A DNA stretch of 64,000 bases. It comes from an uncultured Sphingomonas sp. GTDB lineage: Bacteria > Pseudomonadota > Alphaproteobacteria > Sphingomonadales > Sphingomonadaceae. Both the position numbers and the translations under genes were made by a program. Where the stretch lies: contig NZ_CAXTEM010000008.1 of assembly GCF_964243315.1 (NCBI RefSeq), forward strand, positions 13,701 to 77,700. Direction: 5' to 3'. Within the stretch, counting starts at the first letter, position 1; every line of letters starts with the position of its first letter. The notes below the pieces were generated by a model. That model was not told where the DNA came from. It saw only the letters and a list, made by a program, of their open reading frames with translations, and ran no database searches. This document shows positions 1-64,000 of this stretch, one piece after another.

Positions 1-848
1 TCGATCGCGGCTTCCGCGGTCAGGCCGCTGTCGATCGCCTCGTTGATCCGCCGCGACCAGCCCTCGTCATAGGCGAACATCTTGTAGGTCGCGAGCACCT
101 CGACATGCTCGCCGCCGACCCCGAACTCCGCGTCGCGGGTCATCCGGTCGATGCCCTCGCGCATCTTGTCGAACGCCGCATAGACGCGGTGGCGCTCGGC
201 GTCGGTGTCCTCGGCAACGGTGTGTTCGATGTTGATCCGCGGCTGGTGGAACACCGCGAACCCCGATCCCATGCCCTCGACCAGCTTCTGCCCCGGGATT
301 CGCACCGCCGCGGTCGATTGCGGGCGGTTCGATCCGCCCGCGGCGCCGTCGATCAGCCCGGCATTCGCGATCAGCTCGGACAGCACCATCGCGACGGTCT
401 GGAGCGCCTCGATCTCGACGTCTTGATACTTGCGCTGCTCCGAATGCTGCACCGCGAGCACGCCGACCGACCGTTCGCGACGGATGATCGGCACGCCCGC
501 GAAGCTGTGAAAGCGTTCCTCGCCGGTTTCGGGCTTGTACGCGAAATCTGGGTGCGAGGCCGCTTCGTCGAGGTTGAGCACCTCGACATCCTCTGCGATC
601 GTGCCGACCAGCCCTTCGCCCAGCGCGAGCTTGGTGACGTGAACCGCCTCCTGCGCCAGCCCGCGCGTCGCGAACAATTCGAGCACGCCTTCACGCAACA
701 GGTAGATCGAGCAGACCTCGCTATCCATCGCCTCGGCGATGATCCCGACGACAGCGTTGAGCTTGGCCTGGGCAGGATTACGCCCCGCCATCACGTCGTG
801 AAGACGCGTCAGAATCTCACGGGCGGAAGCGGCGGCCGAAACGGGCAT
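1..848 (-). CDS. ptsP: Phosphoenolpyruvate-protein phosphotransferase EI-Ntr, 5' part (runs off window)
   Basis: Hand translation of minus strand from ATG at 848: MPVSAAASAREILTRLHDVMA...EVCSIYLLREGVLELFATRGL (GAF domain), then HTVAEDTDAERHRV...TYKMFAYDEGWSRRINEAI. Not in ORF track because it is truncated. Confidence 0.9.
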   Translation of the reverse strand, partial: MPVSAAASAREILTRLHDVMAGRNPAQAKLNAVVGIIAEAMDSEVCSIYLLREGVLELFATRGLAQEAVHVTKLALGEGLVGTIAEDVEVLNLDEAASHPDFAYKPETGEERFHSFAGVPIIRRERSVGVLAVQHSEQRKYQDVEIEALQTVAMVLSELIANAGLIDGAAGGSNRPQSTAAVRIPGQKLVEGMGSGFAVFHQPRINIEHTVAEDTDAERHRVYAAFDKMREGIDRMTRDAEFGVGGEHVEVLATYKMFAYDEGWSRRINEAIDSGLTAEAAI

Positions 849-967
849 GCGCGTGAGCTAACAGATGCGGAACCAGGGTGCCACGCAACATTGTAGTTCC
901 TTTCGCATCCGAGATGCACCGTGGATGATCTATCAAGTGAACGTGCCGTTCGCGGAAGCCCCACAGC

Positions 968-1990
968 TCAGCCGTCGAACAACCCGTCCTGGCTCCCCGC
1001 CGGCGGATTCAGCCCGAGGTGCTTCCACCCCCCCGCATTCAGGCACCGCCCCCGCGCCGTTCGCGCGACCAGCCCGAGCTGGATCAGATACGGCTCGATC
1101 ACCTCCTCGATCGTGTCGCGCGGTTCGCTCAGCCCCGCAGCGAGCGTCTCCACCCCGACCGGACCACCGCGGTAGATGTCGGCGATCATCGTCAGGTAGC
1201 GCCGGTCCATCGCATCGAGACCCAGCGCGTCGACCTCGAGCCGGTTGAGCGCCGAATCCGCCGCGGCGCGATCGACGATCGCATGCCCCCCGACGTCCGC
1301 GAAATCGCGTACCCGGCGCAGCAGCCGCCCCGCGATCCGCGGCGTTCCCCGCGCCCGTCGCGCGATCTCGGTCGCGCCGTCGGGTGCGATCGCCAGCCCG
1401 AGCAGCCCAGCCGCGCGCGTGACCACGCGCTCCAACTCGTCGACGGTGTAGAATTGCAATCGCACCGGGATCCCGAAGCGGTCGCGCAACGGTGTCGTCA
1501 GCAATCCCTGCCGCGTCGTTGCGCCGACGAGCGTGAACCGCGGCAGATCGATGCGCACCGATCGCGCCGACGGCCCTTCGCCGATCATCAGGTCGAGCGC
1601 ACGATCCTCCATGGCCGGGTAGAGCACCTCCTCCACCGCCGGTTGCAGGCGGTGGATCTCGTCGATGAACAGCACGTCGCCATCTTCGAGATTGGTCAGC
1701 AGCGCCGCAAGATCGCCCGACTTGGCGATCACCGGTCCCGACGTGGCGCGGAATCCCACGCCCATCTCCCGCGCGACGATCTGCGCCAGCGTGGTCTTGC
1801 CGAGCCCCGGCGGCCCGAAGAACAGCACATGGTCCAGCGCATCCCCGCGCGCGCGCGCCGCCTGAATGAACACCCGCAGATTTTCACGCGCCGCCCGCTG
1901 CCCGACGAAGTCGTCGAGCGACTTCGGGCGAAGCGCGGCATCGATGTCCTCGGGGCGACGACTTGCATCGATAAGGCGGTCGTCAGTCAT
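968..1990 (-). CDS. ruvB: Holliday junction branch migration ATPase RuvB
   Basis: [21 protein letters not shown] Walker [27 protein letters not shown]. Confidence 0.98.
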
Positions 1991-2205
1991 TCGTCAGCAG
2001 CCTTGAGATCGTCGATCGTGAGATTTGCTTGCCGCAGCAGTCCCGCCAACGTCCCCGTTTTCACCTCCTTGTGCAGCGGAACTACGCACCCGGTGTCGCC
2101 GCGTCGCAGGACGACGTCACTGCCACGCTGCCGCGTCTGCACGAAGCCGAGCAGTTGCAGCAACTTGACGATCTCGGCTCCAGACAGAACCGGAAGCTTA
2201 GGCAT
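1987..2205 (-). CDS. hicA: HicA-family toxin (72 aa)
   Basis: [33 protein letters not shown]...[20 protein letters not shown] matches the HicA pattern; the usual GSH reads GSD. Confidence 0.85.
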
Positions 2206-2404
2206 GGACCGCTATGTCAAGCGTGGTGACGAGTGGCGCGGCGCCTAGCTTCATCGGGAATTCTTCCAAGTACAGCTCTACGGCTTCGCGCAGGTTGATC
2301 AGCGCTTGATCGATTGTGTCGCCCTGCGTCGTCGTGCCGGTCTCCGGGTTGAAGGCCACGTAACCGCCTTCTTCGGCGTGACTGAGAATGGCCGTGACAT
2401 GCAT
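2198..2404 (-). CDS. hicB: HicB-family antitoxin, short form (68 aa)
   Basis: EEGGYVAFNPETGTTTQGDTIDQALINLREAVELYLE; overlaps hicA start by 8 nt. Confidence 0.85.
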   Translation of the reverse strand: MHVTAILSHAEEGGYVAFNPETGTTTQGDTIDQALINLREAVELYLEEFPMKLGAAPLVTTLDIAVHA

Positions 2405-2432
2405 TGCGTTTCTCCCGGAGGCAGAACCTCTG

Positions 2433-3029
2433 CTATCTCGCCGCCTTGCGCAGCGCCAGCCTGACGAGAGCGTCGAGCGTCGCGCCCGCGCCGAGTTCCT
2501 CTTCGGCGAGCGCCACCGCATTGGCGGCTTCGGCGGGGCGAAAGCCTAGGTTGAGCAGCGCCGACACCGCATCTGCACCGGCCCCGGTCGCCGCGGGCAC
2601 GCTCGCGCTTCCCACAGCCACCCCGAGCGCGCCGACCTTGTCCTTCAATTCGCGAACGATGCGCTCGGCGAGCTTGGGACCAACTCCGTTCGCCCGCGCG
2701 ATCATCGCCTTGTCCTGCGCCGCGATCGCCCGACTGAGATCGACGGGCTCGAACGCCGACAAGATCGCGAGCGCCACCCGAGCGCCCACGCCCTGCACCC
2801 CGGTCAGCAACCGGAACCAGTCACGCTCGTCGACGCGGGCGAATCCGACCAGCCGTATGAAGTCCTCCGCCACCAACATTTCGGTATGGAGCGTGCACGC
2901 CTCGCCCACCGGCCCGATCGCCGCGAGCGTCCGCGCGGATGCGCCGACCATGTAGCCGACGCCGCCGACGTCGATGACGGCATAGTCGATACCCGTGGCG
3001 TCGAGCCTGCCCTTCAGATGCGCAATCAC
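2433..3029 (-). CDS. ruvA: Holliday junction DNA-binding protein RuvA
   Basis: [54 protein letters not shown]. Confidence 0.97.
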
Positions 3030-3093
3030 GCTCGCCGGTTACGGCAACCGCACGGCGCCGTCACCTTGCAAAAGGAGGCGGTGCCGCGCGCAA

Positions 3094-3918
3094 CTAGAAG
3101 CGGATGCGGCGCGCGATGATCGGCGGCAGCAGTTCGTTCTTCAATTCGGTCAACTTGACCTGCCAATCGCGTTTATCGCCCGACCCGGGGCGGACCTGGA
3201 ACTGGGTGGTGTGCGACCGCTTCGTGCCGTCCCAGGTGGAGGTGTAGTAATAGAGCGCGATCGACTTGCGCGATATTCCCTGGGGATGGTTGATCGGATC
3301 GGGGTTGCCATGCTGGCTGTTCGACGTGGTGTTGAAGATCACGCAGCGGTTGAACAACGGCACGATGTCCTGGTGCCGGGTCGTCATCTGCTCGTCCCAC
3401 AGCTCCAGCGAGCCACCATAGTCCTTCTTCCAGTCCTTGTTCAGGTAGATCAGGACATTGATCCGGCGTTCCAGGTTCATCGGCTTGTGATGGTTGAAGT
3501 CGGCATGAACCGACAGATGCCCGCCCTGTTTGATCTCATGGATGCCCGCACCCATGAAATACGGGTCGGGGATCAGGCCCTTGATGCCGGTGATGTTCTC
3601 CATCAGCTTGATGAAGGGCTTCGAATTGAACGAATAAAATAATGCGCGGAGATCGTCGTCCAGCGTATCGGGCTGATAGCTGGTCTTGAAGCGCTCCTGC
3701 GGCCGATCGAAGGTCGCGGCCTCTTCGTCGATCTTGAGCTTGTCGCAATGCTCGAGCACCTTTTCCAGCAGCGGCGCCGGCAGGAAGTCGTCGATCACCA
3801 CATGCGGGAAGGGCGCTGCGGCGTTGTAACGCTCGGTCAGCTCGGTGCCGAGCGTCTGGCCGCCCATCGGCGCCATGAAGCCGGTCCGCTCGTCGATCAG
3901 CTCAACATAGCTCATCAC
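3094..3918 (-). CDS. 2OG-Fe(II) oxygenase (prolyl-4-hydroxylase-like)
   Basis: PFPHVVIDDFLP, HxD motif HADFN, LIYLNKDW..YGGSLELWD, distal HG and RKSIALYYY. Confidence 0.88.
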   Translation of the reverse strand: MMSYVELIDERTGFMAPMGGQTLGTELTERYNAAAPFPHVVIDDFLPAPLLEKVLEHCDKLKIDEEAATFDRPQERFKTSYQPDTLDDDLRALFYSFNSKPFIKLMENITGIKGLIPDPYFMGAGIHEIKQGGHLSVHADFNHHKPMNLERRINVLIYLNKDWKKDYGGSLELWDEQMTTRHQDIVPLFNRCVIFNTTSNSQHGNPDPINHPQGISRKSIALYYYTSTWDGTKRSHTTQFQVRPGSGDKRDWQVKLTELKNELLPPIIARRIRF

Positions 3919-4015
3919 TCATTTCCTTCGCACTGCAGCATCGACGGTGAAATAAGGCCGGAACAAGCGCCACGCCACCCACTAATTGAACGCGCCGCCA
4001 GCAGGCGTACCATAA

Positions 4016-4522
4016 TCAGGCACCTGCGGCGCGGCGGCGCTCCATCGCGCGCGCGCTCGCCAGATGGTGGGCGTGGGTGATCGCTACCGCAAGCGCATCA
4101 GCCGCGTCGGGGCCCGCCAGCTTGGCGCCGGGGAGCAGCACCGCCATCATCGCCTGGATCTGCCGCTTTTCCGCGCCGCCGGTGCCGACCACCGCCTTCT
4201 TCACCGTCGACGGGTGATATTCGCCGATGTGCAGACCCGCACCAGCGGCGGCGAGCAGCACGACGCCGCGCGCCTGGCCGAGCTTCAGCGTCGACTGCGC
4301 GTTGGTATTGCCGAGCACCTCCTCGACCGCGGCCCCGTCGGGGCGTTCGGCGAGGATGACGTCGATCAGCGCGGCGTGGAGGTTCGTCAGCCGGCGCGGA
4401 AGCGGCATCGACGGGTCGGTCTTGATCTGGCCGTTGGCGATATGGCTGAGCCGGTTGCCATCGGCATGGATCACGCCCCAACCGGTCGTGCCCAGCCCTG
4501 GGTCGAGACCGAGGATGATCAT
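4016..4522 (-). CDS. ruvC: Crossover junction endodeoxyribonuclease RuvC
   Basis: [45 protein letters not shown]. Confidence 0.97.
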
Positions 4523-4536
4523 GAGAAGATGGTGTT

Positions 4537-4743
4537 CACGCGGAGGCGCGGAGGCGCGGAGAAGAGTTTTAGCGCGCTGAGGCGCAGAGGACGCAGAGAG
4601 GAAGAGCGGTCGTTCGCGTTAGCAAACAGGTCAATCCGGCCGGCTTGCGATGATCGAAGCCGCTGCGCGGAGAGAAACATGCTCTGCGTCCTCCGCGGCT
4701 CTGCGCGCACGTTCCTTCTATTCCGCGCCGCGGCGTCTGCGTG
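4537..4743. repeat. Nested inverted-repeat element (family H, cgcagaggacgcagag type)
   Basis: Inner arms 4573-4598 and 4682-4707 pair 23/26; looser outer arms 4537-4561 and 4721-4743. Confidence 0.7.
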
Positions 4744-4762
4744 CGAAGCCAGCTTCGTTCCC

Positions 4763-5506
4763 TCAGCCAAGCTTTTCCATCACCTCGTCCGACACCTCGT
4801 AATTGCCCCAGACGGTCTGAACGTCGTCATCGTCGTCGAGCGTGTCGATCAGCTTGAACAAGGTCGCGGCATCGCCCTCCTCGACCGAGACCATGGTCTG
4901 CGGCCGCCAGGCTAGCTTCGCGCCCTCCGCTTCGCCGAGCACCGCCTCCAGCGCCTTGGCGACGCCGTGGAGGTCGCCCTGCGCGGTCCAGATCTCGTGG
5001 CCGTCCTCGCTCGACTGGACGTCCTCCGCCCCCGCATCCAGCGCCGCTTCGAACACCGCATCCGCGTTGCCGACGCTCGCCGGGTACGAGATCAGCCCCA
5101 TCCGGTCGAAGGCGTGGCTGACCGATCCGCTCGCGCCGAGATTGCCGCCGTTCTTGGCGACCGCGGTACGCACATTGGTCGCGGTGCGGTTGCGGTTGTC
5201 GGTCAGCGCCTCGATGATCAGGCTCACGCCGCCGGGGCCGAATCCCTCGTACCGGATCTCCTCGTACAGCTCGGCATCGCCGCGGCTCGCCTTGTCGATC
5301 GACCGCTGAATATTGTCCTTGGGCAGCGATGCCGCCTTCGCCGCCGCCACGGCGGCACGCAGCCGCGGGTTCATGTCAGGATCGGGCAGGCCCATCTTCG
5401 CCGCCACGGTAATTTCGCGGCTCAGCTTGGAAAATAGCGAGCTGCGCTTCTTATCCTGCGCACCCTTGCGATGCATGATGTTCTTGAACTTGGAATGGCC
5501 TGCCAT
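4763..5506 (-). CDS. yebC: YebC/PmpR family protein
   Basis: [55 protein letters not shown]; upstream of ruvC as usual. Confidence 0.97.
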
Positions 5507-5535
5507 GACTGCCTCTACCCGATGATCGGCCGGCT

Positions 5536-6099
5536 TTAGGCGGCGGGCGCGCGGTTCGCCAGCCCGTCGATTCCGCGCGCGCCGAGCGCATCGATCTTCG
5601 CCTCCATCGCCGCGAGCCGTTCCAGCACCGTCACGTCGATCTTGTGGTGGAGCCGCAGGATGTCGAGCTCCGCGCGCAGATTGGTCTCGTAGTCGAGGCT
5701 CGCGGCGAGCCGATCCTTCGACGCCTGTCGGTTCTGGCTCATCATGATCACCGGCGCCTGTACCGCGGCCAACGTCGACAGCATCAGGTTGAGGAAGATG
5801 TAGGGATAGGGATCGAACGCCGCGCCGAACCGCGCGAGCACGTCGGTGTTGAGCAGCATCCAGCCGAACAGCACCACCGTAAAGGCGATGATGAAGCCCC
5901 ACGATCCGCCGATCGCCGCGACCTTGTCCGCCAGTCGGTCACCGAGGCTGGATCGCGCGTCCGATTCGTCGGCGGCATCGCGGCTGACGATCGAGCCGGT
6001 GTCGATGCTGTCGAGCACGCGCCGCTCTTCGTCGTCGAGCGCGTGGGCTGGCTTGTGCAGCAGGTTCTGCGCGAGGTCGGCGAGCGGGAGCTTGGCCAT
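5536..6099 (-). CDS. DUF1003 family membrane protein
   Basis: [50 protein letters not shown]. Confidence 0.9.
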
Positions 6100-6216
6100 C
6101 GATTGCATCCTCGGGGAGTGGGCGGTCGGACGGTGCCCTAGGCCCAGGTCCCGGCGCCGGCAACCGAGCGCAAAGCGCTTGCCCCCAGCCCCCCGGATCG
6201 GCCAAACGCGCCGACG

Positions 6217-7668
6217 ATGACCGTCAGCGTAGACATGGGCAGCGACGAGCGCGGCGCGCCCGTGACCATGGATCTCGAAGAACTGCTCGCCACTCGCTTG
6301 CTCGTCCAGGGCAATTCGGGTTCGGGCAAGTCGCATCTGTTGCGCCGCCTGCTCGAACGCTGCGCCGGTCAGGTTCAGCAGGTAGTGATCGATCCCGAGG
6401 GCGACTTCGTCACGCTCGGCCCACGCTACGGCCATGTCGTGATCGAGGCGGGCGACTATTCGCAGCCCGAGATCGCGCGGATCGCCGGGCGGTTGCGCGA
6501 ACACCGCGCGTCGGTGGTACTGAGCCTCGAGGGCTTGGAGGCGGAGGGGCAGATGCGCTGCGCCGCCGCCTTCCTGTCGGCGCTGTTCGATGCCCCGCGC
6601 GACCATTGGTATCCGGCGCTCGTCGTGGTCGACGAGGCGCAGCTTTTCGCGCCCACTACCGGCGGTGAGGTCGCCGAGGAGGTACGCCGCGCGTCGTTGT
6701 CGGCGATGACCAACCTGATGTGCCGCGGGCGCAAGCGCGGGCTAGCCGGGGTGATCGCGACGCAGCGGCTGGCGAAGCTCGCGAAGAACGTCGCCGCCGA
6801 AGCCTCCAACTTCCTGATGGGGCGCACCTTCCTCGACATCGACATGGCGCGCGCCGCCGACCTGCTCGGCATGGAACGGCGCCAGGCGGAGGCGATCCGC
6901 GACCTGCCGCGCGGCAGCTTCCTCGCGCTCGGCCCCGCGGTCTCGCGTCGGCCGGTGACGGTCAAGATCGGCGCGGTCGAGACCTCGGCACGCAACGGCA
7001 GCCCCAAGCTGGTGCCGCTGCCGAGCGCCGCACCAGCCGATCTGCAGGAACTGGTCTTCGCGCCCGTGCCGCTCGCGCCGACCTTCGCGTTCACCGATCC
7101 GGTGCCCCGCCGCGTGCCCGCGGACGACCTGATCGCCGAGCTCGCAAAGCCGGCGACGGAGGTCGAGCCGCCGCCGGAAACGTCACCGGAAGAGATCGAG
7201 GCGATCTACACGTCGGTGATGCGCGCGATCGTCGAGGATCCCGAGGCGGCGATGCGCCCTGCGGCGGTGCTGTTCCAGGATTTCCAGGTGCGGTGCCGGA
7301 TGGCCGGGCTCGCCCGACCGGCGCTCGATCTGCCTGCGTTCGCCAAGCGGCTGAGCTGCGCACGCGCCGGAATTTTCGACGTCGCCGACGAGGAATGGCG
7401 CGATGCGCTGACCCTTGCCGGCGCGCTTCCCGACGACATGCTCGGCGCCTTCCTGCTCGTCGCGCGGGCGGCGCGCGAGGGCGAGCCGTGCCCATCCGAC
7501 GCCGCGATCGCCGCCACCTACGGTACCAGCTCGCTCGGCCGCGTCCGCCGGCTGATCACCTATATCGAAGCGCGCGACCTGTTCGTGTGCCGCACCGACC
7601 TGTCCGGCAAGCGATCGATCACCATCCCCCGACTTGGCTGGACCACCGCGTCGAGCGAGGCGGCTTAA
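6217..7668 (+). CDS. HerA/FtsK-like P-loop ATPase (DUF87/DUF853-like) with helical C-terminal extension
   Basis: [47 protein letters not shown]. Confidence 0.85.
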
Positions 7669-8810
7669 GACCCGACCAACACGGACCGGTCGATCGCCGC
7701 AATGTTGGTACGCGCCGTCAGCGCCATCGCCACCCGCATCTCGGCCTCGATCAACCGCAGCATGTGTGCGACCCCCGCCTGTCCGCCGCCTGCCAGCGCG
7801 AACGCCCAGGCGCGGCCGAGCAGCACGGTTTTTGCGCCGAGTGCCAGCATCCGCACCACGTCGAGCCCCGATCGCACCCCGCCGTCGACCATCACCGTCA
7901 GCAGGTCGCCGACCGCGTCCGCGATCGGCGGCAGCGCCGCGGCGGTGGACGGCACGCCGTCGAGCTGGCGCCCGCCATGATTGGAGACGATGATGCCGTC
8001 GACCCCGCGCGCCACGGCTTCACGCGCGTCGTCGACGTCGAGGATGCCCTTCACGATCACCGGCCCGCTCCATTCCGCGCGGATGAAGTCGAGATCGTGC
8101 CAGCCGACCGCCGCGTCGAAATTGCCGCGCATCCAGGCGAAGAAATCCTCCAGCCCGCTGTCCTTGCCCAGCACCGGCGCGACATTGCCGAGATGATGCG
8201 GGCGGCCATGGATGCCGACATCCCAGGCCCAGCGCGGGCGCTGCATCGCCTGGAACGCCCGGCGTACCGCGCCCGTGAACCCCGGCGCGCCCGCCAGCCC
8301 CGACCGGTAATCGCGGTAGCGCGATCCCGGCACCGGCATGTCGACGGTGAAGACGAGCGCGTCGCAACCCGCGTCGCGGGCCTGGTGCAGCAGGTCGCGC
8401 ATGAAACCGCGGTCGCGGATCATGTAGAGCTGGAACCAGAACGGCTTGGTGACGCCCTGCGCCACCTCCGCGATCGAACAGGCCGATACGGTGGAAAGGC
8501 AGAAGGGAATGCCCGCCGCCTCCGCCGCGCGCGCCGCCTGCACTTCGCCGCGCCGTGCGCCCAAACCGGCCAGCCCGATCGGCGCGAGTGCGACGGGCAG
8601 CGCCAGGCGCCGCCCGAACAGCTCCGTCGACAGGTCGATCGTGGAGACGTCGGACAGCACCCGCTGGCGTAGCGCCACCGCCTCCAGATCGGCGATGTTC
8701 CGGCGCAGCGTCACCTCGGCATAGGAGCCACCGTCGTAATAATCGAAGAGGAAACGCGGCAACCGCCGCCGCGCGAGCTCACGGTAATCGAGGGTCGATG
8801 CCGCTTTCAC
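7665..8810 (-). CDS. lldD: FMN-dependent L-lactate dehydrogenase
   Basis: [58 protein letters not shown]. Confidence 0.92.
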
Positions 8811-8951
8811 CGCGTAGTGCCGGATTGGGTGATCGTACCGTGCCTAACAAGCATTCGTGTTCACCCGCCCCGCAGCTCGTAGCCGATCGCTGAAATCGTG
8901 TTTACAGGTGAAACGGACCAGCTCCACCCTATTCGCATCGAGGACCCCCGC

Positions 8952-9815
8952 ATGAAACTCTGTCGCTACGGCCCGCGCGGTCAGGAGAAACCCGGCGTCG
9001 TCGATGACAACGGCCGCATCCGCGATCTATCGGCGCACCTCGCGGATCTCACGCCCGCGGCTGTCACGCCTGCGGCGATCGCGCGGTTGCAGGCGATCGA
9101 CCTGGCATCGCTGCCGCTCGTCGAAGGCAGCCCCCGCTACGGCATCCCCGTCGCCGGCATCGGCAAGTTTATCGCCGTCGGCCTCAATTATGCCGATCAC
9201 GCCGCCGAATCAAATCTACCGGTGCCGCCCGAACCGATCTTCTTCACCAAGGCGATCTCCTGTCTGACCGGCCCGAACGACGAGGTGATGATTCCCCGCG
9301 ACTCGCAGAAGACCGATTGGGAGGTCGAACTCGGGATCGTGATCGGCACCACCTGCCGCTATGTCGAGCAAGCCGACGCACTCGATCATGTCGCGGGCTA
9401 TGTTCTGGTCAACGACGTGTCCGAACGCGCCTTCCAGAAGGAACTCGGCAGCCAGTGGGACAAGGGCAAGGGGTGCGACACGTTCGGCCCGTGCGGACCG
9501 TGGCTGGTCACCCCCGACGAGGTCGGCGACGTCCAGGCGCTGGACATGTTCCTCGACGTCAACGGCACGCGGATGCAGACCGGCAACACCCGGACGATGA
9601 TCTTCCCGGTTGCTGAATGCATCGCCTATGTCAGCCGCTTCATCACGCTGCATCCCGGTGACCTGCTGATCACCGGCACCCCGCCGGGCGTTGGCGAGGG
9701 CAAGAAGCCGCACCCGATCTTCCTGAAGCCGGGTGACGAGATGCGCCTCGGCGTGACCGGCCTGGGCGAACAACGCCAGCGCGTAATGGCGTTCGATCTG
9801 GCGGAAATGGGCTGA
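8952..9815 (+). CDS. Fumarylacetoacetate hydrolase family protein (2,4-diketo-3-deoxy-aldonate hydrolase-like)
   Basis: MKLCRYGPRGQEKPG, GLNYADHAAE, DWEVELGIVIG, NDVSERAFQ, KGCDTFGPCGP, GTPPGVG. Confidence 0.88.
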   Translation: MKLCRYGPRGQEKPGVVDDNGRIRDLSAHLADLTPAAVTPAAIARLQAIDLASLPLVEGSPRYGIPVAGIGKFIAVGLNYADHAAESNLPVPPEPIFFTKAISCLTGPNDEVMIPRDSQKTDWEVELGIVIGTTCRYVEQADALDHVAGYVLVNDVSERAFQKELGSQWDKGKGCDTFGPCGPWLVTPDEVGDVQALDMFLDVNGTRMQTGNTRTMIFPVAECIAYVSRFITLHPGDLLITGTPPGVGEGKKPHPIFLKPGDEMRLGVTGLGEQRQRVMAFDLAEMG

Positions 9816-9822
9816 ACCTAGA

Positions 9823-9848
9823 TCCTCCCTCGCTTCAGCGGGGGAGGA
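9823..9848. repeat. Single hairpin related to family B terminal arm
   Basis: tcctccctcgcttcagcgggggagga between convergent genes; near-identical copy at 24821-24848. Confidence 0.65.
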
Positions 9849-9861
9849 ACAAGGCGCACGC

Positions 9862-10128
9862 TCAGATCATCCCCAAGGCCTGCATGTATACCTCGAGGAT
9901 CGCCTCCTCCTCCTGATACTCTTCCTTCTTCTTCTTGCGGATCGACAGGATCTTGCGGATCGCCTTCGGATCGTAACCGCGACCCTTGGCCTCGGCCATC
10001 ACGTCCTTGATGTCGTCGGCGATGCCCTTCTTTTCTTCTTCGAGCCGCTCGGCGCGCTCGATCAGCAGCCGCAGTTCGTCCGCCGCGACGTGTCCGCCGC
10101 CCATGCCTTCTTGTCGTTCTTCAGCCAT
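9862..10128 (-). CDS. gapR: DUF2312 / GapR nucleoid-associated protein
   Basis: [47 protein letters not shown]. Confidence 0.9.
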
Positions 10129-10242
10129 GCCAATCCCCCGCCCGCGGCCATGCGCCCGCGGTCCTTCTGTCTGTCGAATGGAATACCGGACGGTCGACCC
10201 GCCCCGGTAGGCGGCTGCGTCTAGGCGGTTAGCCGGGACGGC

Positions 10243-10539
10243 TCAAGCCGCGTTCTTCGTCATGCTCTCGTCCATCCGTGCGATCTGCTCGGGCGTCGCC
10301 TCGGCCTGGTAGCGCGCCTTCCATTCCGCCTGGGGCATGCCGTAGATCGTCTCGCGCGCCTGTGCCTTGTCGAGCCCGCCCGCCTCTTCGATCCAGTCCG
10401 ACAGGCAGTTGCGGCAGAAGCCCGACAATCCCATCAGGTCGATGTTCTGCGCATCGGTGCGATGGCGCAGGTGCAGCACCAGCCGGCGGAACGCCTTGGC
10501 CGCGATGGCATCGTCGAGCTGGTCGAGTTTATCGGTCAT
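10243..10539 (-). CDS. DUF1244 family protein
   Basis: AFRRLVLHLRHRTDAQNIDLMGLSGFCRNCLSDW...IYGMPQAEWK. Confidence 0.9.
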   Translation of the reverse strand: MTDKLDQLDDAIAAKAFRRLVLHLRHRTDAQNIDLMGLSGFCRNCLSDWIEEAGGLDKAQARETIYGMPQAEWKARYQAEATPEQIARMDESMTKNAA

Positions 10540-10614
10540 GTCGTCCTCGAAGGTTGATCGGGATGAGATAGGAGCTAGAGGTGCTCGCGGCAAAGCCCCA
10601 GGAGCCGCAATCAC

Positions 10615-12087
10615 ATGACGACAGCTATCGCGCCCCGCTCGCGGAAAGTGCGCGTGCTCGCAACCCTTGGGCCGGCGAGCAATACCCCCGAAATGATCGC
10701 CACCCTGTTCCAGGCGGGTGCGGACGCGTTTCGCGTCAACATGAGCCATGGCGACCAGGCATCGAAGGTCGCGGTGATCAAGGCGATCCGCAGCCTCGAA
10801 AAGCAGTTCGGCCGGCCGACGACGATCCTCGCGGATCTGCAAGGGCCGAAGCTACGGGTCGGCAAGTTCGCCGGTGGCCGCACCGAACTTGTCACCGGCA
10901 GCAGCTTCGTTCTCGATCGCGACAACACGCCTGGCGATTCCAGTCGCGTCGAACTTCCGCATCGCGAGATCTTCGCTGCGATCGAGCCCGGCGCGCGATT
11001 GCTGCTCGACGATGGCAAGCTGGTCCTGCGCGTCACCGATCACGGCCCCGATCGGATCGAGACCCGAGTCGAGGTCGGCGGGCCGCTGTCCGACAATAAG
11101 GGGCTCAACGTTCCCGACGTCGTCGTGCCGATGGCCGCCCTGACCGAGAAGGATCGCAGCGATCTCGCCTTCGCGATCGAACAGGGCGTCGACTGGATCG
11201 CGCTGTCGTTCGTGCAGCGCCCGGAAGACCTCGCGGAAGCTCGCAAGCTGATCGGCGGCAAGGCCGCTTTGCTCGCCAAGATCGAGAAGCCCGCCGCGAT
11301 CGAACGTCTCGAGGAACTGGTCGAGATGTGCGACGGCGTCATGGTCGCGCGTGGCGATCTCGGCGTCGAACTGCCGCCTGAATCGGTGCCGCCGCTGCAG
11401 AAGCGCATCGTCGAGACCTCGCGCCGGCTCGGCCGTCCGGTGGTGGTGGCGACGCAGATGCTCGAATCGATGATCAAGTCGCCGTCGCCGACGCGCGCTG
11501 AAGTCTCCGACGTCGCTACCGCGATTTATGACGGCGCCGACGCGATCATGCTGTCGGCCGAAAGCGCCGCCGGCGACTGGCCGGTCGAATCGGTGACGAT
11601 GATGAACGCGATCGGCGATGCCGTGGAGCGCGACCCGATGCACGGCGACCGCATCCACTTCACCGTCACCCGCCCCGATCCGACCACCGCCGACGCATTG
11701 TCCGAAGCCGCCAAGCAGATCGCGCGGACGGTATCGGCGGTCGCGATCATCTGCTTCACCACCTCGGGATCGACCGCGCGCCGCATCGCGCGCGAGCGGC
11801 CATCTGTGCCGATCCTGGTGCTGACCCCCAAGCTCGAGACCGCGCGTCGCCTCGGCCTGCTCTGGGGGACACATGCGGTGCATACGCGCGACGTAGAGTC
11901 GTTCGAAGAAATGGTCGCCAAGGCAAAGCGTACCGCGCTACGCCAGGGCATCGCCAAGGCCGGCGACCGCGTCGTCGTCATGGCCGGCGTCCCGTTCCGT
12001 ACCCCCGGCTCGACCAACGTCATCCACGTCGTCGGCATCGTCGGCGACGAGCTGAAGAACTACACCGGCGACGCCGCTAACGCGTGA
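10615..12087 (+). CDS. pyk: Pyruvate kinase
   Basis: LATLGPAS, FRVNMSHG, DLQGPKLR, AKIEK, MVARGDLGVE, ATQMLESM, DAIMLSAESA. Confidence 0.98.
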   Translation: MTTAIAPRSRKVRVLATLGPASNTPEMIATLFQAGADAFRVNMSHGDQASKVAVIKAIRSLEKQFGRPTTILADLQGPKLRVGKFAGGRTELVTGSSFVLDRDNTPGDSSRVELPHREIFAAIEPGARLLLDDGKLVLRVTDHGPDRIETRVEVGGPLSDNKGLNVPDVVVPMAALTEKDRSDLAFAIEQGVDWIALSFVQRPEDLAEARKLIGGKAALLAKIEKPAAIERLEELVEMCDGVMVARGDLGVELPPESVPPLQKRIVETSRRLGRPVVVATQMLESMIKSPSPTRAEVSDVATAIYDGADAIMLSAESAAGDWPVESVTMMNAIGDAVERDPMHGDRIHFTVTRPDPTTADALSEAAKQIARTVSAVAIICFTTSGSTARRIARERPSVPILVLTPKLETARRLGLLWGTHAVHTRDVESFEEMVAKAKRTALRQGIAKAGDRVVVMAGVPFRTPGSTNVIHVVGIVGDELKNYTGDAANA

Positions 12088-12458
12088 CCCGACAGACGAT
12101 CGTCACGCGTCAGCAGCTTCGCACCGAGCTGCTGCGCGTGGACGAGCAGCATTTCGTCGAACGGATCGGTATGCGTGATTGGGGGGACGAGGGGAGCGGC
12201 GTAGTCGTCGACATGCGGCGCGAGGATCGGAAGCTCGTTGAGCCGCGCGAAAGTGATCGCATCACCCGCCAGGAGCGCCGGCTCCGTTTTGCCCCGTCGC
12301 GCCTGTGCCGCTTCCTTCACCCTCAGTTCCCAAATGGAGATCGTCGACAGGAGTATTGTCGTGTCGGCAGCCTTCAGCAGGCGTTGCTCCGCCCTACTTA
12401 ACACTTGATCGTCGGTCGCAAGCCAGATCAGGAAATGCGTGTCGAGAAGGATCCTCAT
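12060..12458 (-). CDS. vapC: VapC-family PIN-domain toxin
   Basis: ILLDTHFLIW, STISIWEL, HTDPFDEML, LLTRD. Confidence 0.9.
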   Translation of the reverse strand: MRILLDTHFLIWLATDDQVLSRAEQRLLKAADTTILLSTISIWELRVKEAAQARRGKTEPALLAGDAITFARLNELPILAPHVDDYAAPLVPPITHTDPFDEMLLVHAQQLGAKLLTRDDRLSGHALAASPV

Positions 12459-12754
12459 TTCGAGGCGTCGGGCTCGTCATCGTAATATTCGGGCCCAAAA
12501 ATCTCGCGTGTCCACGCCGGATCGTCGAACTTTTTGCGCCAAGCCTCGTCCAAAGGGTAGTCCGGCTTGCTGAGGCCCATCTGTTCGCGCACACGCTGCA
12601 TGCGCGCGAAATCGAGACCGCCCTTCTTGACGGTGGGTGGCCCGATCTCGGCGACGGCCTTGCCGTTCTTGGTGATGGTGACGCGCTCGCCACGTTCCGC
12701 TGCGGCAAGCGCGGTGGCGAATTGAGCACGAGCTTCGCGAACGGACAATTCCAT
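12455..12754 (-). CDS. Phd/YefM-family antitoxin
   Basis: LSVREARAQFATALAAAERGERVTITKNGKAVAEI; 4-nt overlap with the PIN gene. Confidence 0.9.
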   Translation of the reverse strand: MELSVREARAQFATALAAAERGERVTITKNGKAVAEIGPPTVKKGGLDFARMQRVREQMGLSKPDYPLDEAWRKKFDDPAWTREIFGPEYYDDEPDASK

Positions 12755-12766
12755 GACGACCTCCAA

Positions 12767-12787
12767 TCGTGTACGCCGTGTACACGA
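12767..12787. promoter_or_regulatory. Candidate TA autorepression operator
   Basis: tcgTGTACgccgTGTACAcga, 12 nt upstream of the antitoxin ATG; TGTACA cores are known YefM-type operators. Confidence 0.6.
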
Positions 12788-12797
12788 AAATCTGCCG

Positions 12798-13418
12798 TCA
12801 GCCAAGCAGCCCCAGGTCGACCAGATGCCGCCGCAGCGTCGGTTCGTCGGTGAAGTGCAGCGCGATCAATCCGACCGCAGCAGCCCCCGCGATGTTGGCC
12901 TCATTATCGTCGATGAAGACGGTGTGTTCGGCGCTCAGCCCGAACCGCTCGAGCGCCAATCGGTACATCGCCGCATCGGGCTTCACCAGCTTCTCGTCCC
13001 CCGACACGACGATGTCGCGAAATCGGTCGAACATCGCCGATTCGCGCGTGCGGAACGGCGGCCAGAACTCGCCCGAGAAGTTGGTGATCGCATATAGCGG
13101 CACGGCGGCGGCGTGCAGGTCGTCGACCAGCCCCGGCATCCCCGCGATCGGCGCACCGATGCTCTCCAGGAAGCGTGGCCCCCAGGCAGAAATTAGCGCC
13201 TCGTGGTGTGGGTGTTGTCGGATCAGTTCGGCGGAGGTTTCCGCGAACGGCCGGCCGGCGTCGTGCTGGAAGTGCCAGTCATGCGTCACGACATCGCGCA
13301 GGAACGCGTCGAGCGCCCGATCATCGTCGATCAGGCGCTCGTAGAGGAACCGTGGGCTCCAGTCGTACAGGACCAGGCCGACATCGAAGATGACGGCCGT
13401 GGGCAGTGCGTCGCTCAG
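12798..13418 (-). CDS. HAD-family phosphatase (probable CTG start)
   Basis: Frame continues upstream of the track ORF to [20 protein letters not shown] (motif I); later [20 protein letters not shown]. Confidence 0.85.
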
Positions 13419-13540
13419 CCCTGGCGCGCCTTAAAGCGGCGGTTGGTCTTGTTGATCACATAGGTACGGCCGCGGCGCCGGATGACACGGTTGTCGCGGT
13501 GCCGATCCTTCAGCGACTTCAGGGAATTGCGGATCTTCAT
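13415..13540 (-). CDS. rpmJ: 50S ribosomal protein L36 (Zn-free type)
   Basis: [41 protein letters not shown]. Confidence 0.98.
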
Positions 13541-13670
13541 GATCACGTTCGCTTTGCTAATCTGGGTGTCAGTGGAAAGCGCGATCGCGTAGAGATGCGT
13601 CCCCGGATAGTCAAGCAACGCGGGGGCGCGCCGGACGTTATACCGGCACAACAAGACGGAAAGTCGCGCC

Positions 13671-14273
13671 ATGATCACCCGCAATCTCCTCGCCCTCGGG
13701 CTCGCTGCTGCCACTGTCGCGGGCTGCACCACCGCCGGTCCGCTGCCGCCGACCAACGTGGTGCGCTATCATCTTGGCGCCCCGATCGCGCGCGGCACCG
13801 TCTCGGTCGAGCCGGCGACCGCTCCCGGCGTCCCCGCGAGTCTCGAGTTCAAGACCTATGCCGCCGCGGTGGAGGGTGAGTTGCTGAGGGCGGGCTACAC
13901 GCTGCCAACCGCCGGGGCGACCCCCCAGTTCGTCGCCACCGTCGGTTTCACCCGGCGCGAGGCCGAAGGCCCGCCACGGCGTTCCGCGTTCAGCATCGGC
14001 CTGGGCGGCGGATCGTTCAGCGGTGGACGTAACGGCGGCGTCGGTCTCGGCGGCGGCGTCGGCATCCCGATCGGCGGCGGCCGCGGCAGCACCGTGCTGC
14101 TTGCCGAGCTTGCGGTGACGATCAAGCGCCGGGTCGATCAGTCGCCGATCTGGGAAGGTCGCGCGCAGGGTGTCAGCGACATCAAGAGCGCGGACCAGCA
14201 GGCCGGCAAGCTCGCCGCCGCGCTGTTCACGGGGTTCCCCGGCGAGTCGGGGCGCACTATCGAGGTCAAATGA
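13671..14273 (+). CDS. DUF4136-like lipoprotein
   Basis: Lipobox [28 protein letters not shown] segment, IWEGRA. Confidence 0.75.
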
Positions 14274-15421
14274 CCGAGACCGACGCCAATCACGCCCCTG
14301 CCCCCGCCTCAACCGCCATCAGCATCAACGCCGCCTTCGACGGCGGCAATATCCGGCTGGTGGCGATCGACGGAGACCGGATCGACCTGGAGATCGTCAA
14401 GGATCACCTGTCCGAATTCTACCAATGGTTCTCGTTCAGGGTGGCCGGTGCGCGGGGACGCCGGTTGACCTTCCGGATCGTCAATGCCGGCGGCTCCGCC
14501 TATCCGTTCGGATGGCCCGGCTACAAGACGCGGGCCAGCACCGATCTGGTCGACTGGCGGATGATCGACACGCGTTATGCCGACGGCGTGCTCGAGTTTG
14601 ATTACAGCAGCGATACCGACCTTGCCTGGTTCGCCTATTTCGCGCCCTACACGATGGCGATGCACGACGCGCTCATCGCACGAATCGCGCTGCGCCCCGG
14701 GGTCACGCACCGCCAGCTCGGCACCTCGCTCGATGGGCAGCCGATCGACTATCTGCGGGTCGGGAGCGGGGCGAAGCCGGTGTGGCTCTATGCGCGCCAG
14801 CATCCCGGCGAATCGATGTGCGAATGGTGGATGGAGGGCGCGCTCGACTGGCTGACCAGCCCCGCCGCCGCCGCCCTGCTCGCCAAGGCGACGGTGCATG
14901 TGGTGCCGAACATGAACCCCGATGGCACCCGCCGCGGCCACCTTCGTACCAATGCGGCAGGGGTGAACCTCAACCGTGAATGGAACGCACCGACGCTGGA
15001 GCGAAGCCCGGAAGTGTTGTGCGTGCGCGACGCGATGGACGAGACCGGCGTCGTCTACGCGATGGACGTGCACGGGGACGAGGCGATCCCCGCCAACTTC
15101 ATCGCCGGGTTCGAAGGCATTCCGAGCTGGACCGCCGAACGCGGCGAGAAGTTCTACGAATTCGGCCGCCGGCTTGCGGCGCATACCCCCGATTTCCAGA
15201 TCGAGAAGGGTTATGAGAAGTCGGCACCCGGCCGCGCCAATTTGTCGATGTCGACCAACCTGGTCGCCGAACGCTACGGCGCGGTGTCGATGACGCTGGA
15301 GATGCCGTTCAAGGATCACGACACCAACCCGGATGCCGAATTCGGCTGGTCGCCCGAACGATCGAAGCGCCTTGGCGTCGCCTGCCTGGAGACCCTCGCC
15401 GGCATGATCGACGAGCTGTGA
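14270..15421 (+). CDS. M14 family (cytosolic-type) metallocarboxypeptidase
   Basis: AAFDGGNI, WFAYFAPYT, ARQHPGE, PNMNPDG, GVNLNREW, MDVHGDE, MTLEMPFKD. Confidence 0.9.
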   Translation: MTETDANHAPAPASTAISINAAFDGGNIRLVAIDGDRIDLEIVKDHLSEFYQWFSFRVAGARGRRLTFRIVNAGGSAYPFGWPGYKTRASTDLVDWRMIDTRYADGVLEFDYSSDTDLAWFAYFAPYTMAMHDALIARIALRPGVTHRQLGTSLDGQPIDYLRVGSGAKPVWLYARQHPGESMCEWWMEGALDWLTSPAAAALLAKATVHVVPNMNPDGTRRGHLRTNAAGVNLNREWNAPTLERSPEVLCVRDAMDETGVVYAMDVHGDEAIPANFIAGFEGIPSWTAERGEKFYEFGRRLAAHTPDFQIEKGYEKSAPGRANLSMSTNLVAERYGAVSMTLEMPFKDHDTNPDAEFGWSPERSKRLGVACLETLAGMIDEL

Positions 15422-15879
15422 TCGAGGTTCGCCGCGATGATCCGGCTTCGCCCGCGCTCGCCGCACTGCTGGCAATCCATGTCGCGGATGCGCGGGCGCA
15501 TACCCCCGCCGAGAACGCCCATGTGCTGGATGCGGGCGGACTGGCGGCGTCGGTAACGCTGTGGAGCGCCTGGGACGGAGACGAATTGGCGGGCTTCGGC
15601 GCGCTGAAGCAGATTGCGCCCGACCACGGCGAGGTGAAGTCGATGCGTACCGCGGCCACGCACCTGCGTCGCGGCGTCGCCGCCGCCCTCCTCGCGCGGA
15701 TCGTCGCGGAGGCACGCGCCCGCGGCTACACGCGGCTCAGCCTGGAAACCGGCACCGCGCCGGCGTTCGCTGCCGCCAATCGCCTCTACGAAGCCGCCGG
15801 TTTCGTGGACGGCCCGGTGTTCGGCGGCTATCCGGCGAGCCCGCACAACCGGTTCATGACCCTCGACCTCGGAGCATAG
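15418..15879 (+). CDS. GNAT acetyltransferase (YsnE-like)
   Basis: GEVKSMRT..HLRRGVA, LSLETGT, ANRLYEAAGF. Confidence 0.85.
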   Translation: MIEVRRDDPASPALAALLAIHVADARAHTPAENAHVLDAGGLAASVTLWSAWDGDELAGFGALKQIAPDHGEVKSMRTAATHLRRGVAAALLARIVAEARARGYTRLSLETGTAPAFAAANRLYEAAGFVDGPVFGGYPASPHNRFMTLDLGA

Positions 15880-16566
15880 ATGCCAAAGCTCGTCCTCATC
15901 CGCCACGGCCAGTCCGCCTGGAACCTCGAGAACCGCTTCACCGGCTGGTGGGATGTGGAGGTCACCGACCAGGGTGTCGCCGAGGCCAAGGCCGCAGGCG
16001 CGCTGATGGCGGCCAGGGGTCTCGACTTCGACAACACCTTCACCTCGCTCCAAACCCGCGCAATCAAGACGCTGAACCTGGCGCTCGAGGAGATGAACCG
16101 ACTGTGGCTGCCGGTCGAGAAGGACTGGCGGCTCAACGAGCGTCATTATGGCGGGCTGACCGGGCTCAACAAAGCCGAGACCGCCGCCAAGCATGGCGAC
16201 GAGCAGGTCCATATCTGGCGCCGCAGCTTCGACGTCCCACCGCCGCCAATCGAGGCGGGCAGCGCCTATGATCTATCGGGCGACCGCCGCTATGCCGGGA
16301 TCACCGTCCCCGCGACCGAGAGCCTGAAGGACACGATCGCGCGCGTGCTGCCTTATTGGGAGGAGCGGATCGCGCCGGCATTGCGGGAGGGCCAGCGGGT
16401 CCTGATCTCGGCACACGGCAACTCGCTCCGTGCGTTGGTGAAGCATCTGTCGAACATCCCCGACGACGAGATCACCGGGCTGGAGATCCCGACCGGGCAG
16501 CCGATCGTCTACGATTTGGACGACGCGCTGAATGCGACGGATCGGTATTATCTGAGCGAGCGGTAG
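15880..16566 (+). CDS. gpmA: 2,3-bisphosphoglycerate-dependent phosphoglycerate mutase
   Basis: [43 protein letters not shown]. Confidence 0.97.
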
Positions 16567-16607
16567 GATTGCTGAGCACGCGGGGTCGTCGCGTCCTCCA
16601 TCCGCCG

Positions 16608-16756
16608 CCGTTCGTCCTGAGTAGGGATCGAGTAGCCCGCAGGGCGTATCGAGAGCCCGTATCGAAGGACAGGTTGGCGCGCGTGGCGGTGCTTCGATAC
16701 GAGCCCTCGATACGCTCCCTTGCGGGAGCTACTCGGTCTCTACTCAGCACGAACGG
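16608..16756. repeat. Nested palindromic element, family A
   Basis: ccgttcgtcctgagtag...ctactcagcacgaacgg termini with nested cgtatcga/tcgatacg pairs; second copy at 45443-45588. Confidence 0.85.
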
Positions 16757-16793
16757 GTGGGAAGCACGTCCTTTCCTCTAAACATGCCCCGCC

Positions 16794-18158
16794 TCAATCC
16801 GCGAACAGCAGCACCGGCGTTTCCAGATACCGCTTCAGCGCCTGGACGTAGCTTGCCGCGTCCCAGCCGTCGACGACGCGGTGGTCACAGCTGATCGACA
16901 GGTTCATGCACTTGGCGCGGACGATGTCGTCGCCGCGGAACACCGGCTTTTCGACGATCTTGTTCGGCCCGATGATCGCGACTTCGGGCCGGTTGATCAC
17001 CGGCGTGGTCGCGATGCCGCCGAGGGGACCGAGCGAGGTGACGGTGATCGTACCCCCGCCCATCTCGTTCGGCGCGAGCTTGTTGGCACGCGCCGCCTCC
17101 GCCAGCCGCCCGATCTCGGTGGCGAGCTGCCAGACGTTCCTGTCCTGCGCGTCGCGGATCACCGGGACCGTCAGGCCAGCGTCGGTCTGCGTCGCCATGC
17201 CGAGATGCACCCGGCCGCTACGCGTCACCACGCCCGCCTCGTCGTCGTAACGCGCGTTGAGCATCGGGAAATCGGGCAGGCTGCGGCAGATCGCGACGAT
17301 CATCAACGGCAGCATGGTCAGCTTCGGCCGCCCGCCGCGATTGGCGTTGAGATCGGCGCGCATCGCCTCCAGCGCGGTCACGTCGATCTCGTCGACATAG
17401 GTGAAATGCGGGATCGCGCGCTTCGATGCGGCCATGTTCTCCGCGATGCGCCGGCGCATGCCGATGACGCGAACCTGCTCGTCGTCGCGTGCGCGGCTGG
17501 CGCCGGGCGCCTGATAGCCCTGACCCGTTCCGTAGCGCAGGAACGCGTCGAGATCGGCGTGACGAATGCGATCGGTGTCGGACTTCACCCGCGCGAGATC
17601 GACGCCGAGCGCGCGTGCGCGATCGCGGACGGCGGGCGATGCGAGGGTCTTATGGTCCTCCCCAGCATGGGGAGGGGGACCGCCAGCCGTAGGCTGGGGG
17701 TGGTGGGGGGTCGCCGCGGGCGCAACGGCTTGTGGGGATTCTACAGAGCGAGTCGCTTGCGGCTCTCCTCCTCCACCACCGGCTTCGCCGGCGGTCCCCC
17801 TCCCCGTGCCGGGGAGGACTTCCTCTACGCCTGGATTCTCCGCCTCGTATTGCTCGGCCGTCTCGACCTGCGCGGGCGTTGCCGGGGCGGCGACAACCAC
17901 ATCGTCGTCGACCACCGCGTCGGTTTCGATCACCACCAATGCGGCGCCGATCGCGACCTGGTCGCCGACCTCGCCCGCCAATTCGACGACCACGCCCGAC
18001 ACCGGCGACTCCATCTCGACGGTGGCCTTGTCGGTCATCATGTCGGCGACCTGCTGGTCTTCCTCGACCCGATCGCCGACCGCGACGTGCCACGCGACGA
18101 TCTCTGCCTCCGAGATGCCTTCGCCGATGTCCGGCAATTTGAAGGTGAAGCGTGCCAT
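16794..18158 (-). CDS. bkdB: Branched-chain 2-oxo acid dehydrogenase E2 (dihydrolipoamide acyltransferase)
   Basis: FKLPDIGEGI, MTDKATVE lipoyl site, ASPAVRDRARALGVDL, TTPVINRPE, CDHRVVDG. Confidence 0.95.
   Translation of the reverse strand: MARFTFKLPDIGEGISEAEIVAWHVAVGDRVEEDQQVADMMTDKATVEMESPVSGVVVELAGEVGDQVAIGAALVVIETDAVVDDDVVVAAPATPAQVETAEQYEAENPGVEEVLPGTGRGTAGEAGGGGGEPQATRSVESPQAVAPAATPHHPQPTAGGPPPHAGEDHKTLASPAVRDRARALGVDLARVKSDTDRIRHADLDAFLRYGTGQGYQAPGASRARDDEQVRVIGMRRRIAENMAASKRAIPHFTYVDEIDVTALEAMRADLNANRGGRPKLTMLPLMIVAICRSLPDFPMLNARYDDEAGVVTRSGRVHLGMATQTDAGLTVPVIRDAQDRNVWQLATEIGRLAEAARANKLAPNEMGGGTITVTSLGPLGGIATTPVINRPEVAIIGPNKIVEKPVFRGDDIVRAKCMNLSISCDHRVVDGWDAASYVQALKRYLETPVLLFAD
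17655..17819. repeat. Family B palindromic element inserted in frame in the E2 linker
   Basis: gtcctcccc...ggggaggac termini, 165 nt; right arm ggtccccctccccgtgccggggagga also occurs in the intergenic copy ending at 20716. Confidence 0.85.
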
Positions 18159-18160
18159 CG

Positions 18161-19204
18161 TCAGTCCTTCATGATCTTCTTGAGCGCCTCGCCGATCCGC
18201 ACCGGGCCGGGGAAATAGGCCCATTCGAGGCTGTGCGGATACGGCGTGTCGAATCCGGTCACGCGCTCGATCGGCGCTTCGAGGTGGTAGAAGCAGCGTT
18301 CCTGCACCAGCGCCGACAGTTCCGCGCCGAAGCCGCTGGTCCGCGTCGCTTCGTGGACGATCATGCAGCGGCCGGTCTTCTTCACCGACGCTTCGATCGT
18401 CTCGATGTCGAGCGGCACCAGCGTGCGCAGGTCGATGATCTCGGCATCGATGCCCGCCTCTGCGATCACCGCGGCGCACACATGCACCATCGTGCCATAG
18501 GCGAGGATCGTCAGCGCCTCGCCCTCGCGCACCACCCGCGCCTTGCCGAGTTCGACGCGGAAATAGCCGGTCGGCACCGCGCCGTCGGGGTGTTTGGACC
18601 AGTTCTCCGCGGGGCGATCCCAATAGCCGTTGAACGGGCCGTTATAGATGCGCTTGGGTTCGAAGAAGAGCACCGGATCATTGTCCTCGATCGCGGCAAT
18701 CAGCAGCCCCTTCGCATCGTACGGCGTCGACGGGATCACCGTCTTCACCCCCGAGACATGGGTGAAGATGCCCTCGGGCGACTGGCTGTGGGTCTGGCCG
18801 CCGAAGATGCCGCCACCGAACGGCGAGCGGATCGTAATCGGCGAGGTGAATTCGCCCGCGGACCGGTAGCGCAGCCGCGCCGCCTCCGAGACCAGCTGAT
18901 CGAGCGCGGGATAGATGTAATCGGCGAACTGGATCTCGGGCACCGGGCGCAGACCGTACGCGCCCATTCCAACCGCGACGCCCATGATGCCGATCTCGCT
19001 GATCGGAGTGTCGAACACCCGGGTCTTGCCGTGCTTGGCCTGCAAGCCTGCGGTGGCGCGGAACACGCCGCCGAAATACCCGACATCCTCACCCATCACG
19101 ATCACGGTCGGATCGCGATCGAGCATGACGTCCATCGCCGAATTGATCGCCTGGATCATGTTCATCCGGACGGTGCCGGTCGCGGCCTTGCTGTCGTCGC
19201 TCAT
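18161..19204 (-). CDS. bkdA2: Branched-chain 2-oxo acid dehydrogenase E1 beta
   Basis: MNMIQAINSAM, GEDVGYFGGVFRAT, EIQFADY, HSQSPE, IDLRTLVPLD. Confidence 0.95.
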   Translation of the reverse strand: MSDDSKAATGTVRMNMIQAINSAMDVMLDRDPTVIVMGEDVGYFGGVFRATAGLQAKHGKTRVFDTPISEIGIMGVAVGMGAYGLRPVPEIQFADYIYPALDQLVSEAARLRYRSAGEFTSPITIRSPFGGGIFGGQTHSQSPEGIFTHVSGVKTVIPSTPYDAKGLLIAAIEDNDPVLFFEPKRIYNGPFNGYWDRPAENWSKHPDGAVPTGYFRVELGKARVVREGEALTILAYGTMVHVCAAVIAEAGIDAEIIDLRTLVPLDIETIEASVKKTGRCMIVHEATRTSGFGAELSALVQERCFYHLEAPIERVTGFDTPYPHSLEWAYFPGPVRIGEALKKIMKD

Positions 19205-20490
19205 GACTTGCGGTCCCAGGGACGGCCCGAGGCGGTTTCCTCGTCGAGCATCTGCTGGCGCTGCTCCTTCAAGTGCCAGGGCATCTCCTCGAACACGCCA
19301 TCGAACAGCGTGTCGAGCGGCTGGTGCAGGCCGTGGCCGAGGATGCCATTCTTCTCGGCCTCCTTCTGCGCGGTTTTCACCTGTTCGGCGACTTCCTTGT
19401 CCTGCGCAGCGTGACGGTCCTCGTCCCATTCGCCGATCGCGATCAGGTGATCCTTCAGCCGCTTAACCGGATCGCCGAGCGGCCACGCATTGGGCTCGCC
19501 CGCGGACCGATACTGCCCCGGATCGTCGGAGGTGGAGTGACCCTCGGCGCGGTAGGTGAAATGCTCGATCAGCGTCGGTCCCTGGTTGGTTCGCGCACGC
19601 TCCGCCGCCCACTGGGTCGCGGCATAGACCGCGAGTGCGTCGTTGCCGTCGATCCGGAGCCCAGCGATGCCGTAACCGACCGCGCGCGCCGCGAACGTCG
19701 TCGCCTCCGCGCCCGCGAATCCCGAGAAGCTGGAGATCGCCCATTGGTTGTTGACGACGTTCATGATGACGGGCGCGCGGTAGACGCTCGCGAAGGTGCA
19801 GGCCGAGTGGAAGTCGCCTTCCGCGGTCGATCCCTCGCCGCACCACACCGCCGCGATCCGCGTGTCGCCTTGCGCCGCCGACGCCATCGCCCAGCCGACC
19901 GCCTGGGGATACTGCGTCGCGAGGTTGCCGGAGATCGAGAAGAATCCGGCTTCCTTCACCGAATACATGATCGGCAGCTGCTTGCCCTGCAGCCGGTCGC
20001 CCTTGTTCGAATAGATCTGGTTCATCATGTCGACGAGGCTCCAGCCCCGCGCGATCAACAGCCCCTGCTGGCGGTAGCTGGGGAAGCACATGTCGTCATA
20101 ATCGAGCGCCAGCGCCGCCGCGACCGACACCGCCTCCTCGCCAAGCGACTTCATGTAGAAGCTGGTCTTGCCCTGGCGCTGAGCGCGGAACATGCGCTCG
20201 TCGAATGCGCGGAGCAGCGCCATGCTGCGCAACATCTTGCGCAGCATATCGGGCGACAGCCGGGGATTCCACGGGCCGACCGCCTGGTTCTCGTCGTCGA
20301 GCACCCGCACCAGCGTGTAGGCGAGTTCGGTGAAACTGCTCGCCGCGTCGGCGGTATCGGGGCGGCGTTGCGCGCCCGCGGGAGGCACCTCGACCGCCGC
20401 GAAATCGACCTCGTCGCCGGGTCGGAACTTCGGCTCGGGCACGTGCAGCGACAAGGGCCGCAAATTGGCGCGCGGGGTATCGCCAGCCAC
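19201..20490 (-). CDS. bkdA1: Branched-chain 2-oxo acid dehydrogenase E1 alpha
   Basis: LHVPEPKFRPGD, QRQGKTSFYM, GEGSTAEGDF...NNQWAIS ThDP motif, YRAEGHSTSDDP; GTG start after GGAGAAG. Confidence 0.95.
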   Translation of the reverse strand: MAGDTPRANLRPLSLHVPEPKFRPGDEVDFAAVEVPPAGAQRRPDTADAASSFTELAYTLVRVLDDENQAVGPWNPRLSPDMLRKMLRSMALLRAFDERMFRAQRQGKTSFYMKSLGEEAVSVAAALALDYDDMCFPSYRQQGLLIARGWSLVDMMNQIYSNKGDRLQGKQLPIMYSVKEAGFFSISGNLATQYPQAVGWAMASAAQGDTRIAAVWCGEGSTAEGDFHSACTFASVYRAPVIMNVVNNQWAISSFSGFAGAEATTFAARAVGYGIAGLRIDGNDALAVYAATQWAAERARTNQGPTLIEHFTYRAEGHSTSDDPGQYRSAGEPNAWPLGDPVKRLKDHLIAIGEWDEDRHAAQDKEVAEQVKTAQKEAEKNGILGHGLHQPLDTLFDGVFEEMPWHLKEQRQQMLDEETASGRPWDRKS

Positions 20491-20552
20491 TCTCTTCTCC
20501 ACTCGGCGTCGGCGCCTAGGTGGCCAAACGCTCGCCAGCGCCTCTCGGACCT

Positions 20553-20569
20553 TTGTAATTAAATTTCAA
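20553..20569. promoter_or_regulatory. AT-rich palindrome upstream of bkd operon (candidate operator)
   Basis: ttgtaattaaatttcaa matches its own reverse complement at 14/17 positions. Confidence 0.5.
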
Positions 20570-20583
20570 GCGAGATCGATCAG

Positions 20584-20716
20584 TTCCTCTATCCCCGCCA
20601 AGGAAGGTGGCAGCGCCGAGCGCTGACCGGGGGGGCAACTCGGGCACCCTCGCACGCGGCACTCCCCCTCCACTACTCGCTAAGCGAGCGGTCCCCCTCC
20701 CCGTGCCGGGGAGGAA
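20584..20716. repeat. Family B palindromic element, intergenic copy with degenerate left arm
   Basis: ttcctc...gaggaa termini; ccccctccac...ggtccccctccccgtgccggggagg. Confidence 0.8.
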
Positions 20717-20718
20717 TG

Positions 20719-21720
20719 TCACTCCACCGTCTGTTCGATCACGCCGAAGATCGGATGGTGGCGGTCGTCCTCCGCCCAGATACGCACGACATCGCCCTTC
20801 TTCAGGAACGGCGTCTTCGCCTCGCCGCCTTGAATCGTCTCGACCGTGCGCACTTCGGCGAGGCAGCTATACCCCACCCCGCCCGCGGCGATCGGCTTGC
20901 CCGGTCCACCGTCCGCGTCGCGGTTCGACACCGTGCCCGATCCGACGATCGTGCCCGCGCCGAGCTTCCGCGTCTTCGCTGCGTGCGCGATCAGCGTGCC
21001 GAAATCGAAGGTCATGTCCTCACCCGCATCGGCGCGGCCGAGTGGTTCGCCGTTGAGATCGACCATGAGCTTGCGGTGAAGCTTGCCGCCCTGCCACCAG
21101 TCGCCGAGTTCGTCGGGGGTGACGAACACCGGCGAGAAGGCGCTGGCGGGCTTGGACTGGAAGAAGCCGAAGCCCTTGCCGATCTCCGCGGGGATCAGGT
21201 TGCGCAGGCTGACATCGTTGGTGAGCCCAACCAGCCGCACCGCCGCCAGCGCCTCGTCGCGGCCAGCGCCCTGCGGCACGTCGCCGGTTACCACGACCAC
21301 CTCGGCCTCGAGATCGCAGCCCCAGCTCTCGTCGGCGAGCGGGATCGGATCGCGCGGGCCGAGGAAGCCGTCCGATCCGCCCTGGTACATCAGCGGATCG
21401 TGCCAGAAGCTGTCGGGCATCTCCGCCGCGCGCGCCTGCCGGACCAACGCGACATGATTCACATAGGCCGAGCCGTCCGCCCATTGATAGGCGCGCGGCA
21501 GCGGCGACGCCGCGTCGTGTTCGTGGAACCGACGCATCGGGATCATCTCATGCGCGAGATCGGTTGCGAGGTTGGCGAGATCGGGCGCGACCCGGTCCCA
21601 GTCGTCGAGCGCGGCTTGCAGGGTGGGGGCGATGTGCCCGGCATCGGCGTACCAGGCGAGATCCGCTGACACGACGACGAGCTTGCCATCGCGACCGTGC
21701 TTGAGGCTGGCGAGTTTCAT
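20719..21720 (-). CDS. Fumarylacetoacetate hydrolase family protein
   Basis: MKLASLKHGRDG, SPLPRAYQWADGSAYVNH, YQGGSD, DLEAEV, NDVSLRNLIPAEIGKGFGFFQSKP. Confidence 0.9.
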   Translation of the reverse strand: MKLASLKHGRDGKLVVVSADLAWYADAGHIAPTLQAALDDWDRVAPDLANLATDLAHEMIPMRRFHEHDAASPLPRAYQWADGSAYVNHVALVRQARAAEMPDSFWHDPLMYQGGSDGFLGPRDPIPLADESWGCDLEAEVVVVTGDVPQGAGRDEALAAVRLVGLTNDVSLRNLIPAEIGKGFGFFQSKPASAFSPVFVTPDELGDWWQGGKLHRKLMVDLNGEPLGRADAGEDMTFDFGTLIAHAAKTRKLGAGTIVGSGTVSNRDADGGPGKPIAAGGVGYSCLAEVRTVETIQGGEAKTPFLKKGDVVRIWAEDDRHHPIFGVIEQTVE

Positions 21721-21803
21721 GCGGTCTCCTAGCGTTGTTTGCATCCCTTCTATCGGGGCCCGGCGCCCACGGGTAGGGGGCCGCACCGGTTTCCCAACGC
21801 ACC

Positions 21804-21817
21804 ATAACTTTTGTTAC
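21804..21817. promoter_or_regulatory. Candidate operator ATAAC-N4-GTTAC
   Basis: ataacttttgttac between divergent FAH and acyl-CoA dehydrogenase genes; same motif at 25564-25577. Confidence 0.5.
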
Positions 21818-21878
21818 CTAGCTATTGACCGGCGTCCTCGTCGTCAGCACGCTGCGGGCAAAGGATGAGAGGAAAGCC

Positions 21879-23033
21879 ATGTCGCTCGACACCCTGCCCG
21901 GTCGCTTCGCGTACACCGAGGATCACGAGGCGTTTCGCCAGACGGTGCGCAGCTTCCTCCGAAAGGAGGGTGTGCCGAACGTCGACAAATGGGAGGCCGA
22001 TCGGCTCGTGCCGAAGGAGTTCTGGCGCAAGGCGGGCGAGATCGGGATGCTCTGCCCGACCGTGCCGGAGGCTTATGGCGGGCTTGGGCTCGACTTCGGC
22101 TACAACGCGATCGTCGACGAGGAGATGAGCTATCAGGGCGTGCCCGCGGGCTTCTCGCTCCAGTCGGACATCGTCGCGGGCTATATGGAGCATTACGGCT
22201 CCGAGGAGCAGAAGCACGAATGGCTGCCCCGGATGGTGTCGGGCGACGTGATCACCGCGATCGCGATGACGGAACCCGGCACCGGCAGCGACCTCCAGGC
22301 GATCCGCACCACCGCGCGCAAGGACGGCAACCATTATGTCGTCAACGGCAGCAAGACCTATATCACCAACGGCCAGAATACCGACCTGACCCTGGTCGTC
22401 TGCAAGACCGATCCCGACGCCAAGCCCGCCTGGCGCGGCATGTCGATCATCCTCGTCGAAAGCGACCGCGAGGGTTTTCGCAAGGGCCGCAAGCTCGACA
22501 AGATTGGGCAGGACGCCGCCGATACCAGCGAGCTGTTCTTCGACGACGTCCGCGTGCCGATCACCAATTGCCTGGGCGAGGAAGGCAAGGGCTTCATCTA
22601 CCTGATGAGCCAGCTGCCGCAGGAACGGCTGACGATCGCGGTCGGGACGCAGGCATCGGCGCAGCGCGCGTTCGACGACACCGTCGCGTTCACCAAGGAC
22701 CGCAAGGCGTTCGCGGGCATGGTGTTCGATTTCCAGAACACCCGCTTCGTGCTCGCCGACCTGAAGACCAAGCTGCAGGTCGGATGGGCCCATCTCGACT
22801 GGGCGATCGCGCGGCATCTGAAGGGCGAACTGACCAACGAGGAAGGCGCCGCGGCCAAGCTTTGGCACACCGAGCTGCAATGGGAGGTGATGGACAAGTG
22901 CCTCCAGCTCCACGGCGGCGCGGGTTACATGAACGAATATCCGATCGCGAGAATGTGGCGCGCCGCGCGCGTAAGCCGGATCTATGGCGGCACCAGCGAG
23001 ATCATGAAGGAGCTGATCGGGCGGTCACTCTAA
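21879..23033 (+). CDS. Acyl-CoA dehydrogenase (long-chain type)
   Basis: IAMTEPGTGSDLQ, NGSKTYITNG, DTSELFFDDV, LQLHGGAGYMNEY, IYGGTSEIMK. Confidence 0.95.
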   Translation: MSLDTLPGRFAYTEDHEAFRQTVRSFLRKEGVPNVDKWEADRLVPKEFWRKAGEIGMLCPTVPEAYGGLGLDFGYNAIVDEEMSYQGVPAGFSLQSDIVAGYMEHYGSEEQKHEWLPRMVSGDVITAIAMTEPGTGSDLQAIRTTARKDGNHYVVNGSKTYITNGQNTDLTLVVCKTDPDAKPAWRGMSIILVESDREGFRKGRKLDKIGQDAADTSELFFDDVRVPITNCLGEEGKGFIYLMSQLPQERLTIAVGTQASAQRAFDDTVAFTKDRKAFAGMVFDFQNTRFVLADLKTKLQVGWAHLDWAIARHLKGELTNEEGAAAKLWHTELQWEVMDKCLQLHGGAGYMNEYPIARMWRAARVSRIYGGTSEIMKELIGRSL

Positions 23034-23072
23034 TCCCTCCCTCACGAGGCGAGACGAACCTCGCCAAGTTTC

Positions 23073-23144
23073 CCGTCATCCCGGACTTGATCCGGGATCC
23101 CGCTGATGATCGAGCGTCACCCCGGATCAAGTCCGGGGTGACGG
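23073..23144. repeat. CGTC-tagged REP doublet, family C
   Basis: ccgtcatcccggacttgatccggg...cccggatcaagtccggggtgacgg. Confidence 0.9.
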
Positions 23145-23183
23145 AATAGAGTTGACTGCGGTCTTTGCCGAACTGCGCGCATC

Positions 23184-23189
23184 TTGACA
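23184..23189 (+). promoter_or_regulatory. Possible sigma70 -35 for the DEAD-box helicase gene
   Basis: TTGACA about 200 nt upstream of the ATG; -10 not clear. Confidence 0.35.
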
Positions 23190-23382
23190 TTTCGCAACTT
23201 TGCGCACATCTGCCGCGCATCGAGGCGTCATGCAGCGTGATCGGGCCAAGGGGATACATCCTGGTCCAGGCTCCGCCTCGGTCGTTTTCAACGGGCTTCC
23301 CTTTTCACGCGGGGTGTCAATCTCCCCCGCCACTCGCGCGTCCTCGACGCGCGAGCCCGGCACATCTGAAAGTCGACATTTC

Positions 23383-24813
23383 ATGTCATTCGCACATCTC
23401 GGCCTCGCCGATCCGCTCGTCCGCGCGCTCCAGGCGAAGGGTTATACCGACCCGACGCCGATCCAGGCGCAGTCGATCCCCATCCTCCTCGAAGGCGGCG
23501 ACCTGCTCGGCATCGCGCAGACCGGCACCGGCAAGACCGCGGCATTCGTGCTGCCGTCGATCCAGCGCCTGGTGGAAAACCAGAAGCGCGTCCTGCCGAC
23601 GCATTGCCGCATGCTCGTGCTCGCGCCGACCCGCGAACTCGCCAGCCAGATCGCCGACAGTGCGCGCGGTTACGGCCAGTTCTCCAAAATGTCGGTGACG
23701 ACCGTGTTCGGCGGCACCAGCATCAACAAGAACCGCCAGGACATGAGCCGCGGCGTCGACATCCTCGTCGCCACGCCGGGCCGCTTGATCGACCTGGTCG
23801 AGCAGGGCTTCGTCAACCTGTCGATGATCGAGATCCTCGTCCTGGACGAAGCCGACCAGATGATGGACCTCGGCTTCATCCACGCGCTGCGCAAGATCGT
23901 CCGCATGCTGCCGAAAAAGCGCCAGACGCTGTTCTTCTCGGCGACCATGCCTAACGCGATCCGCGAGCTCGCAGGCCAGTTCCTGCACGAGCCGAAGACT
24001 GTGTCGGTCAAGCCCGCGGCGACCACCGCCGAGCGGGTCGACCAGTATGTCACCTTCTGCAACCAGTCGGAAAAGCAGGCGCTGCTGACGATCACGCTGG
24101 CCGATCCCTCGATCGACCGCGCGCTGGTCTTCACCCGCACCAAGCACGGCGCCGACCGCGTTGTGAAGCTGCTCGCGGGCAACGGCATCGCGTCGAACGC
24201 GATCCACGGCAACAAGAGCCAGGGCCAGCGCGAGCGCGCGCTCGGTGAGTTCAAGGCGGGCAAGGTGAAGGTGCTGATCGCGACCGACATCGCGGCACGC
24301 GGTATCGACGTGTCGGGCGTCAGCCACGTCATCAACTTCGAACTGCCGAACATCGCCGAGCAATATGTCCACCGCATCGGCCGCACCGCGCGCGCCGGCG
24401 CCAGCGGCATCGCGGTCGCGTTCTGCGCCGACGACGAGAAGACCTACCTGCGCGACATTGAGCGCCTGACCCGCCAGAAGGTCACGGTCCGCCCGCTGCC
24501 CGAGGATTTCCTCGCCCAGGCGAACAAGATCAAGCAGACCCGCACCAACGCGATCGGCGCCGATCCCGAGGTTCGCGTCGAGCGCCAGCGCCAACTGCCG
24601 CGCCCGCGCGCCACGCATGCAGCGAGCCCGACCGGGCGCAGCTATGCCGGCGCGAGCCGCGGCGGCGGTCAGGGCGGCGGTGGTGGCGGTCAGGGCCGTG
24701 GCGGCCAGGGCGGCGGCCAGGGTCGCAGCGGCGGCGGCGGTCAGGGCCGCAGCGGTGGCGGCCAGGGTCGCGGCGGTCCCGGCCGCGGCACGGGCACCTC
24801 GGCCCCGCGCTGA
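23383..24813 (+). CDS. rhlE: DEAD-box RNA helicase (RhlE-like) with Gly/Arg-rich tail
   Basis: PTPIQ, AQTGTGKT, PTRELA, TPGRL, DEAD, SAT, HRIGRTAR. Confidence 0.9.
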   Translation: MSFAHLGLADPLVRALQAKGYTDPTPIQAQSIPILLEGGDLLGIAQTGTGKTAAFVLPSIQRLVENQKRVLPTHCRMLVLAPTRELASQIADSARGYGQFSKMSVTTVFGGTSINKNRQDMSRGVDILVATPGRLIDLVEQGFVNLSMIEILVLDEADQMMDLGFIHALRKIVRMLPKKRQTLFFSATMPNAIRELAGQFLHEPKTVSVKPAATTAERVDQYVTFCNQSEKQALLTITLADPSIDRALVFTRTKHGADRVVKLLAGNGIASNAIHGNKSQGQRERALGEFKAGKVKVLIATDIAARGIDVSGVSHVINFELPNIAEQYVHRIGRTARAGASGIAVAFCADDEKTYLRDIERLTRQKVTVRPLPEDFLAQANKIKQTRTNAIGADPEVRVERQRQLPRPRATHAASPTGRSYAGASRGGGQGGGGGGQGRGGQGGGQGRSGGGGQGRSGGGQGRGGPGRGTGTSAPR

Positions 24814-24820
24814 TCTCCTA

Positions 24821-24848
24821 TTCCTCCCTCGCTTCCGCGGGGGAGGAA
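24821..24848. repeat. Single hairpin related to family B terminal arm
   Basis: ttcctccctcgcttccgcgggggaggaa between convergent genes; one internal mismatch versus 9823-9848. Confidence 0.65.
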
Positions 24849-24850
24849 CT

Positions 24851-25516
24851 CTATCCTCGTTCCGTAAGCCATTCCTCTACCGGCGCGCGCTCGCTTCTGA
24901 GCCGGTTCGCCGCCGCCTCCGGGTCCTCGTACCCGATCGCCACGCCACAGAAGAGCATCCGCTCCGCTGGCGTCTCCAGGAACCGCTCGACCGTTTCCGG
25001 GTATACCGCCCAGCATTCCTGCGGGCACGTCGCCAGCCCCGCGTCCACCGCCAGCAGCATCAAGTTCTGCAGGTACATGCCGAGGTCCGACCATTGCGGC
25101 GGACCCATCCGGCGGTCGACGGTGCAGAAATACGCAGCCGGCGCGCCGAAGAACATGAAGTTGCGCGCGAACCACGCCCGCCGCGCCGCCTTGTCCTCGC
25201 GCGGGATGCCCAGATGCGCGTACATCGCCTCGCCGATCGCAAAAGTCCGCCCCTTGTATCGGTCCGCCATCTCGCGCGGGTAGATGTCGTAACCCGGCGT
25301 CTCGGTCTCGCCGCGCTCCAGCTTGCCAGCCATGATCGCTTTCAACTCGGCGATCGATGCGCCGTGAACGATGTCGACATGCCAGGGCTGGATATTGCCC
25401 CCGGTCGCGGCACGCGACGCCTTTACCGCCAGATCGCGCAGCAACGCCCGCTCGACGGGGCGCTCCAGGAAACCGCGAACCGATCGCCGTGCTTCGATCG
25501 CTTGCCACAACTCCAT
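24851..25516 (-). CDS. Nitroreductase family protein
   Basis: AIEARRSVRGF, ATGGNIQPW, FFGAP, LQNLMLLAVDAGLATCPQ, GVAIGYED. Confidence 0.92.
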   Translation of the reverse strand: MELWQAIEARRSVRGFLERPVERALLRDLAVKASRAATGGNIQPWHVDIVHGASIAELKAIMAGKLERGETETPGYDIYPREMADRYKGRTFAIGEAMYAHLGIPREDKAARRAWFARNFMFFGAPAAYFCTVDRRMGPPQWSDLGMYLQNLMLLAVDAGLATCPQECWAVYPETVERFLETPAERMLFCGVAIGYEDPEAAANRLRSERAPVEEWLTERG

Positions 25517-25563
25517 GCCTGCTCCTCTTGCCGCCGCACCGGTTTTGCGCGACAACGACGAGG

Positions 25564-25577
25564 ATAACATCTGTTAT
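25564..25577. promoter_or_regulatory. Candidate operator ATAAC-N4-GTTAT
   Basis: ataacatctgttat just before the thiolase RBS, divergent from the nitroreductase. Confidence 0.55.
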
Positions 25578-25589
25578 GGAGAGAGGGAA

Positions 25590-26759
25590 ATGGCCGAGGC
25601 CTACATCGTCGAGGCGGTCCGGACCGCTGGTGGTCGCCGTGGCGGCCGTCTCGCCAGCTGGCACCCTGCGGACATGGCGGCGGAGACGCTCGACGCGGTG
25701 ATCGGACGGTCAGGGATTGATCCAGCGGCGGTAGAGGACGTGATCATGGGTTGCGTCAGCCAAGGCGGCGAACAGGGCTTCCAGGTTGGTCGCGGCGCGG
25801 TGCTCGCGTCGAAGCTGCCGCAGAGCGTGCCCGCGGTGACGATCGACCGCCAATGCGGCTCCTCGCAGCAGGCGATCCAGTTCGCCGCGCAGGCGGTCAT
25901 GTCTGGTACGCAAGACGTGGTGTTGGCGGCGGGTGTCGAATCGATGACGCGCGTGCCGATGGGATCGACCGGCATGCTGTTCGCGCAGGCAGGGCTCGGC
26001 AAGGCCAAGTCGCCGCGGCAGGAGGAGAAATACCCCGGCATCCAGTTCAGCCAGTTCATGGGCGCGGAAATGATCGCGCAGAAATACGGCTTCACGCGCG
26101 ACGATGCCGATGCCTTTGCGCTCGAAAGCCATCGCCGCGCCGCCGCCGCGACAGAGCGCGGCGATTTCGCCGACGAGATCGTCGCCCTAATGATCGAAAC
26201 GCCCGAGGGCGAGGTCCGCCACGATCGCGACGAGGGTATCCGCTACGACGCGACGATGGAGTCGATCGGCTCCGTGAAGTTGCTGAAGGAGGGCGGGATC
26301 GTCTCCGCCGCCAACGCCAGCCAGATCTGCGACGGCGCCAGCGCGGTGCTGGTGGTCAGCGAACGCGCGCTGAAGGACCATGGGTTGAAACCGCTCGCGC
26401 GCATCCACAACCTCACCGTCACCGCGGGCGACCCGATCGTGATGCTCGAAGAGCCGCTGTTCGCGACCGATCGCGCGTTGAAGCGCGCGGGCATGTCGAT
26501 CGACGACATCGACCTGTACGAGGTCAACGAGGCGTTCGCCCCGGTGCCGATGGCGTGGCTGAAGCATGTCGGCGGCGATCATGCCAAGCTGAACGTCAAT
26601 GGTGGCGCGATCGCGCTTGGGCATCCCCTGGGCGCGAGCGGCACCAAACTGATGGCGACCCTGGTCCACGCGCTGCACAAGCGCGGCGGCCGCTATGGCC
26701 TCCAGACCATGTGCGAGGGCGGCGGCATCGCCAACGTCACGATCATCGAGCGGCTGTAA
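25590..26759 (+). CDS. Acetyl-CoA C-acyltransferase (thiolase)
   Basis: RQCGSSQQA, YEVNEAFA, GHPLGASG, MCEGGG. Confidence 0.96.
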   Translation: MAEAYIVEAVRTAGGRRGGRLASWHPADMAAETLDAVIGRSGIDPAAVEDVIMGCVSQGGEQGFQVGRGAVLASKLPQSVPAVTIDRQCGSSQQAIQFAAQAVMSGTQDVVLAAGVESMTRVPMGSTGMLFAQAGLGKAKSPRQEEKYPGIQFSQFMGAEMIAQKYGFTRDDADAFALESHRRAAAATERGDFADEIVALMIETPEGEVRHDRDEGIRYDATMESIGSVKLLKEGGIVSAANASQICDGASAVLVVSERALKDHGLKPLARIHNLTVTAGDPIVMLEEPLFATDRALKRAGMSIDDIDLYEVNEAFAPVPMAWLKHVGGDHAKLNVNGGAIALGHPLGASGTKLMATLVHALHKRGGRYGLQTMCEGGGIANVTIIERL

Positions 26760-26773
26760 GGAATTCCGAGACC

Positions 26774-27556
26774 ATGAACATCGACTCCAACACCGCCGCG
26801 ATCGTCACCGGCGGGGCTTCCGGGCTCGGCGAAGCCACCGCGCGCGCGCTCGCCGCCAAGGGCGCCAAGGTCGCGATCTTCGACCTGCAGAAGGACAAGG
26901 GCGAGGCGGTCGCCGCGGATATCGGCGGCGTCTTCTGCGAGGTGAACGTCACCAGCGACGAGAGCGTCGACGCGGGGCTGGTCAAGGCGCGCGCGGCGCA
27001 TGGCCAGGAAAGCGTGCTGGTCTGCTGCGCGGGCACCGGCAATGCGATGAAGACCGCGAGCCGATCCAAGGAAGACGGCAGCATCAAGCATTTCAGCCTC
27101 GAAGCGTTCAACTGGCTCATCCAGATCAACCTCGTCGGCACCTTCCGCTGCGTCGCCAAGTCGGCGGCGGGGATGCTGACGCTCGATCCCGGCAGCGACG
27201 GCGATCGCGGTGCGATCGTGATGACCGCGAGCGTCGCCGCGGAGGACGGCCAGATCGGCCAGGCCGCCTATTCGGCATCGAAGGGCGGCGTCGTCGGCAT
27301 GACCCTGCCGATCGCGCGCGACCTGATGAGCGAGGGCATTCGCGTCAACACCATCCTGCCGGGGATCTTCGACACGCCGCTGATGCAGGGCGCGCCGCAG
27401 CCGGTACGCGACGCGCTCGCCGCCAGCGTCCCCTTCCCCAAGCGGCTCGGCCGGCCCGCGGAATATGCGGCGCTCGCGCTGACGATGATTGAGAACAGCT
27501 ATTTTAACGGCGAGGACGTCCGCCTCGACGGCGCGATCCGCATGGCACCGCGCTGA
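26774..27556 (+). CDS. SDR, 3-hydroxyacyl-CoA dehydrogenase type II-like
   Basis: TGGASGLG, INLVGTF, ASVAAEDGQIGQAAYSASKGG, IRLDGAIRM. Confidence 0.92.
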   Translation: MNIDSNTAAIVTGGASGLGEATARALAAKGAKVAIFDLQKDKGEAVAADIGGVFCEVNVTSDESVDAGLVKARAAHGQESVLVCCAGTGNAMKTASRSKEDGSIKHFSLEAFNWLIQINLVGTFRCVAKSAAGMLTLDPGSDGDRGAIVMTASVAAEDGQIGQAAYSASKGGVVGMTLPIARDLMSEGIRVNTILPGIFDTPLMQGAPQPVRDALAASVPFPKRLGRPAEYAALALTMIENSYFNGEDVRLDGAIRMAPR

Positions 27557-27991
27557 ATGGCCCGACCCGATCCCTGGCGGCTCGATCCCGCCAGCTATCC
27601 GCATCACGCCGCGGTGCAGACCCGGTTCCAGGATCTCGACGTGCTCGGCCACATCAACAACGTGGCCTGGGCCGCGCTGTTCGAGACCGGCCGGGTCAAG
27701 TTCAACCACGCTATCGGGCTGGCGGGGCGTCGCGGGCATCGCTGGCTGGTCGCCAACGTCGAGATCAACTATCTGGCTGAGGGGCATTTTCCGGACGATG
27801 TCGAGGTCGCGACCGGGATCGGCGAGGTCGGCACGCGATCCTGGCGGATCCTGTCGGCGGCGTTCCAGAAGGGCCGGCCGCTCGCCACGTGCGACGTCAC
27901 GATCGTGATGAGTGGCGAGACGGGCGCGAAGGCGCTGCCGGATGATTTCCGGGCGGACCTGGGCGAGTGGATGGTGAAGCCGGGGGGCTAG
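27557..27991 (+). CDS. Acyl-CoA thioesterase (4HBT/hotdog)
   Basis: RFQDLDVLGHINNV, EINYLAEGHFP. Confidence 0.88.
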   Translation: MARPDPWRLDPASYPHHAAVQTRFQDLDVLGHINNVAWAALFETGRVKFNHAIGLAGRRGHRWLVANVEINYLAEGHFPDDVEVATGIGEVGTRSWRILSAAFQKGRPLATCDVTIVMSGETGAKALPDDFRADLGEWMVKPGG

Positions 27992-28011
27992 GCGGCGCCC
28001 CTATCCCAAAC

Positions 28012-28117
28012 ACCACTTCGGCGAAGGCCGGGGCCCAGTTACGCAACACCGATAACGGAGTGCTTCCCTCCCTTACCTCCACCTTCGCGACTGGGCCCCG
28101 GCCTCCGCCGGGGTGGT
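28012..28117. repeat. REP doublet, family E (106 nt)
   Basis: accacttcggcgaaggccggggcccag...ctgggccccggcctccgccggggtggt. Confidence 0.85.
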
Positions 28118-28146
28118 TAGAGCGTGGGGTGAGGCGCGCGCGCTCC

Positions 28147-28926
28147 TCAATCCACAAACACCGGCTCTCGCTTGCCCATGTGCGCCGCCACCGCCTCCAT
28201 CATGTTGGGCTTGCCGATCACCTTCACCTGCTCGTCGGTCTCCGCCTCCAGCATCGTCCGCGGATCGGCATCGTGCGCCATGTTGCACAGTCGCTTGGCA
28301 CCACGGATCGCGTGCGGGTTGCGCGCCGCGATCGTGTGCGCCAGAGTCATCGCCTCGGCGTGCGGATCCTCGACGATGCGGGTGACGAAGCCGTGCGCCA
28401 GCGCCTCCGCCGCGTCGAACTCGCGCGCGGTGTAGACCAGCTCGCGCAGCACGTCGTCGCGCACCAGCCCGCGCCAGATCGGGAAGCCGGCCATGTCGGG
28501 GACCAGCCCCCAATAGCTCTCGCGGATAGCGAACCGCGCAGTCGGCGCGGCAATGCGGATATCGGCACCCGACATGATCTGGAAGCCGCCGCCGAACGCG
28601 ACGCCGTGGACCGCCGCGATCACCGGCATCGGCAGGGTGCGCCAGCCCCAGGTGACGTGCTGCGGCAGGATCGAGCCCTGGTCGTTGCGGTCGCGCGAGG
28701 TGCCCGATCCGCCCGCCTGCATGCTCGCCATGTCGAGCCCCGCGCAGAACGCCCGCCCCTCGCCCGACAGCACGACGCAGCGAACGTCGGTCCGCGTGGC
28801 GAGCGCGTCGATCGCCGCGCCGATCCCCTCGAACATCGCCGGATCCAGCGCATTCATCTTGTCGGCGCGGGACAGCCGGACATCGGCGACACCGCCCTCG
28901 ACGGTGGTGGAAACGCGGTCGTTCAT
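28147..28926 (-). CDS. Enoyl-CoA hydratase/crotonase family protein
   Basis: RADKMNALD, GRAFCAGLD, AVHGVAFGGG, GLVPDM. Confidence 0.93.
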   Translation of the reverse strand: MNDRVSTTVEGGVADVRLSRADKMNALDPAMFEGIGAAIDALATRTDVRCVVLSGEGRAFCAGLDMASMQAGGSGTSRDRNDQGSILPQHVTWGWRTLPMPVIAAVHGVAFGGGFQIMSGADIRIAAPTARFAIRESYWGLVPDMAGFPIWRGLVRDDVLRELVYTAREFDAAEALAHGFVTRIVEDPHAEAMTLAHTIAARNPHAIRGAKRLCNMAHDADPRTMLEAETDEQVKVIGKPNMMEAVAAHMGKREPVFVD

Positions 28927-29014
28927 GGCTCTCTCCTGGTTGCCGCCACGCTATCGGAGCGCCAGCGGCGCGGCAATCGTTGCGCCACGAGTTGCTCCGT
29001 GTACGACGGGCGGC

Positions 29015-29440
29015 ATGAGCAGTTTCGATCTCGCGCGGTTCGTCGCGCATGGCTTCGGCGGCCACGGTGCAGCGCTTGGGTTGGCCTATCACGCGCACGG
29101 GCCCGACTGGGTCGAGCTCGCGCTGCCTTATGACGAGCGGCTGATCGGCGATCCCGCGAACGGCGTGCTCGCGTCGGGGCCGATCGTGACGATGATGGAC
29201 ATGGCGACCAGCCTGGCGGTGTGGGTCAAGCGCGGCTTCTTCGCGCCCCAGGCGACGGTCGACCTCCGCGTCGATTACCTGCGCCCGGCGACGCCCGGCA
29301 AGACCGTAATCGGTCGTGGCGAATGCCTGCGCCTGACCCGCTCGATCGCGTTCGTCCGCGGCGTCGCCTATGACGACGCGATCGACGATCCGCTGGCCCA
29401 TGTCGCGGGCACCTTCATGATGATGGACGCCGCAGCATGA
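29015..29440 (+). CDS. PaaI-family thioesterase
   Basis: GVLASGPIVTMMD, ATVDLRVDYLRPA. Confidence 0.88.
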   Translation: MSSFDLARFVAHGFGGHGAALGLAYHAHGPDWVELALPYDERLIGDPANGVLASGPIVTMMDMATSLAVWVKRGFFAPQATVDLRVDYLRPATPGKTVIGRGECLRLTRSIAFVRGVAYDDAIDDPLAHVAGTFMMMDAAA

Positions 29441-29820
29441 CGCTGCCGCCCTATGCAGCGGTGCTCGGCCTGACGCTCGAGCCGCGCGACGATGCAGCGC
29501 CGGTGCTGGTGATGCCGTTCGGCGATCATGTGCTGGGCCGGCCGGGTTTCCTCCACGGTGGCGCTATCTCCGGATTGCTCGAGATGGCAGCGATCGTCGG
29601 GCTACAGCACGCGCTGGCGGGGGAAGGCGGCGGCCGAATCAAGCCGGTCAACGTCACGATCGACTTCATGCGCGGCGGCCGCGACAAGCCGACGCGGGCC
29701 GAGGGTATCGTCACGCGATTGGGTACGCGGGTAGCGAATGTGGAGGCGATCGCCTGGCAGGACGACCGCGCCAAGCCGATCGCGAGCGCGCGGATGAACT
29801 ACCTGATCGTGCGAGACTAG
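29437..29820 (+). CDS. PaaI-family thioesterase
   Basis: GRPGFLHGGAISGLLE, VTIDFMRGG. Confidence 0.88.
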   Translation: MTLPPYAAVLGLTLEPRDDAAPVLVMPFGDHVLGRPGFLHGGAISGLLEMAAIVGLQHALAGEGGGRIKPVNVTIDFMRGGRDKPTRAEGIVTRLGTRVANVEAIAWQDDRAKPIASARMNYLIVRD

Positions 29821-29908
29821 GGGGGGGCGGTTGGGCGAGGCGGTCACATTACCCTTTTTCAACCGTCGCTAGAGCTAGATAACTTCAAGTAGAACCAGCC
29901 ACCTCGTT

Positions 29909-30003
29909 CGTCATCCCCGCGCAGGCGGGATTCAGACTGGCAAGCGTTGCGGCTGACGTAATGAAATCAGCCAGTATGGATCCCCGTCTGCGCGGGGATG
30001 ACC
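29909..30003. repeat. CGTC-tagged REP doublet, family D
   Basis: cgtcatccccgcgcaggcggga...ggatccccgtctgcgcggggatgac; sister copy at 54863-54960. Confidence 0.85.
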
Positions 30004-30145
30004 GGATAGTTCAACGCAATGTCATCCCGCTCTAGGTTCCCTGAAACTCATTCGTCACCCCGGAGACGGTCTTGAGGTAGGCGAACGCGCAATGCCGCAG
30101 GTCTTGATTGCGCGGGAGACACGGGGGCGCAGGGCTTGCCTCCCC

Positions 30146-30538
30146 CTACTCCCCGCCCTCGCCCAGGTCCCGCGCCACTTTCGGCGCGCGCAGGAGGGCG
30201 TCGATGTGGCTGCCTTCGTCGAAGCTCTCGTCGGCGAGGAACTTCAGCTTGGCGGCGTATTTCATCTGCACCCGCGAGGCGACCTCGCGTTGCAGATAGG
30301 CGGTGTTGGTGCGTAGCGCCTTCAGCACCGCCTCCTCGTCACGGCCGAGCAGCGGCTTCACGAACACCGTGGCGTGGCGCAGGTCGGGCGACATCCGCAC
30401 CTCGGTTATCGAAACAACATGCTTCGCGAGCACCGGATCGTGCACGTCGCCGCGCTGGAGGATCTCGCTCAGCACGTGGCGCATCTGTTCGCCGACGCGC
30501 AGCGTGCGAACCGATTTGTCTGGTTGATCCTGCTTCAT
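30146..30538 (-). CDS. rbfA: Ribosome-binding factor A
   Basis: [38 protein letters not shown]. Confidence 0.96.
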
Positions 30539-30594
30539 CGTCCCTCCGCCGCGAACCACGCCCCCTCCCACAATCGGGAGAGGGCGTCATTCGA

Positions 30595-33369
30595 TCAGAG
30601 CGTGCGCTCGCGCATTTCGACTTCGTAGGTTTCGAGGAAGTCACCCGGCTTGATGTCGGTGTGGCTTTCGAAGGTGACGCCGCATTCGAGACCCGCACGG
30701 ACCTCCGCGACATCGTCCTTGAAGCGGCGCAGCGACGCGATCTGGCCGTTGTAGACGATCACGTCGTTGCGCGTGATCCGCGCCTTCAACGCCTTGCGGA
30801 TATAGCCGTCGACGACCAGCAGACCCGCCGCGCGGCCATGCTTGCCCGCGGAGAAGACCTCGCGGATCTCCGCACGACCGACCACCGTCTCGAACGCCTC
30901 GGGACCGAGCTCGCCCGCCATGCCGGCGCGGATCTCGTCGATCAGGTCGTAGATGACGTCGTAATATTTCAACGCCACCTTCTGCCGCTCGGCGATCTCG
31001 CGTGCCTTGGCATTGGCGCGGACGTTGAAGCCGATGATCGGCGCCCCCGATGCGCCCGCCAGCGTCACGTCGCTCTCGGTGATCCCGCCGACGCCCGAAT
31101 GCAGCACGCGTGCCTTGATCAGATCGGTCGAGATCTTGTTGATCGACGCCACGATCGCCTCGACCGTTCCCTGCGTATCCGCCTTCACGACCAGCGGATA
31201 TTCGATCGCCTGCTTGTCCTTCAGCGCCGAGAACATGCTCTCGAGGCTGGCGGGCGTCGACGTCGTCCGCTTCTGGGTCAGCACGCTCGCGCGATACTCC
31301 GCGACCTCGCGGGCGCGGGCCTCGTTCTCGACGACCTGCAGCGGATCACCCGCCGACGGCACGCCCGACAGGCCGAGCACCTCGACCGGCATCGACGGAC
31401 CAGCCTGCTTGAGCTGACGACCCTTGTCGTCGACCAGCGCGCGGACCTTGCCGCTTTCCGCACCGATCACGAACACGTCGCCGACCTTCAGCGTCCCGCG
31501 ATTGACCAGCACCGTCGCGACCGGGCCACGGCCCTTGTCGAGCTTGGCCTCGATCACGGTGCCTTCGGCCGGCCGATCCGGGTTGGCGGCGAGTTCGAGC
31601 AGTTCGGCCTGGAGCTGGATCTTCTCGATCAGCTCGTCGAGCCCGGTCTTCTTCAGTGCCGACACCTCGACGTCCTGGACGTCGCCGCCCATCTCCTCGA
31701 CCACGACCTCTTCGCTCAGCAGGCGCTCGCGCACCTTCTGCGCATTGGCCTCGTGCTTGTCGATCTTGTTGATCGCCACAATCATCGGCACGCCGGCCGC
31801 CTTGGTGTGGTTGATCGCCTCGATCGTCTGCGGCATCAACCCGTCGTCGGCGGCGACCACCAGCACGACGATGTCGGTGATGTCCGCACCGCGCGCGCGC
31901 ATCTGCGTGAACGCCTCATGGCCCGGCGTGTCGAGGAAGGTGATCTTCGACTTGTCCTTCAGCGTGACCTGATACGCGCCGATATGCTGGGTGATGCCAC
32001 CCGCTTCGCCGCGCACCACATCGGTGCCGCGCAGCGCGTCGAGCAGCGAGGTCTTGCCGTGATCGACATGGCCCATGATCGTGACCACCGGCGGCCGCGG
32101 CTGCAGCGATTCCGCCGCATCCTCGACGGTGTCGATCGCGAGATCGATATCGGCGTCCGACACGCGGGTCAGGTTGTGGCCGAATTCGGTGACGAGCAGC
32201 TCGGCAGTGTCCTGATCGATCGTCTGGTTCATGGTGACGGGCATGCCCATCTTGAACAGCGCCTTCACCAGATCCGCGCCCTTTTCGGCCATGCGGTTGG
32301 CGAGTTCCTGGACGGTGATCGCCTCGGGAACCTGAACGTCGCGGACCTGCTTGGCCTGCGCCTCGCGCGGGCCGCCGAAGTGACGCTTTTCCTTTTCACG
32401 CGCGCGCTTCAGCGCTGCGAGACTGCGGGCACGTGCGCCATCACCGTCGCCGAGCGCACGGGTGACCGTGAGCTTGCCCGACGTGCGGCGATCGTCGCCC
32501 TTGCGGTCGCGCTGCTGCGGCCGGCTGGCGGGCGAGTTGCGCGGCGTCGCGACGCCGCTCGGGAGCGGACGATTGCCCTGGGCCGATGCACCACCGGCGG
32601 CAGCACCCGACGGGGCCGCGGGTGCGGCCTCCGCAGCGGGAGCAGGCGCGGCGACGGGGCGCGGCGGAGGGCGTTCGGGACGTGCCACCGGCGAAAACCG
32701 GCGCGGCGCAGGCAGCGACGGATCGCGGCCCAGCTCCAACGTCGGGGCAGGCGCAGGCGGTGGTGCAGGAGTAGGCGCGGGAACGGGCGCCGGAGCAGGC
32801 GCAGCGGCGACGGGGGCCGGCGCCGGTGCGGGCTCAGGTGCCTTGGTAACGACAGGCGCAGGCGCGGCGACGGGTTCCGCCGCGGGTGCGGCCGCCACGG
32901 GCTCGGGCGCGGGAGCAGGCTCGGGCGCTGCAGGCGCAGCCGCTTCGACGCGCTTCTCGTCGGCGCGACGCTTGTCGTCCTCTGCCGTCTTGGCACGCTC
33001 CGCCTCGGCGCGACGGCGCGCGTCCTCGAGCGAATTCATGCGCTGTTCTTCGGCCTCGCGAAGCAGCTTGGCCTGGCGCTCCTGCGCGGACAGGTTGCTC
33101 GCCGGCGCGGCGGGCGCGCGGGCGGGTTCCGGCGCGCGCGCAACGGGCGCAGCGGCGGGTGCCGGCTCGGGAGCGGCCTGCTCCTGGACGGGTGCTTCGG
33201 CCTCGCCCGGGCGACCACCGAGGACCCGGCGGCGCTTCACTTCGACCACCACCGTGTTGGAGCGGCCGTGGCTGAAGCTCTGCTTCACCTGGCCGGTCTC
33301 GACGGTGCGCTTCAGCCCCAGCGGCGTGCGCATGCCGAGCTTCGGCTTTTCGTTGTCGGTCTCGCTCAC
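30595..33369 (-). CDS. infB: Translation initiation factor IF-2
   Basis: [34 protein letters not shown]; long Pro/Ala-rich N-terminal region. Confidence 0.98.
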
Positions 33370-34079
33370 TCAAATTCCTCGATGCTGTCTACGGCCGGTA
33401 GCATGCCCGGAAAACCGGACGCCGTTGCGCCTTGCGAGGCCGTTTCGCAAGGTGCGGGTAAAGGTTCGGGTCCGATAAAATGCAGCCAGCGGGCGAGCGC
33501 ATCGCTCACCCGCTTCGCCGCAGCGCGGTCGGTCAGACCGATATGTACCACATTCTCGCGGCCTAGCGCCAACGACAATATGGTGCGGGGCATCGGGAGT
33601 GCCAAGCCCCTGACATCGCTGCCCTCCCGATCGGAACCGACTCGCCACGCCTGGTCGAGCTTGCGGTTGCCGTCGGTGCCCGCATCGGCGGCATGGTACA
33701 GCGCGTGAAGCTGGCCCTGCCGCGCCGCGGTTTCGATCTTGTCGCTGCCGGTCAGCAAGGTGCCCCCCTTCGCCTCCAGCCCCAGCCGGTCGAGCGCGTT
33801 GCGCTGCAACGCCGCCTCGATCAGCGCGGGCAGATCGGCGGGAATCGTGAACTCGGCGGTCTTGAACGCGCGGGCGAGCACGCCCTTCAGCTTGCCCTTC
33901 CGGATCGCGGTTTCCAGCGTGTCGCGGGTCACCCCGATCCATGCCCCCCGCCCCGGCGCCTTGGCGCGCACGTCGGGTAGGATCGTACCATCGGGGGCGA
34001 GCGCAAGCCGCACGAGGTGATTGCGGCTGTCGCGGTCCTGCGAGAGGATGCATTTGCGGATCGGATCGGCGGCGGTCAT
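33366..34079 (-). CDS. DUF448/YlxR-family protein
   Basis: IRKCILS, LVRLALAPDG, PDVRAKAPGRGAWI; between nusA and infB. Confidence 0.9.
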   Translation of the reverse strand: MTAADPIRKCILSQDRDSRNHLVRLALAPDGTILPDVRAKAPGRGAWIGVTRDTLETAIRKGKLKGVLARAFKTAEFTIPADLPALIEAALQRNALDRLGLEAKGGTLLTGSDKIETAARQGQLHALYHAADAGTDGNRKLDQAWRVGSDREGSDVRGLALPMPRTILSLALGRENVVHIGLTDRAAAKRVSDALARWLHFIGPEPLPAPCETASQGATASGFPGMLPAVDSIEEFE

Positions 34080-34115
34080 GCGCTCGCCTCCCCATCAACT
34101 ACCATCTTGTCCGCT

Positions 34116-34221
34116 ACCACCCCGGCGGAGGCTGGAGCCCAGTCGGGGAAGGCAGATGACGATGGACAGCCCGTCATCACGGGAGCCTCTCCACCCCGGC
34201 CCCGGCCTTCGCCGGGATGGT
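34116..34221. repeat. REP doublet, family E (106 nt, degenerate)
   Basis: accaccccggcggaggctggagcccag...ccccggccttcgccgggatggt. Confidence 0.8.
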
Positions 34222-34253
34222 GGGATGCGTTACGGGTGCCGCGTTCTAGCTGC

Positions 34254-34484
34254 TCATCGGGAGACGTCCGCATGAGCGTCTCCCTTTGTCGGCGGCGCGT
34301 CGCGGTCGGCGATCAGTTGACCGCCCGCGCCGTAATTCTCGGTCGAGACTTCCTCGATCACGATCTGCACCGCGGCCGGGTTCTTACCGAGGCGCGCGAC
34401 GAGGGACGCGGTGACGTCGGCGACGATCCCCGCTTTCTGGTCGTGGTCCGCGGTGCCCGCGATACGGATCGAAACGAACGGCAT
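34254..34484 (-). CDS. 4-oxalocrotonate tautomerase family protein
   Basis: Pro-1 start MPFVSIRI, QKAGIVADVT, VQIVIEEVSTENYGAGG; TGATG overlap with nusA. Confidence 0.88.
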   Translation of the reverse strand: MPFVSIRIAGTADHDQKAGIVADVTASLVARLGKNPAAVQIVIEEVSTENYGAGGQLIADRDAPPTKGDAHADVSR

Positions 34485-36139
34485 CAGGCTTCGTCCGCTC
34501 CCTTGGCGTCGGCCGCTTCGGCGGGCGAGTCGTCGCCGGGCGCGTCTTCGGCTTCCGCTTCCGCCGGCTCGTCGTCGAACCAGTGCGCGCGGGCGGCCAT
34601 GATGATCTCGTTGCCCTGTTCGTCGCTGAGACCATAGTCGCTGAGAATGCCGCCCTTCGGCTCGGGGCGCTTGGGGGCGTCCTCGTTGCGGCGCCGCGGT
34701 TCGACGCGCTTCTTCTCGACCAGTTCGTCGGTCGCGAGATCGGCGAGATCGTCGAGCGTCTTGATGCCCGCCTTGCCGAGCGTCACCAGCATCGCCTCGG
34801 TCATATAGGGCATGCCGGCGAGCGCGTCGTCGACGCCCAGCGCCTTGCGCTCCTCACGCGCGGCTGCCTCGCGGCGGTCGAGCGCTTCCTGCGCGCGGCT
34901 CTGCAGCTCCTGGCCGAGATCCTCGTCGAAGCCCTCGATCGATGCGATCTCCTCGAGATCGACATAGGCGACCTCTTCGAGCGCACCGAAGCCCTCGGCG
35001 ACCAGCAGCTGCGCGAGCGTCTCGTCGACGTCGAGTTCGTTCTGGAACATCTCCGAGCGCTCGACGAATTCCTTCTGCCGCTTCTCGCTGGCGTCCTGCT
35101 CGGTCAGGATGTCGATAGCCTTGCCGGTCAGCTGGCTGGCGAGGCGGACGTTCTGGCCGCGGCGGCCGATCGCAAGGCTGAGCTGATCGTCGGGAACGAC
35201 CACCTCGATCCGGTCCTCTTCCTCGTCGATCACGACGCGGCTGACCGATGCGGGCTGCAGCGCGTTGACGACGAAGGTAGCGGTGTCGGGCGACCAGGGG
35301 ATGATGTCGATCTTCTCGCCCTGCATCTCCTGCACGACGGCCTGGACGCGGCTGCCCTTCATGCCGACGCAGGCGCCGACCGGGTCGATCGACGAATCGC
35401 GGCTGATCACGCCGATCTTGGCGCGGCTACCGGGATCGCGCGCGGCGGCCATGATCGTGATGATGCCGTCGTAGATCTCGGGCACTTCCTGCGCGAACAG
35501 CTTCTTCATGAAATCGGGATGCGCGCGGCTGAGGAAGATCTGCGGTCCACGGTTTTCGCGACGGACGTTGAGGATCAGCGAGCGGATGCGGTCGTTGACG
35601 CGGACGACCTCGCGCGGGATCTGCGCGTCGCGACGGATCACGCCCTCGGCACGGCCCAGATCGACGACGATGTGGCCGAATTCGACGCGCTTGACGACGC
35701 CGGTGATGATCTCGCCCTGGCGATCCTTGAACTCTTCGAACTGACGCTCGCGCTCGGCGTCGCGGACCTTCTGGAAGATCACCTGCTTGGCGGCTTGCGC
35801 GGCGATCCGGCCGAACTCGATCGGGGGCAGCGGATCGACGATATAGTCGCCGACGACCGCATCCTTCTGCAGCTTCTCGGCGCCCTTCAGGTCGACCTGC
35901 TTGAAGTAATCGTCGACCGCCTCGACCACCTCGACGACGCGCCACAGGCGGAGATCGCCGGTCTGCGGGTCGAGCTTGGCGCGGATGTCGTTCTCGGCGC
36001 CGTAGCGCGCGCGGGCGGCGCGCTGGATCGCGTCCTCCATCGCCTCGATGACGATGCCCTTGTCGATCATCTTTTCCGACGCGACCGAATTCGCGATCGC
36101 GATCAGCTCCGCACGGTTTGCGGTGGCAACGCTGGCCAT
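34484..36139 (-). CDS. nusA: Transcription termination factor NusA
   Basis: EFGRIAAQAAKQVI, ARDPGSRAKI, GACVGMKGSRVQ, AIGRRGQNVRLAS. Confidence 0.98.
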   Translation of the reverse strand: MASVATANRAELIAIANSVASEKMIDKGIVIEAMEDAIQRAARARYGAENDIRAKLDPQTGDLRLWRVVEVVEAVDDYFKQVDLKGAEKLQKDAVVGDYIVDPLPPIEFGRIAAQAAKQVIFQKVRDAERERQFEEFKDRQGEIITGVVKRVEFGHIVVDLGRAEGVIRRDAQIPREVVRVNDRIRSLILNVRRENRGPQIFLSRAHPDFMKKLFAQEVPEIYDGIITIMAAARDPGSRAKIGVISRDSSIDPVGACVGMKGSRVQAVVQEMQGEKIDIIPWSPDTATFVVNALQPASVSRVVIDEEEDRIEVVVPDDQLSLAIGRRGQNVRLASQLTGKAIDILTEQDASEKRQKEFVERSEMFQNELDVDETLAQLLVAEGFGALEEVAYVDLEEIASIEGFDEDLGQELQSRAQEALDRREAAAREERKALGVDDALAGMPYMTEAMLVTLGKAGIKTLDDLADLATDELVEKKRVEPRRRNEDAPKRPEPKGGILSDYGLSDEQGNEIIMAARAHWFDDEPAEAEAEDAPGDDSPAEAADAKGADEA

Positions 36140-36702
36140 CAATTCTGTCCTTCCATCTCGGCGTCGTCGTCGGACGCCGCTTCATCGTCTTCGAATTCTT
36201 CGGCACCGAGGCTCACCAGCGGCGCGGTCGCGGCGAGCAGCCGATCGGTGATCGTCAGCTTGGCCTCGCCGATCTGGTCGAGCCCGACCGTCATCGGCTG
36301 GTGCCCGCGCACGTCGATCGTCACCCGGTCGCCGTCGACGCCGACCAAGTCGCCGGTCAGCACCTTGCGCCCGTCGACCGCCTCGATCAGCCGCAGCCGC
36401 GCCTCGTGCCCGGCCCAGTCGGCATAGTCCTTGGCGCGGGTCAGCGGCCGGTCGATGCCTGGCGACGACACTTCGAGCCGGTACGCTTCCTCGATCGGGT
36501 CCTTTTCGTCGAGCACATCGGAAACCCGGCGCGACAGTTCGGCGCAATCGTCGATCGTGAGCTGGCGGGTGTCGGGGCGCTCGGCCATGATCTGGAGCGT
36601 CGGGTCGGACTTGCCGCCGGTCATCTTGATGCGCACGAGATCGAAGCCGAGCGCCTTGGCCTCGGGTTCGATCAGGGTCGTCAGCAGGGCGATGTCGGCC
36701 AT
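36139..36702 (-). CDS. rimP: Ribosome maturation factor RimP
   Basis: TLQIMAERPD, IDDCAELSR, YRLEVSSPGIDRPL. Confidence 0.97.
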   Translation of the reverse strand: MADIALLTTLIEPEAKALGFDLVRIKMTGGKSDPTLQIMAERPDTRQLTIDDCAELSRRVSDVLDEKDPIEEAYRLEVSSPGIDRPLTRAKDYADWAGHEARLRLIEAVDGRKVLTGDLVGVDGDRVTIDVRGHQPMTVGLDQIGEAKLTITDRLLAATAPLVSLGAEEFEDDEAASDDDAEMEGQN

Positions 36703-36791
36703 TGCGGCTCAGGTCCAATACATGCGTCGTCGTCGCCGGAACCGGGTGGCTCCAGCCTCTTCACCGCTAGCGATGTAGAGAATGTGCTTGC

Positions 36792-36820
36792 GATATAGTC
36801 CGGCGCGACGGACTAGGCAA
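36792..36820 (-). promoter_or_regulatory. Sigma70-type promoter of the rimP-nusA-infB operon
   Basis: Minus strand TTGCCT-N17-TATATC. Confidence 0.6.
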
Positions 36821-36896
36821 GCGTCGCAACCGGGGTGCGCCCGTCCGCGTTGCGCGGGGCGTGTCCCGCACCCGCCCCGTCCATGAGGAGCCAGTG

Positions 36897-38033
36897 ATGA
36901 TCCGATCCGCCCTGTTCGCTACCGCCTTGCTCAGCACGAGCGCCGCTTGCGCCGCGCCCGTCGAGTCGCAGGCGGGTGCCGCCGCTGCGGCGCTGCCGTT
37001 CCGGACGACGGTGCTCGCCAATCTCGACGCGCCCTGGGCGATCGCGGTGCTGCCCGACGGGCGCATGCTGGTGACCGAAAAGCAGGGGCAGATGCTGCTG
37101 CTGTCGGCGGATGGCAAGCAGCGCCGCAGCATCGCCACCATCGCAGTCGATTCGGCCGGCCAGGGCGGGTTGATGGACGTCGTACTCGCGCCGGGCTTCG
37201 CGCAGAACCGCCATGTCTATTTCAGCTATTCTGCCGCTGGGCCGGGCGGCAAGGGCGTGGTGCTGGCACGCGGCAGATTGGAAGGCGCGGCGGGCACCGA
37301 GCGGCTGGGCGGGATCGAGACCTTGTTCAGCGCGCGGCCCTTCGTCGAGGGGAATGGCCATTATTCAGGGCGGATCGCCTTCTCCCCTGACGGTCGACAT
37401 CTGTTCTTCACCAATGGCGAGCGGCAGAAGTTCACGCCCGCGCAGGACAAGTCGATGACGCTCGGCAAGGTCCTGCGCCTGACGCTGGACGGCAAGCCCG
37501 CGCCGGGCAACCCGCTGGCGGCACAAGGCTTCGCGCCCGAGGTGTGGAGCTACGGCCATCGCAATCTGCTCGGCATCGCGTTCGATGCGCAGGGCAATCT
37601 GTGGGAGCAGGAGATGGGGCCGAAGGGCGGCGACGAGGTCAACCTCATCCGGCCCGGGGCCAATTACGGCTATCCCAACGCGTCGAACGGCAGCCACTAC
37701 GACGGCCGCGACATCCCTGATCACAAACCCGGCGACGGCTATGAGGCGCCAAAGGTCTGGTGGAATCCGGTGATCTCGCCGGGCGGACTGATGATCTATT
37801 CGGGCGATCTGTTCCCGGCGTGGAAGGGCGACGCGTTCATCGGTGGCCTGTCGTCGCAGGCGCTGGTCCGGGTCGATCTCGACGGAACCAGCGCGCGCAA
37901 GGGCGACCAATGGGCGATGGGTGCGCGCATCCGCGACGTCGACCAGACCGCGGACGGCGCGATACTGGTGATCGAGGACGGTGACGACGGCTCGCAGGGG
38001 CGCCTGCTGAAGCTCATGCCCCCGCCGGCCTGA
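36897..38033 (+). CDS. PQQ-dependent sugar dehydrogenase (YliI-like)
   Basis: Signal peptide, PWAIAVLPDG, GQGGLMDV, WSYGHRN, MGPKGGDEVN, NYGYP. Confidence 0.9.
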   Translation: MIRSALFATALLSTSAACAAPVESQAGAAAAALPFRTTVLANLDAPWAIAVLPDGRMLVTEKQGQMLLLSADGKQRRSIATIAVDSAGQGGLMDVVLAPGFAQNRHVYFSYSAAGPGGKGVVLARGRLEGAAGTERLGGIETLFSARPFVEGNGHYSGRIAFSPDGRHLFFTNGERQKFTPAQDKSMTLGKVLRLTLDGKPAPGNPLAAQGFAPEVWSYGHRNLLGIAFDAQGNLWEQEMGPKGGDEVNLIRPGANYGYPNASNGSHYDGRDIPDHKPGDGYEAPKVWWNPVISPGGLMIYSGDLFPAWKGDAFIGGLSSQALVRVDLDGTSARKGDQWAMGARIRDVDQTADGAILVIEDGDDGSQGRLLKLMPPPA

Positions 38034-38560
38034 TGCTAGATACGACCACCGACCCCGAGCGCGATTTCCAAACGGGCCCGCGCTACGATTTCCGGCGAGT
38101 CCGGCACGACGACCTGCCGATGCTGCGGCGCTGGCTGGCGACGCCGGCCGCGCGCCAATGGTGGGGCGATCCGCGCCGGGAGGCGGACCTGATCCGCGCC
38201 GATTTCGACGAGCCGGCGATGACGATGCTGATCGTCGCGCTCGACGGGCGGCCGTTCGCCTTCGCGCAGCATTATGCGGTCCATGCCTGGCCGCAGCCGC
38301 AATTCGCGCATCTGCCGCGGGGCACGCGCGCGATCGACACCTTCATCGGCAACCCCGCGCTGATCGGGCGCGGCCACGGCACCGCCTATCTGCGTCTGCT
38401 CGCCGAACATCTCCGCCGCGGCGGGGTGCCGATCGTCGCGATCGACCCCGATGTCCGCAATACCCGTGCGCGCCGCGCCTATGCCCGCGCAGGCTTCAGG
38501 CGCGAACGCCTGGTCGGGGTCGCCAAGCGCCCTGCGGTGGTGATGCTGTTCGACGATTGA
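38033..38560 (+). CDS. GNAT acetyltransferase, AAC(6')-Ib/IucB-like
   Basis: RRWLATPAARQWWG, RAIDTFIGNPALIGRGHGT, IDPDVRNTRARRAYARAGF. Confidence 0.8.
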   Translation: MLDTTTDPERDFQTGPRYDFRRVRHDDLPMLRRWLATPAARQWWGDPRREADLIRADFDEPAMTMLIVALDGRPFAFAQHYAVHAWPQPQFAHLPRGTRAIDTFIGNPALIGRGHGTAYLRLLAEHLRRGGVPIVAIDPDVRNTRARRAYARAGFRRERLVGVAKRPAVVMLFDD

Positions 38561-38591
38561 TCGCAAGCGCGCGGCGTGGAAGGAGCACGGC

Positions 38592-39170
38592 GTGGCCAAG
38601 CTCTATTTCTACTACGCGTCGATGAACGCGGGTAAATCGACCAATCTGCTCCAGGCGGACTTCAACTATCGCGAACGCGGGATGGCGACGATGCTGTTCA
38701 CCGCCGCGGTCGACGATCGCTTCAAGCCGGGCACGATCACCTCCCGGATCGGGCTGGAGGCGCCCGCCACCCCGTTCGACACCGGGACCGACCTGGCCGC
38801 CTGCGTCGCCGCGCGGCATGCCGACGATCCGCTCGCCTGCGTGCTGGTCGACGAGGCACAGTTCCTCACCGGCATCCAGGTCGCGCAGCTCGCGCGGATC
38901 TGCGATTCGATGGGCATTCCGGTGCTCGCCTATGGGCTGCGCACCGATTTCCAAGGGCGGTTGTTCGAAGGCGCGGCGCGGCTGCTGGCGATCGCCGACT
39001 CGCTGATCGAGATCAAATCGGTCTGCGTCTGCGGGCGCAAGGCGACGATGAACCTGCGGGTCGACGCAGCCGGCAACCCGATCGCGGAGGGCAAGCAGAC
39101 CGAGATCGGCGGCAACGACCGCTACCTCGCCCTGTGCCGCCGGCATTTCGGCGAGGCGCTGCTGAGCTGA
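38592..39170 (+). CDS. tdk: Thymidine kinase
   Basis: MAKLYFYYASMNAGKST, VDEAQFL, YGLRTDF, CVCGRKA, LCRRH. Confidence 0.97.
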   Translation: MAKLYFYYASMNAGKSTNLLQADFNYRERGMATMLFTAAVDDRFKPGTITSRIGLEAPATPFDTGTDLAACVAARHADDPLACVLVDEAQFLTGIQVAQLARICDSMGIPVLAYGLRTDFQGRLFEGAARLLAIADSLIEIKSVCVCGRKATMNLRVDAAGNPIAEGKQTEIGGNDRYLALCRRHFGEALLS

Positions 39171-39192
39171 TCGCCTCCCCTCCCGACTAACC

Positions 39193-39298
39193 ACCACCCC
39201 GGCGAAGGCCGGGGCCCAGGTGGGAGACGATCGTAACGGAGGGTGGCGCTACATCACTCGAGCCTTCCCAACTGGGCCCCGGCCTTCGCCGGGGTGGT
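39193..39298. repeat. REP doublet, family E (106 nt, perfect 27-nt arms)
   Basis: accaccccggcgaaggccggggcccag-N52-ctgggccccggccttcgccggggtggt. Confidence 0.92.
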
Positions 39299-39391
39299 TT
39301 CACGGCGGCGCCGGAACGCCACGGGAGCGGCGTTCCAGCGCGGCCATCACTCGACTAGCCGCCGCCCACTGCACCCCCTACATGCTTCGGC

Positions 39392-40081
39392 ATGAGCCCC
39401 GATCACATCGTCTACCGCAGCGCCGTCTGGATCATTCCGCTGGTGATCGCGATCGTGTTCCATGAAGTCGCGCACGGCTGGGTTGCGAAGTGGCTCGGCG
39501 ATCCGACCGCGGCCGAGCGCAAGCGGCTGAGCTTCAACCCGCTGCGCCATGTCGATCCGATCGGCACCATCGTCCTGCCGCTCGGTCTGGCGATCGCGCA
39601 TGCGCCGGTGTTCGGCTGGGCCAAGCCGGTGCCGGTAATTGCCGAACGCCTGCGCAATCCGCGGTTCGGGATGATGGCGGTGGCGCTCGCCGGCCCGGGC
39701 ATGAACCTCGCGCTGGCAACGATCGCGGCGGTGTTGCTGGGTCTGTTCGGCAACGCGATCGGAACCGGTCAGCCCGGCAGCATGGGCGCGTTCGTGATCG
39801 CGAACCTTGTCAACTTCTTGATCGTCAACGTCTTCCTGGCGCTGTTCAACCTGATGCCGCTGCCGCCCTTCGATGGCGGGCATGTCGTGCAGGGTCTGCT
39901 GCCGCGGCCGCTCGCGGCGCAATACGCCAAGCTGGTGCCGTTCGGGCTCCTGATCATGATTTTCCTGCTGGTGTTGCTGCCGATGGCATTTCCCCAGGCG
40001 AATGTGGTCGCACGGCTGGTGGTGCCGCCGGCCGAAGCGGTGGTGCGGATGTTCCTGTCGCTCGCCGGCGCGATCGCCTGA
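39392..40081 (+). CDS. Site-2 protease (M50) family protein
   Basis: FHEVAHG, ALAGPGMN, FNLMPLPPFDGG. Confidence 0.93.
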   Translation: MSPDHIVYRSAVWIIPLVIAIVFHEVAHGWVAKWLGDPTAAERKRLSFNPLRHVDPIGTIVLPLGLAIAHAPVFGWAKPVPVIAERLRNPRFGMMAVALAGPGMNLALATIAAVLLGLFGNAIGTGQPGSMGAFVIANLVNFLIVNVFLALFNLMPLPPFDGGHVVQGLLPRPLAAQYAKLVPFGLLIMIFLLVLLPMAFPQANVVARLVVPPAEAVVRMFLSLAGAIA

Positions 40082-40107
40082 TCGGGGCTCCTGAACGGGA
40101 ACGCGCA

Positions 40108-41187
40108 GTGGATGGCTGGCTGATCCTCGACAAGCCGCTCGGGCTCGGCTCGACCCAGGGCGTGTCCTCGGTCAAGCGCGCGCTGCGCCAGGGCGGCTAT
40201 GGCAAGGCGAAGGTGGGGCATGGCGGGACGCTCGATCCGCTCGCGACCGGCGTGCTGCCGATCGCGATCGGCGAGGCCACCAAGCTCGCCGGGCGGATGC
40301 TCGACAGCGACAAGGTGTACGACTTCACGATCAGGTTCGGGGTACAGAGCGATACGCTGGACCTCGAGGGTGCAGTGGTTGCGGAGAGCGACGTCAGGCC
40401 GACGCTGGCAGCGTTGGAGGCTGTGCTGCCGCGCTTTACCGGGCCGATTTCACAGGTGCCGCCGTCCTATTCGGCGCTGAAGGTCGACGGCAAACGCGCT
40501 TACGCGCTGGCCCGAGCCGGTGAAGACGTGGTTCTCGCTAGCCGCGACGTAACGGTCCACGCACTTCATTCCTCCACATTACGGGGAGGGGGACCGTTCC
40601 CGCCAGCGAATGGTGGAGGGGGCCCTCCACAAGCGGGATCGCTCGTGGAGCGCCCCCTCCACCATCCTGCGGATGGTCCCCAGCGGCAGGTCGATCATGC
40701 CCCGCATGATCGAGGATCGTCCGGGGGACGATCCGACCTGCCGCTCCGTCCCGGGGAGGAATTGGGCGAGATCACCCTCACTGCGCATGTCTCGAAGGGC
40801 ACCTATATCCGCAGCCTGGCGCGCGACATCGCGCTCGCGCTCGGCACGGTCGGCCATGTCACCATGCTCCGTCGTATCAAGGCAGGGCCGTTCGACCTCT
40901 CCTCGGCGATATCGCTGGACAAATTGGCGGAAGCCGGTATGGCGCGCGGCCTGGAACAATTACTCCTGCCATTGAGGGCGGGGCTGGACGACATCCCGGC
41001 TCTCGCGCTCGACCCCGACCAGGCAGGAGCGCTCCGACAGGGGCGTGTGCTGGCCGGGTTCGCTGCCGATGATGGCCTCCGCTTCGCGTGCATGGACGAT
41101 GTTCCGGTCGCGCTCGTCGAGGTCCGTGACGGAAACGTCCATGTCGTCCGCGGCTTCAATCTCGCGATGTCGAAGGAAAACGAATGA
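40108..41187 (+). CDS. truB: tRNA pseudouridine(55) synthase TruB with a 65-aa in-frame insertion
   Basis: [53 protein letters not shown]; GTG start. Confidence 0.96.
40568..40762. repeat. Family B palindromic element inserted in frame in truB, carrying a nested 64-nt element
   Basis: attcctcc...ggaggaat termini, 195 nt; internal ggggagggggacc, ggtggagggg, cccctccacc, ggtcccc arms. Confidence 0.88.
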
Positions 41188-41453
41188 CGATCACTGCCGA
41201 GCGCAAGGACGCGCTCATCAAGGAACATGGCCGCGTCGAAGGCGACACCGGTTCCCCCGAAGTCCAGGTCGCGATCCTGACCGAACGGATCCGCAACCTG
41301 ACCGAACATTTCAAGGGCCATGCGAAGGACAATCATTCGCGCCGTGGCCTGCTGATGATGGTCAACAAGCGGCGCACGCTGCTCGACTATCTCCGTCACC
41401 GCGACGGCCAGCGCTATCTCGATCTGATCGCGAAGCTCGGCCTACGCAAGTAA
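41184..41453 (+). CDS. rpsO: 30S ribosomal protein S15
   Basis: [29 protein letters not shown]. Confidence 0.99.
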
Positions 41454-41457
41454 CCGC

Positions 41458-41483
41458 GAACGGCGCCCTCGGGCGCCGTTCTT
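41458..41483 (+). terminator. Hairpin after rpsO
   Basis: gaacggcgcc-ctcg-ggcgccgttc followed by a short T run. Confidence 0.55.
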
Positions 41484-41637
41484 GCATCCAGGATACCTCC
41501 GCTTCGATGCGGAGGCACATGCCAGCTAGCAATAAGGCGACACTGGCGGGGCCACGAAAGGCCCTGAACCGCCGCGGGCCGGCTTAGCCCGCAGATAGGC
41601 CCCGCACGCATCTGGCGTGCGGAGTGAAGGAAAATAC

Positions 41638-44010
41638 ATGTTCGATACCAAGAAGGTAAGCATCGAGTGGGGCGGAAAGACCCTCACGCTCGAGACCGGC
41701 CGCGTCGCTCGTCAGGCCAATGGCGCGGTTCTCGCGACGTTGGGCGAGACCGTGGTGCTCTGTGCGGTCACCGCCGCGCGCACGGTCAAGGAAGGGCAGG
41801 ATTTCTTCCCGCTCACCGTCCACTATCAGGAAAAATTCTCGGCCTCGGGTCGCATCCCCGGCGGCTTCTTCAAGCGCGAGCGCGGCGCGACCGAGAAGGA
41901 GACGCTGACCAGCCGTCTCATCGATCGCCCGATCCGGCCGCTGTTCCCGGAAGGCTTCTACAACGAGATCAACGTGATCTGCCAGGTTCTCAGCTATGAC
42001 GGCGAGAACGAGCCCGACATGCTCGCGATGGTCGCGGCATCGGCGGCGCTGACGATCTCCGGCGTTCCGTTCATGGGCCCGATCGGCGCAGCGCGCGTCG
42101 GCTATGTGGATGGCGAGTACATCCTCAACCCGACCAGCGAGCAGATCAAGGAAGGCGATCTTGACCTCGTCGTCGCCGCCACGCACAATGCAGTAATGAT
42201 GGTCGAATCCGAAGCCAAGGAGCTTTCGGAAGAGGTCATGCTGGGCGCGGTCCAGTTCGCGCACGTCGCCTGCCGCGAGGCCGCCGACGCGATCATCGAC
42301 CTGGCCGAGCAGGCCGCCAAGGATCCGTGGGAAATGGCCGAGCAGGCCGATCTCTCCGCGGCCAAGGACAAGCTGAAGAAGCTGGTCGGCAAGGACATCG
42401 CGGCTGCCTACAAGGTGACCGACAAGTCCAAGCGTTCGAACCTTCTCAACGAGGCGCGCGCGAAGGGCAAGGCGGCGTTCGCCGATGCCGCGCCGCAGGA
42501 CCAGATGGCCGCCGGCAAGCTGATGAAGAAGCTGGAAGCGGAGATCGTTCGCGGCGCCATCCTGAAGGACGGCACCCGCATCGACGGTCGCACCACCACG
42601 CAGATCCGTCCGATCGAGTCGATGGTGCACTTCCTGCCGCGCACGCATGGCTCGGCGCTGTTCACGCGTGGCGAGACGCAGGCGATCTGCACCACCACGC
42701 TCGGCACCCGCGACGCCGAGCAGATGATCGACGGTCTCGACGGCCTGTCGTACCAGCACTTCATGCTGCACTATAACTTCCCGCCCTATTCGGTCGGCGA
42801 AGTCGGTCGCTTCGGCGCCCCCGGGCGTCGCGAAGTCGGCCACGGCAAGCTCGCCTGGCGCGCGCTGCACCCGGTGATGCACATGAAGCAAGACTTCCCG
42901 TACCCGCTCCGCGTCATCTCCGACATCACCGAGTCGAACGGCTCGTCGTCGATGGCGACGGTGTGCGGCGGTTCGCTGTCGATGATGGACGCCGGCGTGC
43001 CGCTGAAGCGCCCGGTGTCGGGCATCGCAATGGGCCTGATCCTCGAAGGCAAGAACTTCGCGGTGCTTAGCGACATCCTCGGCGACGAGGATCACCTCGG
43101 CGACATGGACTTCAAGGTCGCGGGCACGTCCGAAGGCATCACCACGATGCAGATGGACATCAAGATCGCGGGCATCACCGAAGAGATCATGAAGGCCGCG
43201 CTCGATCAGGCGAAGGAAGGCCGCGCGCACATCCTGGCGGAAATGGCCAAGGCGCTCGACCACACCCGCGAGGAACTGTCGGCGCACGCACCGCGCATCG
43301 AGACCTTCACGATCGACAAGTCGAAGATCCGTGAAGTCATCGGCACCGGCGGCAAGGTGATCCGTGAGATCGTCGCCACTACCGGCGCGAAGGTCGACAT
43401 CGACGATGAGGGCGTGATCAAGGTGTCGTCGTCCGACACGTCGCAGATCGAAGCCGCGATCAAGTGGATCAAGGGCCTCGTCGAGGAAGCGGAAGTCGGC
43501 AAGGTCTACGACGGCAAGGTCGTCAACCTGGTCGATTTCGGCGCCTTCGTGAACTTCATGGGCGGCAAGGACGGTCTCGTCCACGTCTCCGAGATCCGCA
43601 ACGAGCGGGTCGAGAAGGTCGCGGACGTGCTGAGCGAAGGGCAGCCGGTGAAGGTGAAGGTCCTCGAGATCGATCCGCGCGGCAAGGTTCGCCTGTCGAT
43701 GCGCGTCGTCGATCAGGAAACTGGCGCCGAGCTGGAGGACACCCGTCCGGCGCGCGAACCGCGTGAAGGCGGCGACCGTGGTCCGCGCGGCCCGCGCCGT
43801 GACGGCGACGGTGGTCGTGGCCCGCGCGGCGAAGGCGGCGGTGGCCGTGGCGAAGGTCGGGGCGACCGTGGCCCCCGTCGCGATGGCGACGGCGGCCGTG
43901 GCCCGCGTCGCGACGGCGGCGGCGAGCGCGGCCCGCGGCCCGAGCGTGCGGGCGACGACGCCCCCGCGCCCGAGTTCGCACCTGCGTTCCTGAACAACGA
44001 TCGCGACTGA
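41638..44010 (+). CDS. pnp: Polyribonucleotide nucleotidyltransferase
   Basis: [53 protein letters not shown] and S1 domains, RG-rich tail. Confidence 0.99.
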
Positions 44011-44035
44011 TCGGTTCGCCTCGGCGATCGATCCG

Positions 44036-44065
44036 AAGGGGGCTCGGGAAACCGGGCCCCTTTTT
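44036..44065 (+). terminator. Rho-independent terminator after pnp
   Basis: aagggggctcgg-gaaa-ccgggcccc followed by a T run. Confidence 0.85.
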
Positions 44066-44232
44066 CGTCGGTGCCCCCGAAATGTCGGCCCCCGCCACGA
44101 ACCGGTACGCTCATCTCCTATAGTGGCGACATGGAGATGCTGCGTTCATGGTCGATGACGGCCACCTCATCGGCGTGGCTGATCGCGGCCCGCCAGCGCG
44201 TGCTCCGCATCTGGCGCGGCACCGGTTATGGC

Positions 44233-45415
44233 ATGGTGCTCGACGAGCTTGACCTGTTCCGCGATCGCGGGATGAGGATCCTGGTCCTGATCGGCTGGGC
44301 CTCTACCGCTGCGATGGCGATCCTGGGATGGCTGGCGGGCAACGTCATGACGATCGCGGTGGTGGCGCTATCGGCCGCCACCACCGTCCTGCCAACGCTG
44401 TTGCTGCTCCGCAAGCGGCACGACCGCGTCGCCAGGCTGCTGACCGGATCGATGGCGGTGATCCACCCCGCGCTTGCGCTGTACCTGCTGCACGGCGAGG
44501 GGTGGAGCGCCTATGCGAGCATGTATTCGTTCGTGGCGCTCGCCTCGCTGATCGTGTTGTGCGACTGGCGCCCGATCGCGATCGCGACCATTCTGACCGT
44601 CACGCATCACGTCACCGCCAGCGCCCGACAGATCGGCGGCGATGGGCCGGACGCGGAGATCCTGATCCACGCGCTGGCGCTCACACTGCAGGCGGTCGTG
44701 CTTTGCTACGTCACCGCGCAATTGCGGGCGCTGATGACTCATCAGCACAAGGCGCGCATCGAGAGCGACCGGCTCGCCAGCCTTGCGATCGACGCACGGG
44801 GCGAACTCGAGGCTGCGTTGGCGCGGAGCATCGCGGTCGAACGGCGCGAGGCCATCGAGCGCGAGCAGCGCCGCGGTGGTCGAACTCGCCAAGCGCACCA
44901 CCACGATCCATGGCTTCGTCACTTCGATCCAGGAGATCGCCGCCAACACCAGCCTGCTCGCGCTCAATGCGACGATCGAGGCCGTGCGCGCGGGCGAGGC
45001 CGGGCGCGGCTTTCGCATTGTCGCGGCGGAGGTCAGCAATCTGGCCGAACAGACGCGCGGGGCGTCGGGCGAGATCGGCGTGCTGGCGGGATCGGTCGAG
45101 ACCGGCGCGCAGATCGCGAACGGCGCGCTGGCCGATATCGCCGCCACGATCGATCAACTGTCCAACGCCGCGGAAACGATCCGGTCGGAGGTCAGTCACC
45201 ACCACCATACCGCGACCGCGATCGAACGCATCGCGCGCACCACTGCCGAACAGATGGACAAGATCGCGGACGAGATGACCGGCGTCGCGCAGGTCGCGGG
45301 CAAGACCGCCAGCCTGTCCGACTGTGTCGCTGGCGCCGCCACCGGGCTATCCGCGACCGCGCAGCAGCTGCTCGCGGCGACCGACCGGTTCGTGGTCCAG
45401 CTGAAGGCGGCCTAG
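44233..45415 (+). pseudogene. Methyl-accepting chemotaxis protein, frameshifted near 44870 (start uncertain)
   Basis: Multi-TM N-terminus in one frame; [20 protein letters not shown] signalling tip in another frame. Confidence 0.8.
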
Positions 45416-45442
45416 AACATGATGTCGTCAGACTGACCCAGC

Positions 45443-45588
45443 CCGTTCGTCCCGAGTAGTCATCGAGTAGCCGGTAGGCGTATCGAGATGGCATATCGAA
45501 GGACAGGTTGGCGCTTGGAACCTGTGCCTCGGTACGAGCTCTCGATACGCCCGTGCGGGGCTTCTCGATCTCTACTCGGCACGAACGG
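45443..45588. repeat. Nested palindromic element, family A
   Basis: ccgttcgtcccgagtag...ctactcggcacgaacgg; shares tatcgaaggacaggttggcgc with the 16608 copy. Confidence 0.85.
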
Positions 45589-45634
45589 CCGGGGTAGGAT
45601 CAGCGTGCCCTAGCTCAGTCCGGCAGACCTTTCG

Positions 45635-46414
45635 TCAGTTCCTGAAGCCGGGATCGATCCGGTCGAGCTTGCGCAGCAAGGCGGGCCAGGCGAGTCGTTC
45701 CGCCAGCATCCCCATCCCCTTGGGATTGGACTGGTTGGCGACCTTGTGGTCCACGCCCTGCGGCGGATTGTTGAGGTTCTCGCGCCCCGCCGACAGCATC
45801 AGCACCTGCGCCTCGCACGCGCGCTCCAAGAAATAGAGCCGCAGGAAGCAGGCGCCGACGCTCTCGCCGACCGCGAGCGTGCCGTGGTTGCGCAGGATCA
45901 TCGCGTTCTTGGTGCCGATATCGGCGACCAGCCGCTCGCGCTCCTCCAGGTCGGTCGCGATGCCCTCATAGTCGTGGTACGCGACGTCGTGCCCCGCGAT
46001 CATCGACGTCTGGGTATGCGGCAGAAGCCCAAACGCCATCGCCGACACCGCCTGTCCGTGCGGGGTGTGCAGGTGCATCACCGCCGCCGCATCGTCGCGC
46101 GCCATGTGGATGGCCGAATGGATGGTGAAGCCCGCCGGGTTGACCGGGTGATCGGTCTTGCCGACCGGCTGGCCGTGGACATCGATCTTGACCAGGCTCG
46201 ACGCGGTGATCTCCTCGAACATCATGTCGTACGGATTGATCAGGAAGTGATGCTCGGGCCCCGGCACCCGCGCCGAAAGATGCGTGAAGATCAGGTCGTC
46301 CCAACCGTAGAGCGCCACCAACCGGTACGCCGCCGCGAGATCCACCCGCGCCTCCCACTCGCCCGGCGCCATCTGGTTGTCGGCGGTCGAGTCGATCGAT
46401 GCGAGCGTGGCCAT
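45635..46414 (-). CDS. Class II aldolase/adducin family protein
   Basis: DLAAAYRL, IFTHLSARVPG, GFTIHSAIH, VMHLHT, ILRNHGTL. Confidence 0.93.
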   Translation of the reverse strand: MATLASIDSTADNQMAPGEWEARVDLAAAYRLVALYGWDDLIFTHLSARVPGPEHHFLINPYDMMFEEITASSLVKIDVHGQPVGKTDHPVNPAGFTIHSAIHMARDDAAAVMHLHTPHGQAVSAMAFGLLPHTQTSMIAGHDVAYHDYEGIATDLEERERLVADIGTKNAMILRNHGTLAVGESVGACFLRLYFLERACEAQVLMLSAGRENLNNPPQGVDHKVANQSNPKGMGMLAERLAWPALLRKLDRIDPGFRN

Positions 46415-46428
46415 GGGTCTCTCTCCGA

Positions 46429-46445
46429 TTGTCGTTTGCCGACAA
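46429..46445. promoter_or_regulatory. Candidate operator upstream of the aldolase gene
   Basis: TTGTCG-N5-CGACAA, 14 nt from the start codon. Confidence 0.35.
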
Positions 46446-46554
46446 CCATACCCGTTTCGCGAGCCCTGCTCAACGGCGCGAGATGGAAGAGCATACCGGG
46501 AGGTGGAAACTGGGCGAGTTTTGGAGTGGGCCGCCGTTCATTCGTCTACCACCT

Positions 46555-46650
46555 CCGTCACCCCGGACTTGATCCGGGGCCCCGCTCTCTATCCAAGCCG
46601 AGCCTCGGTGACGCACTTATCGGGCCCCCGGATCAAGTCCGGGGTGACGG
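46555..46650. repeat. CGTC-tagged REP doublet, family C
   Basis: ccgtcaccccggacttgatccgggg...ccccggatcaagtccggggtgacgg. Confidence 0.9.
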
Positions 46651-46704
46651 CAAGAGTCGAGGAGAAGGAGGATCAGGAACAGCGATTCTCACCGCCGCGC
46701 AGAC

Positions 46705-47030
46705 CGAGTGGGGAGCTTCTGTTGCCCGGTGCTCCCCGTACCGCTGGAATCCGCTTCTGTTGCCCGGTGCGGTCCAACCGCGCTATTTTAGAGTAACTTC
46801 AGGCCGTTAAGCCCTTAGTTACGCCGCAATCGCGAGTGCTTCGTTATCGTTGGCACTTGTGTATGGGCCGTCACGGTGGTCCCATTCCGAGCAAAAGAAA
46901 GCGCTTTTCAACACACGTCGATCCTGGTTCGACCCCGTCATCGCCACCCGTTGCCGGAGGGCGGTGGTGGAGTCGCCGGGTACTGCCCCCGGGTCCGCTG
47001 CGCCTATTGTACGCAATCCTTTATCGCCAT
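46705..47030 (-). ncRNA. ssrA: Two-piece (permuted) tmRNA; outer ends approximate
   Basis: Acceptor piece ends GGCGACTCCACCA at 46965; 28-nt spacer; coding piece starts GGGGTCGAA at 46936; tag ANDNEALAIAA* at 46854-46819. Confidence 0.96.
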
Positions 47031-47136
47031 AGTCGGTTGGCCGAAGCCCGCCGACGCGACCGATATAGGCTCGCCCCCCGCGCCGTGCAAACCCCGCCTT
47101 TCGCTCGCCACAATAAAGGACCATAGCGACCGGATC

Positions 47137-47568
47137 ATGTTGACCCAGCGTTCCCGCTACGCCCTTCGCGCGATGCTGTTCCTCGCCGAAGCGCCACCTG
47201 GTGGGCCGCCGATCCCGATGACGCGGATCGCGGCCGAAGCGAACGTGCCGCGCAAGTTCCTGGAACTGATCCTCGCCGATTTGCGCGATGCCGGCTTCCT
47301 GCACAGCCATCGCGGCAAGATGGGCGGCTATCGCCTGTCGCGGCCGTCGCACCTGATCTCGCTGGGCGAGATCATTCGGGTGATCGAAGGTCCGCTGGCG
47401 CTCATCCCCTGCGTCAGCCGTACCGCTTACCGCGCCTGCAAGGATTGTCGTAGCGAAGCCGACTGCGCGATCCGCCACGCGATGCTCCGGGTGCGCGACG
47501 AAACCGCGCGTATCCTCGACGGCACCAGCCTCGCCGATGCGAACAGCGAGGATCTGGCGGCGGCCTGA
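47137..47568 (+). CDS. Rrf2-family transcriptional regulator
   Basis: MLTQRSRYALRAM, VPRKFLELIL, SHRGKMGGYRL, C-terminal Cys cluster. Confidence 0.93.
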   Translation: MLTQRSRYALRAMLFLAEAPPGGPPIPMTRIAAEANVPRKFLELILADLRDAGFLHSHRGKMGGYRLSRPSHLISLGEIIRVIEGPLALIPCVSRTAYRACKDCRSEADCAIRHAMLRVRDETARILDGTSLADANSEDLAAA

Positions 47569-47584
47569 ACGGCCCGCGGCCCGG

Positions 47585-48016
47585 TCAGACCCGCGGACGC
47601 GCCTGCAGTTCGTCGCGAATCTCGCGCAGCAGGGTGATGTCGGCAGGCTCGGCGACCTGCGGGACCTCCGCCTTCGGCACCATCCGGTTTACCGCGCGGA
47701 TGATCATGAAGACGATGAACGCGATGATCAGGAAGTTGACAGCGGCGGTGATGAACGCGCCATAGCCGAACAACGGCACACCCGCCTTCTTCAGCGCGCC
47801 ATAATCGGTCGACCCGGCCAGCGCCGCCGGGACCGGCCCGAGTGTCACGAAGTAGCTCGAGAAATCGAGCCCGCCGAATATCCGCCCGATGATCGGCATC
47901 AGCACGTCGTCGGTCAGCGAGGTCACGATCTTGCCGAACGCGGCACCGATGATCACCGCCACCGCCAGATCGAGCACGTTGCCGCGCATGACGAAGGTCT
48001 TGAACTCTTTCAGCAT
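47585..48016 (-). CDS. mscL: Large-conductance mechanosensitive channel
   Basis: MLKEFKTFVMRGNVLDLAVAVIIGAAF, LLREIRDEL. Confidence 0.98.
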   Translation of the reverse strand: MLKEFKTFVMRGNVLDLAVAVIIGAAFGKIVTSLTDDVLMPIIGRIFGGLDFSSYFVTLGPVPAALAGSTDYGALKKAGVPLFGYGAFITAAVNFLIIAFIVFMIIRAVNRMVPKAEVPQVAEPADITLLREIRDELQARPRV

Positions 48017-48121
48017 GCGCAGGCCCCGATCATGATGGTGCCCATAGGCTAGGTCACGATAGGCTATTCGCCAAGCCCGCAGCGTGTACTATATCGATGG
48101 CACAGAGCCAGGAGGGTGTTC

Positions 48122-48706
48122 ATGACGCTACGTTTCATCGCTGCCGCCGCCATGGCCGCTTCGCTCGCGGGGTGCGGGATCAATTCGATCCCAACCGCGG
48201 AGGAAAAGGTCAACGCGCGCTGGGCCGATGTCCAGAACGACTATCAACGCCGCGCCGATCTCATCCCCAACCTCGTCGCGACCGTGAAAGCCGCGGGCGC
48301 GCAGGAAAAGAGCATCCTCGTCGAGGTCACCCAGGCCCGTGCCGGCGCCAATGCGGTGACGCTGTCGCCCGAGGAGTTGAGCGATCCGAGCAAGGTCCGC
48401 CAGTACGAACGCGCACAGAACAATGTAAGCCTGTCGCTCCAGCGCATGCAGGAGGCGTATCCCGAGCTGAAGTCGCAGGGCAATTACACCACGCTGATGA
48501 GCCAGCTGGAAGGCACCGAGAACCGCATCGTCATCGCTCGCCGCGACTACAACACCGCGGTGCAGGAATATAACACGCGGATCCGCACCTTCCCCGACGC
48601 GGTCGGCGCCAAGATCTTCTACGGCGCCAAGCCCAAGGTGCCGTTCCAGGCAACGAGCGCCAATGCCGAAGTCGCGCCGACCGTGAACTTCGGGAACGGC
48701 GGCTGA
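48122..48706 (+). CDS. lemA: LemA family protein
   Basis: YQRRADLIPNLV, YPELKS, QLEGTENRI..ARRDYN. Confidence 0.95.
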   Translation: MTLRFIAAAAMAASLAGCGINSIPTAEEKVNARWADVQNDYQRRADLIPNLVATVKAAGAQEKSILVEVTQARAGANAVTLSPEELSDPSKVRQYERAQNNVSLSLQRMQEAYPELKSQGNYTTLMSQLEGTENRIVIARRDYNTAVQEYNTRIRTFPDAVGAKIFYGAKPKVPFQATSANAEVAPTVNFGNGG

Positions 48707-48741
48707 CCCGCGGCGGCGGGCGGCGGCGGCTGGAGGCGGCG

Positions 48742-49614
48742 ATGCGCGCGATCTCTTCGGTGCGGTCGATCGCCTGGCTGGCGTTGCTGCTCGCCATGCT
48801 GGCTCCCGCGGTCGCGGCGGCACAGACTTTTCCGCCCTTCACCGGGCTGGTGGTCGATGCCGCCAACGTCCTGACGCCCGAAGCGGAGGCCGATCTGACC
48901 GCCAAGCTCGCGGCGCTGCAACGCGATACCAAGCGCCAGCTGGTCGTGGCGACGATCCCCGACCTGCAAGGCTACCCGATCGCCGACTATGGCTATCGCC
49001 TCGGCCGTGCATGGTCGGTCGGGCTGAAGGACGTCAACAACGGCGCGATCCTGTTCATCGCACCGAACGAGGGCACCGGGCAGCGCGGCCCGCGGATCGA
49101 GGTCGGCTATGGCCTGGAGCCGGTGCTTACCGACGCACTGTCCAGCGTCATCATCAACACCAAGATGATGCCGCTACTGAAAGCCGAGAACGTCTCGGGC
49201 GCGATGATCGCCGGCGCCGACGCGATCATCGCTCAACTGCGTGCGTCGCCGGACGAGGCGAAGGCGCGCACCGACGCCGCGATCGCGGAATTCGACCGCA
49301 CGCATCGGCAGAACCAGTCCAGCAGCGGTGGCGGGTTCCCGATCTCGCTGATCTTCTGGTTCGTCATCCTCGCCTTTGTCGTGCTGCCGATGCTGCGCGG
49401 CCGCGGACGCGGGCGGGCGTATCGAGGCGGCGGCGGCGGCAATCTGCCGATCGTATTGTGGTCGATCGCCAACGAGATCGGCCGCGGATCGGGTGGCGGT
49501 GGCGGCAGCTGGGGCGGCGGTGGCGGTTCGTCGGGCGGCGGCTGGGGCGGCGGTGGCTTCACCGGCGGCGGCGGCGGGTCGTTCGGCGGCGGCGGCGCGT
49601 CGGGGGATTGGTGA
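48742..49614 (+). CDS. TPM domain protein (YgcG-like) with Gly-rich tail
   Basis: VVDAANVL, QLVVATIPDL, RIEVGYGLEPVLTD, GGSFGGGGASGDW. Confidence 0.92.
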   Translation: MRAISSVRSIAWLALLLAMLAPAVAAAQTFPPFTGLVVDAANVLTPEAEADLTAKLAALQRDTKRQLVVATIPDLQGYPIADYGYRLGRAWSVGLKDVNNGAILFIAPNEGTGQRGPRIEVGYGLEPVLTDALSSVIINTKMMPLLKAENVSGAMIAGADAIIAQLRASPDEAKARTDAAIAEFDRTHRQNQSSSGGGFPISLIFWFVILAFVVLPMLRGRGRGRAYRGGGGGNLPIVLWSIANEIGRGSGGGGGSWGGGGGSSGGGWGGGGFTGGGGGSFGGGGASGDW

Positions 49615-50282
49615 TGATGCTCGACGACGATCGCGCCAGCGTCAGCGCCGCAGTCGCTGCGGCCGAGCTCGGCACCGCGGGTGAGATCGTCACGATCGTC
49701 GCGCCCGAATCGGACGCCTATCACGACGTCGCGCTGCATTGGGCGGTGCTGGCGATGCTGCTCGTCCTCGCGCTGCTGTCCGCCTGGCCGAGCCTCGTCG
49801 ACCCGCTCTATGCGCTGGTCGCGGATCCCTGGACCATGGCGATGCCTCCCAGCGCGCTGCTCGGCGCTGCGTTGGTGCTCGTCACGCTGGCGTTCCTGCT
49901 GGTCCGCGTCGCGCTGGCATGGCGGCCGCTGCGGCTCGCACTCACCCCGCGTACGACCAAGGCACGGCGTGTCCGCCGCCGCGCGATTACGCTGTTCCGG
50001 GCGAGCGCCGAGCGGCGCACCAGCGGGCGCACCGGCGTGCTGCTCTACCTGTCGCTCGCCGAACATCGCGCCGAGATCGTCGCCGACCAGGCGATCCATT
50101 CGCGGGTCGCGCCCGAAGTCTGGGGCGATGCGATGATCGCGCTGATCGCGGCGGTGCGCGACGGCCGCGCCGGCGACGGCATGGCCGAGGCGGTGACCCG
50201 CATCGGCGTGGTGCTCGCCGAGCATTTTCCGCGCCGTGCCGACGACATCAACGAACTTCCCGACCGGGTGATCGAGCTATGA
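49614..50282 (+). CDS. TPM domain membrane protein
   Basis: AAELGTAGEIV, TSGRTGVLLYLSLAEHRAEIVAD, DINELPD. Confidence 0.88.
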   Translation: MMLDDDRASVSAAVAAAELGTAGEIVTIVAPESDAYHDVALHWAVLAMLLVLALLSAWPSLVDPLYALVADPWTMAMPPSALLGAALVLVTLAFLLVRVALAWRPLRLALTPRTTKARRVRRRAITLFRASAERRTSGRTGVLLYLSLAEHRAEIVADQAIHSRVAPEVWGDAMIALIAAVRDGRAGDGMAEAVTRIGVVLAEHFPRRADDINELPDRVIEL

Positions 50283-50794
50283 CCGAGACGATGTGGCAAG
50301 GCCGTTTCCTCAGCGTCCACAAGGACGGAACGTGGGAATATGCCGCGCGCGCCAACGGCATCGCCGCCGCGGTAATCGTCGCGGTCGACCGCGACGGCTG
50401 TCTGTTGCTGGTCGAACAGTACCGCGTGCCGGTCGGGCGCAACTGCCTGGAACTGCCCGCCGGGCTGGTCGGCGACGACAGCGCGGGCGAGAGCGTGACG
50501 ACGGCAGCGGCGCGCGAGCTGGAGGAGGAGACCGGCTACCGCGCGACCGCGATCGAGGACCATGGCGTGTTCTGCTCGTCCCCCGGCATGACCTCCGAAA
50601 CCTTCTCGCTGGTCGTCGCCCGCGGGCTCGACCGGGTCGGCGAGGGCGGCGGCGAGGAGGGGGAGAACATCACCGTCCACCGGGTGCCGCTCGCCGAGGT
50701 GGGCACGTTCGTCGCGCAGAAGCGCCGCGAGGGACTGGCGGTCGATGCGAAGATGCTGCTGGTGCTCGGCGCGGGAATCCTCGCCGGGCTGTAG
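50279..50794 (+). CDS. NUDIX hydrolase (ADP-ribose pyrophosphatase-like)
   Basis: Nudix box GLVGDDSAGESVTTAAARELEEETGY; SSPGMTSE. Confidence 0.92.
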   Translation: MTETMWQGRFLSVHKDGTWEYAARANGIAAAVIVAVDRDGCLLLVEQYRVPVGRNCLELPAGLVGDDSAGESVTTAAARELEEETGYRATAIEDHGVFCSSPGMTSETFSLVVARGLDRVGEGGGEEGENITVHRVPLAEVGTFVAQKRREGLAVDAKMLLVLGAGILAGL

Positions 50795-50801
50795 CCGCGT
50801 C

Positions 50802-51083
50802 CTACCGGAAATTGTCCGCATACGCCTGCAGCTTCAGCGACTTCACCGGGGTCGGCACCACCGTATAGTCGAATCCTTCGCGCGTGCAGTAGGCGATCGC
50901 CTCCGCCTCGCTGGCGAAGCCGAGGCGAAGCTGGTCGCGGGTGTCGCCGCTGCCTGCCCAGCCGGTCAGCGGATCGGCGTGCTTGGCTTCGGCGGGTTCG
51001 AATTCGAGTTGCCAGGCGGCAGTCCGGTGGTTGCCGGATTGCATCGCGTTCTTGGGGCGCTGGAAGATACGGGCGTGGGGCAT
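50802..51083 (-). CDS. ETC complex I subunit-like protein (NDUFS4-type)
   Basis: ARIFQRPKNAMQSG, DPLTGWAGSGDT, YADNF. Confidence 0.93.
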   Translation of the reverse strand: MPHARIFQRPKNAMQSGNHRTAAWQLEFEPAEAKHADPLTGWAGSGDTRDQLRLGFASEAEAIAYCTREGFDYTVVPTPVKSLKLQAYADNFR

Positions 51084-51092
51084 GCGCGTCCT

Positions 51093-53534
51093 CTATCCTT
51101 TCTGCTGCCGGCGTGCATCCGCATTTTTCGTCCGCAGCGTCGCGGTGGCCGCGGCGGGATCGTCGGGCCAGGGATGCCGGGGGTAGCGCCCGCGCATCTC
51201 GCGCGCGACCGCGGCCCAGCTGCCCGCCCAGAAGCCCGGCAGATCGCGCGTGGTCTGGATCGGCCGGCCCGCGGGCGAGGTCAGGCTGAGCACCAGCGGC
51301 ACCCGCGCCTCGCCGATTACGGGATGCTCGGCCAGCCCGAACAGCGATTGGGGCCGCAACTCGACCCTAGGACCACCCTCCGCGGCATAGTCGATCGCGT
51401 GCGTGCTGCCGGCGGGGCTCGTGAAGTCGGGCGGCGCGAGCCGATCAATCTGGCGCAGGCCTTCCCATCCGATCAGCGTTCGCACCGCGTCGGTCAGCAT
51501 AGCCGAAGGAATCGCGTCGAGCCGGCGGCGCCCGGCCAACAGGGCGGGCAGCCATTCGTCGAGCCGCTCGATCAGCGTCGCGTCATCGAGCGGCAGCCCG
51601 GCATAGGCTGCCCGTGCGCGCAGCGTCTCCGCCGAGGCACTCCACGGCAGCAGCGCGAGGCCGTGTTCGCGCACGCCATCGAGCAGCGCGCGCGCGATCG
51701 CATCGGGGTCGGCGCCCGAATCGGGTCCCGACGATAGCCGCAGAGCGCCGAGCCGGCGCTCGCGCAAGGTGACGACGCCGCCGGTCGCGGGATCGAAGGC
51801 GACGGTGCGGCGATGCTCGATCGTGTCCGCGAACAGCGCCTCGATCGTCGCGAGGTCGAGCGGCGCGGCGGCGAGGATGCGCGCGCCCGACGCCGCGCCC
51901 TGGGTATCCGCCACCGCCAGCCATTCGTGTCGCGCCAGCCCGGCGGCCTGATCGAGGCGGAAGCCGCGGCCACCCGCGGACGCCCACGCCTCACCCGACG
52001 CATCCCGGCGCCGCGACACCCGGTCGGGAAAGCCGAGCGCGATCGGGATGCCCGCGGCGAGATCGCCATGATCCTCACGCCGATCGTCGCCGCCGACGCT
52101 CGCCGCCCAGCGGGTCGCCAGCCCCCGCGCGGCTTGCGCCTTGCTGCCGCGTTCTCCGCGCCACCGGCGCAACCGCGCTTCGATGTCGGCATCGTTGCCC
52201 CCCAGCCCGCGCTCCGACAACAGCACCGCAACCTCAGCCGCAACACCGCCGAGCCCGAGCGACGCCGCGCGCAGCAGCATGTGCGCCAGCCTTGGCGGCA
52301 TCGGCAGCGCCGCGATCGCACGACCATGATCGGTCGGGCGCGCATCCGCGTCGATCGCGCCGATCCCCTCCAGCCGCTGCCGTGCCTCGGCGATTGCGGC
52401 GGCGGGCGGCGGATCGATCCAGCGCAGGTCGCGCAGGTCGCCGACCCCCCAGATCGCGCCGGCCAGCACCAACCCCGACAGATCGGCTTCGAGGATCTCG
52501 GGCGGATCGAACCGCGGCAACCCCGCGGTCGCCGCCTCCTCCCATAGCCGGTAGGCCACCCCCGGCCCCGGCCCCTGCCGCGCCGCACGGCCGGCACGCT
52601 GCACCACCGCCGCCTGGCTGGCGCGTTCGGTCACCAGCCGGGTCATGCCCGCCTGGCGATCGTAGCGCGGCCGGCGCGCGAGCCCCGAGTCGACGACGAC
52701 GCGGACCCCGGGGATCGTCAGACTGGTTTCCGCGATCGAAGTGGCGAGGACGAGCTTGCGGCGGCCGCCGGGCTCGACCTGGATCGCGGCGCGCTGCAGC
52801 GGCGGATCGATGCTGCCGTGGAGCAGGTGGAGCGCAATGTCGTCGGGCAGGCCCGCGAGCCGATCCGCGACCCGCTCGATCTCCGCAACACCGGGCAGGA
52901 ACACCAGCACGCCACCCACCTCGTCGCGGAGCGCGCGGCGCACCGCGCTGGCGACCTCGTCCTCGATCCGCGCCTCTGCGCGGCGGCCGATATGATGCAG
53001 CGTCAACGGGTACGCGCGACCTTCGCTCTCGATCACCGGCGCGTCGTGCATCACCGCGGCGAACCGCGCGCCGTCGAGCGTCGCGGACATCGCGATCAGC
53101 CGCAGATCGGGCCGGAACCCCGCCTGCGCATCGAGCGCGAGCGCGAGCCCGAAATCGCCGTCGAGGCTGCGTTCGTGCACCTCGTCTAACAGCACCGCGG
53201 ATACCCCGCCGAGTTCGGGATCGGCTTGGATCCGGGCAACGAAGATGCCCTCGGTGATCACGGTAACGCGGGTCTCCGCGGATCGCCGCGTGTCCATCCG
53301 AGTGGCATAGCCGAAGGTCCGCCCGACCGGCTCGCCCGCATTCGCCGCCATCCGTTCCGCCGCGGCCCGCGCGGCGAGGCGGCGCGGCGACAGGATCAGG
53401 ATCTCCCCGGTGCACCAGGGTTCGTCGAGCAGCGCCGGCCCGACCGCGGTGGTCTTGCCCGCGCCCGGCGGCGCGACCAGCACCGCATTGGGCGAGTCGC
53501 GCAGGTGCGCGAGCAGCGCCGGCAGGACCGCCAT
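51093..53534 (-). CDS. hrpB: ATP-dependent helicase HrpB (start approximate)
   Basis: APPGAGKTT, DEVHERS, MSATLD, LATSIAETSLTI, QRAGRAAR, SPAGRPIQTTRDLPGFW. Confidence 0.96.
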   Translation of the reverse strand: MAVLPALLAHLRDSPNAVLVAPPGAGKTTAVGPALLDEPWCTGEILILSPRRLAARAAAERMAANAGEPVGRTFGYATRMDTRRSAETRVTVITEGIFVARIQADPELGGVSAVLLDEVHERSLDGDFGLALALDAQAGFRPDLRLIAMSATLDGARFAAVMHDAPVIESEGRAYPLTLHHIGRRAEARIEDEVASAVRRALRDEVGGVLVFLPGVAEIERVADRLAGLPDDIALHLLHGSIDPPLQRAAIQVEPGGRRKLVLATSIAETSLTIPGVRVVVDSGLARRPRYDRQAGMTRLVTERASQAAVVQRAGRAARQGPGPGVAYRLWEEAATAGLPRFDPPEILEADLSGLVLAGAIWGVGDLRDLRWIDPPPAAAIAEARQRLEGIGAIDADARPTDHGRAIAALPMPPRLAHMLLRAASLGLGGVAAEVAVLLSERGLGGNDADIEARLRRWRGERGSKAQAARGLATRWAASVGGDDRREDHGDLAAGIPIALGFPDRVSRRRDASGEAWASAGGRGFRLDQAAGLARHEWLAVADTQGAASGARILAAAPLDLATIEALFADTIEHRRTVAFDPATGGVVTLRERRLGALRLSSGPDSGADPDAIARALLDGVREHGLALLPWSASAETLRARAAYAGLPLDDATLIERLDEWLPALLAGRRRLDAIPSAMLTDAVRTLIGWEGLRQIDRLAPPDFTSPAGSTHAIDYAAEGGPRVELRPQSLFGLAEHPVIGEARVPLVLSLTSPAGRPIQTTRDLPGFWAGSWAAVAREMRGRYPRHPWPDDPAAATATLRTKNADARRQQKG

Positions 53535-53725
53535 GACCGGCAGCGCGGACGGCGAATGTTGACAAAGTTGAGGGTCACTGATGACGCGATCCGGGTGTCC
53601 GGGGGCGGACAGCGCGGTAATGTCGTCGGGACCGGGTGCTGACGCGGGCATGCCGGGGCTATCGCACGATCGGGGCCGTGTAGGACAGGGGCGCGACCTC
53701 TACTGCTCGCCACCTCGCCGCTGCT

Positions 53726-53809
53726 TGTGCTCCCGCGAAGGCGGGACTCTGCGAAAGTTTCGGGGTTCGCCAACACGTTCGTCACCCCGGATCGAGTCCG
53801 GGGTGACGG
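53726..53809. repeat. Half family D-like hairpin plus collapsed family C singlet
   Basis: tgctcccgcgaaggcggga, then cgtcaccccggatcgagtccggggtgacg (53780-53808). Confidence 0.7.
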
Positions 53810-53869
53810 AGGCTGAGGGGGTGGATGTCGCCCGGTCCTCGGCTATGCTTGGCGTCCACGGAGACCGAC

Positions 53870-54826
53870 TTGGCCGATCATCACAACCATTCGCATGACG
53901 GCGATCATGATCATGCCGGCCATGGCCACGGTGGGCACGCACATGGCGGGCACGGGCATCATCATGCGCCCGCCAATTTCGACCGCGCCTTCGCGATCGG
54001 GATCGGGCTCAACATCGCCTATGTCGCGGCTGAGGCGGGGGCCGGGCTGTGGACCGGATCGGTCGCACTGCTCGCGGATGCGGGGCATAATCTGTCGGAC
54101 GTGCTGGGGCTCGCGGTCGCGTGGGGCGGCGCGGCGCTCGCGCGGACGCCACCGTCGAAACGCTTCACCTATGGGCTGAAGGGATCGACGATCCTCGCCG
54201 CGCTGACCAATGCGCTGCTGCTGCTGGTCGCGCTCGGCGCGATCGTGCTGGAGGCGGGCAAGCGGTTCGCGGAACCGCCGCCGGTCGCGGGGCTGACCGT
54301 GGCGACGGTCGCGGCGATCGGCATCCTGATCAACGGCGCCACCGCGATGCTGTTCGCGCGCGGACGCCACGGCGACATCAACATTCGTGGCGCGTACCTG
54401 CACATGGCGTCCGACGCTGCAGTGTCGGCGGGGGTGGTGATCGCGGGTATCCTGATCTGGTGGACCGGGTTCGGCTGGATCGATCCGCTCGTCAGTCTCG
54501 CGATCGCGGGGATCGTGTTCATGCAGACCTGGTCGCTGTTGCGCGAGACCGTCGAGATGTCGCTGGCCGCAGTGCCGCGCGGGATCGATTTCGATGCGGT
54601 GACCATGGCGCTGCGAACGCTGCCTGGGGTCGAGCGCTGCCACGACCTGCATATCTGGCCGATGTCGACCACCGAGCCCGTTCTGACCGCGCATCTGGTG
54701 ATCCCGGCGGGGCATCCGGGCGATGCATTCCTGGCGGAGGCGCGGGAAATGCTGCACCGCCGCTTCGGGATCGGGCATGCGACCTTGCAGGTGGAGACGG
54801 GGGCGGCTTGCGACGGGTGTGAGTAG
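53870..54826 (+). CDS. Cation diffusion facilitator (ZitB/CzcD-like) with His-rich N-terminus
   Basis: TTG start after GGAG; ALLADAGHNLSD, GAYLHMASD, HDLHIW, HATLQVE. Confidence 0.93.
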   Translation: MADHHNHSHDGDHDHAGHGHGGHAHGGHGHHHAPANFDRAFAIGIGLNIAYVAAEAGAGLWTGSVALLADAGHNLSDVLGLAVAWGGAALARTPPSKRFTYGLKGSTILAALTNALLLLVALGAIVLEAGKRFAEPPPVAGLTVATVAAIGILINGATAMLFARGRHGDINIRGAYLHMASDAAVSAGVVIAGILIWWTGFGWIDPLVSLAIAGIVFMQTWSLLRETVEMSLAAVPRGIDFDAVTMALRTLPGVERCHDLHIWPMSTTEPVLTAHLVIPAGHPGDAFLAEAREMLHRRFGIGHATLQVETGAACDGCE

Positions 54827-54862
54827 CTGGCCTAATATCGTGGCGATCGCGCACACCTTCTT

Positions 54863-54960
54863 CCGTCATTCCCGCGTGGGCGGGAATCCAGACTGGCGAA
54901 CATTACGGATTGAAGTGAGAGGCTAGCCAGTATGGATCCCCGCCTGCGCGGGGATGACGG
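54863..54960. repeat. CGTC-tagged REP doublet, family D
   Basis: ccgtcattcccgcgtgggcgggaatcc...ggatccccgcctgcgcggggatgacgg. Confidence 0.88.
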
Positions 54961-54990
54961 TCTTAAGAAGTGGCTGCCCTACGTCGCGCC

Positions 54991-56010
54991 TCAATAAGCC
55001 CGCGCCACCGCGAATTCGACGGCTTCGACCATCGCGTCCTTGGCGGTGCTGTTCGCGAAGCCGCCGATCGCGTCGATCGCGCGCTGGCCGTAGTGGCGGG
55101 CGCGGGCGAGGGTGTCGTCGACGGCGCGGCTGCGGCGGACCAGATCGATGGCGTGCGCGAAGTCGTCGTCCGTGTCGCGCCGGCCCTCGATCGCGTCCTT
55201 CCAGAACTTGCGATCGTCGGCGTCGCCACGCGCATAGGCGAGGATCACCGGCAGGGTCATCTTGCCCTCGCGGAAATCGTCGCCCGCGTCCTTGCCCATC
55301 GTCCCCGCGTCCGAGACATAGTCGATCGCGTCGTCGACCAGCTGGAACGCGATGCCGAGGTTGCGGCCATAGGCGTCGAGCGCCGCCTCCTCGCCCTCGG
55401 GTCGTTCCGCGACCACCGCGGCGATCCGGCACGCGGCGGCGAACAACGCGGCGGTCTTGGCGTTGATGATGTCGAGATAGCGATCCTCGCCGAGATCGAT
55501 GCGGCGCGCGGCGGTGAGCTGGTTGACCTCGCCTTCCGCGATCACCGCGCTGGCGTTGGACAGGATCTTCAGCACCTTCAGGCTGCCGTCCTCGACCATC
55601 AGTTCGAAGCTGCGGCTGAACAGGAAGTCGCCGACCAGGACGCTGGCGGGGTTGCCCCAGATGATGTTGGCGGTGCGCTTGCCGCGGCGCAGGTCCGATC
55701 CGTCGACGACATCGTCGTGGAGCAGCGTCGCGGTATGGATGAATTCGACCGCGGCGGCGAGGCGGTGATGGCGGGCGCCGGTATAGCCGATCAGCCGCGC
55801 GCTCGCGAGCGTCAGCATCGGCCGCATTCGCTTGCCGCCGCCCGCGATCAGGTGACCCGCGAGTTCGGGGATAAGCGGGATCTGCGACTGCATGCGATCG
55901 AGGATCACCGCGTTGACGCTGTTGAGATCGCCCGCGACGAGTTGGAGCATCGGCTCCAGCGAAGGCTCGCGCCCCGAAGCGCTGTCGAAACGGTGGATCG
56001 TGGCGCTCAT
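54991..56010 (-). CDS. ispB: Polyprenyl diphosphate synthase (IspB-type)
   Basis: GGKRMRP, LLHDDVVD, FQLVDDAID, DDFREGKMTLP. Confidence 0.92.
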   Translation of the reverse strand: MSATIHRFDSASGREPSLEPMLQLVAGDLNSVNAVILDRMQSQIPLIPELAGHLIAGGGKRMRPMLTLASARLIGYTGARHHRLAAAVEFIHTATLLHDDVVDGSDLRRGKRTANIIWGNPASVLVGDFLFSRSFELMVEDGSLKVLKILSNASAVIAEGEVNQLTAARRIDLGEDRYLDIINAKTAALFAAACRIAAVVAERPEGEEAALDAYGRNLGIAFQLVDDAIDYVSDAGTMGKDAGDDFREGKMTLPVILAYARGDADDRKFWKDAIEGRRDTDDDFAHAIDLVRRSRAVDDTLARARHYGQRAIDAIGGFANSTAKDAMVEAVEFAVARAY

Positions 56011-56116
56011 CGCGCCGCCGCTGTGACGCCTGGGGCCGGCAAAGGCAAGCCTTGCCCGCGCCCGGCAATGCCGCCTAGGGAGAATTGCTTGGCTGCGGCC
56101 GCGGGGGTGTACGCTG

Positions 56117-56395
56117 ATGGTCGACGACGTGTTGCAGGGTTATCGCAAGAGCATCGACAATATCGATGCCGCGCTGGTCCATCTGCTCGCCGAACGGTTC
56201 AAGGTGACCCAGGCGGTGGGGCGCTACAAGGCGACCTCGGGCCTGCCGCCCGCCGATCCGGGGCGCGAGGAGCGCCAGATCCAGCGGCTGCGCAATCTGG
56301 CCGCGGAAGCCGAGCTGGACCCCGAATTCAGCGAGAAGTTCCTGCGCTTCATCATCGACGAGGTGATCCGCCACCATCAGCAGCTGCGCGGCTGA
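56117..56395 (+). CDS. Chorismate mutase (AroQ, standalone)
   Basis: YRKSIDNIDAALVHLLAERFK, DPGRE, EVIRHH. Confidence 0.92.
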   Translation: MVDDVLQGYRKSIDNIDAALVHLLAERFKVTQAVGRYKATSGLPPADPGREERQIQRLRNLAAEAELDPEFSEKFLRFIIDEVIRHHQQLRG

Positions 56396-56396
56396 C

Positions 56397-57056
56397 ATGG
56401 CGGTGCTGGTCGCGATCGAGGGCGCGGACGGCGCGGGCAAGGCGACTGCGGCGGCGGCGGTGGTCGACGCATTGCGCGGGGCGGGGCGGACTGCGGAGGT
56501 GATCTCGTTTCCGCGCTATACCGATACCGTCGGCGGGCATGTGCTGGGCGACTTTCTAGCGGGGCGGCTGCCGCACGCGATGTCGCCGCGGGCGCTCGCG
56601 ACCTTGTACGCGCTCGATCGATTCGAGTCGCGGGATCTGGTGTTGGCGACGGCGGCGCGGTGCGACGTGGTGGTGTTCGACCGCTACATCGCGTCGAACA
56701 TGGCGTACCAGGCGGCGAAGGTGTCGGCCGAGGAAGCGCCGAACCTGATGCGCTGGATCGTCGCGCTGGAGACCGGGCAGTTCGCGATGCCGGCGCCGGA
56801 CCTGTCGATCTATCTGGACACGCCGCTCGACGTTGCGCGGGCGCAGATCGCGCGGAAGCGCCAGCGGTCATACACCGACCAGACCTATGACGCGCATGAG
56901 GCGGACGATGCGCTCCAGCGCGGGGTGCGGGCGGCTTATGCCGCGCTCGTCGACGGCGATCTGCTGGGGCGGTGGCAGCGCGTGGTTACGGGCCGCGGGG
57001 GTGCGATGCGCCCGCCGGCGGAGATTGCCGCGGAGATCGTGGCGGCGATCACCTAA
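56397..57056 (+). CDS. tmk: Thymidylate kinase, mycobacterial-like
   Basis: AIEGADGAGK, SFPRY, LYALDR, FDRYIASN. Confidence 0.85.
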   Translation: MAVLVAIEGADGAGKATAAAAVVDALRGAGRTAEVISFPRYTDTVGGHVLGDFLAGRLPHAMSPRALATLYALDRFESRDLVLATAARCDVVVFDRYIASNMAYQAAKVSAEEAPNLMRWIVALETGQFAMPAPDLSIYLDTPLDVARAQIARKRQRSYTDQTYDAHEADDALQRGVRAAYAALVDGDLLGRWQRVVTGRGGAMRPPAEIAAEIVAAIT

Positions 57057-57060
57057 TCTT

Positions 57061-57138
57061 CCGTTCGTTTCGAGCGAAGTCGAGAAACTCGTGCCGAGCG
57101 CGCGGAACCGGTTTCTCGACTTCGCTCGAAACGAACGG
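57061..57138. repeat. Palindromic element, family F (perfect 28-bp inverted repeat)
   Basis: ccgttcgtttcgagcgaagtcgagaaac-N22-gtttctcgacttcgctcgaaacgaacgg. Confidence 0.92.
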
Positions 57139-57160
57139 GAGGAGGGGGTGGCGTTCGTTT

Positions 57161-58870
57161 CTACCGCCGCCGGCCGGCCTGCGCGTTCGACGGACGATGC
57201 GGGCGCGGGCCGCCGGGGCCGCCCGGGCGCGGGCCGCCACGCGGTGCGCCGCGCGGGGTCGCGGGGGGGCCGTTGCCGGCGATCGGCTCGATCGCGACGC
57301 CGTCGTCCTCGTCCGCCGATCGCACGAAGGCGGACATGAAGCGGCTGGCGGTGCCGCGCGGGATCTCGAACTGGGTCTCGTTCGGGCCGATGCGGATCGC
57401 GCCGACCTCGTTCTTGGTGATGTGACCGCGGCGGCAGATCAGCGGCAGGATCCAGCGCGGGTCGGCGTTCTGGCTGCGGCCGATGTTGAGGCGGAACCAC
57501 ACGGTGTCCTCGAACCCGCGGCGCGGACCTTCGGTACGGGTCTCCGCGGCCGCGTGCGGCGTATCGCGGTCGATCATCTCCTCGGGCTCGGGCAGCGCGC
57601 CGCGCGCCTGGTGGACCAGCGCGATCGCGAGTTCCTCGGGCGTCTTTTCGGCGAGCAGGCGCTGTGCCAGCGCGCGATCGGCGTCGTCCGCCTCGATCGG
57701 CGCGAGCAGGGTCTCGAGCAGGCGCTCGCTGTCCTGTGCGCGGATGTCGTCGGCGCTCGGCACCGGCACCCATTCGAACGCGATCCGCGCGCCGCGCAGC
57801 ATGCCTTCGACACGGCGGCGGCGCGGATAGGGCACGATCAGGATCGCGGTGCCCTTCTTGCCCGCGCGACCGGTGCGGCCCGAACGATGCTGGAGCGTCT
57901 CGGCATCACGCGGGAGCTCGACATGGACGACGAGGCTGAGCGTCGGCAGGTCGATCCCGCGCGCCGCGACATCGGTCGCGACGCAGACGCGGGCGCGGCG
58001 GTCGCGCAGGGCTTGCAGCGCCTGATTGCGCTCGGTCTGCGAATGCTCGCCCGACAACGCCACAGCGCCGAACCCGCGCTCGACCAGTGAGGCGTGGAGG
58101 TGGCGGACATTGTCGCGGGTTGCGCAGAACAGCATCGCGGTCTCCGCCTCGTGGAAGCGGAGCAGGTTGATCACCGCATTCTCGATATCCGAGGGGGACA
58201 CCGCGATCGCCTGATAGGTGATGTCGCCATGGCCGCGGTCTTCGCCGACGGTCGAGATGCGGAGCGCGTCGCGCTGGTATGCCTTGGCTAGGGCCGCGAT
58301 CGGGCGCGGGATGGTCGCCGAGAACAAGAGGGTCCGGCGTTCCTTCGGCGTGGCGTCGAGCAATGCCTCGAGTTCGTCGCGGAAGCCCATGTCGAGCATC
58401 TCGTCGGCCTCGTCGAGCACCGCGACCCGCGTGGCCGACAGATCGAGCGCGCCGCGTTCGAGGTGGTCGCGCAACCGGCCCGGCGTGCCGACGACGATGT
58501 GCGTGCCGTGGCCTAGCGAGCGGCGTTCCTTCGATGCGTCCATGCCGCCGACGCAGGTGCTGATCCGCGCGCCAGCCTTGCCGAACAGCCACATCAGCTC
58601 GCGACTGACCTGGAGTGCGAGTTCGCGGGTCGGCGCGACGATCAACGCCAGCGGCAGGCCGGGCGGCGGCATCGCGCCTTCGCTCATCAGCTCGTCGGCC
58701 ATGGCGAGGCCGAAAGCGACGGTCTTGCCCGATCCGGTCTGCGCGGACACCAGCAGGTCGCGACCGCGCGCGCCCTCCTCGATGACCGAGGCCTGGACGG
58801 GCGTCATGGTGGTGTAGCCGCGCGCGGAAAGCGCTTCGGCGAGAAGCGGGGGCAGAGTCGAGAATGGCAT
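57161..58870 (-). CDS. DEAD-box RNA helicase with DbpA-type RNA-binding domain (DeaD-like)
   Basis: AQTGSGKT, PTRELA, DEAD, HRSGRTGRAG; WFRLNIGR...LICRRGHITKNEVGAI. Confidence 0.92.
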   Translation of the reverse strand: MPFSTLPPLLAEALSARGYTTMTPVQASVIEEGARGRDLLVSAQTGSGKTVAFGLAMADELMSEGAMPPPGLPLALIVAPTRELALQVSRELMWLFGKAGARISTCVGGMDASKERRSLGHGTHIVVGTPGRLRDHLERGALDLSATRVAVLDEADEMLDMGFRDELEALLDATPKERRTLLFSATIPRPIAALAKAYQRDALRISTVGEDRGHGDITYQAIAVSPSDIENAVINLLRFHEAETAMLFCATRDNVRHLHASLVERGFGAVALSGEHSQTERNQALQALRDRRARVCVATDVAARGIDLPTLSLVVHVELPRDAETLQHRSGRTGRAGKKGTAILIVPYPRRRRVEGMLRGARIAFEWVPVPSADDIRAQDSERLLETLLAPIEADDADRALAQRLLAEKTPEELAIALVHQARGALPEPEEMIDRDTPHAAAETRTEGPRRGFEDTVWFRLNIGRSQNADPRWILPLICRRGHITKNEVGAIRIGPNETQFEIPRGTASRFMSAFVRSADEDDGVAIEPIAGNGPPATPRGAPRGGPRPGGPGGPRPHRPSNAQAGRRR

Positions 58871-58930
58871 GATCGGCCCAGATGGGCGCTTCGATGCCGA
58901 ACGGCAAGGTGATTCCGGCTTCGCGGTCGT

Positions 58931-59779
58931 TCAGCCTGCCCCGCCCCCTGCCCCGGCGCGGGCCAGGATCGCACGCGCCTGCTTCAGGTGAGGCGCGTCG
59001 ATCATGCGGCCGTCGAGCTGGAAAGCGCCGCGATCGGGCTGCGCTGCGAAGGCGTCGACGATCTTTCGTGCGGCGTCGATCGCCGTTGCATCGGGCGTGA
59101 AGGCGGCGTTGATCGTCGCGATCTGGCGGGGGTGGATCGCCATCATGCCGGTGAACCCGTCACGAGCGCCGCGGCCGGCATAGGCGGCGAGGCCGTCGAG
59201 ATCGTCGAGCGCGGGATAGACCGTCTCGATCGCCGCGACGCCCGCGGCATGCGCGGCGAAGAGCGCGAGCGATCGCACCATCTGGTAGGGCGCGGTGTAG
59301 CTGCCGTCCGCCTCGCGACTGGTCGCCGCACCGATCGCGGCGGGCAGGTCCTCCGCGCCCCAGGTCAGCCCGCAGAGATCGCCCGCGACCTGGCCATAGT
59401 CGCCGAGCGTGAAGATCGCCGCGGGCGTTTCGGTCGCGATCGGCAGGATCGGCGGGCATGCCGCGCCCCAGGCTTCCTGCACCGCGGTGATTGCAATGAT
59501 GCTTTCGGCTTTCGGCAGCATCAGTGCGTCGGCGCCGCGTGCGGCAGCGACATCGTCGGCGAGCATCCCGGCATCAATCGGGTTGATCCGCACCAGCCGC
59601 AGCACGCCGGGTTCGGAAGTCGCCAGCGCGGCCGCCACCGCCTCGCGCGCGAGCGGTTTGCGTGCCGCCGACACCGAATCCTCCAGGTCGAGGATGATCG
59701 CGTCGGCCCCGCTCGCTGCAGCCTTGGCGAAGCGTTCGGGGCGGTCGGCGGGGACGAACAGGAGCGAGCGGAGCCTCAT
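58931..59779 (-). CDS. CitE/HpcH-family CoA-ester lyase
   Basis: RSLLFVPADR, ILDLEDSV, LTWGAEDL, IHPRQ, LDGRMIDAPH. Confidence 0.92.
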   Translation of the reverse strand: MRLRSLLFVPADRPERFAKAAASGADAIILDLEDSVSAARKPLAREAVAAALATSEPGVLRLVRINPIDAGMLADDVAAARGADALMLPKAESIIAITAVQEAWGAACPPILPIATETPAAIFTLGDYGQVAGDLCGLTWGAEDLPAAIGAATSREADGSYTAPYQMVRSLALFAAHAAGVAAIETVYPALDDLDGLAAYAGRGARDGFTGMMAIHPRQIATINAAFTPDATAIDAARKIVDAFAAQPDRGAFQLDGRMIDAPHLKQARAILARAGAGGGAG

Positions 59780-60228
59780 GCCGGGGACCGCGACAGCAGC
59801 GCGGTGCGCAGGCATTGGCAGACGATCTCGTCGCGCTGGTTGGTCAGCACGTGGCGGAAGGTCACCAGGCCGGCGGTCGGCCGCGACTTGCTGTCGCGCA
59901 GCTCGACGACCTCGGTCTCGGCGCGCATCGTGTCGCCGATGAAGACCGGATGCGGCATCACCAGTCTGTCGTAGCCAAGATTGGCGACCAGCGTGCCGAG
60001 AGTGGTGTCGCCGACCGAAAGCCCGACCATCAGCGCGAAGGTGAAGGTGCCGTTGACGAGGATGCGGCCGAACTCGCTCGCCTTCGCCGCCTCTGCATCG
60101 AGATGCAGCGGCTGCGGATTGTGGGTCATCGTCGAGAACAGAAGATTGTCGGTCTCGGTCACGGTACGGCGGATCTCGTGGACGATCCGGTCGCCGACGG
60201 TCCATTGGTCGTAATATCGGCCGGCCAT
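59776..60228 (-). CDS. MaoC-family (R-specific) dehydratase
   Basis: RRTVTETDNLLFSTMTHNPQPLHLD, PVFIGDT. Confidence 0.92.
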   Translation of the reverse strand: MAGRYYDQWTVGDRIVHEIRRTVTETDNLLFSTMTHNPQPLHLDAEAAKASEFGRILVNGTFTFALMVGLSVGDTTLGTLVANLGYDRLVMPHPVFIGDTMRAETEVVELRDSKSRPTAGLVTFRHVLTNQRDEIVCQCLRTALLSRSPA

Positions 60229-60254
60229 TCACGTCTCTCCTGTCGCACGGGCGG

Positions 60255-61049
60255 TCACTTCACCTTCATCTCGCCGCGGATGAAATCGAAGCGGATCCGG
60301 ACCCAGGCACCGACCATCTTCTTGCCGCCGATCCGCGGCGGCAGCACGCGAAATTGCCACGCAGCTTGCCGAAGCCCGCGTGCCAGCCCCGATCCCGGCG
60401 GCGATTCGCCAAGCGAGCGACAATTGTCGACATGATAGTCGGCGATCGTCTGGCAGGCGATCAGCGCCCAGCTGCCCGGCGGTCGCGACGGTGGCAGGTA
60501 GAAATCGAGCTGCGACGAGGTCGGCTCGGTATACCATTCCGCGTTGTAGAGCCGCGCACCGCCGGGTCCCTCGCCCGGGCCATAGGCCGAGCCGCTGTTC
60601 TTGCCCGCGCCCGCACCCTCGCCGTCGCCGCCCGCATCGTCGGCGTCACCGGGGCGGGCGGGGATCTTCGAGATATCGGCGGCGTCGAACAGCTCCATGC
60701 CGCCTGCCATCAACACCGGCGGCGGGGCTGGCGAGGAGGGCGGCGTGGTCGCGGCGGGAGGCGACGGATCCTTGCGCGCCCGGGGCGCGGCGCCGCCGCT
60801 CGGCGTCTTGACCTTGGCGACGGTGCGGTCGCGCGGCAAGGGCGTCGGCGTATCCGCGCGATCGGGAAGCAGCGTGAATTCGGTCGGGCGCTTCTCGATC
60901 ACGCGCGGGGCGGGCGGGGGTGGCGCGAGCCGGAGCAGCAGCCACACGATCAGCAGATGCGCCGCCACCGTCAGCGCCATCGATGCGGCACGCCGCCTGA
61001 CCGACGCCTGTCGGAAGTCCGGCACTGGCAGGGAGGACGCCGAACGCAT
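60255..61049 (-). CDS. TonB-like protein
   Basis: One TM segment ([14 protein letters not shown]), Pro-rich linker, TonB_C-like end ([13 protein letters not shown]...AAWQFRV.P...WVRIRFDF). Confidence 0.65.
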
Positions 61050-61194
61050 GCCGGAGCCGCCTAGACCCGGGCGCGGGGGATCGCCAGTGGGTTATTCCGT
61101 GGTGCGGAGGGACCGCCGCCGGGTCTTCACCTTACCGGGGCCGCCTCTTCCAGGAGGATAGCGCGGGTGTCGCCGAGTAAGAGCTAGATGCGCG

Positions 61195-61331
61195 CAGGGA
61201 CGCGGAGGACGCCGAGGTGGTGCGCTCGCGGCAGCTACACGACTCCACCCTAGGTGCCTCTTGTCACTGCCGATCAGGCGGAGGACCGCTGGCGCGGCAG
61301 CCGCAGCTTCTCGGCGTTCTCCGCGTCTCTG
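61195..61331. repeat. Inverted-repeat element, family H
   Basis: cagggacgcggaggacgccgag pairs 20/22 with ctcggcgttctccgcgtctctg. Confidence 0.75.
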
Positions 61332-61366
61332 GGCGACGATCATCCTGTCATCGCGCGCTAGAGTTC

Positions 61367-61470
61367 ACCACCCCGGCGAAGGCCGGGGCCCAGGTGGAGA
61401 CGGAACGTGACGACGCCCATCCTAAGTTACGAGCTGCTCCCAACTGGGCCCCGGCCTTCGCCGGGGTGGT
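61367..61470. repeat. REP doublet, family E (104 nt)
   Basis: accaccccggcgaaggccggggcccag...ctgggccccggccttcgccggggtggt. Confidence 0.92.
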
Positions 61471-61516
61471 GAAAAGGGGTGAGGTCAAAGACCGGGTCCC
61501 CACCGACCGCCCCCAA

Positions 61517-63700
61517 TCATTGCCCCCGATCGGCCGACAAATTCTTGCCTGCCCAGCGTGCCTCGTCGACGACGTAGTAGCGCACCAGCTCGGCTTGAGC
61601 GGGCGTCATCACCTTGGCGAACCCGATCATGCCGTTGTCGGCGAGGACGCCGTCGATCAGGATGGACTTCCACGCTTCCTTGTCCGCGAGCGTCGCCGAG
61701 CGCTGGAGATTGGGCAGTACGCCGCCGGTGCCCGCGCTGGCGCCGTGGCAGACCTGGCAATAACGGCCGAACAGCGCCTGCCCCTGCGCGACCTGCGCCG
61801 GCGTGCCGATGGCAGCGGGTGGCACGAAGGCGGTACGATCGGGTGCGGACGGCGTTGGAAGCCGGGCGCGCCCGCCGAGCTTGAAGACCAGCAGCCGCGG
61901 GACGTTGGGGACATCGCGCGCCTGCCCGATCGCATAGCCGATCGCGAGCGGCAGCGCGCCACCGCGCCCGGTCAAGACCGCGACATATTGGGTGTCGCCG
62001 ATCATGTAGGTGCTCGCGCCCGCCATGATCCCCGAGCCGACCGGATAGGCGAAGAGCTGCTTGCCGCTGTCGGCGGCATAGGCGCGGAATTCCCCGAGCG
62101 CGGTGCCCTGGAACACGAGATTGCCCGCGGTAGCCATCGTGCCGCCGTTCCACGGCGTCGGGTACGCCACCCGCCAGCGCTCGCGGTTCGCGACCGGGTC
62201 CCACGCGACCAGCGCGCCCGAGGCGCCGGTGGTGATCGTCTTCACCGTGGCGACGTCGCGCGGGTACATCGAATTGCCGGTGTCGAGACCGACGTTGAAG
62301 CCGATCGGGCTGGGCGCCTTTTCCGCATCTGTAGATGGCGGGATGTAGGCCATGCCGACCTGTTCCTGCGCGGGGATGTAGACCAGCCCGGTGCGCGGCG
62401 AGAAGCTCATCGGTTGCCAGTTGTGCGCCGCGAGCGCCGACGGCACCGCGAGGAACGGCTTGCCGGTCTTGTAATAGCGTGCTGCGGGGTTCTCGACCGG
62501 GCGGCCGGTGGCGAGGTCGTAACGCTCCGCCCAGTTCACCGCCTTCACGAACTTGCCCGCATTGACCAGCTTGCCGTCGGTGCGATCGACCACGAAGAAG
62601 AAGCCGTTCTTGGGCGCCTGCATCAGCACCTTGCGCTGGACGCCGCCGATCGGCAGCGTCGCGAGGATGATCGGCTGGGTCGCGGTGAAGTCCCAGGTTT
62701 CGCCCGGGGTCTCCTGGTAATGCCATAGATAGGCGCCCGTATCGGGCTTCAGCGCGACGACGGACGAGACGAACAGATTGTCGCCCTCGCCCTCCGATCG
62801 CAGCCCATGATTCCACGGCGAGCCATTGCCGACCCCTAGATAGAGCTGGTCGAGTTCGGCGTCGTAGACGATCGCGTCCCATACCGTACCGCCGCCGCCC
62901 GATTGTTTCCACTGGCCGTTCTTCGACCAGGTCGCGCCCGCCTTCGCCTTCAGCACCGCGTCGGACGCCTCACCATCGGCGGCACCGGTCGGGTTGGGAA
63001 CGGTGTAGAAGCGCCACTTCTTCGTGCCGGTGGTCGCGTCGTAGGCGGTGACGTAGCCGCGCACGCCGAATTCGGCGCCGCCATTGCCGATGATCACCAT
63101 GTCCTTCACCACCCGCGGCGCGCCGGTGATCGTATAGGGCTTGCTGTCGTCGGTGGTCTGGACCGACCAGGCGGGCTTGCCGGTCGCCGCATCGAGCGCG
63201 ATCAGCCGGCCGTCGATCGTGCCGACATAGAGCCGTCCCTTCCACGCTGCGACGCCGCGATTGACGACGTCGCAGCATGCCTGCGCGCCCTTCGCCTTGT
63301 TCACGCCGGGGTCGAAATCCCACAATCTCGCGCCGGTCAGTGCATCATAGGCGAACACCTTCGACCAGGGGCCGGTGACGAACATCTTGCCGTCGATGAC
63401 GATCGGGGTGGCTTCCTGCCCGCGCGCGTCGGGCAGGTCGGCGGACCAGGCGAGGCCGAGTTGCGCGACGTTGGCGGCGTTGACCTGGGTCAGCGGGCTG
63501 AAGCGTTGCTCGTCGTAATTATAGCCGACCGCGGCCCAGTCGCGGCCGTCGCCCAGACCGGTCAGCGCCTTCGCGTCGACGGCGGCGATGGCAGTCCTTG
63601 TAGTAACCGTCGACGCGGCGCCGATCGGACCGCGATCCGCCGTGCCGCAGGCCGCGACCAGCGCGAGTGCGCCCATAGTCCACCAGCCGGATTCGCACAT
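61517..63700 (-). CDS. Quinohemoprotein (type II) PQQ alcohol dehydrogenase, probable lipoprotein
   Basis: EQRFSPLTQVN, ACCDVVNRG, TGAPRVV, GNGGAEFGVRG, WDFTA, QAPKNGFF, heme motif CQVCH. Confidence 0.93.
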   Translation of the reverse strand: MCESGWWTMGALALVAACGTADRGPIGAASTVTTRTAIAAVDAKALTGLGDGRDWAAVGYNYDEQRFSPLTQVNAANVAQLGLAWSADLPDARGQEATPIVIDGKMFVTGPWSKVFAYDALTGARLWDFDPGVNKAKGAQACCDVVNRGVAAWKGRLYVGTIDGRLIALDAATGKPAWSVQTTDDSKPYTITGAPRVVKDMVIIGNGGAEFGVRGYVTAYDATTGTKKWRFYTVPNPTGAADGEASDAVLKAKAGATWSKNGQWKQSGGGGTVWDAIVYDAELDQLYLGVGNGSPWNHGLRSEGEGDNLFVSSVVALKPDTGAYLWHYQETPGETWDFTATQPIILATLPIGGVQRKVLMQAPKNGFFFVVDRTDGKLVNAGKFVKAVNWAERYDLATGRPVENPAARYYKTGKPFLAVPSALAAHNWQPMSFSPRTGLVYIPAQEQVGMAYIPPSTDAEKAPSPIGFNVGLDTGNSMYPRDVATVKTITTGASGALVAWDPVANRERWRVAYPTPWNGGTMATAGNLVFQGTALGEFRAYAADSGKQLFAYPVGSGIMAGASTYMIGDTQYVAVLTGRGGALPLAIGYAIGQARDVPNVPRLLVFKLGGRARLPTPSAPDRTAFVPPAAIGTPAQVAQGQALFGRYCQVCHGASAGTGGVLPNLQRSATLADKEAWKSILIDGVLADNGMIGFAKVMTPAQAELVRYYVVDEARWAGKNLSADRGQ

Positions 63701-63804
63701 CGCTCTCTCCCATGACCCTCAATCCCGGGGTCTTGGGTGAATGCTCGCACGAAGCGGCGGGCGTGTACAATAATGCACCGCCCGCCACTTGCCCTCAGAT
63801 CCGC

Positions 63805-64000
63805 TCAAACGTTTGCACTACTCGCGTGCAAAAGGCTGCGGATGTTTTCCTTCACCCGTGCCAGCGTCTTCTCGGTGATCTTCAGGTCGCGCTCCGATAC
63901 GCCTTCCAGCACGTGGTCGTTGAGCTCGGCGCCCACGGTCTGCATCTGGCGGATCGTCTCGAAACCCTTTTCGGTGATGAAGATCCGGCGGGCGCGGCGA
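63805..64000 (-). CDS. MarR/SlyA-family regulator, 3' part (runs off window)
   Basis: Hand translation RRARRIFITEKGFETIRQMQ...LARVKENIRSLL*, resembling the DRRA wing motif. Confidence 0.7.
   Translation of the reverse strand, partial: RRARRIFITEKGFETIRQMQTVGAELNDHVLEGVSERDLKITEKTLARVKENIRSLLHASSANV

Follow-up and report, generated by a model that had tools for sequence, protein, structure and literature searches.

The truB gene of this uncultured Sphingomonas sp., which lies in the 64,000-nucleotide stretch of DNA analysed here (the window), carries an in-frame insert of 195 nt composed of two palindromic elements, one nested in the other. The insert is probably selfish repetitive DNA which the gene tolerates and translates, rather than a functional module of TruB. 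Repeats inside genes are already known; what appears from the literature searched to be new is this repeat family and its link with an endonuclease gene.

Architecture of the truB insert

The insert occupies positions 40568-40762, begins with ATTCCTCC, ends with GGAGGAAT, and adds 65 aa between the codons for VTVHAL and those for (G)[16 protein letters not shown]. An in-frame palindromic insert of this length and a 359-aa product had been reported in the preliminary description, and the sequence, together with an independent Logan contig, bears this out. Where that description saw one single element, there is instead an outer element of 135 nt with a 64-nt palindrome (40682-40745) nested inside its right arm. 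The components are as follows (window positions):

40108-41187, plus strand: truB (tRNA pseudouridine-55 synthase), an open reading frame of 359 aa, insert included, which begins with GTG at 40108
40568-40595: left terminal inverted repeat of the outer element (module A), ATTCCTCCACATTACGGGGAGGGGGACC, partly degenerate relative to the canonical aTCCTCCCCGGcACGGGGAGGGGGACC
40596-40611: module B, a variable local hairpin, broken in the truB copy by two substitutions relative to L241 and L243
40612-40663: inner inverted repeat (modules C/C'), GGTGGAGGGGGC and GCCCCCTCCACC around a 28-nt palindromic core
40664-40681: hairpin of module B', ATCCTGCGGAT, followed by the 7 nt (GGTCCCC) with which the right terminal repeat A' opens
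40682-40745: nested Y-shaped palindrome of 64 nt, containing inverted repeats I3, I8 and I9
40746-40762: rest of the right terminal repeat A', CCGTCCCGGGGAGGAAT

Modules C and C' constitute inverted repeat I1, with 26-nt arms that are 92% complementary. The left arm of the truB copy has decayed in comparison with close relatives, CCGGC having become ACATT, and hairpin B is broken. A crude score of ends-inward pairing was set aside since it under-registers hairpins B and B', whose stems run into the flanking ACC/GGT. The complete insert has a calculated folding energy of -140.1 kcal/mol (z -10.4), and so stable a structure might affect expression if present in the mRNA.

The nested palindrome (Y module) comprises an outer stem (AGCGGCAGGTCG/CGACCTGCCGCT) and two hairpins (TCGATCATGC-CCC-GCATGATCGA and GGATCGTCC-GGG-GGACGATCC), and its net contribution is 60 nt or 20 aa ([20 protein letters not shown]). 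The close relative L243/P0003 lacks it, the difference being a clean 60 nt. Metagenome contigs contain further copies, most often lodged within other palindromic repeats, and 81 copies with at least four flank contexts were aligned. Their stem positions are 98% paired, and strong covariation is evident from 285 doubly changed cells versus 75 +/- 9 in shuffles. The mismatches reveal no strand asymmetry (22 G-T versus 23 A-C). At the same arm position, but in the opposite orientation, the module is found in L067 and, as read from the reverse-complement peptide, in the TruB of P0034.

A repeat family of the Sphingomonadales and its DUF559 gene

The sequence CGGGGAGGGGGACCG, with up to two mismatches, occurs four times in the window versus an expected 0.61, a number which none of 100 shuffles attained; CCGGGGAGGAAT, with at most one mismatch, occurs three times versus 0.40 expected. 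An nhmmer profile built from 28 copies of other genomes detects three copies in the window and no more. These are the truB insert (E 2.3e-19) and the two elements whose arms had already been said to match it:

17656-17818: E2-gene copy, within the CDS at 16794-18158 (minus strand); nhmmer E 8.5e-20, both arms near-canonical
20584-20717: intergenic copy (nhmmer match 20632-20715); canonical right arm, degenerate left part

The former is in frame, in the linker between the lipoyl and E3-binding domains of the branched-chain 2-oxoacid dehydrogenase E2. The latter abuts the stop codon of a fumarylacetoacetase-like gene (20719-21786, minus strand) and lies upstream of the E1-alpha gene. The E2-gene copy is also common to related lineages.

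The family comprises the GGGGAGGGGGACC-arm repeats of the Sphingomonadales, about 120-190 nt in length, with fixed terminal inverted repeats of 26-28 nt which are themselves hairpins. It is defined by the terminal aTCCTCCCCGGcACGGGGAGGGGGACC, the inner GGTGGAGGGGGC/GCCCCCTCCACC and the variable hairpins between them. Once its Y module is left out, the truB insert can be aligned over its full length with the 28 copies of other genomes. The arm pattern is present in at least 120 stretches, and among those listed all are titled Sphingomonadales or unclassified alphaproteobacterial (MAG). The elements are G+C-rich and stop-poor, 22 of 29 being open in at least five of the six reading frames. In-frame copies are found in truB and in the genes for the branched-chain keto-acid dehydrogenase E2, LigA, GlyS-beta and a propionyl-CoA-carboxylase-type protein. 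With these five host genes and the alignment to many Sphingomonadales copies, the earlier proposal of a sphingomonad repeat family residing in housekeeping ORFs is upheld. Its expectation of many cases genome-wide is probably too high. About 62 source-organism contigs bear an arm, and of the approximately 145 non-truB copies sampled about six keep the frame of a coding-like ORF (Pfam confirms the gene for four), so that a handful of in-frame cases per genome is more likely. The flanks of 32 full copies show no target-site duplication, and in several copies they extend the palindrome instead; neither an empty/filled polymorphism nor a new insertion of the outer element was observed.

Versions of approximately 450 nt have as their core an ORF for a DUF559 (Vsr-like PD-(D/E)XK) endonuclease, which reads from arm to arm and sits precisely where one inner inverted repeat ends and the other begins. 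The cores of four long copies match Pfam PF04480 with E values of 5e-18 to 4.5e-30 (65-104 bits; cut-off 20.6). In arm-selected loci 8/8 DUF559 genes are flanked by arms. The right-arm peptide ends 107 of the best 120 DUF559 homologues, in a ranking that is biased to arm-bearing homologues because the query included arm-encoded residues. There is no DUF559 gene within the window. Source-organism contigs gave no match to one core (L088) at ≥80% nucleotide identity, which does not show that DUF559 is absent from the source genome since the cores diverge strongly at the nucleotide level. The short copies would be non-autonomous relatives of the DUF559-bearing ones, and from the association we infer that this nuclease, the sole candidate found, may provide the mobilising or homing activity.

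It is possible, if rather doubtful, that the repeats are no mobile elements but REP-like structural motifs of DNA or RNA, which arise and are exchanged through gene conversion at a few recombination-prone hot spots, with DUF559 as a homing-endonuclease-like invader of repeats already in place and not as their driver. The TruB loop and the E2 linker are each occupied by different repeat families across lineages, and the lack of visible target-site duplication, the flanks which extend the palindrome and the precise location of the DUF559 ORF between the inner inverted repeats would all suit such an origin. The symmetrical mismatches of the Y module fit a palindrome acting at the DNA level, and PMC3424549 places DUF559 in one group with a homing endonuclease of a group I intron. 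However, near-identical arms are dispersed over many unrelated loci and genera, so that some copying mechanism is needed; moreover, exchange at hot spots would alter the mode by which the family spreads and not the nature of the insert or its translation.

As for the repeats as a whole, we would advance only tentatively the idea that Alphaproteobacteria harbour a two-level system of repeats parasitising repeats. This would consist of an undescribed class of selfish elements, with a DUF559 gene framed by hairpin-forming inverted repeats as the autonomous form and ORF-compatible derivatives of approximately 130 nt, and of a 60-nt Y palindrome with a three-way junction whose site-specific integration, in one orientation or the other, targets arms or centres in several unrelated families of palindromic repeats. 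Searches of the literature by topic and by literal arm and hairpin strings revealed no description of the family, the DUF559 link or the Y module.

Age, reading frame and probable translation of the insert

Pfam domains are recognised on either side of the insert: TruB_N at residues 32-155 (E 1.4e-45) and TruB_C_2 at residues 235-292 (E 5.9e-13). In a phmmer comparison with the PDB, residues 2-153 align with residues 12-158 of E. coli TruB and residues 219-294 with 165-238; because the alignments break there, the 65 insert residues replace six residues (159-164) of the E. coli enzyme. The GTLDP motif (G40-T41-L42-D43-P44, aligned with the E. coli D48 motif) and the KGTYIR or GTY.R motif (G231-T232-Y233-R235) are invariant in the TruB alignment, and Foldseek ranks the E. 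coli TruB-RNA complex 1K8W first (E 4.3e-25, TM 0.72). By both domains, both motifs and the fold, the protein belongs to the TruB family. Outside the insert the dN/dS of truB is 0.12-0.26, and the gene order TK / M50 peptidase / truB / rpsO / pnp is conserved. Judged by its low dN/dS, invariant motifs and fold match, truB is functional despite the insert.

The insert is present with the same junctions in most of 24 sampled TruB proteins (alignment A1); a DNA alignment of nine truB loci bears out the common junctions, and arm-encoded motifs occur in 108 of the best 120 TruB homologues. On these comparisons the outer element is old, having been inherited across the genus Sphingomonas at identical junctions, and the truB insert is not a recent event in the source genome. 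Alignment with orthologues, which had been suggested as a way of defining the empty site, was informative: typical TruB proteins without the insert are 293-320 aa long, and the site is a beta-hairpin turn of the catalytic domain, equivalent to E. coli residues 159-164. In other lineages the same loop holds unrelated repeat peptides (our alignment; supplement to PMC3733652), and the E2 linker, between ENPGVEE and ALASPAVR, contains different repeat families in different lineages.

All the later changes observed have preserved the reading frame. The best 120 TruB homologues have 27 different lengths (305-359 aa), all intact, in lists ranked by score in which frameshifted truB alleles would be under-represented. 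The truB of P0014/L244 retains an in-frame deletion remnant of the insert, and short remnants characterise the proteins of P0014 (305 aa), P0071 (310 aa) and P0077 (314 aa). In P0002 the inner 79 nt is the reverse complement of the version in P0001 and the window (85-86% identity inverted versus 73-75% direct) with the length unchanged. The arms are far better conserved than the synonymous sites of truB (dS up to 1.2). Protein-guided insert identities for distant pairs are limited by the alignment and were left unused.

Thus a nested palindrome of approximately 135 nt entered truB at the beta-hairpin turn and the genus Sphingomonas inherited this copy; in the lineage of the window the 64-nt Y palindrome landed in the right terminal repeat. 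With their stop-poor, G+C-rich composition, copies of a net length divisible by three would keep the host ORF open and add a Gly/Pro/Arg-rich loop to the host protein. Selection on truB would have filtered subsequent changes in the insert, with the +60 nt, the 79-nt inversion and the in-frame deletions among the survivors. If ribosomes read through the insert, the survival of frame-preserving changes only is just what one would predict. That the arms have stayed near-canonical over long times is likely due to exchange with other genomic copies or to constraint on the DNA palindrome, and not to selection on the peptide. Structure prediction, another of the earlier suggestions, gave an AlphaFold2 (AF2) pLDDT of approximately 28 for residues 158-212, between the strands at 146-155 and 221-228; the insert is apparently a disordered surface loop.

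Recruitment of the insert as a functional, flexible Arg/Gly-rich loop which binds tRNA or partners, and is kept by selection on the peptide, is unlikely. TruB is an RNA-binding enzyme, the insert has been retained across the genus at one site, and the arm-encoded peptides (SSPxRGGGP ... DGPPPRAGEE) are conserved; yet intergenic copies and copies in unrelated genes show the same degree of arm conservation. The inner peptide, on the other hand, is wholly changed by the inversion and by changes in hairpin length (GWWRG and LVEG variants), several lineages are down to the short remnants listed above, and the left arm and hairpin B of the window copy are decaying. Unrelated repeat peptides filling the same loop elsewhere, and the disorder in the AF2 model, likewise argue against a selected function.

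Whether the insert is translated, skipped or removed had been left open in the preliminary description. Its absence from the mature product, through removal from the mRNA, ribosome bypass or protein splicing, we consider highly improbable. The very stable fold could be read in favour of such an event, but all the length variants, namely the 27 protein lengths, the gain of 60 nt, the length-neutral inversion and the in-frame deletions, keep the downstream frame, a constraint which is not expected of a removed segment. Rfam at gathering thresholds recognised only tmRNA in the whole window, and hence no self-splicing intron, ribozyme or other curated RNA family in the insert; E-value mode applied to 40500-40830 gave sub-threshold hairpin-like matches (≤27 bits versus cut-offs of 37.8-137). 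Inteins need splicing motifs and a domain of more than approximately 130 aa, and none is known to be as short as 65 aa; an insert of this size that is modelled as disordered is therefore implausible as an intein. Among contigs of a relative from runs guessed to be RNA (X25, X34 and X35; these may contain DNA), some cross the left junction (40444-40604), and others join the right arm to 40771-40893, so that both junctions are traversed. None of the metatranscriptome contigs (X23, X24) reach the insert. The frame-keeping variants, with this weak RNA evidence, lean clearly towards translation.

Least credible of all is an assembly artefact or a pseudogene: assemblers can be misled by repeats and the left arm is degenerate, but a 1724-nt Logan contig assembled from DNA sequencing of the source organism, which answers the earlier question of whether reads support the insert, covers 40200-40993 with zero differences, metagenome relatives at 94% and 88% identity have the same 359-aa truB, and the ORF is intact with low dN/dS and its gene order kept.

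Relation to known repeats and implications

The Rickettsia palindromic elements (RPE), reportedly described by Ogata et al. in 2000, were named as a precedent at the outset, and this is the right analogy. They too are alphaproteobacterial palindromes of approximately 100-150 nt, in frame in housekeeping genes that stay intact, and have been read as selfish DNA in permissive protein regions. The sphingomonad family is, in contrast, unrelated in sequence, very G+C-rich and hosted by free-living Sphingomonadales. It is also modular (hairpin arms, inner inverted repeat, variable hairpins), has long versions with a DUF559 ORF and, in the truB copy, a second palindrome nested inside. Given the Sphingomonas host and the extreme G+C content we regard the likeness as one of function, and claim no membership by descent. 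RPE-4 and RPE-6 are discussed by Di Nocera et al. (PMC3733652).

The same authors described CGTC-tagged REPs, palindromic repeats of the Sphingomonadales which account for residues 169-177 of the TruB protein in Sphingopyxis alaskensis (Sala_0541) and for residues 164-190 in Erythrobacter litoralis (ELI_03525), and which are also reported from genes for glyS-beta, a dehydrogenase E2 and DNA ligase; a dedicated transposase was not found (Di Nocera et al. 2013, PMC3733652). Those units measure 20-40 nt, or are dimers, with an 8-9-bp stem starting with AT, a 4-5-nt loop, a CGTC/TGTC/CCTC tag and a short CCA-like tail, and encode peptides of the VIPAKAGI or CLRGND type (PMC3733652). Thus the TruB loop and the kinds of host gene are shared with the arm family. 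The latter differs in its length of approximately 130 nt, its CCTCCCCG stem, its 3-nt loop and its peptide, SSPARGGGP...GPPPRAGEE. Its arm hairpin, CCTCCCCG-GCA-CGGGGAGG, has a G+C stem lacking the A-T first pairs, and its peptides are unlike all those listed for CGTC-1 to CGTC-4; we do not therefore place it among the CGTC-tagged REPs. The arm terminus does contain the tetranucleotide CCTC, and a distant relation to them is possible.

REPIN/RAYT systems resemble the family in that inverted pairs of REP hairpins form a larger hairpin, copies number tens to hundreds, and a single-copy protein gene is embedded. Instead of a tyrosine transposase of the IS200/IS605 type, the gene of the sphingomonad family specifies a Vsr-like PD-(D/E)XK nuclease (DUF559), the sole ORF found between arms; the repeats also lack a GTAG tag, and both points speak against membership.

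Bacterial MITEs (Correia/NEMIS, ERIC, RUP) are short and non-coding, are bounded by terminal inverted repeats, have longer ORF-bearing relatives and occasionally insert in frame. The 26-28-nt arms, near-identical across genera, are terminal inverted repeats of this kind, but the flanks have no direct repeats, the long copies encode DUF559 and not, as would a parent IS, a known transposase, and a parent with a DDE transposase was not found. Mosaic repeats, such as the BIMEs of E. coli and the RIMEs of rhizobia, combine several palindromic modules variably. The truB insert is also a composite of palindromic modules; its Y module differs in occupying one precise position in the arm of another repeat, in either orientation, and in residing inside several unrelated host repeats.

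A last comparison is with I-Bth0305I, a homing endonuclease of Vsr fold with which DUF559 is grouped (PMC3424549). In each case a selfish element harbours a small gene for a Vsr-like nuclease and has flanks that provide homology, whereas the sphingomonad DUF559 has no intron or intein context and its nuclease activity is putative.

In-frame palindromic repeats, among them the Rickettsia RPEs and REPs in genes, are a classic curiosity, and illustrate the extent to which essential enzymes can absorb foreign sequence. If the truB insert is simply tolerated, this is ordinary biology, now well documented. The repeat accounts for Sphingomonas TruB proteins of 330-360 aa. At least three unrelated repeat families have repeatedly settled in the TruB beta-hairpin turn and in the E2 linker, a natural experiment on insertion tolerance; both are for this reason taken to be permissive sites, which may be useful in protein engineering and annotation. 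DUF559, very common in these genomes as an 'endonuclease domain-containing protein' with no assigned role, becomes a nameable candidate partner for the repeats, and its presence on them bears on the transposase question left by Di Nocera et al. (PMC3733652). The Y module is a well-defined, unexplained object which is now searchable.

The truB insert and its two components

The 195 nt at 40568-40762 (ATTCCTCC...GGAGGAAT) lie between the codons for VTVHAL and the (G)-led downstream peptide, in a truB reading frame that runs from a GTG start at 40108 to 41187 and specifies 359 amino acids. The Pfam domains flank the insert (TruB_N, residues 32-155; TruB_C_2, residues 235-292), and PDB sequence alignment matches residues 2-153 with E. 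coli TruB 12-158 and 219-294 with 165-238, 65 residues replacing six (159-164). The concern that reads might not support the insert is answered by an independently assembled contig from DNA sequencing of the source organism, which covers 40200-40993 with zero differences; sequence, reading frame and contig agree on the in-frame palindromic insert of the preliminary description. The whole 195 nt has a folding energy of -140.1 kcal/mol (z = -10.4), and no Rfam family matches it. In the window the arm motif CGGGGAGGGGGACCG is found at four sites (0.61 expected) and CCGGGGAGGAAT at three (0.40 expected). Motif and profile searches recovered the same two further sites to which the arms had been matched, namely 17656-17818 within the E2 gene and an intergenic copy at about 20584-20717. 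The latter ends 1 base from the stop of the upstream fumarylacetoacetase-like gene and is ahead of E1-alpha on the same strand, where it could serve as a terminator or attenuator.

Two other features of the window were recorded. The 3' end of pnp (43751-43937; CDS 41617-44010) encodes an Arg/Gly/Asp-rich PNPase tail in tandem repeats of about 30 nt (2-3 copies, 71-84% matches), and a two-piece (permuted) alphaproteobacterial tmRNA gene lies at 46746-47094 on the minus strand (199.8 bits).

When one genome per species was scanned for the arm pattern GGTCCCCCTCCCCRTNNNNNGGAGGA, at least 120 stretches matched. The titles of the matches listed are all Sphingomonadales or unclassified alphaproteobacterial or proteobacterial MAGs, the genera among them including Sphingomonas, Allosphingosinicella, Novosphingobium, Sphingopyxis, Sphingobium, Sphingorhabdus, Blastomonas, Stakelama, Rhizorhabdus and others. 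Together with the window, these loci contain 32 complete elements. No target-site duplication was seen in the element flanks, which often prolong the palindrome. The architecture was defined from an alignment of 28 short elements, and the truB insert fits it end to end once 60 nt within A' are subtracted. What had been described as one element therefore resolves into two, an outer repeat and a Y-shaped palindrome nested in its right arm.

Modules of the arm family and their positions in the truB insert
A, aTCCTCCCCGGcACGGGGAGGGGGACC, a hairpin by itself: 40568-40595
B, short hairpin of variable sequence: 40596-40611
C, GGTGGAGGGGGC: 40612-40623
Core between C and C', variable and often palindromic: 40624-40651
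C', GCCCCCTCCACC: 40652-40663
B', second hairpin, variable: 40664-40674
A', GGTCCCCCTCCCCGTGCCGGGGAGGAt: first part 40675-40681, remainder 40746-40762
Y module, outer 12-bp stem with hairpins TCGATCATGC-CCC-GCATGATCGA and GGATCGTCC-GGG-GGACGATCC: 40682-40745

A metagenome scan with the hairpin 2 pattern provided, from the matches listed, 81 distinct Y copies for alignment. In the stems 98% of positions are paired (slid controls, 28-46%), with compensatory changes in 13 pairs and 285 doubly changed cells as against 75 +/- 9 in shuffles; hairpin 2, being fixed by the search pattern, is uninformative for pairing. G-T mismatches (22) are as frequent as A-C ones (23), which points to a strand-symmetrical constraint, as in a DNA palindrome, rather than to a strand-specific RNA. 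The flanks of the module are of at least four kinds:

Sphingomonad arm, always ACGG-AG...CT-GGGGACC, in both orientations
GCGAAAG-...-GGTCTC, adjoining CCAGCTTTCGCTGGGATGACG-type repeats
CTTCCCCGGCGAAGAG-...-CTCTTCGCCGGGGAAG
Others

An intergenic copy upstream of ruvC in S. silueang (locus L067) occupies the same A' position in the opposite orientation to that in truB. Variants without hairpin 1 that retain the outer stem and the GGATCGTCC-GGG-GGACGATCC hairpin were seen at about 2732-2804 of locus L230 and in the E2 homolog P0393.

History and translation of the insert

The 120 best TruB homologs measure 305-359 aa, the named ones being nearly all from Sphingomonas, and 108 carry arm-encoded motifs. 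In alignment A1, of 24 sampled TruB, most have about 45 extra residues at the identical site (SSPARGGGP...), the translation of the canonical element. Both junctions are identical in the DNA of nine truB loci: the window, four relatives (protein identity 94%, 88%, 85% and 75%) and a further four from genomes or MAGs (59-74%). Orthologue alignment also located the empty site; more distant TruB representatives, mostly 293-320 aa, are insert-free and have a beta-hairpin turn there, VTIHAL-(5-8 aa)-F.V.CSKGTYIR. The simplest reading of these sequences is a single insertion in an ancestor of the genus Sphingomonas.

The Y module is present in the TruB or truB of the window and of homologs P0001, P0002, P0004, P0006, P0024 and P0043, and missing in close relatives of each carrier (P0003, P0012). 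Another composite copy may have donated it to truB by gene conversion; direct insertion is equally possible. In P0034 the Y module is reversed, its peptide fitting the reverse-complement translation. In P0002 the inner segment of 79 nt matches the window and P0001 at 85-86% as reverse complement and 73-75% directly, and its hairpins of unequal length, B (16 nt) and B' (11 nt), have changed places; this segment is, as judged by alignment, inverted. In-frame deletion remnants are found in P0014, P0071, P0077 and P0118, and the window copy is itself decaying (CCGGC to ACATT in the left arm; two changes that break hairpin B).

Outside the insert truB is, from its substitution pattern, under purifying selection (dN/dS 0.12-0.26 versus eight relatives), and the GTLDP and GTY.R motifs are retained. 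Every observed change in the insert, whether Y gain, inversion or deletion, preserves the downstream frame, and the best 120 homologs, of 27 lengths, are all intact, although their ranking by score could conceal broken alleles. Such a constraint would serve no purpose on a segment that was cut out of the RNA or skipped, so the sequences argue strongly, if not absolutely, for read-through by the ribosome. Slight support for read-through comes from three runs of another organism that are guessed to be RNA: contigs at 80-95% identity extend from upstream truB over the left junction (40444-40604), and further ones connect a canonical right arm with 40771-40893. The AlphaFold2 model, built on the family alignment, has a TruB fold, and its best PDB match is the E. 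coli TruB-RNA complex (1K8W, E 4.3e-25). Residues 158-212, which lie between strands 146-155 and 221-228, have a pLDDT of about 28; the insert is thus modelled as a disordered excursion out of the hairpin turn.

Long copies and other host genes

Among the 32 complete elements, four are longer (442-534 nt) and have cores encoding DUF559, a Vsr-like PD-(D/E)XK family (PF04480, E 5e-18 to 4.5e-30), in a reading frame that runs on through the right arm. Each of the eight DUF559 genes present in the loci selected by the arm pattern has arms on both sides. Among the best 120 of 1754 DUF559 homologs the right-arm peptide (...PLHQPAAGPPPRAGEE) ends 107 and the left-arm peptide begins 74, in a ranking biased by the arm residues of the query. 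DUF559 has been grouped with Vsr and a group I intron homing endonuclease (PMC3424549), and genetic work on a Caulobacter member, called a putative Vsr-like endonuclease, showed that it causes an SOS (DNA-damage) response (PMC12907096). While the association of DUF559 with the arms is shown, we infer that the protein may mobilise the short copies or instead home into them. DUF559 genes are absent from the window itself.

Stop codons are lacking from five or more of the six frames in 22 of 29 short elements, and whether a host ORF remains open depends on element length only. Of 150 profile matches in the window and 0.94 Mb of other DNA, 13 fell within long coding-like ORFs that stay open to either side of the copy; five of these were in truB and two in spurious ORFs. 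The six other in-frame cases were:

Branched-chain dehydrogenase E2, one linker site, in the window and locus L020
NAD-dependent DNA ligase, HhH domain split by the copy
Glycyl-tRNA synthetase beta
Biotin carboxylase of the propionyl-CoA-carboxylase type
One small ORF without assignment

The proposal that the family colonises housekeeping ORFs holds for truB, E2, ligase, glyS-beta and the carboxylase. About 4% of the non-truB copies in the sampled DNA occupy coding-like ORFs in frame, and about 62 contigs of the source organism bear an arm, 22 of them at two places, so that a handful of in-frame copies per genome is more likely than the "many" expected. In the ligase (L016 912-3230, a Sphingomonadales MAG), where the copy splits the helix-hairpin-helix domain, Pfam HHH_2 covers only profile positions 1-34, before the insert. 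Within the E2 copy at L020 4129-4312 there is a tandem duplication (TTCCACGGGCGGAGCGGCCTTCAC occurs twice, at a distance of 13 nt; period about 37 nt), which keeps the frame and adds a repeated PVKAAPPVE peptide.

Known repeats and recurrent sites

The analogy drawn with Rickettsia palindromic elements is apt, the situation being functionally the same, though no membership by descent is claimed. By their defining features the family is not CGTC-REP, REPIN/RAYT or a classical MITE. The phenomenon is already known, with another family: Di Nocera et al. (2013; PMC3733652) tabulated CGTC-1 REPs within the truB genes of two species, Sphingopyxis alaskensis (residues 169-177) and Erythrobacter litoralis (164-190), and their table also places REPs in glyS-beta, a dehydrogenase E2 and a DNA ligase. 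Four things appear to be new within the literature searched: a repeat family whose arms carry GGGGAGGGGGACC, the systematic association of that family with DUF559, the Y module nested in it, and the inversion that preserved the frame.

In other lineages the TruB hairpin turn carries unrelated inserts (alignment A2; P0121, P0123, P0137, P0145, P0158, P0209), some of which, such as PLPQGER...PLRERAGV and RHPREGGD...CLRGNDE, look like translations of other REP families. The E2 linker between ENPGVEE and ALASPAVR (gene 16794-18158, minus strand) likewise holds three palindromic-repeat families in different Sphingomonas lineages: the arm family in the window's clade, and in other Sphingomonas a PSPLRGEGRGEG...PLPAGERE repeat or a PAKAGAQ-type repeat. 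The E2 of Sphingomonas sp. Tas61C01 (P0393) also has a reduced Y module. Such shared sites may be either places where insertion is harmless or the outcome of mutual attraction between palindromic repeats.
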